Shown: in pieces, positions 1-24,000 of the stretch
How the letters are laid out: the number at the start of each line of letters is the position of its first letter
Position numbering within the stretch: position 1 is the stretch's first letter
Source: Carnobacterium sp.
Lineage (GTDB): Bacteria; Bacillota; Bacilli; Lactobacillales; Carnobacteriaceae
Assembly (NCBI GenBank): GCA_020431645.1
Contig: JAGQHW010000003.1
Location: 1 to 24,000 of the forward strand
DNA: 24,000 nt
Reading direction: 5' to 3'
The notes under the pieces: model-generated
The model's input: only the letters and a program-made list of their open reading frames with translations
Database searches by the model: none
What the model was told of the DNA's origin: nothing
Translations under genes and position numbers: made by a program

Positions 1-1247
1 AGTTCATAGGCATCTTTTTCTAAAATATAAACAGAATTATCTGGTTGTAAAATCAGTCTTGGCTCTAAATAATTAGAAATTTCATTTAACTCTTCACGAT
101 GTTTAGCTAAATTAATCAAGCCATCTTGAATAATAGGGGTTAAATCATCCATCACAATTAAGACCTCATTGTGATTATCCATACTATTTAGAAAACCTTT
201 AGCACAAGCTAATTGAACATTCGATTTTAATTGACCAACGTTTCCGTAAGTCACACTACCTAATAAAGCTTTTACAACACTCTCATCTACTACAATACGC
301 TTATTGATTCTTTTAGCTTCAATAGATAAAAGTAATTTTACTAATTGGACACGTTCTTTGGCTGGACGATCATTAAATGAAGGAAGTTGAATAGTTATTG
401 GTATGCGGCGGACAAAGGTTTTTAATAACGCAGAGTCAGGGTCTTCTGTCGTGGCACAAATAATACGAACATTGGCTGTTAAACGCTCTTCGGTATCCCC
501 CATTCGTTGGAAGGTTCCGTTGTCCATAAAATAAAAGAGCATTTCTTGACCTTCTGGTGGTAAACGATGAATTTCATCTAAAAACAACATGTTTTTATCT
601 GCTTTAACAAGTAAACCATCTTTATCTTCGGTTGCTCCTGTATATGATCCTTTAGCATGCCCGAATAAATGCGACATCAATAATTGTGGGTTCTGAGAAT
701 AATCAGCACAGTTAAAAATAATCATAGATTTTGTTTGATCAATCACGTCTTTTGATTGAGAATATTCGTACATCGCATTTGCGAAAAAGGTTTTCCCAGA
801 ACCAGTAGGTCCTATTATCAAGCTATTTAGCCCCTTAGGTGGGTAAAATATTGCTGCTTTTGCTTGTTCCATCTGGTTTTTTAAACTACCATTTGACCCA
901 ATCATATAATCAAATAAGTTTTTATCTGAAATAGTGTTTCCTGTTTTTATCGGTTTATCTTTTTCTTCATTAACTAGCGTATGTTCTTTATAAGATTTTA
1001 CTTTTGTAGTTAATGGTTTCCAGACTAAACAAGACTTATCTACATATCTAACAGGTCGACCACTAATTTTTATTATTTTTTCTTCACGAACGAGTTCATT
1101 TAATTCCTTACTAACATTGTTCCGAATAATATCTAACTCTTTTGCAATATCAATAGTTGTTAGGCCATTGCCAAATTCGATTTCTTCTTTAGTTAATTGT
1201 TCTGTATTTTTTTTGACATAGTGATAAATCAAATCTTTGCGCTTCAT
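1..1247 (-). CDS. Sigma-54-dependent transcriptional activator, LevR/ManR type (partial; C-terminus lies beyond the left window edge)
   Basis: Manual minus-strand translation from ATG at 1245-1247, with AGGCGGTGA RBS-like upstream: MKRKDLIYHYVKKN... It has an N-terminal HTH-like region, Walker A GPTGSGKT (789-812), a sigma-54 contact loop variant GSYTGA (633-650) and Walker B LFLDEIHRLP. The frame is open to position 1. It is missing from the ORF track because no stop codon lies in the window. Confidence 0.8.
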   Translation of the reverse strand, partial: MKRKDLIYHYVKKNTEQLTKEEIEFGNGLTTIDIAKELDIIRNNVSKELNELVREEKIIKISGRPVRYVDKSCLVWKPLTTKVKSYKEHTLVNEEKDKPIKTGNTISDKNLFDYMIGSNGSLKNQMEQAKAAIFYPPKGLNSLIIGPTGSGKTFFANAMYEYSQSKDVIDQTKSMIIFNCADYSQNPQLLMSHLFGHAKGSYTGATEDKDGLLVKADKNMLFLDEIHRLPPEGQEMLFYFMDNGTFQRMGDTEERLTANVRIICATTEDPDSALLKTFVRRIPITIQLPSFNDRPAKERVQLVKLLLSIEAKRINKRIVVDESVVKALLGSVTYGNVGQLKSNVQLACAKGFLNSMDNHNEVLIVMDDLTPIIQDGLINLAKHREELNEISNYLEPRLILQPDNSVYILEKDAYE

Positions 1248-1295
1248 CTATTCACCGCCTTTTTCTATTATCCATACGAGTATACCACATTATAA

Positions 1296-1325
1296 ATTCA
1301 TACACTATTTTAATAGTGTATGAAT
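1296..1325. repeat. Perfect 30-bp palindrome (14-bp arms, 2-nt centre): attcatacactatt-tt-aatagtgtatgaat. Possible operator or hairpin upstream of the LevR-like gene.
   Basis: Verified base by base: all 14 arm positions pair. It lies between the left terminator copy and a TATAAT on the minus strand (+ strand attata, 1288-1293). Its function was not established. Confidence 0.6.
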
Positions 1326-1372
1326 AAAAAAACCTTCGTTGTTCGGAATGAGTCCGCCAATAAAGATTTTTT
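1323..1372 (-). terminator. Degenerate copy of the eno terminator element; probable terminator of the two-gene cassette
   Basis: About 47 nt nearly identical to 2846-2894. In minus-strand RNA the stem UCUUUAUUG/CAACGAAGG still pairs (2 G-U wobbles, 1 mismatch) and a U-run follows. It starts 10 nt downstream of the stop at 1383. Confidence 0.45.
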
Positions 1373-1382
1373 AAGTGCGTTC

Positions 1383-2243
1383 TTATCGCTTACTAAACTT
1401 TACTCTTTTATTTAATAATTTAGCTTGTAGTTTAGTAGCATTTACAAAATTACTCAATGCTTTTCTTTGAATCTCATCTAGTAAGTCATAATCAATGGTT
1501 ATGATTTTCCTTGATAAAAAAGCATACTGTTCATTAATATCAGAACTTGCTTCACTAAGTTCATCTCTGAACAGTATTATTTCCGGAGTTACTCGTTTTA
1601 GATTCTTAATTTCTTTAAGTATGTTATCTATCTTTTTTTTTATTTCTATGGTCATTTTTTCATTCTTTTTTTTAGTACCTTTTCCAATCATATACGCCCC
1701 AGCCCCGCCGACAGCCCAACCTATTGGTCCTGTTAGCCCAACAACTAAAGAACCCAATCCTATTCCACCACCGCCAGCTACTAATGCTCCGCCACCTAGC
1801 CAAGCTAAAGCTGCGTTAGTTGCTGCTGCTCCAGATAACGCACTGATAGCTGTTCCTGTAGAAGCAACACCAAAAGTAGTGGCTGAAGCCATTAAAATAT
1901 TGGCTCCTAATACTCCAACAACTGCTCCCGTGCCCGTAACTGCAGCTGCAGATTTGATTGCCTTTTCATCTATTTTCTTTATCTCTTTTTCTAACGTTTG
2001 TAGTTCAAATGTAAAATCTTTTAAACTTGACTCTGTAGATTCAATAGTGATACTAATTTCATCAGGAGTGTTTCTAAATAAATTATAATAGTTAACACAC
2101 CTTAAAATAGTCTGATACAATTTTTGTTTATTCTCATAAATTTCTTGAGCGATTAAATTAACCTCTTCTACTACTATTTCATACTGTTCAACAGTTTTAT
2201 AATGTAATTTCTCATAAATCACTCGCTCTTCTTTTCCTAACAT
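1383..2243 (-). CDS. Hypothetical membrane protein: N-terminal coiled-coil-like region, ~90-aa Gly/Ala-rich glycine-zipper core, C-terminal Lys/Glu-rich coiled-coil-like region
   Basis: 286-aa ORF with ATG at 2243 and a strong RBS (GGGAGGGG about 9 nt upstream). The core AAAVTGTGAVVGVLGANILMASATTFGVASTGTAISALSGAAATNAALAWLGGGALVAGGGGIGLGSLVVGLTGPIGWAVGGAGAYMIGKG (nt 1680-1955) carries repeated small-xxx-small motifs. I recognised no family. Confidence 0.85.
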   Translation of the reverse strand: MLGKEERVIYEKLHYKTVEQYEIVVEEVNLIAQEIYENKQKLYQTILRCVNYYNLFRNTPDEISITIESTESSLKDFTFELQTLEKEIKKIDEKAIKSAAAVTGTGAVVGVLGANILMASATTFGVASTGTAISALSGAAATNAALAWLGGGALVAGGGGIGLGSLVVGLTGPIGWAVGGAGAYMIGKGTKKKNEKMTIEIKKKIDNILKEIKNLKRVTPEIILFRDELSEASSDINEQYAFLSRKIITIDYDLLDEIQRKALSNFVNATKLQAKLLNKRVKFSKR

Positions 2244-2269
2244 GATTAAAAGCCCCTCCCTTTAGTCTA

Positions 2270-2794
2270 TTATGTTCTAAAAAATGAATCACATTCTGCT
2301 ATATCAGTATAATTAAATTCACAATTCTCGATTGAAACAGCTTTTAGTTTAAGGTAATCCGTTAGTCCATCTTCTTTAATATAAGGAGCTTGTATTTTGA
2401 TACCAGTCTTTTGATCATACCACCACTTTGTAAATTCAAAAAAATCAGATAATGTATCTTCTAATTCTAACTTAGTAATCATGTGGTCTTCATGTTTAGC
2501 TTTGTTCCCTTTTCTTCTTAAACGATGCATCGTATCTACGATTGACGAATCTAGCTCCATTCTCTTAGGAATTTCATTGATAGCGCAATACAGTTTATTG
2601 TAATTTTCCTTTTCGAATGCTTCTATCTTAAAAATAAATTGCTTAAGCATTTTTTCTAATAGGCTTATTGCCTCTCTTGTTTGTAAGGAATAGTTATTTG
2701 GGTGTATCTCCATTTCTCTGATACTTTTAAATAAGTCAGGAAATGCCTCTTTTAAAAAGATATAATTTGAATCCACGTTCTCACTACCTTTCAA
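2270..2794 (-). CDS. Standalone DUF4145-like protein (resembles the N-terminal domain of type I restriction HsdR subunits)
   Basis: The track ORF 2270-2827 begins at a TTG placed directly after an in-frame TGA and has no RBS. An internal TTG at 2794 has AGGAG (2800-2804) 5 nt upstream and is the more likely start. Motifs NYIFLKEAFPDL, QTREAISLLEKMLKQFI, MHRLRRKGNKAKHED and LSDFFEFTKWWY follow the pattern NFxFL..WPEL / RRALE..VKW / IR..GN.AVH / LF.F..WL that I recall for DUF4145 and HsdR-N. It sits 26 nt upstream of the next ORF, which is operon-like. Confidence 0.75.
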   Translation of the reverse strand: MKGSENVDSNYIFLKEAFPDLFKSIREMEIHPNNYSLQTREAISLLEKMLKQFIFKIEAFEKENYNKLYCAINEIPKRMELDSSIVDTMHRLRRKGNKAKHEDHMITKLELEDTLSDFFEFTKWWYDQKTGIKIQAPYIKEDGLTDYLKLKAVSIENCEFNYTDIAECDSFFRT

Positions 2795-2845
2795 ATTTAC
2801 TCCTAATAAAGTTAGTATATCATACAATCAGTGGGCTAAATACAT

Positions 2846-2900
2846 AATAAAAAACCTTCGTTGTTCGGAATGGGTCCGACCAACGAAGGTTTTATTTTTT
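2846..2900 (-). terminator. Rho-independent terminator of eno (bidirectional architecture)
   Basis: Stem ccttcgttg(t)tcgga-atggg-tccga(c)caacgaagg at 2855-2889, flanked by an A-run (2849-2854) and a T-run (2890-2900). It lies about 55 nt downstream of the eno stop on the minus strand. Confidence 0.8.
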
Positions 2901-2956
2901 TCTTTTCAGTTTTTAAATAGGAGTTAAATGGGTTAACTTCTATTTACTTGAATCGC

Positions 2957-4252
<1,296 letters not shown>

Positions 4253-4312
4253 TTATATTACTCTCCTTTGAGTTTCAGTATTTTTGGCCTAAGACATCAT
4301 GTCCATGGCTTT

Positions 4313-4341
4313 ATTCTAATTATATCTTAGCTAAGATGCAA
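4313..4341 (-). promoter_or_regulatory. Putative sigma-A promoter for eno: TTGCAT-17-TAGAAT
   Basis: On the minus strand, -35 TTGCAT corresponds to + strand 4336-4341 and -10 TAGAAT to + strand 4313-4318, with an exact 17-nt spacer. The spacer contains the 10-bp palindrome cttagctaag (4326-4335). Confidence 0.35.
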
Positions 4342-4477
4342 TCATTTTAATCGATTTTGCCTATTTATTATTTTTCATAAATTATCTGATTCAATTTCAT
4401 ATTTTATCCTCAACAAGAGCTGCAGACTCTTCGTTAATTTTACTCATATAAAATCTACCGTGAATCATTTTTTTACG

Positions 4478-4495
4478 TTAACTTGCGCAAGTTAA
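4478..4495. repeat. Perfect 18-bp palindrome ttaacttgc/gcaagttaa in the gpmI-eno spacer
   Basis: Checked base by base. No U-tract follows it on either strand, so it is not a canonical terminator. It may be a protein-binding site. Confidence 0.5.
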
Positions 4496-4552
4496 TAGAT
4501 AAAACAATAGAATAGGTTTCATCACTTTCTATTTTACATCAAAACGAACAAA

Positions 4553-6084
4553 TTATGGGTTAATTATTAAACTTTCTCCAGTCATTTCTACTGGTTTTTC
4601 AATATTTAATAAATCTAACATCGTTGGAGCAATATCTGCTAAACGTCCGCCCTCACGTAGTGTTACACCTTTTTTGGTTACAATTACAGGTACAGGTACA
4701 GTTGTATGAGCAGTATGCGGGTTTCCTTCTGGAGTAAGCATTGTATCTGCATTACCATGATCTGCAAAGATAATAGCATAGCCGCCTTTAGCAACAATCG
4801 CATCAACAATCCGTCCTAGGTTTTCATCCACTGCTTCAATTGCTTTAATCGTTGGTTCTAGCATACCTGAGTGACCGACCATATCTGGATTAGCGAAGTT
4901 TAAAATAATCGCATCAGATTGATCTGCTTCTATATCAGCCACTAATGCATCTGTCACTTCGTAAGCGCTCATTTCAGGTTTCAAATCATACGTTTCTACT
5001 TTAGGAGAAGGAATCAAAATACGATTTTCTCCTGGGAATTCTTCATTGCGTCCACCATTCATAAAGAAGGTAACATGTGGATACTTTTCTGTTTCAGCGA
5101 TACGCAATTGCTTCAAACCTTTGTTAGAAAGAACTTCTCCAATGACATTGGTCATTGGAATTGGTGCAAATGCAACTTCAGCTTTAATGCTTGGGTTGTA
5201 TAAAGTCATCGTAACAAATTTGACGTTTTTAGCTCTTACGCCACGATCAAAGTGTTCCCACTCGTCATCGGTGAAAGCATTAGACAATTGAATAGCACGA
5301 TCTGGTCGGAAGTTGAAAAAGATAATAGCATCGTTACTTTTTACAGTTGCGACAGGCTTGCCATCTTTTTCAATAACTGTTGGAAGAACAAATTCATCAA
5401 ATTTTTCTGATGCATAACTTGCTTGAACTGCTTCCATCGCACTGTTTGCTTTAACGCCTTCTCCATGAGCAATAGCATTATAAGCTTTTTCGACACGTTC
5501 CCAACGTTTATCTCTATCCATTGCATAAAAACGTCCAGAAACTGTTGCTATTTCACCTGCACCAATTTCTTGCATGGCTTTTTCTAATTGCTCCACGTAG
5601 CCAATTCCTGAATTAGGCGCTACATCGCGTCCATCAAGAAAAGCGTGAACGTAAATGTTGCGTACACCTTTTTCTTTTGCAGTTTTAATTAAAGAAATTA
5701 AATGATTAATGTGACTATGCACACCACCGTCAGATAATAATCCAAATAAATGTAAATCTGATTGATTTTTAATCGTATGATTCATTGCTCCACTTAAAAC
5801 TGGATTTACTTGGAATTCACCGTCTTCAATCGCTTTATCGATGCGAGTCAAACTTTGATAAACAATGCGTCCAGCACCAATATTGGTATGTCCAACTTCT
5901 GAATTCCCCATTTGGCCTGCTGGAAGACCTACGTCTAGACCAGAAGCTTTTAACTGATTGTGAGGATAAATATCCATGTAGCGATCAAAATTAGGTTTTT
6001 TAGCTTGTGCTACTGCATTACCCATGACTTCGTTACGCCATCCAAGTCCATCAAGAATAATGATGGCTACTGGTGATTTTTTCA

Positions 6085-6085
<1 letters not shown>
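4553..6085 (-). CDS. gpmI: 2,3-bisphosphoglycerate-independent phosphoglycerate mutase
   Basis: 510 aa. The N-terminal block ILDGLGW...[14 protein letters not shown] and the C-terminal ADHGNA metal-binding block are typical of iPGM. Its ATG overlaps the tpiA stop (TAATG). Confidence 0.97.
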
Positions 6086-6864
<779 letters not shown>

Positions 6865-6876
6865 CTAAAAATTATC

Positions 6877-8064
6877 TTATTTATTAGAGATTGATGATAC
6901 TCCTGGTAATTCTTTGCCCTCAAGGTACTCAAGAGAAGCTCCGCCACCAGTAGAAATATGAGTGAATTGATCAGCAAAGCCAAGTTCCATAGCTGCTGCT
7001 GCAGAATCTCCGCCACCAATGATTGTTGTTGCTTCTGTTAAGTTAGCAATAGCTTCACAAACACCAATTGTACCGTTAGCAAAGTTCGTCATTTCAAATA
7101 CGCCCATTGGTCCGTTCCATACAACGGTTTTAGCACCTTGTAATTCTTTAGTGAACAATTCAATTGTTTTTGGTCCGATATCTAATCCCATTTGATCACT
7201 TGGAATAACACCTTCATGTACTTCAATAACACCATCATTACTAAACTCATGAGTTGTCTTTGTATCGATTGGTAGAATTAACTTATCGCCACCTTTTTCA
7301 AGTAAGGTTTTAGCTAATTCAATTTTATCTTCTTCAACTAGAGATGTACCAATTTCGATTCCTTTAGCAGCATAGAATGTATAAGTCATTCCTCCACCGA
7401 TAAGAACTTTATCTGCTTTATCTAATAAGTTTTCGATAACTCCAATTTTATCACTTACTTTTGCGCCACCTAAGATAGCAACAAAAGGACGTTCTGGCTC
7501 ATCAACTGCTCCACCGATAAATTTGATTTCTTTGTCCATCAAGAATCCAGCTGCTGATTCAAGATTAGAAGCAATTCCAACGTTTGAAGCGTGTGCTCTG
7601 TGAGCTGTACCAAATGCGTCGTTAACAAATACATCACCTAAACTAGCCCAATATTTACCAAGTTCAGCATCATTTTTGCTTTCTTTCTTGCCATCGATAT
7701 CTTCAAAGCGAGTGTTTTCAACTAATAAGACTTCGCCATTTTTCAATGAAGCGATAGTGTCTTCTAGTTCTTTGCCACGAGTTTCAGGTACGAATGTTAC
7801 TTCTTTGCCTAATAACTCGCTTAAACGCTCTGCAATCGGACGCAATGTTTTGTCTGCTTTATCTGCTTCTGTTTTCACTTTACCTAGATGAGAGAAAAGA
7901 ATCACTTTTCCACCTTGTTCAATAACGTATTGAATGGTTGGTAAAGCTGCTTGGATACGATTGTCGTTCGTAATTTTGCCATCTTTCATTGGCACGTTAA
8001 AATCAGCACGGACCAACACTTTTTTATCTTTTAAATCTAAATCAGTAACAACTTTTTTTACCAT
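6877..8064 (-). CDS. pgk: Phosphoglycerate kinase
   Basis: 395 aa. Motifs RADFNVP, SHLGKV and the C-terminal STGGGASLE. Confidence 0.97.
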
Positions 8065-8096
8065 TGAGAGATCCTCCTCAATTCAAATTTTTATAA

Positions 8097-8134
8097 TCAA
8101 AAAGAAAAGCAGGGAAGCGCGTAGCTCCCCCGCT
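8097..8134 (-). terminator. Imperfect GC-rich hairpin plus U-tract between gap and pgk (internal attenuator or terminator-like element)
   Basis: The minus-strand RNA agcggggga-gcuacgcgc-uucccugcu is followed by uuuucuuuuug. The stem has bulges. It lies just downstream of the gap stop. Confidence 0.4.
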
Positions 8135-8155
8135 TATCAAAACGTTTTTTACTGA

Positions 8156-9163
8156 TTATTTGCTTAATTTAGCAAAGTACTCTAACGTACGAATTAATTG
8201 TGCAGTGTATGACATTTCGTTGTCATACCAAGAAACAGTTTTAACTAATTGCTTGTCTCCAACTGTCATTACTTTAGTTTGTGTTGCATCATATAATGAA
8301 CCAAATGTCATACCTAAGATATCTGAAGAAACAATTGCATCTTCAGTATAACCGTAAGATTCGTTTGCTGCTGCTTTCATAGCTGCGTCAACTTCTTCAA
8401 CCGTTACAGTCTTATCTAAAACAGTGATTAATTCTGTTAATGAACCAGCTGCTACAGGTACACGTTGTGCTGCGCCGTCTAATTTACCTTTTAGTTCAGG
8501 AATAACTAAACCAATTGCTTTAGCAGCTCCAGTTGTATTAGGAACGATGTTAGCTGCTGCTGCACGAGCACGACGGAAGTCGCCACCTGCATGAGGAGCA
8601 TCTAATGTGTTTTGGTCACCTGTATAAGCGTGAATAGTAGTCATTAAACCTTGAACAATTCCATATTTGTCATTTAGTACTTTAGCCATAGGTGCTAAAC
8701 AGTTAGTTGTACATGAAGCTCCAGAAATAACTGTTTCAGAACCGTCAAGAATTTCGTGGTTTACATTGTAAACGACTGTTTTCATGTCGCCTGATGCAGG
8801 TGCAGAGATTACAACTTTTTTAGCTCCTGCTTTTAAGTGTAATTCAGCTTTTTCTTGAGAATTGAAGAAACCAGTACATTCTAAAACGATTTCTACGCCT
8901 AATTCTCCCCACGGAAGTTCTTCAGGGTTACGGTTGCTTAAAACTTTTACGTCTTTACCGTTAACATTGAATGCGCCATCTTTAACTTCAACTTCACCAT
9001 TGAAACGTCCTTGTGTTGTATCATATTTCAATAAGTGAGCCAACATGTTTGCATCTGTTAAATCGTTGATTGCTACTACTTCCATACCTTCTACTTCTTG
9101 AATGCGACGGAATGCAAGACGACCAATACGTCCAAAACCATTAATACCTACTTTAACTGTCAT
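8156..9163 (-). CDS. gap: Glyceraldehyde-3-phosphate dehydrogenase
   Basis: 335 aa. Motifs [10 protein letters not shown] and the active-site SCTTNCLAP. Confidence 0.97.
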
Positions 9164-9202
9164 AACTAAATTTCCTCCTTTAGGAATCGTAAAAAATTTA
9201 TT

Positions 9203-10240
9203 TTAAAGGGTTATCCCTCTTAAAATCTGATTGGCGGCACCTTCGTCTGTGATTAGCCACGTTTGGGAAGGTACATTTTTCATATGTGCTTCAATTGCTC
9301 TAGCTTTAGATTTTCCTCCTGCAACTGCGATCACACTTGGTATTCGTGTAAGATCTTTTGATTGCATACCAATACGTGGGATTTTATAAACAACTTCCCC
9401 AGTCTGGTTATAGAATTCTCCGAAAGCTTCACCAACTGCTGCTTTGTTTTTAATCAGAGCTAGAACTTCTTTGCTCATACCTCTGCGCTTTGCCATGTGT
9501 GTTGCATCTCCAATACTATAGAGAACACAGTTGGCTTGTTCAACCAGATCTAGCGTTTTTTTGATTTCTGGTTCTTTCAAGAGCGGCTTGTATGTTTCCT
9601 CGCTCACTTGTTCTGGTACATATAAAACACGGTTTTTTCCGCCTGTTTTCTTAGCCATCTTTGCACTAACAGCGTTGGCTTGAATGTCCACCGACTCACC
9701 TAATCCACCTCTAGCTGGTACAAAGAGTAATTCACGATGATAAGAAAGACTTTCATTCATGTGATTTGCAACTTCTGCCATCGTTGTCCCGCCCATAACT
9801 GCAATGATGTTCATTCCTTCAGGCAATAAAACTTTCAACGAATCCATTGTTGCACGCCCTAATTCATCTCGAACCTTGGGTTGCTCCTCAACATCCCCAG
9901 AAACAATCACACAATGTTCTATATTAAAATAGGTAGCTAATTGATTTTCTTTCTCTCGCATCCCCAATAATTGACCCATTATCTGATCTAAATCATGGTA
10001 GACAATTTCTCCACTTACGGTCAATTGCATGCCTACTTTAGATGTTTTAATTAAGCCCTGTCTTTTCAATGCGTCTACTTCAGTTCTTAGCACACGCTCA
10101 GTAATATCCATTTTGTCAGCCAACACTCTACGCCCAATAGGACCTAGCAAATAAACGTTGCGCAAAATTTGATACCTTCTCCTCAGCGTATCCATAATGT
10201 CCGGTGTAACTTTTTCTACGATAGACAATATATCCTGCAT
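9203..10240 (-). CDS. cggR: Central glycolytic genes regulator (SorC/DeoR family)
   Basis: 345 aa. It has an N-terminal HTH and a SorC-type sugar-binding domain, and it occupies the canonical position directly upstream of gap. Confidence 0.9.
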   Translation of the reverse strand: MQDILSIVEKVTPDIMDTLRRRYQILRNVYLLGPIGRRVLADKMDITERVLRTEVDALKRQGLIKTSKVGMQLTVSGEIVYHDLDQIMGQLLGMREKENQLATYFNIEHCVIVSGDVEEQPKVRDELGRATMDSLKVLLPEGMNIIAVMGGTTMAEVANHMNESLSYHRELLFVPARGGLGESVDIQANAVSAKMAKKTGGKNRVLYVPEQVSEETYKPLLKEPEIKKTLDLVEQANCVLYSIGDATHMAKRRGMSKEVLALIKNKAAVGEAFGEFYNQTGEVVYKIPRIGMQSKDLTRIPSVIAVAGGKSKARAIEAHMKNVPSQTWLITDEGAANQILRGITL

Positions 10241-10261
10241 GAGTTCCCTCTTCCTCGATGG

Positions 10262-10295
10262 GTCAACTAACGACCACGTGAGTCGTTGGGCGACC
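10262..10295 (-). promoter_or_regulatory. Putative CggR operator: tandem GTCR-N5-CGACC units with 20-bp phasing
   Basis: On the + strand, GTCAactaaCGACC (10262-10275) and GTCGttgggCGACC (10282-10295). On the minus strand this reads GGGTCG-N5-CGAC-N6-GGTCG-N5-TGAC. The layout is analogous to the B. subtilis CggR target (CGGGAC-N6-TGTC repeated in tandem) and sits between the promoter and the cggR ATG. Confidence 0.45.
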
Positions 10296-10415
10296 CTTAT
10301 TGACTAAAAAAACAAGAGATTTAAGTAAAACAAGACATTCAGTTAACTGTATGCTTTATTCTTGTTTTCCACTACAGTCTAAAAATATGCACTGCTTTTA
10401 TCCCTTACATCCACT

Positions 10416-10444
10416 ATTGTATCATTTACTCTTTTTACTTTCAA
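10416..10444 (-). promoter_or_regulatory. Putative sigma-A promoter of the cggR-gap operon: TTGAAA-17-TGaTACAAT
   Basis: On the minus strand, -35 TTGAAA corresponds to + strand 10439-10444 and -10 TACAAT to + strand 10416-10421. The spacer is 17 nt and there is an extended -10 TG. This implies a leader of about 170 nt. Confidence 0.45.
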
Positions 10445-10521
10445 GCTTTAAGGGTTAAATCAATGAATATTATCCGTATTTTTTTAGCTTGTTTAACTAA
10501 TAAATAAGAATCTCGCTTTTT

Positions 10522-10567
10522 GAACAAAAATAAAACCACTCAGCAGACAGTGTCTAATAAGTGGTTT
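10522..10567 (-). terminator. Rho-independent terminator of the heliorhodopsin-like gene
   Basis: Stem aaaccact (10533-10540) pairs with agtggttt (10560-10567). An inner agaca-g-tgtct hairpin is present. On the minus strand uauuuuuguu follows. Confidence 0.6.
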
Positions 10568-10589
10568 CACTTTTATTTGTTTAGTCTTC

Positions 10590-11375
10590 TTAACCGGGCT
10601 GCATAACTCCTGCAAACGCTAACCATGCCAAGGCAGACTTAGCAACTAAACTTAAGATAATATAGGCACGTTCCCCATAAAGATAGTTTTTCCAAGGTCC
10701 AACTTTTTTATACTGTAAAATCATATTTATTGGAAATAGATTAAAGAAAACAAAATAAGTTCCTGCCAAGGCATATACGAACCATGGAACTTCTGAAGGA
10801 TCAGCATTTCCAAATGCATATAACAAGATAACTATCCATGGAACGAATCCAGCGATTGTCCCAAAAATAAATGACTTCCAATCGGTTTTTTTTCTGTAGT
10901 AAGTCATTTCTTCCATAACTAAACCGAATAAATTCATTGTGGCATTAAGAACAAACATTAAGATAAGTGATCCGATGTCGTAAACACCAAACAACATAGC
11001 AATTAGAATAATCATCAACGATGAACTAATCGCGTATTCGTACCATCTAAAGCGGTTCATGTTTCTTTCCAAATCTTTGTTATATATTTTGTTCCCCCAA
11101 GGCGTCACAATAATGAAGTGTGCTAAGGCAGAAATAAATAAGAATAATGAAACCATTATTCCAAATGGCGCACTAAACAGCTCTTTTTCTTCCGTTAATA
11201 ATCTCATTTGAGTTGTATCGAATGTCAGGAAATAAGACCTGATAGGAATTTTGAAATTGGCAATCTTATCAATAAAAATAGCAAAACCGAGCATGAGGCT
11301 TCCTTGAACTAAGTGCAATAAGCCCATAATAATATTAAATCTTTTTAACGATTTGAAGTCTATTGCTTTGGCCAT
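10590..11375 (-). CDS. Heliorhodopsin-like 7-TM retinal-binding protein
   Basis: 261 aa with 7 hydrophobic segments. The blocks FRWYEYAISSSLMIILIA and GERAYIILSLVAKSALAW match, from memory, the hallmark TM3 and TM7 blocks of heliorhodopsin 48C12 (FRWVEYSLSSS..., GERAYIVLSLVAKSALAW). The putative Schiff-base Lys codon is AAG at 10638-10640. I moved the start to ATG 11375 (AAGGAG 8 nt upstream) because the track's ATG at 11414 has no RBS. Confidence 0.85.
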   Translation of the reverse strand: MAKAIDFKSLKRFNIIMGLLHLVQGSLMLGFAIFIDKIANFKIPIRSYFLTFDTTQMRLLTEEKELFSAPFGIMVSLFLFISALAHFIIVTPWGNKIYNKDLERNMNRFRWYEYAISSSLMIILIAMLFGVYDIGSLILMFVLNATMNLFGLVMEEMTYYRKKTDWKSFIFGTIAGFVPWIVILLYAFGNADPSEVPWFVYALAGTYFVFFNLFPINMILQYKKVGPWKNYLYGERAYIILSLVAKSALAWLAFAGVMQPG

Positions 11376-11518
11376 TAAAATCACTCCTTTTTTTAGTTGA
11401 ACTAGAACTTGCATTTTATTGCTCTAGTTCACTTTATTTATACTTTTTATTGCCTTAATTGTACACTTTTTTCTTACATATAACTATTTATATGTTTCGC
11501 TAGTTAAAATTCTACTAT

Positions 11519-12061
11519 CTATTTATTCGCTGAATTCAACTTGTTTTCAATTAAACTTTGTAATTCGTCGACTGTAATGTGCTCATCAAAAATCTCTTCT
11601 CCGATAAAAACCGATGGAACTAATTCTACATTAGCCCGAACAGCTTCTTCAATGATACCCGCTACTTGTTTTTCATTTGACTGTACTGTTAGGCCACGCT
11701 TCTCCTCAACATACGCTGCAATCTTATCGAGATTGTTCAAATTGCCCCATTCACCTTGTTTATCATAAAAGTACTCTATTTCTCTTAAAGCAGACTCAGG
11801 AGAAGAGTAATCTAGATAACGATGAACGACGTTTCCTTTCCTCAAATGAGGGGTCTCTTTATCGTAATGCTTAATGATTCGTTGTACCTTGCCTTCTTCT
11901 ACATATTTAGCTAAGAGCTCCTTCGAATCATTGTGCCATTTCTTACAAAAAGGGCAACTTACGTTAATAAATTCAATAACTTTAACTGGTGCATTAGGAT
12001 TCCCAATTTTTAATCCATAAATAGTTTCTACTTCTTTTGCTTTTATCTTGCTAATATCCAT
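11519..12061 (-). CDS. DsbA-family thioredoxin-fold protein (CPFC active site)
   Basis: 180 aa counted from ATG 12061 (RBS AAAGGGGA upstream); the track start at 12151 lacks an RBS. The redox motif is VSCPFCKKWH. There is no obvious signal peptide. Confidence 0.7.
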   Translation of the reverse strand: MDISKIKAKEVETIYGLKIGNPNAPVKVIEFINVSCPFCKKWHNDSKELLAKYVEEGKVQRIIKHYDKETPHLRKGNVVHRYLDYSSPESALREIEYFYDKQGEWGNLNNLDKIAAYVEEKRGLTVQSNEKQVAGIIEEAVRANVELVPSVFIGEEIFDEHITVDELQSLIENKLNSANK

Positions 12062-12162
12062 TGTAAAATCCCCTTTGCTCTTTAGTACTGTATAGTATAA
12101 AGAAAATTTGACATAAGTGTTACCATTTTGAATTATTTTCTTACAATTCATTTTTATCTCTT

Positions 12163-12202
12163 TTAGAAAAATAAAAGAGATGAAGGTTTATCCCCTCATC
12201 TC
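12163..12202 (-). terminator. Rho-independent terminator of clpP
   Basis: The minus-strand RNA gagaugagggg-auaaa-ccuucaucuc is followed by uuuuauuuuuc. Confidence 0.7.
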
Positions 12203-12210
12203 ACTTGTTC

Positions 12211-12807
12211 TTATCCTTTTAAATCTGAACTGTTTTCCATAATTTCGTCAATCAATCCGTATGCTTTAGAATCTTCAGCCGACATGTAGTTATCGCGATC
12301 TGTGTCACGTTCAATAACTTCAATCGGTTGACCAGTGCGCTCAGATAAGATTTTATTTAAACGAGCACGTGTTTTTAAAATATGACGTGCTGCAATTTCT
12401 ATTTCTGTCGCTTGTCCTTGCGCTCCACCAAGTGGCTGGTGAATCATTACTTCAGCATTCGGTAACGCATAACGTTTTCCTTTAGTTCCAGCTGTTAACA
12501 AGAAGCTTCCCATTGAAGCAGCCATTCCCATAGCGATCGTTTGAACATCTGCTTTAATAAAGTTCATTGTATCGTAGATAGCAAATCCAGCTGTTACGCT
12601 TCCTCCTGGAGAGTTGATATAAATATAAATATCTTTTTCCGGATCTTGAGCATCCAAAAATAATAATTGAGCGATTACTGAGTTTGCTACGTCATCATTG
12701 ATTTCTCCACTTAACATAATGATACGGTCTTTTAATAAACGAGAATAGATGTCGTATGCACGCTCGCCTCTTGATGATTGTTCTATTACTGTAGGGATTA
12801 AATTCAT
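12211..12807 (-). CDS. clpP: ATP-dependent Clp protease proteolytic subunit
   Basis: 198 aa. The motifs [23 protein letters not shown] (active-site Ser) and MIHQP are classic ClpP. The RBS is AAGGAGG. Confidence 0.97.
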
Positions 12808-12878
12808 AACTTGTTTCCTCCTTAAAATGGTATTCTTTTGTATTGTAACATAAACTTCTTTTAGTCTTGCTATTTTGT

Positions 12879-12907
12879 ATTTTACCCTTTTGGTCAGCTA
12901 AGGTCAA
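12879..12907 (-). promoter_or_regulatory. Putative sigma-A promoter of clpP: TTGACC-17-TAAAAT
   Basis: On the minus strand, -35 TTGACC corresponds to + strand 12902-12907 and -10 TAAAAT to + strand 12879-12884, with an exact 17-nt spacer. Confidence 0.5.
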
Positions 12908-12908
12908 A
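12892..12908. promoter_or_regulatory. CtsR operator (heptad direct repeat) overlapping the clpP -35
   Basis: GGTCAGC-TAA-GGTCAAA compared with the consensus RGTCAAA-NAN-RGTCAAA. Confidence 0.65.
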
Positions 12909-13003
12909 TAATAGAATTGGTTCATAAAAAAGTAGTATTATTACTTATTATGAGTACAATTAAAGTACACTCACGTGAATGAATTAGTAAAAGGAGATTA
13001 AAC

Positions 13004-13324
13004 ATGGAGACGAGAAAAAATACTAACTCTTACTTTGACGGAGGATTATTTAGTTTTATCGGATGGAATCTTCTAGGATTAACGGTCACTGTATTTACTT
13101 TAGGAATTTGCTATCCTTGGGCATTATGTATGGTTTACGGTTGGAGAATTAATCATACCGTTATAGAAGGAAAAAGGATGAAGTTTATTGGTTCAGCAGT
13201 TGGATTATTTGGGCATTGGATTAAATGGTTCGTCTTATCCATTGTCACTTTTGGTTTCTATAGCTTTTGGGTTTCTATTAAACTAGAAGACTGGAAAGCA
13301 AGAAACACAGTATTTTTAAATTAA
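13004..13324 (+). CDS. Small membrane protein, DUF898/YjgN-like
   Basis: 106 aa, with RBS AAAGGAG 7 nt upstream. It has two repeats of the pattern F.G..F..W.L....T.G.Y.(P/F)W: FDGGLFSFIGWNLLGLTVTVFTLGICYPWA and FIGSAVGLFGHWIKWFVLSIVTFGFYSFWV. The family call was made by eye. Confidence 0.7.
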   Translation: METRKNTNSYFDGGLFSFIGWNLLGLTVTVFTLGICYPWALCMVYGWRINHTVIEGKRMKFIGSAVGLFGHWIKWFVLSIVTFGFYSFWVSIKLEDWKARNTVFLN

Positions 13325-13402
13325 CTAAACTAAATGACCTTATTGGACTTGCTATCAATAAGTAAGTCTAGTTTTTTATAACTATTCTCATTTTCAGAAC
13401 AA

Positions 13403-13453
13403 TAAAATAAAAAAGCACCTACTATCTCAAGAGACGAAAGTCTTCGATAGTGG
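13403..13453 (-). terminator. Probable terminator downstream of tRNA-Arg; may also serve the + strand gene
   Basis: An outer 8-bp stem (13419-13426 with 13446-13453) and an inner stem with a GAAA tetraloop (13436-13439). On the minus strand gcuuuuuuauuuuauu follows. Confidence 0.45.
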
Positions 13454-13518
13454 ATGTTTTATAAATCACTTTCAATGTCTGCACATACTGCTAAATAAAT
13501 GTTCATTCGTTTTACTAA

Positions 13519-13590
13519 TGCCTCCTGAGGGAATCGAACCCCCATCTCAAGAACCGGAATCTTACGTGCTATCCATTACACCAAGGAGAC
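13519..13590 (-). tRNA. tRNA-Arg (anticodon CCG)
   Basis: Folded by hand as a 72-nt cloverleaf: acceptor GTCTCCT/AGGAGGC, D stem GTGT/GCAC, anticodon stem TAAGA/TCTTG with loop TTCCGGT, T arm GGGGG-TTCGATT-CCCTC, discriminator A. The 3' CCA is not encoded. Confidence 0.9.
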
Positions 13591-13754
13591 AAACTAACCA
13601 TTCCTAACTCATTCATTTTAGCTGATATGCCACAAAAAAACAAGAGTATTAACTAACCTATTCTTTTTCGAACTCTAGGGTTAGACAGAAAATACTCTCA
13701 TTCTTTGTGTTACAATGCTAGTGTACCTATCATTATATCAAAGGAGGCCGCTAC

Positions 13755-15107
13755 ATGAATTTTGAACAATCTTTTTCTCAACAACAAAATCAAATTCAAA
13801 AAATGGCCATGACACACCAACTCCAACAGTCTATTCAGATGTTGCAATATAATCAAGAAGATTTACTGAGTTTTTTAAACCAAAAAGCTTTAGGAAATCC
13901 CTTAATTGAAGTAAGTGTTCCGCAGGAGCGGCCAATTGAAAACTTCCCAACAACCCTTACGTATAATCCAGAAGATGATGAAACGAACTATATGAATCAA
14001 ATTCCAGACACTTACTTGTCTTTATTTGAATATGTTTCTGAACAAATTCATTTAACTATGCGCGATACTCGTTTGAGAGAATTGGTCATATGGTTAAGTG
14101 AATACTTAGATACCAATGGCTATTTAACGATTACACTAGAAGAAGCTGAGCGGTTAACAAAAGCGCAACCACTTCAAATTCTTGATGCACTCGTTTTACT
14201 CCAACAGCTAGAACCAGGTGGCGTTGGGGCTAGAAATTTACAAGAGTGCTTAATGCTTCAAACAGAACGTCATGAAGATGCACCCAATATGGCTTATATT
14301 GTTTTAGAAGAAGAATTTGATCTTCTTACAACTCGCAAGTGGAAAGAAATTACTAGGAAATTAGATATCTCATTAAATGAAATACAATATATTTTTGATT
14401 TCATTCAAACACTAACTCCCTATCCAGGTGCACTATTCAATGGAGAAAAAGAACAATTCATCAAACCAGATTTATTTGTTGAAATAGATTCTAGAGAACT
14501 AAAAGTCATTTCTATTAAGTCTGGATTACCGATTATTACGTTTCAATCCTCTTACTTTGAGGATATGATGCAAGTAAAGGATAAAGATGTTACCCATTTT
14601 ATTAAAGAAAAACAAGCTGAATATGAATGGCTCCAGCGCAGTCTGACACAAAGAGGCGATACGATTTTACGTGTCGGAACAGCTATTGTAAAAAAACAAA
14701 AAGGGTTTTTCATTTTACCTGATCATCCTATTCAACCGTTAACTTTAAAAGATATAGCGACTGAACTTGATGTACATGAGTCAACCGTTAGCCGTTCGAT
14801 TAATGATAAATATTTAGAAACAACTTTCGGGATTTTTGAATTAAAACACTTTTTTACAAATGCTTTAAATGTCCTAGCATCAGAGGAATCAGCCTCTGAA
14901 TCATCTGAATTAGTTTCCACAAATGAAGTTAAAAAGAAATTAACCTATTTTATTGAGTCCGAAAACAAGCAAAAGCCTTTATCTGATCAAAAGTTAGCGG
15001 AGTTATTAGCAAAAGATGGAGTCGAAATATCACGCAGAACCGTTGCTAAGTACCGTGAAGCTCTTTTCATTCCAACCTCTCTCAATCGCAAACGTTTTGA
15101 AGAGTAA
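13755..15107 (+). CDS. rpoN: RNA polymerase sigma-54 factor
   Basis: 450 aa. It has a Gln-rich N-terminus (MNFEQSFSQQQNQIQKMAMT.QLQQSIQMLQ), an HTH (LKDIATELDVHESTVSR) and an RpoN box (ISRRTVAKYREAL). The RBS is AAGGAGG. Confidence 0.95.
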   Translation: MNFEQSFSQQQNQIQKMAMTHQLQQSIQMLQYNQEDLLSFLNQKALGNPLIEVSVPQERPIENFPTTLTYNPEDDETNYMNQIPDTYLSLFEYVSEQIHLTMRDTRLRELVIWLSEYLDTNGYLTITLEEAERLTKAQPLQILDALVLLQQLEPGGVGARNLQECLMLQTERHEDAPNMAYIVLEEEFDLLTTRKWKEITRKLDISLNEIQYIFDFIQTLTPYPGALFNGEKEQFIKPDLFVEIDSRELKVISIKSGLPIITFQSSYFEDMMQVKDKDVTHFIKEKQAEYEWLQRSLTQRGDTILRVGTAIVKKQKGFFILPDHPIQPLTLKDIATELDVHESTVSRSINDKYLETTFGIFELKHFFTNALNVLASEESASESSELVSTNEVKKKLTYFIESENKQKPLSDQKLAELLAKDGVEISRRTVAKYREALFIPTSLNRKRFEE

Positions 15108-15125
15108 CAATCGTTCTTAAAATAT

Positions 15126-15172
15126 AAAAACCTCGCAAACTGGTTATCACTAAACAGTTCGCGAGGTTTTTG
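15126..15172. terminator. Bidirectional rho-independent terminator between the convergent genes rpoN and whiA
   Basis: A 12-bp stem, cctcgcaaactg (15131-15142) with cagttcgcgagg (15155-15166), has 1 mismatch and is flanked by AAAAA and TTTTT. Confidence 0.8.
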
Positions 15173-15196
15173 ATTTTTTAAAATTTGAAACCAATC

Positions 15197-16141
15197 TTAA
15201 TGATTTACAGTAGGCTGATTTCTTAATTTTTCTGCTATTTCATTTATTCTACGTAGACGGTGATTAATCCCTGATTTACTAATTTGGCCACTAGGAATCA
15301 TCTCCCCTAGTTCTTTTAAAGAAACTTCAGGAGACTGAAGTCTTGCTAAAGCAATTTCTTGTAATTTATCTGGTAATTTATCTAGTCCCATTACATCATC
15401 AATGAATTTAATACTTTCTATCTGTTTGGTAGCTGCATCAATTACTTTATTTAAGTTCGCATTCTCACAATTTACCAAACGATTAACAGAATTTCGCATA
15501 TCTCGAACAATACGCACGTCTTCAAATTTCAACATCCCACTCGTTGCACCTATGAGCGCTAAAAAGTCAGCAATTTTTTCACCCTCTTTTAAATAAGTGA
15601 TGAATCCATTGCGTCTTTCTAATGTTCGAGCATTCATATCAAAGTAGTTCATCATTTGGCAGATATCATCATTGTGCTCAGTATAATTAGAATAGATTTC
15701 TAAATGGTACCGACTAGTCTCTGGGTTGTTAACCGAGCCACCAGCTAAAAAAGAGCCCCTCAAGTAAGAACGCATTTTTTGAGAGTTCGTCATAATCTCT
15801 TCTGGCACATGACTGTGTATAATCATCCCATCCATAATCGATAGATCAGATAAAACGGTTTGTGTTCCTCTTTTTAACCGCACAACGTAAACATTGTTTT
15901 TCTTTAATTTCATTTTCCGTCGAACCAATAATTCACTTTCAACAGAAAAATGATCTTTTAGCAGAATATAGATTCTTCTTGCAATTGCTGCATTTTCTGT
16001 TTGAATATTTAATACAAATTTTTTATTTACTAAACTAACCGTTCCGTTCATTCGAATTAATGCTGCTAATTCGGCTCTAGCATGTTCTCGATGAACTTCT
16101 AATTGGGTGAGTTCTTTTTTGACTTCCGAAGCATAGGACAC
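15197..16141 (-). CDS. whiA: DNA-binding protein WhiA
   Basis: 314 aa with a GTG start and AAAGGAGGT 8 nt upstream. [12 protein letters not shown]... is a typical WhiA N-terminus, and the C-terminus carries an HTH. Confidence 0.95.
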
Positions 16142-16177
16142 TTATGTCTACCTCCTTTACCTTTCATCACTCATTCG

Positions 16178-17191
16178 TTAGGCTTTGGCATAGCGAATAC
16201 GATTTGTTTCATAAGCCAATCGGAATAATTCTTCTACCACTTTGTCTCCATCATGAAAAACTCCTTCATCTCTAAACAAAAGGAAATTATCTGAAATAAC
16301 ACGTGGTACTTCTTTCGATAAACCTGTAAAATTATGTGAAACTTGTACTAAGTACTCTTCGTATTTTACATAATTCACATAATCTTTAGGAACGTGTTCA
16401 GTATTAACCAATACCGTATCTATGAACCTTTTTCCTAAATGCTTATGCAAAACAGCTACATGGTCTGAGTCTGTAAAGTTTTCTGTTTCACCTAATTGAG
16501 TCATGATATTACAAATATAGACAACTTCAGCTTTCGTATCGACTACAGCTTGCCCCAAGTCCCCAATCATTAAATTAGGTAAAATGCTTGTAAATAAGCT
16601 ACCCGGTCCTAATACAACCATATCTGCTTCATGAATGGCTTTTAAAACTTCTCGAGAAGCCTTCACTTCATGATTGTCGTCATTCGCTGTAACATGGACT
16701 CTTTCAATTTTTTTACTTGCTTTTGCAATTTTAGATTCTCCAACAATCTTTGACCCATCTTCAAAAATAGCATGCAAAAGTAAAGGCTCTTCTGCTGCAG
16801 GATAAACATGTCCATCGACACCCATCATTTCTGCTAAAGTCTGAATCGCTTCAAAAATATTGCCTTGCATTTCTGCCATAGCAGCAATAACTAGATTTCC
16901 AATCGAATGACCCGCTAAAAAATTATCTTTCGTATCGAATCGATATTGAAAGATATCTTTATACTGTTCAGGCATATTAGAAAGGGAGAGCAAGACATTT
17001 CTAATATCTCCTGGAGGAACAACATTTGCATAATGGCGCAATGAACCACTACTACCACCGTCGTCTGCAACAGTCACAATGGCTGTGACATCTGCTTGTT
17101 TTGCCTTTAACCCTTGTAAAATAACAGGTAACCCGGTTCCGCCACCTATCACTACTATTTTAGGTCTTCTTACTTTTCTTTCAATCATCAT
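16178..17191 (-). CDS. yvcK: YvcK/GlmR family protein (CofD-like, gluconeogenesis factor)
   Basis: 337 aa. [18 protein letters not shown] is present. Its start overlaps the rapZ stop (ATGATGA), and it lies in the conserved yvcJ-yvcK-whiA arrangement. Confidence 0.9.
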
Positions 17192-18078
17192 GACCGGTTA
17201 ACCGTTTCTTTAATTTTTTCTTTATCGCGATGAGTAATGTGAACCGGATACCCATCCGTTGTGATTTTTTGTCCAATTCGCTCCGTAAGAGCTACTGAAC
17301 GGTGCTTTCCACCTGTACATCCAATGGCAATCGTAACGTTGTTTTTTCCTTCTTTTTTATAACCAGGTAAAATAACATCTAATAATTCAGTAAATTTACG
17401 GTAGAAAACTTCGGTTTCAGGCTGTTTCATAACGTATTCATACACAGGTTTATCCATACCTGTTAATGGCCTTAAACTATCTATATAATGAGGATTTGGT
17501 AAAAAACGAACATCCATGACTACATCTGCATCGATAGGCAGACCATATTTAAAGCCAAATGAAACCAACTCAATTCGGAATAAATCTGCTCCAGCTTTTT
17601 CATTAAATGTTGTCTGGATTTCTTCTCTTAATTTACGTGGCGTCAAATGACTCGTATTAATAACTTTTTGAGCACGTCCTTTAATTTCATTAAGCAATTC
17701 GCGTTCTTTTTTGATACCTTCTATTACTCGATCATTCATAGCTAAAGGATGTGTTCTTCTTGTTTCTTTATAACGAGAAACGAGTTCTTCGTCATCTGCT
17801 TCTAAAAATAAAATTTTTGTTGTGATGAAAGTCGTATTATCCATTCCTTCCAACGCAGTAATAATTTCATCAAAAAATGCGCGTGAACGTAAATCAATGA
17901 CTAATGCAATTTTAGTTAACTTTCCAGATTCTCTTACTAATTCCCAAAATTTAGGCAACAAACTTGGAGGCATATTATCTACACAAAAATAACCCATGTC
18001 TTCAAAGCTCTGCATGGCTACTGTCTTACCTGCACCACTCATACCTGTAATAATAACTAATTCTAAATTTTCTACCAT
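17188..18078 (-). CDS. rapZ: RapZ/YvcJ P-loop nucleotide-binding protein
   Basis: 296 aa counted from ATG 18078 (GGAGA about 9-10 nt upstream); the track's start at 18147 adds 23 aa that are probably not translated. P-loop GMSGAGKT is present. Confidence 0.9.
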
Positions 18079-18123
18079 TTTCGGCATTCTCCTTTGTGTT
18101 CTCATTCTGTGAGCACTTCTGTC

Positions 18124-18152
18124 ATTATAACATTCCGGGTGTGTCATGTATA
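18124..18152 (-). promoter_or_regulatory. Putative promoter of rapZ-yvcK-whiA: TATACA-17-TGtTATAAT
   Basis: On the minus strand, the extended -10 TGtTATAAT has its hexamer at + strand 18124-18129, and a weak -35 TATACA corresponds to + strand 18147-18152. Confidence 0.35.
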
Positions 18153-18186
18153 GCTAAGTTTATTTTTAATCCTTTACTCATAGCCA

Positions 18187-18222
18187 AAAGCCATAATGAG
18201 CACCCAGGCTCATTATGGCTTT
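18187..18222 (-). terminator. Terminator downstream of phosphoglucomutase
   Basis: A perfect 15-bp stem, aaagccataatgagc with gctcattatggcttt, and a 6-nt loop. The U-tract is short and partly lies inside the stem. Confidence 0.65.
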
Positions 18223-18229
18223 CATAAAA

Positions 18230-19957
18230 TTAATCTTTTACTACAATGGCAATAGTTGCTTCAAAGTCTTCTAACTTTCTTTTTACTTCACTGGCAGATG
18301 TCGCAAAAGATCCAATATAGAATTTTATTTTTGGTTCTGTACCTGATGGTCGAATGGCTATCCAACTTCCATCCACCATTTTGTATTTCAAGACATTAGA
18401 TGAAGGCATAGTGATGGTTTCTTTTGTACCATCACCATAGAGACGTTCTCTCGTTTCAAAATCTTCAGCATATTCTACACCGATTCCAGCAAATTCTCTT
18501 GGTGTTTCTTTTCTAAACCTAGCAATTAAAGCTTTTATTTTCTCAGCACCTTCAATACCATCCATCGTCATGGAGATTGTTTTCTCTTGATAGTGACCAA
18601 ATTGGTGGTAAATATCTTGGAGACCGTCATAAAGTGTTTTGTCTTGTTCTTTATAAAAAGCAGCAACTTCAGCAATTAAAACAAGCGCTTGGATGGCGTC
18701 TTTATCACGAACAAATGATTTCACTAAGTAACCATAACTTTCTTCAAAACCAAATAAGAATGTTTGACTATTATCTGTTTCATATTGTTTAATTTTCTCT
18801 GCAATGAATTTGAAACCCGTTAAAACATCAACCATTTTCACTCCAAATTGTTCTGCAATCGCTGTTGGCAACTCACTCGATACGATTGATTTTAAAACGA
18901 CTCCATTCTCAGGTAAGATTCCTTTTTCTCTTTGCGTTGTTAATAAGTAATGAAGCATTAAACTAGCAATTTGATTGCCTGTTAGCACTTCATAATTGCC
19001 AACGGTTGTTTTAACAGCTATTCCTAAGCGGTCAGCATCTGGATCCGTCGCAACTAAAAGGTCAGCATCAATTTCTTTTCCTAAACGAAGAGCGTATTCA
19101 AATGCTGCTGGATCTTCAGGGTTCGGTGATTTCACCGTAGAAAAATCTGGATCTGCAACCGCTTGTTCTGGAACAACAGTGATGCCTTTAAATCCTGCAT
19201 TAGCTAATGCACGCTCGCCCAACATCTGACCAGTACCGTGTAAAGGTGTAAAGACAAGTTTCATCTTGTCACTCATTCGCTCAATCAATTCAGAATCAAT
19301 CGTAACCGACTTGACCTGTTCAAGATAAAGTTGATCCATCTCTTCACCTAAAATAGTTAATAATCCTTTAGCTTTAAGTTCTTCTTCTGAAATAACGTCG
19401 ACCGTTAAACTATTTTCAACATTCCTTACATATGAAGTTAAAGCATCTGCTTCTTTTGGAGGCATTTGCCCGCCGTCTTCGCCGTATACTTTGTATCCAT
19501 TATAAGCTGCTGGATTGTGACTGGCTGTAATCATGATTCCAGCATAAGCATTTAACTGACGAACAGCGAATGATAATTCTGGCGTAGGACGTAAACTTTC
19601 AAAAACAAATGAAGGAATATTATGAGCGCCTAATGTTTTTGCAGCTTCCATAGCGAATTCTGGAGACTGGTGTCTTGAATCATAAGCAATCGCGACACCA
19701 CGTTTTTTACTGTCTTCTCCCAAGCTATCCATAAACAATGCTAAACCTTCTGTTGCTTGACGAATTGTGTAAGGATTCATGCGATTGATTCCAACACCAA
19801 TTATCCCACGCATTCCAGCAGTACCAAATTCTAAGGGAGCATAAAAAGCATCTTCTAGCTTGTGCTTATCTCCTTTTAAAGTAAGCAATTCAGCTTTTAA
19901 TGTTTCATCTAGCGCTTCAAAATTATTCCATATTTCATAGGTTTGTTCCCAAGTCAT
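18230..19957 (-). CDS. pgcA: Alpha-phosphoglucomutase / phosphomannomutase family protein
   Basis: 575 aa. The active-site loop ITASHNPAAYNGYKVY and the metal-binding motif ATDPDADRLG are present. Confidence 0.93.
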   Translation of the reverse strand: MTWEQTYEIWNNFEALDETLKAELLTLKGDKHKLEDAFYAPLEFGTAGMRGIIGVGINRMNPYTIRQATEGLALFMDSLGEDSKKRGVAIAYDSRHQSPEFAMEAAKTLGAHNIPSFVFESLRPTPELSFAVRQLNAYAGIMITASHNPAAYNGYKVYGEDGGQMPPKEADALTSYVRNVENSLTVDVISEEELKAKGLLTILGEEMDQLYLEQVKSVTIDSELIERMSDKMKLVFTPLHGTGQMLGERALANAGFKGITVVPEQAVADPDFSTVKSPNPEDPAAFEYALRLGKEIDADLLVATDPDADRLGIAVKTTVGNYEVLTGNQIASLMLHYLLTTQREKGILPENGVVLKSIVSSELPTAIAEQFGVKMVDVLTGFKFIAEKIKQYETDNSQTFLFGFEESYGYLVKSFVRDKDAIQALVLIAEVAAFYKEQDKTLYDGLQDIYHQFGHYQEKTISMTMDGIEGAEKIKALIARFRKETPREFAGIGVEYAEDFETRERLYGDGTKETITMPSSNVLKYKMVDGSWIAIRPSGTEPKIKFYIGSFATSASEVKRKLEDFEATIAIVVKD

Positions 19958-20053
19958 ATTTAATCATCCTTTACTATTTGATAGAAAACGTTTAACTTAT
20001 TCTTTTTTTAAGTATACCATTTATCTTATTTTCTTTCATTAGAATTACACCGC

Positions 20054-20092
20054 AAAAAAAGCAAGAGACTAGCACAATCACTAGTCTCTTGC
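20054..20092 (-). terminator. Rho-independent terminator of trxB
   Basis: A perfect 12-bp stem, gcaagagactag (20061-20072) with ctagtctcttgc (20081-20092), followed by U7 on the minus strand. Confidence 0.85.
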
Positions 20093-20106
20093 TGTATTTA
20101 CTGAAC

Positions 20107-21078
<972 letters not shown>

Positions 21079-21124
21079 TTAAATTCAGTCAATTTATCTC
21101 TTATTGCCTTATTCTACACTGTAT

Positions 21125-21163
21125 AATAAAAAACTTCCATCTATTTGCTTACTAAATGGAAGT
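21125..21163 (-). terminator. Rho-independent terminator of the TPR gene
   Basis: Stem aacttccat (21131-21139) with atggaagtt (21155-21163), followed by uuuuuauuau on the minus strand. Confidence 0.75.
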
Positions 21164-21169
21164 TGATTT

Positions 21170-21601
21170 TTAATAGTCTTTTATTTCGATTTCAATAACT
21201 TGCTTCAACGACTCTGCTTCCTCAGTGAAATCACCATCTGGTTCCAGTTCTAAATATTGGTTAACTAATTCCAATGACTTTTCTAACTCATCTAAAAAGG
21301 CATAGTTGTTGGCTTGGAAATAATAAGCTTCAGGAAAAATATCTCCATCACTTTGAATTAATTCTTCTAAAATTTCCATTGATTCACTAAATTCACCTGT
21401 TTGTTGATGGCAAATAGCTAACTGACAAAGGGCAAAAATTCTTTCTTCCTCCGTTTTACTTAGCGTACTTGCACGCAAGAGGTACTCTTTAGCCTTTGTC
21501 ATATCGTTTTTTTGAAAAGCTTTAATTCCTCTTTGAAAATAAAAGTCACTAGTTGGGATAAATGGGATAATGATTGCTTTTTCATTTTTCATTTCTGACA
21601 T
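21170..21601 (-). CDS. Tetratricopeptide-repeat (TPR) protein
   Basis: 143 aa, acidic and helical, with TPR-like repeats (AKEYLLRA..., ALCQLAICHQQTGEFSESMEILEEL, YYFQANNYAFLDELEKSLELVNQYLELEP). The RBS is GAGGAGGAAG. Confidence 0.7.
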   Translation of the reverse strand: MSEMKNEKAIIIPFIPTSDFYFQRGIKAFQKNDMTKAKEYLLRASTLSKTEEERIFALCQLAICHQQTGEFSESMEILEELIQSDGDIFPEAYYFQANNYAFLDELEKSLELVNQYLELEPDGDFTEEAESLKQVIEIEIKDY

Positions 21602-21707
21602 TTGGCTTCCTCCTCTTCATTGCACTTTATTTTGATAAGCCAGTATAGCACATAGGCACTTACTTTCATATCCCTATCTAATCATTATTTTGAGTAGCTA
21701 ACGACAA

Positions 21708-21757
21708 TAAAAAAAGCGTTCCATCGCACCACCTAGTAAGGTGAGCGACTTCTCGCT
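21708..21757 (-). terminator. Probable terminator region downstream of galU (several small hairpins followed by U7)
   Basis: The minus-strand RNA contains agcga-gaag-ucgcu, cacc-uuacua-ggug and gcg-auggaa-cgc, followed by uuuuuuuauu. The exact fold is ambiguous. Confidence 0.4.
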
Positions 21758-21775
21758 AATACTATTGCTGTCACT

Positions 21776-22681
21776 CTATTTGTTGTCTTTTTTTTTTTTA
21801 TCTTCTTCTTCAAGTTTCTGACCTATCTCAATAATATACTCACGCAAAGCGTCTTTTACTTCATCGTGTTTCAAACCATACTGAATACTTGTTTTCAAGA
21901 AGCCAAATTTATCCCCAACATCAAAACGCTGTCCTTTAAACTCATGTGCGAAAACACGTTGCGTTTTATTTAGTGTATCAATGGCATCTGTTAATTGAAT
22001 TTCTCCACCTGCACCTGGTTCTTGATTTTCTAGAATATCAAAAATTTCAGGAGTTAGTAGATAACGTCCAATGATAGCTAGGTCACTTGGTGCATCTTCT
22101 GGTTTTGGCTTTTCTACAAAACTTCGTACGTTGTACGTTGTTTCATCTACTTGTCCTTCAGGATCGATAATACCATATTTAGAGGTATCTTCATGAGGCA
22201 CTTTCATTACTGCAATATGAGAAGCATGCGTTTTATCGTACCCATTTATCAATTGTTTAGTTAGTGGTACTTCATCTTCCATCAAGTCATCTCCAAGCAT
22301 AACAACAAATGGCTCGTTTCCAATGAAGGCTTTTGCTTGTAAAACAGCATGACCCAGTCCTTTGGGATAAGATTGACGGACGAAAAATAGATTCAACCCT
22401 GTTGTTTCTTCCACCAGTTCTAAAAGAGCTAACTTATCTTTTGCTCTTAGATTTTCTTCCAACTCTGGGTTTGAATCGAAATGGTCTTCAATCGGACGTT
22501 TACTTTTACCTGTTACAATCAAAATATCTTCAATGCCTGAATTAATCGCTTCTTCTACAATAAATTGAATCGTTGGTTTATCAACGATTGGCAACATTTC
22601 TTTAGCCATTGCTTTTGTAGCAGGTAAGAAACGAGTTCCCAACCCTGCAGCTGGAATAACGGCTTTACGAACTTTTTGCAT
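21776..22681 (-). CDS. galU: UTP--glucose-1-phosphate uridylyltransferase
   Basis: 301 aa. [30 protein letters not shown] is the GalU/GtaB signature. Confidence 0.95.
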
Positions 22682-22727
22682 GTTTATTTTCCTCCAATGG
22701 TTTACTCTCTAATCAACTTAGTTTTTA

Positions 22728-23732
22728 TTAGCTTTCAGATTTCCCATCACGTTTCATCAAGGAATCTACAACTTCTCTAACATTCGCATGGTTGTATAGT
22801 ACCTCATAAATTGCTGCAGTGATTGGCATTTCTATATTTCTTTCTTTTGCCAATTCATAGACTGCTTTAGTCGTTGTTATTCCTTCAGCAACCATATCCA
22901 TATGTGCTAATGTTTCTGTTACTGTCATGCCTTTTCCTAAAAAATTACCAGCTTGCCAGTTTCGTGAATGCACACTTGTACACGTTACAATCAAGTCACC
23001 AACTCCACTAAGTCCAATAAATGTTAAGGGATCTGCCCCAAAAGCAACTCCTAAGCGACTAATTTCTGCTAATCCTCTAGTCATTAGAGCTGCTTTAGCA
23101 TTATCTCCATAACCTAAACCATGAAGAGCCCCTGCTCCAAGTGCAATAATATTCTTTAATGCTGCTCCAAGTTCTACTCCAATGATATCTTTGTTTGTAT
23201 AAACTCTAAAATAATCATTCATGAATAATTGTTGCACAAATGTAGCAGATTCTAAATCAGGCGATGCTGCAGTGATAGTCGTTAAGTCTTTAACTGCTAC
23301 TTCTTCCGCATGGCTTGGGCCTGATAGAACAACAACGGCTTTACGTTTCGCCTCAGAAATTTCTTCTTCTAGAATAATAGAAATGCGCTTATGTGTTTCT
23401 TGTTCTAACCCTTTACTTGCGTGAATGATTACAACTGGCTTTTTCAAGCTAGCTTCTACTTTCTTAGCTACATCACGGATGGCTTTCGTTGGGACAACAA
23501 ACAAAACAGCGTCAACTGAATCCAAAACTTCTGTTAAGTCAGTAAAAGCTTTTATTTTTTTTGAAAGAATAACCTCTGGTAAATAATCTTTATTTGTATG
23601 AAATTGATTGATTTCATCAACTTGCTCTTGGCTATGGCTCCATAAACGAACTTCATGACCGTTTTCCTCAAGAACCATTGATAAAGCCGTACCCCATGAA
23701 CCAGCACCTAATAGTGCAATTTTAGCTAACAT
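22728..23732 (-). CDS. gpsA: NAD(P)H-dependent glycerol-3-phosphate dehydrogenase
   Basis: 334 aa. [10 protein letters not shown] is present at the N-terminus and the GpsA body is conserved. Confidence 0.96.
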
Positions 23733-23814
23733 GCTCTTTCATCACTCCTTAGTCCTATTTTTATCTGCTTATCTTTTTTTAATGCATAAGATTGCTTAGT
23801 TTTACTAGTAACTT

Positions 23815-24000
23815 CTAGGTTAATCTTGTTAGTTCTTTTTCTTCCTTTGCGCTTAATCCATCTAAATAATAAGGTACTGGTGGATAATCTCTTCTTCTCA
23901 GAATCCAGATAATCAATGCCCCTATAAATAAAACAACGGATAAAGCTTGGGATACGCGTAACCAGTCCACTAACATCAAACTATCTGTTCGTAGCCCTTC
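23815..24000 (-). CDS. lgt: Prolipoprotein diacylglyceryl transferase (partial, C-terminal 61 aa only)
   Basis: Manual translation gives EGLRTDSLMLVDWLRVSQALSVVLFIGALIIWILRRRDYPPVPYYLDGLSAKEEKELTRLT*. The block EGLRTDSL...RVSQ..S followed by a TM segment and RRR is typical of the Lgt C-terminus. The stop codon TAG is at 23815-23817. It is not in the ORF track because the frame runs off the window. Confidence 0.75.
   Translation of the reverse strand, partial: EGLRTDSLMLVDWLRVSQALSVVLFIGALIIWILRRRDYPPVPYYLDGLSAKEEKELTRLT

Follow-up and report, generated by a model that had tools for sequence, protein, structure and literature searches.

The window studied here is a stretch of 24,000 nucleotides from Carnobacterium sp., and it raises one question: what do two small genes do which lie beside eno and do not belong with their neighbours? 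The rest of the window is housekeeping: cggR-gap-pgk-tpi-pgm-eno, ClpP, RpoN and WhiA, together with YvcK/RapZ-like, Pgm and TrxB-like genes. A heliorhodopsin gene is also found among the genes of the window. The two genes form a cassette which spans about 1.5 kb and is flanked by the terminator hairpin of eno and by a degenerate second copy of it (Table 1). A preliminary description of this DNA had seen two linked minus-strand genes, the second one with a strong ribosome-binding site, in a window where everything else is housekeeping; the ORFs, GGGAGGGG and the annotated genes agree with it on all these points. Within the 24-kb window the cassette lies outside any defence island, and it has no mobility gene.

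Table 1. Features of the cassette and its boundaries (positions in the window)
Feature	Position	Strand	Remarks
Degenerate second copy of the eno terminator	1323..1372	-	Direct repeat; downstream boundary of the insertion
Gene 2, membrane protein of the PDC-M09A family, 286 aa	1383..2243	-	ATG start; PADLOC profile and AF2
Codons of residues 100–187 of gene 2, uncharged Gly/Ala-rich hydrophobic segment	1683..1946	-	Hydropathy, composition
Ribosome-binding site of gene 2, GGGAGGGG	2253..2260	-	Read from sequence; strong, 9 nt ahead of ATG
Gene 1, standalone DUF4145/HEPN-type protein, 174 aa	2270..2794	-	TTG start
Codons of the C-terminal tail CDSFFRT of gene 1, candidate docking motif	2273..2293	-	Conservation
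Codons of H90...R93-x3-N97-x3-H101 of gene 1, HEPN/DUF4145 catalytic-type motif	2492..2527	-	Alignment
Candidate extended -10 element of the cassette, TGATATACT	2814..2822	-	Read by eye from sequence
Intrinsic-terminator hairpin of eno	2846..2898	-	24-nt arms, 5-nt loop, A- and T-runs at either end; upstream boundary of the insertion

The two ORFs have the same orientation and are 26 nt apart. Downstream of gene 2 we find the terminator copy and then levR; gene 1 is the only gene which adjoins gene 2. The eno hairpin folds as RNA with -26.7 kcal/mol (z=-5.9) and is also detected by an inverted-repeat search. Its second copy had been called near-identical. This holds for a direct repeat of 30 nt, in positions 1327–1356 and 2849–2878, which is 97% identical; the other arm has decayed and leaves a weaker hairpin (-16.7 kcal/mol, z=-3.9). 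A terminator scanner called no terminator in positions 1200–3000, although the hairpins are clear both from their folding and from the search for inverted repeats. Gene 1 probably starts at the TTG in position 2794, which has AGGAG ahead of it (2800–2804), and its product is annotated in other assemblies with either 174 or 168 aa. The longest ORF (2270–2827) gives 185 aa from the first TTG; the start at 2827 was discarded because it overlaps the promoter-like element and has no ribosome-binding site. It is possible that the cassette is transcribed from its own promoter at TGATATACT, the alternative being read-through from eno. A consensus promoter scan did not call this element, and a good -35 is absent.

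The two genes make up an accessory operon, which varies between strains and has been inserted at the terminator of eno. This is apparent from two related contigs: the empty one (L088) has eno, a single terminator and levR, with no cassette, and it is 99.2% identical up to the junction to the occupied one (L085), in which merely about 15 nt of the second terminator copy are left. An insertion at this point had been proposed, with a comparison of the junction in related strains as a check, and the presence/absence polymorphism of these near-identical genomes confirms it. Both genes are under purifying selection, with pN/pS values of 0.11–0.12 (gene 1) and 0.09 (gene 2). The cassette does not stand out as foreign by its base composition, with a GC of 0.30–0.34 against 0.37–0.39 and a similar GC3. 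A megablast search of the cassette against plasmids gave no match, nor did a tblastn search of both proteins against plasmids and phages.

The product of gene 2 is, by its profile matches, a full-length PDC-M09A, a candidate defence family of PADLOC; we will call it A. It matches PDLC04407 in positions 12–282 of 282 (E=2.2e-68) and PDLC04406 with E=5.8e-58. PDC-M09 is the PADLOC-DB v2 cassette FAM_02775>>FAM_02807 (Payne et al. 2024, bioRxiv 10.1101/2024.01.29.577857); the supplementary tables of that work give family numbers only. A literature search for 'PDC-M09' gave no result. The two genes had been said to match no named system, which is true of the pair, unnamed and with no PDC-M09B, but not of gene 2 by itself.

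The A family is large, with over 7000 homologous protein clusters across phyla. The AF2 model has confident helices in residues 4–53, 61–98, 191–246 and 257–277. The 88 residues of the core (100–187) are predicted to form one or more membrane hairpins: they contain 26% G and 22% A and have Lys-rich flanks, and the AF2 confidence falls below 50 there. No part of the family is better conserved than this core (63% identity vs 27% in the arms), which has 34 invariant columns across phyla. It has four GxxxG and seven small-xxx-small-xxx-small motifs, but no Pfam glycine-zipper family is matched at E up to 1: the motif is therefore present, while membership of such a family is not. The core and its helical arms are as they had been described, glycine-zipper-like between coiled-coil-like segments. 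Searches of Pfam and NCBIfam with gene 2 gave just sub-threshold coiled-coil noise, with no GTPase domain in Pfam, and the profile of A has no significant match in a PDB sequence search. Its sole significant similarity outside the family is with the stalk and paddle of LeoBC (positions 356–579, E=6e-7; 3e-9 for a relative). Neither protein of the cassette matches a TerB or Bnz model in PADLOC and Pfam.

Gene 1 codes for what looks like a small HEPN-type putative RNase. It had already been assigned to DUF4145 in the preliminary description. With Pfam PF13643 it scores 22.3 bits, just under the curated gathering cut-off of 23.1; the assignment is supported by matches with the N-terminus of HsdR PRK11448 (1e-6) and with the N-terminus of PDC-M16A among the PADLOC profiles (3e-8). 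A HMMER search retrieves distant DUF4145-like proteins, and a 95% identical protein bears the name DUF4145 at NCBI. The AF2 model (pLDDT 79.7) finds nearly all its best Foldseek matches among HEPN proteins, with HepT/MNT toxins at the top, though with E-values of 0.1 or higher; a PDB sequence search with the DUF4145 profile of gene 1 gave no significant match. Among the HEPN RNase domains, DUF4145 is a divergent one (PMC3710099; RAZR, PMC13017515). The R-x3-N-x3-H motif is intact in gene 1. When the protein is aligned with distant members of DUF4145, N97 and H101 never vary, and H90 and R93 hardly do. The distance from R93 to H101 is that from R146 to H154 in RAZR, where both residues are required for defence (PMC13017515). 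The protein had been taken for a sensor or regulator; since it keeps the R...N...H motif of the HEPN RNase domain, it looks like an effector instead.

The tail CDSFFRT at the end of gene 1 is kept in homologues of 49% identity, in which the preceding 30 residues have diverged, and AF2 predicts it to be disordered (pLDDT below 50). It is in register with the [ILV]-D-x-[FY]-[FM]-x-x end of PDC-M09B and BnzB-like proteins, which it resembles in five residues. The large partners have in common a C-terminal domain of 47 aa, not known to Pfam; gene 1 does not share it as a whole (profile E about 3). The gene 1 protein has no match with PDC-M09B at E below 1, whereas genuine PDC-M09B proteins give E=1e-203.

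These large partners were surveyed in 80 species-level loci of other genomes with a gene of the PDC-M09A family. In 51 of the 80 loci A adjoins PDC-M09B/M40B-like proteins, in another 16 BnzB-like ones. The usual partners have about 480 aa and a common C-terminal motif: [ILVMAC]-D-x-[FYW]-[FML] ends 53 of 66 large partners and only 4 of 740 background genes. The strongest matches of the C-terminal profile in the background seem to be extra copies of partners. The N-termini look enzyme-like from their sequences: one class has a HEC-05/GmrSD-like stretch, and PDC-M09B has invariant H, E, D and QxK residues. A PDB sequence search with the PDC-M09B profile gave no significant match. The survey shows the A family with swappable partners, which share a terminal motif. 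The partner found in our cassette belongs to a type with two clusters only, among 1.84 billion representatives; the same pair recurs together, at 49–53% identity, in an unrelated AT-rich context. The pairing of DUF4145 with PDC-M09A is very rare, undescribed and unnamed.

Loci of the A family are often found near defence genes: RM, BREX, DISARM, dynamin and DUF262. One homologue is flanked by MutH, HNH and RE_NgoFVII genes and a SLFN-type helicase, and 138 sampled neighbours of homologues match PDC-S01, mad3/8, DpdF, DrmD, BrxH, LeoA/BC and DRT models. A distant family member, P0089, is the sole one located on Lactococcus plasmids, where the pair sits between two dynamin genes and a DUF262 gene. 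An association with phage conflict, suggested beforehand, finds support in the PADLOC candidate family and in these neighbours. The defence role of the cassette would be a case of guilt by association, and PDC-M09 itself is only a candidate.

In our reading the cassette belongs to a known type of candidate defence system, with a partner which is new for that type. Our preferred explanation, held tentatively and at a little less than even chance, is a strain-variable conflict or defence cassette of two genes, a minimal variant of the systems based on PDC-M09A, in which A gates a HEPN RNase. From the sequences it is more likely that the RNase is the effector and the membrane protein a sensor or anchor, the reverse of the earlier assignment. 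Gene 1 would be a small cytoplasmic HEPN protein with a flexible C-terminal tail, CDSFFRT; A would be a cytoplasmic helical bundle, with the 88-residue Gly/Ala-rich segment as a tip buried in the membrane. A may hold or gate its partner at the membrane by the tail of the latter. A membrane disturbance linked to infection, for example by genome injection or late lysis functions, would alter A; the RNase would then be freed or activated, and cleavage of RNA would halt the growth of the infected cell (abortive infection). We infer the contact of A with its partner, the RNase activity, the roles of sensor and killer and the anti-phage phenotype.

Several points count against this explanation. The cassette is in no defence island here and has no mobility gene, and its defence role is argued by association. 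The Pfam score of gene 1 stays just under the cut-off, its HEPN matches in Foldseek have E-values of 0.1 or higher, and its tail resembles that of the large partners in five residues, with no match to their 47-aa profile. A lactococcal system annotated as Bunzi did not protect in one screen. The extreme conservation of the Gly/Ala core also fits A as a killing device. Membrane effectors are frequent in abortive infection, and in the earlier model A oligomerises into a membrane lesion which depolarises the cell, while the DUF4145 protein triggers or restrains it. The invariant columns of the core are what is expected of an assembly interface. The core also has 88 uncharged residues with GxxxG motifs. 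The Foldseek matches of highest probability include ClyA protomers (0.98 and 0.92) and AhlB/C, and there is a weak match with Pfam Bacillus_HBL (E=0.028, below the cut-off). However, none of these matches reaches significance (E 0.026 or more, TM 0.37 or less): ClyA 6mrt_A, at probability 0.98, has E=0.028 and TM 0.36, with the core modelled at pLDDT below 50, and 2wcd_A has E=0.13. No test showed a pore-forming toxin, neither the glycine-zipper families nor ClyA. The single significant similarity of A is with a dynamin-like stalk and paddle, not with a toxin; the DUF4145 protein retains catalytic-type residues, unneeded in a pure sensor; and a component which stays constant while its enzyme-like partners vary fits a sensor or scaffold with exchangeable effectors better. 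We consider the earlier model unlikely, though it is the main competitor.

It is well known that HEPN toxins can have proteins as antitoxins, and the pair might be a selfish toxin-antitoxin or addiction module with no anti-phage role, in which A or the transcript context neutralises a HEPN toxin and keeps the cassette stable in the chromosome. The HepT/MNT structural matches of gene 1 would agree with it, as would a compact operon gained and lost between strains. This is improbable: an antitoxin domain of MNT type or other known type is absent, the family is found in the context of defence islands, and the partner of A is in most genomes a protein of about 480 aa which is not a HEPN protein, so that A is no dedicated HEPN antitoxin. 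Very improbable is a pair for membrane maintenance or stress, with A as a stalk and paddle of dynamin type without a GTPase, binding or remodelling the membrane with the small protein as accessory: the match with the middle domain, paddle and GED of LeoBC and the dynamin genes which adjoin some homologues are in its favour, but genomes which are 99% identical differ in whether they carry the cassette, the gene 1-type partner is extremely rare, the catalytic-type HEPN motif is kept, and dynamin pairs of the Eleos type are themselves listed as defence (PADLOC LeoA/LeoBC models).

The explanation with a gated RNase can be taken further, in a form which we regard as quite improbable. A large and unrecognised modular class, with PDC-M09, PDC-M40B-like, BnzB-type and HEPN variants, would have A as its shared membrane sensor, on which swappable nuclease-type effectors dock by an end ...[IL]-D-x-[FY]-[FM]-x-x. 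The Gly/Ala-rich hairpin of A is similar to those segments of phage tape-measure proteins which insert into the membrane. It might detect the injection channel or assemble with it, coupling the entry of the genome directly to the cleavage of RNA or DNA.

If active, the cassette would be the smallest version known so far in a family of membrane-linked defence candidates which is widespread. With one recognisable HEPN RNase and one membrane protein it could reveal the job of the conserved membrane module, and the pairing suggests how such modules exchange their partner proteins. The C-terminal motif common to unrelated partners suggests a simple rule of effector attachment. Natural controls exist as well, in near-isogenic strains of Carnobacterium which carry or lack the cassette.

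Several known systems can be compared with this cassette. LeoB/LeoBC (Eleos) has a middle domain, a membrane-binding domain or paddle and a GED (PMC4159319). A aligns with this part, and both have helical arms and a hydrophobic membrane tip, but A is about half the size and has no GTPase domain. The membrane-associated DUF4145 HEPN proteins (Anantharaman et al. 2013, PMC3710099) share the idea of a HEPN RNase with a membrane element and RNA degradation which depends on a stimulus. Each of them is one polypeptide, and its TM domain is a single helix with the WP signature; here the membrane protein is separate and unrelated. RAZR (PD-T7-4) combines a zinc finger with a DUF4145 HEPN RNase and acts by abortive infection through RNA cleavage (PMC13017515). 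It shares with gene 1 a DUF4145-type HEPN domain with R and H equally spaced; it is one protein, which carries its zinc finger at the N-terminus and becomes active when it assembles around ring proteins of phages, whereas the gene 1 protein lacks a zinc finger and has a membrane protein as its partner.

Bunzi consists of BnzA and BnzB, and membrane surveillance has been proposed for it (Millman et al. 2022, bioRxiv 10.1101/2022.05.11.491447); a lactococcal system annotated as Bunzi gave no protection in one screen (PMC11381338). It also has two genes, for a membrane protein with two TM segments and a soluble or partly membrane partner, and BnzB-like proteins rank second among the partners of the A family, where they were met only beside its other members. 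It differs by the TerB domain of BnzA, which A does not have, and there is no BnzB at this locus. PDC-M09 is different in its partner, which is here a 174-aa DUF4145/HEPN protein similar to PDC-M09B in the five-residue terminal motif only, and in the order of the genes, reversed here with the partner upstream; both have in common a full-length PDC-M09A in a tight operon of two genes.

The two small genes downstream of eno are a real, accessory and selectively maintained two-gene module of the phage-conflict repertoire. The source of the window is a low-GC Firmicute. On its minus strand the order is cggR-gap-pgk-tpi-pgm-eno, followed by the cassette and by the gene of a sigma-54-dependent LevR-like activator. 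Gene 1 codes for a small DUF4145/HEPN-type protein and gene 2 for a membrane protein, which we call A; a hypothetical protein of Carnobacterium sp. TMP28 is 99% identical to it. The two genes are separated by 26 nt, with GGGAGGGG placed 9 nt 5' of the gene 2 ATG. The preliminary description of the locus is accurate overall, but the start of gene 1 has been moved from 2827 to 2794: gene callers assign it 174 or 168 aa on related contigs, and the TTG at 2794 is probably the true start, giving 174 aa. The rest of the window is indeed housekeeping in the usual Firmicute order, with one addition, a heliorhodopsin gene directly upstream of cggR. An open reading frame antisense to gene 2 is almost certainly not a gene; it is the mirror image of the Gly/Ala codons in the hydrophobic core.

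Features of the cassette and its surroundings, with examples of large partners from other loci
Feature	Position	Strand	Remarks
Gene 1, longest reading frame	2270-2827	minus	185 aa counted from first TTG
Gene 1, preferred start	TTG at 2794	minus	174 aa; AGGAG in front
Gene 2	1383-2243	minus	286 aa, ATG start
Strong hairpin upstream of cassette	2846-2898		fold -26.7 kcal/mol, z=-5.9
Second hairpin copy, downstream of cassette	30-nt half 1327-1356		97% identical; fold -16.7 kcal/mol
Palindrome	1296-1325		perfect, 14+14 nt
Heliorhodopsin gene	10590-11414	minus	Pfam PF18761, E=1.8e-101
Reading frame antisense to gene 2	1495-2088	plus	197 aa, Pro/Ala-rich
Large partners with shared terminal module	L014:8808-10250, L047:6532-7968, L018:8835-10436		among loci L005-L084

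The exact enolase protein is found in four contigs, three of which have the cassette. The fourth one, L088 (GCA_049673005.1), has eno, one terminator hairpin and levR with no genes between them, so that the proposed insertion at the levR/eno junction and its presence or absence among strains are both confirmed. In the occupied Carnobacterium contig L085 the allele is longer by 1490 bases. Identity between these two contigs is 99.2% over 4.2 kb before the junction and 94.6% beyond it; the drop falls exactly on the cassette junction (L088 4232-4236 vs L085 7403-8894), and points to recombination with a breakpoint at this site. The second terminator had been called near-identical to the first: this is true of one half, but the other arm has decayed. 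The window keeps a full-length but degenerate hairpin; the insertion scar varies among strains, because L085 retains just about 15 nt of this copy. Between it and the start of levR there is a palindrome, ATTCATACACTATT..AATAGTGTATGAAT, which overlaps the -35 of the sole promoter-like match on the minus strand. Its outer arms are altered in L088, yet still complementary. Control of the LevR-like gene, by way of an operator or a hairpin, is its probable role.

Near the cassette there is no integrase, transposase or other mobility gene, and its base composition is not distinctive. Between Carnobacterium strains pN/pS is about 0.1 for both genes (pS 0.08-0.16), therefore both are maintained as proteins. 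They also travel together: the co-occurrence considered earlier was found again on two metagenomic contigs of a much more AT-rich organism, where the pair has 49-53% identity, unchanged order and spacing, and another gene context.

Scans of A against Pfam and NCBIfam found no family; it matches PADLOC PDC-M09A end to end (E=2.2e-68). PDC-M09 is the cassette FAM_02775>>FAM_02807, with 380 instances (Payne et al. 2024, bioRxiv 10.1101/2024.01.29.577857). The A family has over 7000 clusters at 90% identity, spread over many phyla. In the AF2 model a bundle of helices (4-53, 61-98, 191-246 and 257-277) is confident, the central segment 87-188 is not. Residues 100-187 are charge-free, with 26% Gly, 22% Ala and a Lys-rich stretch on either side, a composition that agrees with a single or a double membrane hairpin whose arms both lie in the cytoplasm. 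No other part of the protein is nearly as conserved as this core (34 invariant columns in 20 diverse sequences). Outside its family A significantly resembles only the profile of the dynamin-like LeoBC, in the middle-domain/paddle/GED region (E=6e-7; layout from PMC4159319). Foldseek finds a weak match to ClyA pores, and residues 85-270 weakly match PHROG tail tape-measure proteins: phrog_167 (E=5e-5), phrog_339, phrog_28 and phrog_10613. Both may be effects of composition; the PHROG matches may instead reflect a real likeness to membrane-inserting tape-measure segments.

The genes around A homologues are often related to defence. One homologue is flanked by MutH, HNH and RE_NgoFVII genes and an SLFN-type helicase, and 138 randomly sampled neighbours include matches to PDC-S01, mad3/8, DpdF, DrmD, BrxH, LeoA/BC, Cas11e and DRT models. 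In the mobilizable Lactococcus lactis plasmid pSD96_06 (NZ_CP043518.1 13856-24713) a relative of A and its 498-aa partner lie between two dynamin-family genes and adjoin a DUF262 gene. A lactococcal plasmid system annotated as Bunzi, which may differ from this locus, gave no protection in a screen (PMC11381338).

The usual partners of A were surveyed in 80 species-level loci by calling reading frames and clustering adjacent same-strand neighbours. A protein of about 480-535 aa is found immediately downstream of A in 51 of them: some of these proteins are PDC-M09B (E down to 1e-203), others a variant form that joins a PDC-M40B/HEC-05-like N-terminal part to the C-terminus of PDC-M09B. Another 16 loci have a BnzB-like neighbour (E=6e-106); in most of them its gene precedes that of a longer A, of about 366 aa. 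Three loci have a neighbour with an ATPase-like C-terminus. In this minor architecture (seen in the 8 kb or so surrounding the match in L005, L034 and L064) an A homologue is followed by a protein of 303-364 aa; a WYL-domain protein stands in front in L012 and L034.

The large partners (PDC-M09B, PDC-M40B-like, BnzB-like), though otherwise unrelated, share a terminal stretch of about 45 aa, absent from Pfam, ending in ...[ILV]-D-x-[FY]-[FM]-x-x. The motif is present in 53 of 66 large partners vs 4 of 740 background genes, and the strongest matches of the C-terminal profile among the latter are apparently additional partner copies. This module may be an adaptor coupling the partners to the membrane protein. 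In the N-terminal domain of PDC-M09B residues H66, E71, D103, Q112 and K114 are invariant (alignment including L014:8808-10250); the pattern looks like a PD-(D/E)xK nuclease, with no Pfam or PDB sequence match in support.

The 174-aa partner of A in the cassette scores 22.3 bits with Pfam DUF4145 (cut-off 23.1) and matches the DUF4145-bearing N-termini of HsdR PRK11448 (1e-6) and PDC-M16A (3e-8). DUF4145 belongs to the HEPN RNases as a divergent family (PMC3710099); RAZR/PD-T7-4 cleaves RNA, and R146 and H154 of its DUF4145 are needed for defence (PMC13017515). Our protein has R93-x3-N97-x3-H101, with the R-to-H spacing of RAZR, and in an alignment with distant relatives the three residues vary hardly or not at all. 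PDB structures retrieved with its AF2 model (pLDDT 79.7) are almost all HEPN (AF_0298, HepT toxins, AbiV, HepS, sacsin HEPN), none with E<0.1. Beyond the HEPN core an extension of about 45 aa, with its end predicted disordered, finishes in CDSFFRT, which is kept in 49%-identical homologues and has the same register as the terminal motif of the large partners. Their longer C-terminal profile does not match (E about 3), so the likeness is limited to a motif of five residues, for which we estimate, from the residue frequencies, about 1e-3 chance occurrences. Partners of this lineage are extremely rare: among 1.84 billion representatives, scanned in full with HMMER, only two clusters fell below 1e-10, and plasmid and phage collections gave no match.

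The function and mechanism of the cassette we infer from these features. A is the constant element; the partners, with enzyme-like domains and a common tail, are variable, which favours the view that A, embedded in the membrane, serves as sensor or anchor; this reverses the roles first proposed, DUF4145 protein as sensor or regulator and A as effector. Such a pattern is what one would see with a conserved sensor or scaffold coupled to interchangeable effectors. A would bind the tail of its partner, and a disturbance of the membrane by infection would set free or activate the HEPN protein, a putative RNase, leading to abortive infection. The main rival is that A may itself be a pore-forming effector: its core is conserved in the manner of an assembly interface. 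A plain toxin-antitoxin pair or a membrane-maintenance pair is less likely.

The pair had been considered to match no named system. This holds for the pair: it is not a PDC-M09 system because PDC-M09B is missing, nor Bunzi, as it has neither the TerB protein BnzA nor BnzB, nor RAZR, as it has no zinc finger. It does not hold for the 286-aa protein, which is PDC-M09A. The cassette is also not one of the DUF4145 proteins with a fused TM segment that were described in 2013 (PMC3710099). With each of these four it has one component or principle in common: it is not categorically new, but a variant within a known kind that is still a candidate, with a rare and undescribed combination of partners. 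It is a compact way into a large family that is as yet uncharacterised, and strains that naturally have or lack it exist for tests.

Follow-up and report, generated by a model that had tools for sequence, protein, structure and literature searches.

A candidate phage-defence cassette from Carnobacterium pairs a PDC-M09A family protein with a small DUF4145/HEPN-like protein

In a window of 24,000 nucleotides from Carnobacterium sp., the whole stretch of DNA analysed here, we found a pair of genes which forms a mobile two-gene cassette not described before and is a candidate for a phage-defence function. The downstream gene encodes a 286-aa protein that, judged by profile matches over its entire length, is a full-length member of the PDC-M09A family. 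The upstream gene encodes a DUF4145/HEPN-like protein of 168 aa in which the R...H motif is intact, a putative RNase whose activity is assumed. PDC-M09 is a phage defence candidate of PADLOC-DB v2 with components A and B, i.e. a computational candidate, and a published description of it was not found in a literature search. The cassette comprises the following features:

1327..1356, no strand: direct repeat copy 2, 97% identical to copy 1 and located right after the 286-aa gene (repeat search)
1383..2243, minus strand: gene of the 286-aa protein (PDC-M09A member) from the ORF list, with ATG start, stop codon included
1386..1682, minus strand: C-terminal arm, residues 188-286, beginning Lys-rich (KGTKKKNEK), with helices at 190-246 and 257-277
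1683..1952, minus strand: hydrophobic core, residues 98-187, charge-free and Gly/Ala-rich, the predicted membrane-inserted part
1788..1883, minus strand: ultra-conserved core centre ATTFGVASTGTAISALSGAAATNAALAWLGGG, residues 121-152, entropy 0.21 bits
1953..2243, minus strand: N-terminal arm, residues 1-97, a helical hairpin (AlphaFold2 helices 4-54 and 61-99)
2253..2260, minus strand: ribosome-binding site GGGAGGGG of the 286-aa gene, 9 nt upstream (direct sequence reading)
2270..2776, minus strand: partner gene, 168-aa DUF4145 (divergent HEPN) protein, likely start GTG at 2776
2492..2518, minus strand: putative HEPN catalytic motif R87-R88-K-G-N-K-A-K-H95 (Rx7H / Rx6H), kept in homologues
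2814..2822, minus strand: extended -10 promoter element TGATATACT of the cassette (sequence reading)
2849..2878, no strand: direct repeat copy 1, the 3' half of the eno terminator hairpin with arms 2846-2869 and 2875-2898 (repeat search, families D1 and I2)

The assignment of the 286-aa protein is based on a match to the PADLOC model PDLC04407 (PDC-M09A) with E=2.2e-68, in which residues 12-282 cover profile positions 12-281 of 282; the second model of the PDLC04406 / PDLC04407 pair is matched at 5.8e-58. All 29 invariant columns of a 36-sequence alignment are present in the protein, and it shares the length, the arm-core-arm layout and the invariant core motif (ATTFG.ASTG.AI..LSGAA...AALAW.GGG ... 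GP.GW, flanked by variable helical arms) with members from many phyla. The family is large, with more than 7,000 matches and 4,472 clusters at 50% identity (about 4,500) in at least nine phyla, including Firmicutes, Bacteroidota, Cyanobacteria, Actinobacteria, Proteobacteria and Acidobacteria. Its only record is that of an unvalidated candidate in one defence-system database: we found no curated annotation, structure or experimental study, neither Pfam nor NCBIfam has a model for it, and none of its relatives has a solved structure. The initial impression, gained from the sequence alone, that the protein belongs to no Pfam family was thus correct, and our searches did not place it in a characterised non-toxic family either. 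A tblastn search against plasmids gave no match, for which low-complexity masking is the probable reason. A supposed 1008-aa fusion at one locus (L035) was rejected as an ORF-calling artefact of high-GC DNA.

The sequence-only reading had described the protein as a glycine/alanine zipper between two coiled coils. The ORF is present at 1383-2243, every peptide string quoted in that reading occurs in its translation, and the proposed three-part layout was borne out: a helical arm of 97 aa, a charge-free Gly/Ala-rich core of 90 aa and a second helical arm of 99 aa. This layout is non-random. The core comprises 90 consecutive residues without D, E, K or R, compared to a longest such run of 49 in 100,000 shuffles of the protein, and 90% of the run is made up of G, A, S, T, V, L or I; in the arms 34% and 38% of the residues are charged. 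The zipper spacing did not hold up. We counted 22 small-xxx-small spacings versus 26.3 +/- 2.4 in composition-matched shuffles of the core, which contains only 4 GxxxG, so that there is no zipper periodicity beyond composition. As for the coiled coils, the arms are indeed helical and amphipathic, but a description as two helical hairpins, which are predicted to form a joint bundle, suits them better than that of classical coiled coils. AlphaFold2 places helices at residues 4-54, 61-99, 190-246 and 257-277, mostly with pLDDT >90 and with a pTM of 0.72, and an amphipathic periodicity of 3.5-3.65 residues is significant in three of the four arm helices (p = 0.02 and 0.0025 for those of the N-terminal arm, p = 0.003 for the third).

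Conservation differs strongly along the protein, the core of the family being near-invariant and the arms variable. The N-terminal arm (pLDDT 80-97) has a column entropy of 2.38 bits, indicating a variable sequence; the turn N58-x-P60 between its two helices is conserved. Mean entropy of the core is 0.75 bits. Kyte-Doolittle hydropathy of the core shows two TM-like maxima centred at about 108-117 and 160-172, and the less hydrophobic residues 121-152 between them form the best-conserved stretch family-wide, which contains the majority of the 29 invariant columns in alignment A1 (several phyla). The C-terminal arm (pLDDT 82-97) begins with a net charge of +4 across the 15 residues directly after the core and contains N194, which is invariant family-wide. 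The 286-aa protein has 99% identity to a hypothetical protein from Carnobacterium sp. TMP28. Its gene is under purifying selection; compared to the copy in a Carnobacterium MAG there are 16 synonymous and 5 amino-acid-changing codon differences, all 5 changes being located in the arms.

The partner gene lies 26 nt upstream of the 286-aa gene, and the strong ribosome-binding site GGGAGGGG of the latter is located in this gap. Its product matches Pfam DUF4145 (PF13643) at E=1.4e-4 with 22.3 bits, just under the gathering cut-off of 23.1, the NCBIfam HsdR N-terminus at 1e-6 and the N-terminus of PADLOC PDC-M16A at 1.4e-8. A 95% identical protein of the same length (168 aa) carries the NCBI name 'DUF4145 domain-containing protein'. 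Homologues of 48-49% identity keep the motif RRKGNKAKH, reading IRRNGNKAKH and IRKKGNKAKH. The DUF4145 domain is a divergent form of HEPN (PMC3710099) and has been proven to act as RNase effector in RAZR, with R146 and H154 as catalytic residues (PMC13017515). The spacing from R to H in the partner's DUF4145-type domain equals that of the RAZR pair, whereas the zinc-finger sensor domain of RAZR is missing and the protein is paired with a separate membrane protein instead. The mechanical ORF call of the partner gene reaches a TTG at 2827; a ribosome-binding site and a GTG are seen for the start at 2776.

The gene pair is bracketed by a duplicated eno terminator and thus constitutes a mobile two-gene cassette. 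Copy 1 of the repeat belongs to the eno terminator hairpin itself (RNA fold dG -25 kcal/mol, z -6.7); copy 2 forms a weaker terminator with a hairpin at about 1327-1372 (dG -14.3 kcal/mol, z -3.65). The pair is kept at 48-53% identity and with a spacing of 21-26 nt at two further loci (L081 and L083) with different flanks, and the TGTATGATATAAT element is also found upstream of the cassette at both, where the flanks are otherwise unrelated. With its own promoter and terminator the cassette is self-contained. In the window it is located between eno and a LevR-type regulator; its surroundings are housekeeping genes and not a defence island.

This arrangement departs from that of other family members, which almost always occur beside a partner or fused to it and often among known defence genes. 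A tightly linked partner of 440-560 aa was found at about 61 of 77 genome loci, mostly PDC-M09B (about 42 of 77 other loci), and a BnzB-like partner at no fewer than 18 of the 77 (PADLOC BnzB, E down to 1e-108). Natural fusions of the family protein exist with a BnzB-like protein (P0298) and with PDC-M09B (P0344), and some partners carry an LRAT/NlpC-P60 domain (4e-19) or a GHKL ATPase. The variable, enzyme-like parts are carried by the partners, while the A module is constant. Genes flanking family members include components of DISARM, BREX, Gabija, DRT, Cas8e, WYL and MADS, and one family locus (P0017) is surrounded by restriction enzymes. In contrast to these loci, PDC-M09B (about 480-530 aa), the defining second gene of PDC-M09, is absent from the window: the gene downstream of the cassette encodes a LevR-type sigma-54 activator, and the gene upstream of the 286-aa gene matches only the N-terminus of PDC-M16A and DUF4145. 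A 168-aa DUF4145/HEPN-like neighbor was seen at none of 80 other genome loci examined. By-eye calls of DUF4145 in the neighbors of three family loci (L007, L027 and L053) were not confirmed by Pfam. A PD-(D/E)xK nuclease fold considered for the N-terminal domain of PDC-M09B found no support in a PDB profile search or in a Foldseek search with its AF2 model (pLDDT 85). A C-terminal docking tail common to the 168-aa partner and the large partners is no more than a lead and has no statistical support: the regular expression had been defined post hoc, and the unbiased HMM reached E=0.45 for one homologue and did not have the window protein among its top 40.

It is very likely that the 286-aa protein is membrane-active, as already proposed from the sequence alone, and that it belongs to a context of biological conflict (defence). 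We tentatively prefer a reading in which it acts as a sensor or gatekeeper that is anchored in the membrane by a hairpin and controls an RNase partner through a helical stalk in the cytoplasm. The core would be inserted as a hairpin in the cytoplasmic membrane. Both arms would be cytoplasmic, as suggested by the Lys-rich flanks of the core and by the predicted packing of the arms against each other, and they may form a four-helix stalk at which the partner docks. AlphaFold2 modelled the core with low confidence (pLDDT 26-58), and topology and oligomeric state are inferred; two passes with both termini in the cytoplasm would fit the two hydropathy maxima, the Lys-rich flanks and the arm packing, all of them indirect support. 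The 168-aa partner lacks a sensor domain, which makes the membrane protein the natural candidate for sensing or control. As a constant membrane-resident sensor or gatekeeper it could keep the toxic HEPN RNA cleavage of the partner silent until infection perturbs the membrane; the partner's activity would then be released or activated, leading to growth arrest or abortive infection. The invariance of the core (0.21 bits at residues 121-152) fits the reading of an invariant host feature, e.g. the membrane, rather than of a fast-evolving phage protein. It would, however, be equally expected of an oligomeric channel with precise packing, in line with an effector role.

Such a role, which moves the idea of the sequence-only reading into a defence context, is the main alternative to a gatekeeper, possible but on the unlikely side. 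The 286-aa protein would then be a pore-forming or depolarising effector with its arms packed in the inactive state; upon a signal from the partner it would oligomerise via the small-residue core to form a channel, so that membrane potential is lost and infection aborted. The core forms a long uncharged segment with many small residues that is near-invariant on every face, a pattern to be expected if helices pack tightly in an oligomer, and membrane-disrupting effectors are common among defence systems according to a review-type statement (10.1101/2025.09.30.679545). On the other hand, sequence conservation is usually low among the transmembrane effectors of known systems, the zipper spacing is not enriched in the core, and with effector-like enzyme domains (HEPN, LRAT) already present in the partners the system would have two effectors but no evident sensor. 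Pore formers are also the top weak matches of the protein, all of them below significance. The kinship with ClyA/Hbl-type alpha-pore-forming toxins suggested by the sequence-only reading is not supported by these values: Pfam Bacillus_HBL matches at E=0.028 with 14.7 bits (cut-off 29.1), one relative matches the colicin pore domain at 0.016, and the best Foldseek match in the PDB, the ClyA pore, has E=0.049 with a TM-score of 0.36 and an rmsd of 22 A. No PDB structure was matched by Foldseek at E<=1e-3, and only coiled-coil noise came out of a profile search of PDB sequences. The protein resembles ClyA, Hbl and Nhe in its elongated bundle of helices, one end of which bears a hydrophobic element. 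This element is 3-4 times longer and Gly/Ala-rich in the 286-aa protein, which moreover appears to be resident in the cytoplasmic membrane and partner-dependent and not secreted. The likeness to glycine-zipper toxins fails as well, as the register is not enriched and no Gly-zipper Pfam family is among the matches at E<=1. Nor is the protein a stand-alone toxin: its family is nearly always partnered, in some cases by fusion, and is listed as component A of a candidate two-gene defence system.

A relationship to the stalk and paddle of bacterial dynamin-like proteins (Eleos, LeoBC type) was also considered, in which the protein would be a GTPase-less relative that remodels or seals the membrane during infection and does not kill. 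Residues 29-269 match the PADLOC LeoBC model at profile positions 356-579 of 601 (E=6e-7), as do 9 of 10 other family members scanned (E 1e-7 to 9e-4), and this profile region corresponds to the middle domain, membrane-binding domain and GED of LeoB (PMC4159319). Both proteins have the order helix, hydrophobic hairpin, helix, with long helices, a Gly-rich hydrophobic membrane-binding hairpin and a Lys-rich start of the returning helix. But hhalign of the family profile with the actual LeoB and LeoA, for which the leo locus was taken from ETEC H10407, gave probabilities of only 1.2% and 0.6%, and homology to their stalk-paddle is not supported. Phage tape-measure proteins match as strongly as LeoBC does, composition being probably all that is common. 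The 286-aa protein differs from LeoB in consisting of arm, core and arm only; it has no GTPase domain, its Pfam and NCBIfam matches include no Dynamin or P-loop family, and there is no dynamin gene nearby. We regard this relationship as improbable. An identification of the protein with LeoC was discarded too, as LeoC is the N-terminal part of the GTPase (Michie et al., PMC4159319) and the matching region lies in LeoB. The tape-measure matches themselves (phrog_167 at 5e-5, phrog_339 at 2e-3, both weak) would suit a block of DNA entry of the superinfection-exclusion type, with the core mimicking the hydrophobic, membrane-inserting segment of the tape measure and disturbing channel formation. 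This is very improbable: the similarity is probably compositional, the obligatory partners are left unexplained, and the family is near-absent from viral contigs (13 loci in 2.9 million), although prophages are the typical carriers of exclusion proteins. A role outside defence, as a toxin-antitoxin-like addiction module or as a membrane-stress protein travelling with a DUF4145 gene, likewise has a low probability. The cassette is mobile, self-contained and away from defence genes, and HEPN proteins are frequently toxins of toxin-antitoxin systems (PMC3710099); against this, the family as a whole occurs amid defence genes and PADLOC lists it as a candidate, and addiction and defence roles are not mutually exclusive.

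Returning to the membrane sensor, its extension to the whole family is, in our view, rather unlikely. The arm-core-arm protein would serve as a 'membrane tripwire', universal and exchangeable, a sensor inserted as a hairpin with an invariant core that reads the physical state of the cytoplasmic membrane and a helical stalk that signals to interchangeable effectors: the HEPN RNase here, and elsewhere PDC-M09B, BnzB-like proteins, LRAT-type lipid enzymes and GHKL ATPases. If true, this would be a widespread, hitherto unrecognised sensing principle in bacterial immunity, with the HEPN cassette as its minimal form. At 1.5 kb and with a small HEPN-like protein as sole partner, the minimal cassette is an attractive experimental handle: both genes are small, the unit brings its promoter and terminator along, and the catalytic motif is easily recognised. 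Its study could reveal the coupling between membrane events and an intracellular effector in phage defence, or tell whether the 286-aa protein itself acts as executioner.

The module as a constant membrane part that swaps its partners, and is sometimes fused to them, also touches a validated system. Bunzi, composed of BnzA and BnzB, is experimentally active (Millman et al. 2022). In the window no BnzB-like gene was found beside the cassette, and unlike BnzA the 286-aa protein has no TerB domain. Homology to BnzA was not detected: there is no PADLOC BnzA match, hhalign with two BnzA C-terminal regions gave 13% and 6%, and the family HMM misses BnzA. The proposal that 370-aa family variants are BnzA was abandoned, as the real BnzA proteins (Millman supplement) have 546 and 555 aa with TerB and no detectable homology to the family, and TerB was not detected in the C-terminal extension of the variants. 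Loci of the family nevertheless resemble Bunzi in pairing an A-family protein with a BnzB-like one, in one case as a natural fusion. Furthermore, the end of BnzA is a comparable module of a helix, a Gly/Ala hydrophobic segment and a helix, and the BnzA N-terminal domain is found fused to A modules.

The 286-aa protein is encoded on the minus strand together with a 168-aa partner, whose gene (2270-2776) lies upstream. The two genes form a cassette with the following layout:

1-1247, minus strand: LevR-type sigma-54 activator with PRD and EIIA domains, starting at 1247, downstream of the cassette
1327-1356 and 2849-2878: direct repeat of 30 nt, 97% identical, copies 1522 nt apart, bracketing the two-gene cassette
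1383-2243, minus strand: ORF with ATG start, gene of the 286-aa protein
2253-2260, minus strand: strong ribosome-binding site GGGAGGGG, 9 nt 5' of the ATG of the 286-aa gene

All peptide strings quoted in a sequence-only reading of this DNA were found in the translated ORF, and the tripartite layout it had described was borne out: residues 98-187 form a 90-residue run devoid of charge between arms of 97 and 99 aa (34% and 38% charged), which are predicted to be helical. The longest charge-free run in 100,000 shuffles of the protein was 49 residues, and 90% of the core consists of G/A/S/T/V/L/I. An AlphaFold2 model built with a 36-sequence alignment (pTM 0.72) shows helices at residues 4-54, 61-99, 190-246 and 257-277, mostly at pLDDT >90; the core is poorly modelled (pLDDT 26-58). 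Amphipathic periodicity near 3.5-3.65 residues is significant in three of the four arm helices, and hydropathy of the core peaks twice at TM-like levels, around residues 108-117 and 160-172, either side of a less hydrophobic centre. The proposed zipper did not hold, the core containing 22 small-xxx-small pairs compared to 26.3 ± 2.4 in core shuffles, which is no excess. The core region of the gene is overlapped by an antisense ORF (1495-2088, plus strand, 197 aa, Pro/Ala/Thr-rich), for which we found no evidence of a gene and which most likely just mirrors GGN/GCN codons read from the other strand.

That reading had recognised no Pfam family by eye, and Pfam and NCBIfam searches gave no above-threshold match; the best matches below threshold were Bacillus_HBL (E=0.028) and otherwise coiled-coil noise. 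PADLOC assigns the protein, over its full length, to PDC-M09A (E=2.2e-68); PDC-M09, of which this is component A, is a "phage defence candidate" put forward on computational grounds, and no mention of it was found in the literature searched. The family, catalogued already as a candidate and never characterised, is large and unexplored; the case is not one of a categorically new kind. A word-indexed search scored more than 7,000 matches, one of them, from Carnobacterium sp. TMP28, being 99% identical to the 286-aa protein. An exhaustive profile search of 1.84 billion representatives retrieved 4,472 clusters at 50% identity (E<=1e-3), 2,970 of which reach E<=1e-10. Genome matches come from Firmicutes, Bacteroidota, Cyanobacteria, Actinobacteria, Proteobacteria, Acidobacteria, Gemmatimonadota, Chloroflexota and Fusobacteria, and only 13 family loci were found in 2.9 million viral contigs. 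Column entropy across the family is 2.4 bits in both arms versus 0.75 bits in the core, with 0.21 bits at residues 121-152 (ATTFGxASTGxAIxxLSGAAxxxAALAWxGGG); relatives share on average 22% of arm residues and 61% of core residues with the 286-aa protein. No related solved structure was found by sequence (PDB) or by Foldseek, whose top match is the ClyA pore (E=0.049, TM 0.36).

We examined the genomic context of 77 genome loci with a family member (A module). At about 61 of them a same-strand gene for a protein of 440-560 aa lies within a few bases of the A gene, either up- or downstream; most of these partners are PDC-M09B, the B component of the candidate (PADLOC E 1e-150 to 1e-200). Partners resembling BnzB of the Bunzi system (PADLOC BnzB E down to 1e-108) occur at at least 18 of the 77 loci, 15 of which carry an A variant of about 370 aa after the BnzB-like gene. 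Further partners include a membrane protein with an LRAT/NlpC-P60 domain (4e-19) and a GHKL ATPase that resembles MADS mad2, and small TerB and CxxCxxCC proteins are repeated neighbours. The large partner classes have a C-terminal helical domain in common, and a local HMM of that domain retrieves them at E 1e-12 to 1e-25. Natural fusions join the A module to a BnzB-like protein (P0298), to PDC-M09B (P0344) and to the BnzA N-terminal domain (P0283, P0284). A census of 135 non-redundant flanking genes gave matches to many defence models: DrmB/DrmD, BrxH, GajB, DRT reverse transcriptases, Cas8e, WYL and mad2/mad3, and one close relative lies among MutH-, AspBHI/HNH- and NgoFVII-type restriction genes and a Schlafen-like helicase. 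Taken together, partner genes, fusions and defence-gene neighbours mark the A module as a constant membrane part of partner-dependent systems in defence islands. Such partner swapping and fusion appears undescribed. Bunzi BnzA (546 and 555 aa) comprises an N-domain, TerB and a C-terminal helix/hydrophobic/helix module; PADLOC, hhalign and the family HMM detected no homology of BnzA sequences to the 286-aa family, which is linked to Bunzi through substitution and shared domains and does not belong to it.

Some A modules carry other N-terminal regions, namely a zinc-ribbon-rich region of about 470 aa (P0368) or a common conserved domain of about 200 aa (P0325, P0329, P0357; …DPYD…NMSE…FPEHPL…). 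The LRAT/NlpC-P60 domain (4e-19) is N-terminal in the partner of a proteobacterial variant (L078:6666-7766). Small genes flanking the LRAT-type pair (L078:5213-5608, L077:5297-5557) match TerB (1e-7) and CxxCxxCC/YkgJ-type proteins (1.6e-8), and CxxCxxCC genes were also seen by eye at L078 (+2) and L040 (+1). In three Bacteroidota loci (L001, L027, L053) a gene for a GHKL ATPase (HATPase_c, 1.8e-6) comes after the A gene, which suggests a third system type using the same membrane module; L001 also has a WYL regulator upstream of the A gene. The flanking genes of all loci, taken as one pool, gave four matches to mad2 and two to mad3, which possibly stem from these ATPase genes. In two cyanobacterial loci the A gene is intact and PDC-M09B is either truncated beside a transposase-like gene (L005:6807-8785) or split into two ORFs (L011:6808-8249). 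The AlphaFold2 model of PDC-M09B is good (pLDDT 85) and has no significant PDB neighbour; a nuclease identity of its N-domain was unsupported by PDB profile search. Within the membrane region (model m0b5c974e4123, residues ~237-366) the partial Foldseek matches of highest probability, to Tim17/NDUFA11-type four-helix subunits (7zm7_J at probability 0.97 and E=0.68; also 8e1m_A), are not significant and serve only as a lead. A precomputed Pfam match to PF27347 exists for some PDC-M09B homologues, among them P0142, P0151 and P0185; a Pfam search at E<=0.1 did not report it for the L009 protein.

Neither PDC-M09B nor BnzB lies next to the A gene of the window. The partner gene is separated from it by 26 nt and most likely starts with GTG at 2776, yielding 168 aa. 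Its product matches Pfam DUF4145 just below the gathering score (E=1.4e-4), the HsdR N-terminus model (1e-6) and the PDC-M16A N-terminus (1.4e-8). DUF4145 is a divergent HEPN domain (PMC3710099); the DUF4145 of RAZR works as an active defence RNase whose catalytic residues are R146 and H154 (PMC13017515). The partner motif R87-R88-KGNKAK-H95 has the same R-to-H spacing and is kept in partner homologues. The partner family is tiny (three clusters among 5.8 billion proteins), and none of 80 other genome loci has a relative beside the A gene. In two unrelated metagenomic contigs a gene for a 168-aa partner homologue (48-49% identity) precedes, by 21-25 nt, the gene of a 288-aa A protein that is 53% identical to the 286-aa protein; these cassettes have different flanks and an extended -10 element in common. 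Having a DUF4145/HEPN partner and no PDC-M09B, the cassette of the window is a new form of the catalogued candidate, a minimal two-gene unit that makes the big family experimentally tractable.

Lysine enrichment on either side of the core and the predicted packing of the arms against each other make it probable that both arms are cytoplasmic; the core would be a membrane hairpin. Enzyme-like domains (HEPN, LRAT, ATPase) reside on the variable partners, and a sensor domain is lacking in the 168-aa one, which argues for the most economical model, one we favour tentatively: the 286-aa protein may be a membrane-resident sensor or gatekeeper that would control the toxic activity of its partner. A serious, somewhat less likely rival is the pore-forming effector of the sequence-only reading, since a core invariant on all faces and made of small residues would also be expected of a tightly packed channel.

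A dynamin-like remodeller could be considered from the PADLOC LeoBC (Eleos) model, which matches residues 29-269 (E=6e-7) and the same region in 9 of 10 other family members scanned, corresponding to the middle domain, membrane-binding domain and GED of LeoB (Michie et al., PMC4159319). Comparing the family with LeoB and LeoA of ETEC H10407 by hhalign gave probabilities of only 1.2% and 0.6%, and PHROG matches to tape-measure proteins of the same composition are comparable in strength to the LeoBC match. We take the likeness to the Eleos dynamin as architectural analogy, with homology a possibility, and judge a remodeller improbable; mimicry of a tape measure is more improbable still. Set beside the defence-gene neighbours, a non-defence or TA module is likewise a long shot.

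The HEPN-partner cassette is conserved and mobile. Its bracketing repeat duplicates the 3' half of the eno terminator; both copies still fold as terminators, with dG of -25 (eno) and -14.3 kcal/mol (after the 286-aa gene). The latter copy has a degenerate 5' arm and is truncated differently in L084, a related Carnobacterium MAG. This duplicated half-terminator is the trace left by an insertion at the eno terminator. Compared with the MAG copy, 16 codons of the 286-aa gene differ synonymously and 5 change an amino acid, all 5 of them in the arms; the corresponding counts are 13 and 7 for the partner gene and 20 and 0 for eno. The synonymous excess in both cassette genes therefore indicates that both are maintained by selection.

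The insertion site lies just upstream of the activator gene. Between the cassette terminator and the activator promoter region is a possible operator, a 14-nt perfect palindrome, ATTCATACACTATT..AATAGTGTATGAAT (1296-1325), which L084 has as well. The same 24-kb window contains rpoN, the sigma-54 gene (13755-15107, plus strand), as well as a heliorhodopsin gene (10590-11414, minus strand; PF18761, E=1.8e-101) directly upstream of the glycolytic operon cggR-gap-pgk-tpi-gpmI-eno.

Follow-up and report, generated by a model that had tools for sequence, protein, structure and literature searches.

A heliorhodopsin gene in a lineage-specific segment between a thioredoxin-like gene and the cggR operon of Carnobacterium

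Solved structures of the heliorhodopsin family with a bearing on the gene described here are those of TaHeR, from the Thermoplasmatales archaeon SG8-52-1 (PDB 6IS6, 7CLJ, and 7U55), and HeR-48C12, the founding bacterial heliorhodopsin, which came from an actinobacterial fosmid (PDB 6SU3, 6UH3, and 9LJJ). Kovalev et al. listed 17 polar residues that are conserved across heliorhodopsins and described the replacement of 48C12 Q213 by M as a frequent variant (PMC7049168). A preprint has since defined a fenestration motif, which in 48C12 numbering calls for an aromatic residue at both 162 and 206, a non-bulky one at both 166 and 210, Gly at 169, and Asn at 207 (10.1101/2025.11.27.691015). Heliorhodopsins fused to other domains (MORN-HeR and Znf-HeR) are also known (PMC8612252). 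Functional work has provided models in which the output passes through direct protein-protein contact: AbHeR regulates glutamine synthetase (PMC9529153), and another heliorhodopsin modulates an ABC transporter (PMC11109279), the gene for the partner being adjacent or part of one operon with the opsin gene in each case. In Trichococcus flocculiformis, TfHeR is the sole opsin that has been reported; characterized biochemically after expression in E. coli, it was found not to pump ions and to bind a photolyase (PMC9769723).

The window that we analyzed is a stretch of 24,000 nucleotides of Carnobacterium DNA (Bacillota, Lactobacillales; a monoderm host), the locus of interest being 95% identical at the DNA level to the chromosome of Carnobacterium sp. 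TMP28. An earlier note, made from the sequence alone, had described the 261-amino-acid product of an open reading frame on the minus strand (10590..11375, stop codon included) as a heliorhodopsin-like protein with seven transmembrane helices, and this description proved correct. The protein matched the Pfam heliorhodopsin model PF18761 over its full length (E 1.5e-101; 339.2 bits against a cut-off of 26.7; profile positions 1 to 242 of 242) and the NCBIfam HeR equivalog model NF038020 equally completely (315.5 bits against a cut-off of 100; positions 1 to 244 of 244), and the matches in the PDB were to TaHeR (E 6e-63; ~45% identity, the best sequence match among solved structures) and to 48C12 (E 4e-54; ~44% identity). 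The blocks quoted in the earlier note (KSLKRFNIIMGLLHLVQ, FRWYEYAISSS, and GERAYIILSLVAKSALAW) all lie within the 261-amino-acid frame, and the colinearity with 48C12 that it had described extends over the entire length of the protein. The gene is thus a genuine, intact heliorhodopsin gene and not a chance match.

A Shine-Dalgarno sequence, AGGAG (11384..11388, minus strand), can be read 8 bases 5' of the ATG start codon at 11375. The same position carries GGGAG in C. jeotgali and AGGGG in C. iners, and the remaining three Carnobacterium leaders have AGGAG. A longer frame of 274 amino acids, which would start from the ATG at 11414, is interrupted by an in-frame TAA in the C. iners sequence of the leader alignment and so lacks conservation. 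The heliorhodopsin domain begins at residue 10 of 261 and is the only significant Pfam domain; N-terminal fusions to MORN repeats or to a zinc ribbon were absent from the Pfam scan, and the upstream frame is closed in C. iners.

Alignment to 48C12 and TaHeR placed both of the residues that the earlier note had singled out where it expected them. The lysine in VAKSALAW, Lys246 (codon AAG, 10638..10640, minus strand), corresponds in the alignment to K241 (48C12) and K238 (TaHeR) and is the predicted retinal Schiff-base lysine of helix 7, and the glutamate in FRWYEYAISSS, Glu113 (codon GAA, 11037..11039, minus strand), aligns with E107 and E108, respectively, and is predicted to be the helix 3 counterion of the Schiff base. 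Both are invariant among the 36 homologues that we aligned. The position of a second counterion (S237 in 48C12) is occupied by Ser (S242) and not by Asp, giving the single-Glu counterion pattern. From the list of 17 conserved polar residues, the protein keeps N14, H21, S82, H86, Y98, N107, R110, W111, E113, Y114, S117, E155, Q221, Y231, E235, and S242, the sole departure being M218 at the position of Q213, a change also present in TaHeR. All of the residues of the Schiff-base cavity of 48C12 (H23, H80, N16, Y92, N101, R104, Y108, and E230) have their counterparts (H21, H86, N14, Y98, N107, R110, Y114, and E235), as do the further polar residues E149, Q216, Y226, and W105 (E155, Q221, Y231, and W111).

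An AlphaFold model of the protein (pLDDT 83.6, pTM 0.80) agreed with this assignment, having seven helices (residues 7-34, 71-99, 108-128, 134-161, 166-188, 198-222, and 231-256) and a beta-hairpin in the AB loop (strands 42-53 and 58-70). When the predicted model was searched with Foldseek, the 10 best matches were all heliorhodopsins (E 1e-17 to 1e-12), led by TaHeR (6is6; TM 0.87/0.91, rmsd 2.0 Å), with 48C12 at 0.83, and type-1 rhodopsins appeared only at E > 1e-3. Loops on the N-terminal side contain 13 Lys and Arg residues, compared with 5 on the opposite side, every one of which lies in the AB hairpin, and this loop-charge count points to the inverted topology, with the N terminus predicted to be cytoplasmic. 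The fenestration motif is complete, with aromatic F169 and F211, non-bulky T173 and P215, G176, and N212, which fits a putative carotenoid site of the kind defined in the preprint (10.1101/2025.11.27.691015).

TaHeR therefore remains the closest solved relative both in sequence and in structure, sharing the Lys, the Glu, and the His-His set, the M at the Q213 position, and an N at the position of I142 in 48C12. It differs in its archaeal host, in an AB loop that is six residues shorter than that of the window protein, and, around the fenestration, in having Y164 and A207 where the window protein has F169 and P215. In 48C12, K241, E107, H23, H80, S237, S76, N101, R104, E149, and E230 are all matched, whereas Q213 and I142 are replaced by M218 and N148.

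Closer relatives are already annotated. RefSeq uses the name "heliorhodopsin HeR" for proteins of C. iners (WP_085558630.1), C. funditum (WP_034551169.1), C. jeotgali (WP_407391645.1), and TMP28 (WP_414839680.1), which belong to the same 90%-identity cluster and differ from the window protein at 2.3%, 5.0%, 5.7%, and 0.8% of amino acids, respectively. Together with the characterized Trichococcus homologue (PMC9769723), these entries remove the novelty that the earlier note had implied. In the portion of the literature available to us, we found no text naming both heliorhodopsin and Carnobacterium, and joint mentions of rhodopsin and Carnobacterium there were merely incidental. The window gene is an ordinary heliorhodopsin gene: earlier publications cover the family and the residues that define it, its occurrence across Gram-positive bacteria (Carnobacteriaceae among them), and the absence of a retinal pathway. 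What is new here is the lineage-specific segment of ~1.1 kb and the empty sites, the relocation in C. jeotgali, the purifying selection, the conserved leader hairpin, the lack of a conserved neighbor, and the lack of a recognizable terminator between the thioredoxin gene and the window gene. As a discovery this carries little weight, but it has modest practical value: in a small cultivable clade (C. funditum, C. iners, C. jeotgali, and TMP28), a heliorhodopsin gene that stands alone has been maintained under strong constraint, and near relatives with an empty site, C. alterfunditum among them, would serve as natural controls for its native role and for the source of its chromophore.

The gene had been placed between the glycolytic operon and clpP. 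This holds on the cggR side, but clpP is not adjacent, since a 180-amino-acid Thioredoxin_4/DsbA-like gene with a CPFC motif (11519..12061, minus strand; Pfam PF13462, E 3.7e-38) intervenes as the 5' neighbor. That thioredoxin gene adjoins clpP in Carnobacterium genomes both with and without the heliorhodopsin gene. The clpP-trx4-HeR-cggR arrangement is shared by C. iners, C. funditum, and TMP28, and the clpP-trx4-cggR site is empty in two other Carnobacterium lineages. Homology to three empty sites (L098, L100, and L101) ends at 11545 and restarts at 10461, L098 having only ~200 bp in between. This delimits a segment of ~1.08 kb (10462..11544), holding the coding sequence together with its leader and terminator, that other Carnobacterium genomes lack at the corresponding site. 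The promoter region of the cggR operon has been kept and is homologous to the empty sites. In C. jeotgali, the copy lies at another locus, and homology covers only window positions 11491 to 10587. By eye, the ends of the segment show just an 8-base inverted match, as expected by chance in AT-rich DNA.

Turning to the expression signals, we identified a candidate promoter -10-like hexamer, TACAAT (11458..11463, minus strand), in a conserved alignment column that reads TATAAT, TACAAT, or TAAAAT in the relatives; a promoter consensus scan had not listed these positions. Downstream of it, the leader contains a stem-loop (11399..11430, minus strand) with a 10-bp stem (GAACUAGAGC / GUUCUAGUUC; 11430-11421 paired with 11408-11399) and a 12-nucleotide loop (-14.4 kcal/mol, z -4.9). 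Across five Carnobacterium leaders, pairing was retained in 94% of cells, compared with 28 to 50% in slid controls, and three pairs were altered on both sides. The hairpin is retained at the different locus in C. jeotgali. Outside Carnobacterium, the leaders of the two next-closest homologues (L090 and L091), of Alkalibacterium, and of Enterococcus rivorum neither align nor carry the hairpin. Beginning 17 bases past the stop codon, an intrinsic-terminator-like hairpin (10526..10573, minus strand) is followed by the U-run UUUUAUUUUU; the fold gave -28.4 kcal/mol (z -5.68), and 0 of 200 shuffled sequences were as stable. Neither leader nor terminator matched an Rfam family, even at E values up to 1.

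The terminator and the inverted repeat in the leader that the earlier note had seen are thus both borne out, and its view of the gene as a monocistronic, separately regulated unit agrees with these elements and with the -10-like box. The upstream boundary does not fit it as well, since the 143 bases that separate the heliorhodopsin gene from the thioredoxin gene yielded no intrinsic terminator. At the empty site of a related genome (L098), a terminator of the thioredoxin gene can be read by eye in a stretch that differs from the window. Transcriptional read-through from the thioredoxin gene into the heliorhodopsin gene is therefore plausible.

A search of the four nearest open reading frames on each side of the gene at 80 homologous loci, clustered into families, revealed no conserved partner gene. 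The commonest neighbor families were a generic ABC ATPase (12 of the 80 loci) and an old-yellow-enzyme type reductase (8 of the 80), the latter recurrence being most likely confined to related Alkalibacterium loci, and no enrichment of photolyase, glutamine synthetase, or histidine kinase genes was seen. The nearest relatives lie in unrelated genomic contexts. Among the 80 closest homologous loci, the window's neighbors accompany the gene only in TMP28, and they do so also in C. iners and C. funditum. In AbHeR and the ABC transporter-modulating heliorhodopsin, both members of the same family, the partner gene is close by, whereas the window gene, with the Thioredoxin_4 gene and cggR as its neighbors, is flanked by neither a glutamine synthetase gene nor a matching ABC exporter gene. 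A profile scan of the window open reading frames of 100 amino acids or more found no carotenoid or retinal genes, in line with what the earlier note had reported. This puzzle over the source of retinal is already published and is general to heliorhodopsin-only genomes, which mostly have no retinal pathway (10.1101/2021.02.01.429150, 10.1101/2021.02.16.431466).

The explanation that we consider probable is that of a canonical heliorhodopsin acting as a non-pumping, partner-mediated sensor, with retinal from the surroundings, encoded in a vertically inherited segment. The seven-helix membrane protein, its N terminus in the cytoplasm, would bind all-trans retinal on Lys246, and Glu113 would be the only counterion. 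To judge from every prokaryotic heliorhodopsin so far characterized, it would not be expected to pump ions, an extrapolation in that some heliorhodopsins, such as viral V2HeR3, do transport protons (PMC9448325). It may instead be a slow-cycling light sensor whose charged cytoplasmic loops alter the activity of a partner protein encoded away from the heliorhodopsin gene. Retinal, possibly with a xanthophyll antenna, would most likely be acquired from the environment by way of a lateral opening that separates helices 5 and 6 and whose motif is intact; for the window protein, the case for exogenous retinal is drawn wholly from the published family-wide statistics. The ancestor of the C. funditum/C. 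iners/TMP28 group would already have had the ~1.1-kb segment, flanked by the thioredoxin-like gene and the cggR-gap operon, and the gene would have been inherited vertically since then under strong purifying selection.

Selection also bears on whether the gene is a relic, an opsin never pigmented for want of retinal and either drifting or retained in a light-independent role. The lack of retinal and carotenoid genes in the window and the fermentative, lactic acid bacterial nature of the hosts would suit such a relic. Among four Carnobacterium copies, however, dN/dS was only 0.01 to 0.05 at near-saturated synonymous divergence, and dN was as low as that of clpP, tpiA, and pgk and below that of the neighboring thioredoxin gene, showing that the heliorhodopsin gene is strongly held by purifying selection. 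In addition, the residues of the retinal pocket and the Schiff-base cavity are kept, known family variants excepted, and a light-independent role would leave the conservation of K246 and E113 unexplained, so that we regard a relic as very improbable. In the same genome pairs, the dS of the heliorhodopsin gene (0.5 to 1.0) was equal to or above that of clpP, cggR, pgk, tpiA, and trx4; recent horizontal transfer within the clade is ruled out because its dS is not lower than that of these five neighboring genes. A light-gated or light-driven proton transporter like V2HeR3 is more improbable still. Transport has been demonstrated in one branch of the family (PMC9448325), but the mostly viral subfamily 2, to which several ion transporters belong, wholly lacks the fenestration motif that the window protein possesses (10.1101/2025.11.27.691015), and TaHeR, 48C12, and TfHeR do not transport (PMC9769723).

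A more specific output would be that of TfHeR: a light-activated helper whose basic loop residues bind a CPD photolyase and which extends DNA photorepair into green light. Both hosts belong to Carnobacteriaceae, and no other Lactobacillales heliorhodopsin has had its function tested (PMC9769723); the window protein, too, is charged in the three cytoplasmic loops concerned (D101/E103, K162/K163, and K223/K224/K229). TfHeR is not a near relative, though, since Trichococcus is missing from the 80 closest genomic loci and the 120 closest proteins. The TfHeR gene shares an operon with a class-2 CPD photolyase gene in Trichococcus, whereas the window has no photolyase gene among its open reading frames of at least 100 amino acids and none occurs among the recurrent neighbor families at the 80 loci (the top families as judged from sequence rather than by profile scan), which makes a photolyase helper unlikely. 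Coupling to the present neighbors, either by cotranscription with the DsbA-like thioredoxin gene as a light-triggered oxidative-stress module or by modulation of the glycolytic regulon, would draw on the lack of a terminator between the two genes, on the report that redox proteins, thioredoxin among them, are enriched in the vicinity of heliorhodopsin genes and the proposed links to the detoxification of glycolysis by-products (Bulzu et al., PMC8612252), and on a glyoxalase-like gene that adjoins the C. jeotgali copy. The thioredoxin gene, however, resides at the site regardless of the heliorhodopsin gene, the two genes are no longer neighbors in C. jeotgali, which has this leader and coding sequence at a different place, no thioredoxin family recurs at the 80 loci, and the cggR operon keeps a promoter region of its own. 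We judge such coupling to be decidedly unlikely.

Apart from the partner-mediated sensor that we favor, the leader invites a further reading, for which we see only a slim chance: promoter, structured leader, and coding sequence might form a self-contained cassette of ~0.9 kb that has moved and been conserved as a unit, the leader acting as a cis-regulatory RNA of a new kind that adjusts opsin expression. If this were true, the cultivable, psychrotolerant Carnobacterium species that carry the gene would be native knockout hosts for the long-unresolved physiological role of heliorhodopsins. The observations cited for a cassette are the presence of the leader stem-loop at two unrelated chromosomal sites and its compensatory and G-U-tolerant changes. 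Light, a retinoid, and membrane status are possible cues for a leader RNA of this kind.

The Pfam heliorhodopsin model matched, along its entire length of 242 positions, the product of the 261-codon open reading frame at 10590-11375 (minus strand), with 339 bits (cut-off, 26.7; E = 1.5e-101), and the NCBI HeR equivalog model scored 315.5 bits (cut-off, 100). Among solved structures, the top sequence matches were the heliorhodopsins TaHeR (6IS6; E = 6e-63) and 48C12 (E = 4e-54). We reconstructed the sequences of these two proteins from printed alignments and re-aligned them with the window protein, and found that K246 aligned with K241 of 48C12 and K238 of TaHeR and that E113 aligned with E107 and E108, respectively. 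The lysine and glutamate that the earlier note had singled out therefore stand where it placed them, and every sequence block that it quoted is present in the 261-codon frame. Kovalev et al. listed 17 polar residues conserved across heliorhodopsins (PMC7049168), and 16 of these are kept (N14, H21, S82, H86, Y98, N107, R110, W111, E113, Y114, S117, E155, Q221, Y231, E235, and S242). The remaining one, Q213, is replaced by M218, a change that TaHeR shares and that is described as a frequent variant (PMC7049168); a pocket position outside the 17, I142, is N148 here, as it is in TaHeR.

Modeling with AlphaFold from 36 homologues (pLDDT, 83.6; pTM, 0.80) gave a structure with seven helices and a beta-hairpin in the AB loop. 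Foldseek matched this model to TaHeR (TM, 0.87/0.91) and to 48C12 (TM, 0.83), with type-1 rhodopsins appearing only at E > 1e-3. Lys and Arg are predicted to occur 13 times at the membrane face bearing the N terminus and 5 times at the opposite face, each of these 5 within the hairpin loop; this distribution is consistent with the inverted topology of heliorhodopsins. The identification is thus correct, and this kind of gene is already known: the protein belongs to a 90% cluster with proteins of C. iners, C. funditum, C. jeotgali, and Carnobacterium sp. TMP28 that carry the RefSeq name "heliorhodopsin HeR," and homologues from Alkalibacterium, Jeotgalibaca, Lacticigenium, and Enterococcus rivorum are also annotated as heliorhodopsins. 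No paper linking Carnobacterium with heliorhodopsin was found in the literature searched, which is a gap in commentary and not in knowledge.

The ATG at 11375 is preceded by AGGAG at 11388-11384. Some automatic gene calls (L082:2822-3646) adopt instead a 274-amino-acid frame (extension, 11376-11414) from an ATG at 11414, which falls within the leader hairpin. Because a TAA closes this upstream frame in C. iners, we take the 261-residue protein to be the real product and the extension to be an annotation artefact.

The gene had been described as apparently monocistronic, with its own terminator and an inverted repeat in its leader. A hairpin followed by a U-run lies 3' of the gene at 10573-10526 on the minus strand (-28.4 kcal/mol; z, -5.7) and is convincing as an intrinsic terminator. 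The inverted repeat is likewise present, as a 10-bp stem (11430-11421/11408-11399, minus strand) about 10 bases 5' of the ribosome-binding site. Across five Carnobacterium leaders, 94% of stem cells pair, versus 28 to 50% when the partner is slid, both sides have changed in three pairs, and several further changes give G-U. Since pairing is kept in this way, an RNA stem is favored over a DNA operator, with moderate evidence from five related sequences. A conserved -10-like box, TACAAT (11463-11458, minus strand), lies 5' of the stem and is a candidate promoter. These signals speak for a separate unit, but the 143 bases that lead from the stop codon (11519) of trx4, the adjacent DsbA-like Thioredoxin_4 gene, to the heliorhodopsin gene yielded no intrinsic terminator, so that read-through from trx4 is plausible and "monocistronic" is supported only in part.

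The order clpP, trx4, heliorhodopsin, cggR is common to C. iners, C. funditum, and TMP28, whereas clpP, trx4, and cggR adjoin at an empty site in another Carnobacterium lineage (L098 to L100) and in C. alterfunditum (L101). Homology to the empty sites ends at 11545 and restarts at 10461, such that ~1.08 kb in the window stands in place of ~200 bp. At the L098 empty site (L098:4609-4781), trx4 is followed by what appears, read by eye, to be its own hairpin terminator, AACAGCG...CGCTGTTTTC; the matching stretch has been replaced in the window lineage (11376-11518), and the two genes may now share the terminator of the heliorhodopsin gene. A C. jeotgali-type copy (L085 to L089; e.g., L085:2430-3215), whose protein is 94% identical, occupies a different locus, between a DapB-like (DapB_N/DAP_DH_C) gene (L085:411-1439) and a convergent glyoxalase/Ble-like gene (L085:3263-3685). 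Its DNA homology to the window is confined to 11491-10587, that is, the leader, hairpin included, and the coding sequence. Glyoxalases have been reported to recur as heliorhodopsin neighbors in Actinobacteria (PMC8612252). Among the Carnobacterium copies, dN/dS is 0.01 to 0.05, and synonymous divergence is at least that of the flanking genes in identical genome pairs. The simplest reading of these comparisons is that one insertion took place in the ancestor of C. funditum, C. iners, and TMP28, followed by vertical descent under strong constraint throughout; the C. jeotgali copy may have moved or may have been acquired separately.

Where retinal comes from, as the earlier note asked, is a fair question and not a new one. 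In their preprint, Bulzu et al. found a full de novo retinal pathway in only 1 of 381 heliorhodopsin-only genomes, and Chazan et al. found that blh and heliorhodopsin co-occur mostly where another rhodopsin is present (10.1101/2021.02.01.429150; 10.1101/2021.02.16.431466). A 2025 preprint argues that a lateral opening allows monoderms to recruit external xanthophylls (10.1101/2025.11.27.691015). The lateral-opening motif is present in the window protein (F169, T173, G176, F211, N212, and P215). The isolates of C. funditum and C. iners came from lakes and ponds in Antarctica and those of C. jeotgali from fermented seafood, sources in which external carotenoids are plausible.

In published cases, heliorhodopsins act by direct contact with another protein: an actinobacterial one with glutamine synthetase (PMC9529153), another with an ABC exporter (PMC11109279), and that of Trichococcus flocculiformis (TfHeR), which does not pump, with a class-2 CPD photolyase (PMC9769723). 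Trichococcus and Carnobacterium both belong to the Carnobacteriaceae. These cases, the lack of pumping by TfHeR, and the shared family favor the reading that the window protein would be a light sensor without pumping, whose charged cytoplasmic loops may act on a partner encoded elsewhere. The most specific rival names that partner as a photolyase of the TfHeR type. Among the open reading frames of at least 100 amino acids in the window, none encodes a photolyase, a glutamine synthetase, or a histidine kinase and, as already noted from the sequence, none is a carotenoid or retinal gene. No recurrent neighbor was found across 80 related heliorhodopsin loci, and the genomic contexts of the next-closest homologues are unrelated; context therefore names no partner for the putative sensor.

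At the DNA level, the locus shares 95% identity with the TMP28 chromosome, and the heliorhodopsin itself is 99% identical to that of TMP28; the window has the makeup of a typical core region in Bacilli. In window order, two unnamed open reading frames (1383-2243 and 2270-2827) downstream of eno are followed by eno, gpmI, tpiA, pgk, gap, cggR, the heliorhodopsin gene, trx4, and clpP, all on the minus strand; a small DUF898-like frame (13004-13324, plus), a lone tRNA-Arg(CCG) gene (13518-13591, minus), and sigL (13755-15107, plus) come next, and whiA, yvcK, rapZ, pgcA, trxB, a TPR gene, galU, and gpsA, all minus, come last. Neither unnamed frame has a clear Pfam family, and both occur in TMP28 at 98 to 99% identity. 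The first matches the PADLOC candidate defense family PDC-M09A over its full length (E = 2.2e-68) and is a candidate phage-defense gene; the second has weak matches to DUF4145 and PDC-M16A.

Farther afield, MORN repeats (PF02493) are fused to a heliorhodopsin domain 67 to 69% identical to the window protein in homologues of ~390 to 407 amino acids (P0080, P0087, P0099-P0102, P0104-P0107, P0109, P0112-P0114, and P0118); such fusions are known from haloalkaliphilic Syntrophomonadaceae (Bulzu et al.; PMC8612252). The family is reported to be confined to monoderms, and Bulzu et al. list one Spirochaetota exception. Genes 64 to 70% identical to the window's lie on contigs of diderm-labeled MAGs: Muribaculaceae (L060, L072, and L074), Sphaerochaeta sp. 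UBA6084 (L028, a 230-kb contig), Spirochaetales (L025, L031, and L065), and Kosmotogaceae/Thermotogaceae/Thermotogales (L033, L035, L046, and L049). Neighbor domains gave no taxonomic signal in L072 and L028. The Muribaculaceae label of L060, L072, and L074 is probably wrong, because their G+C content is 26 to 31% and Shine-Dalgarno sites occur at about the Firmicutes rate.
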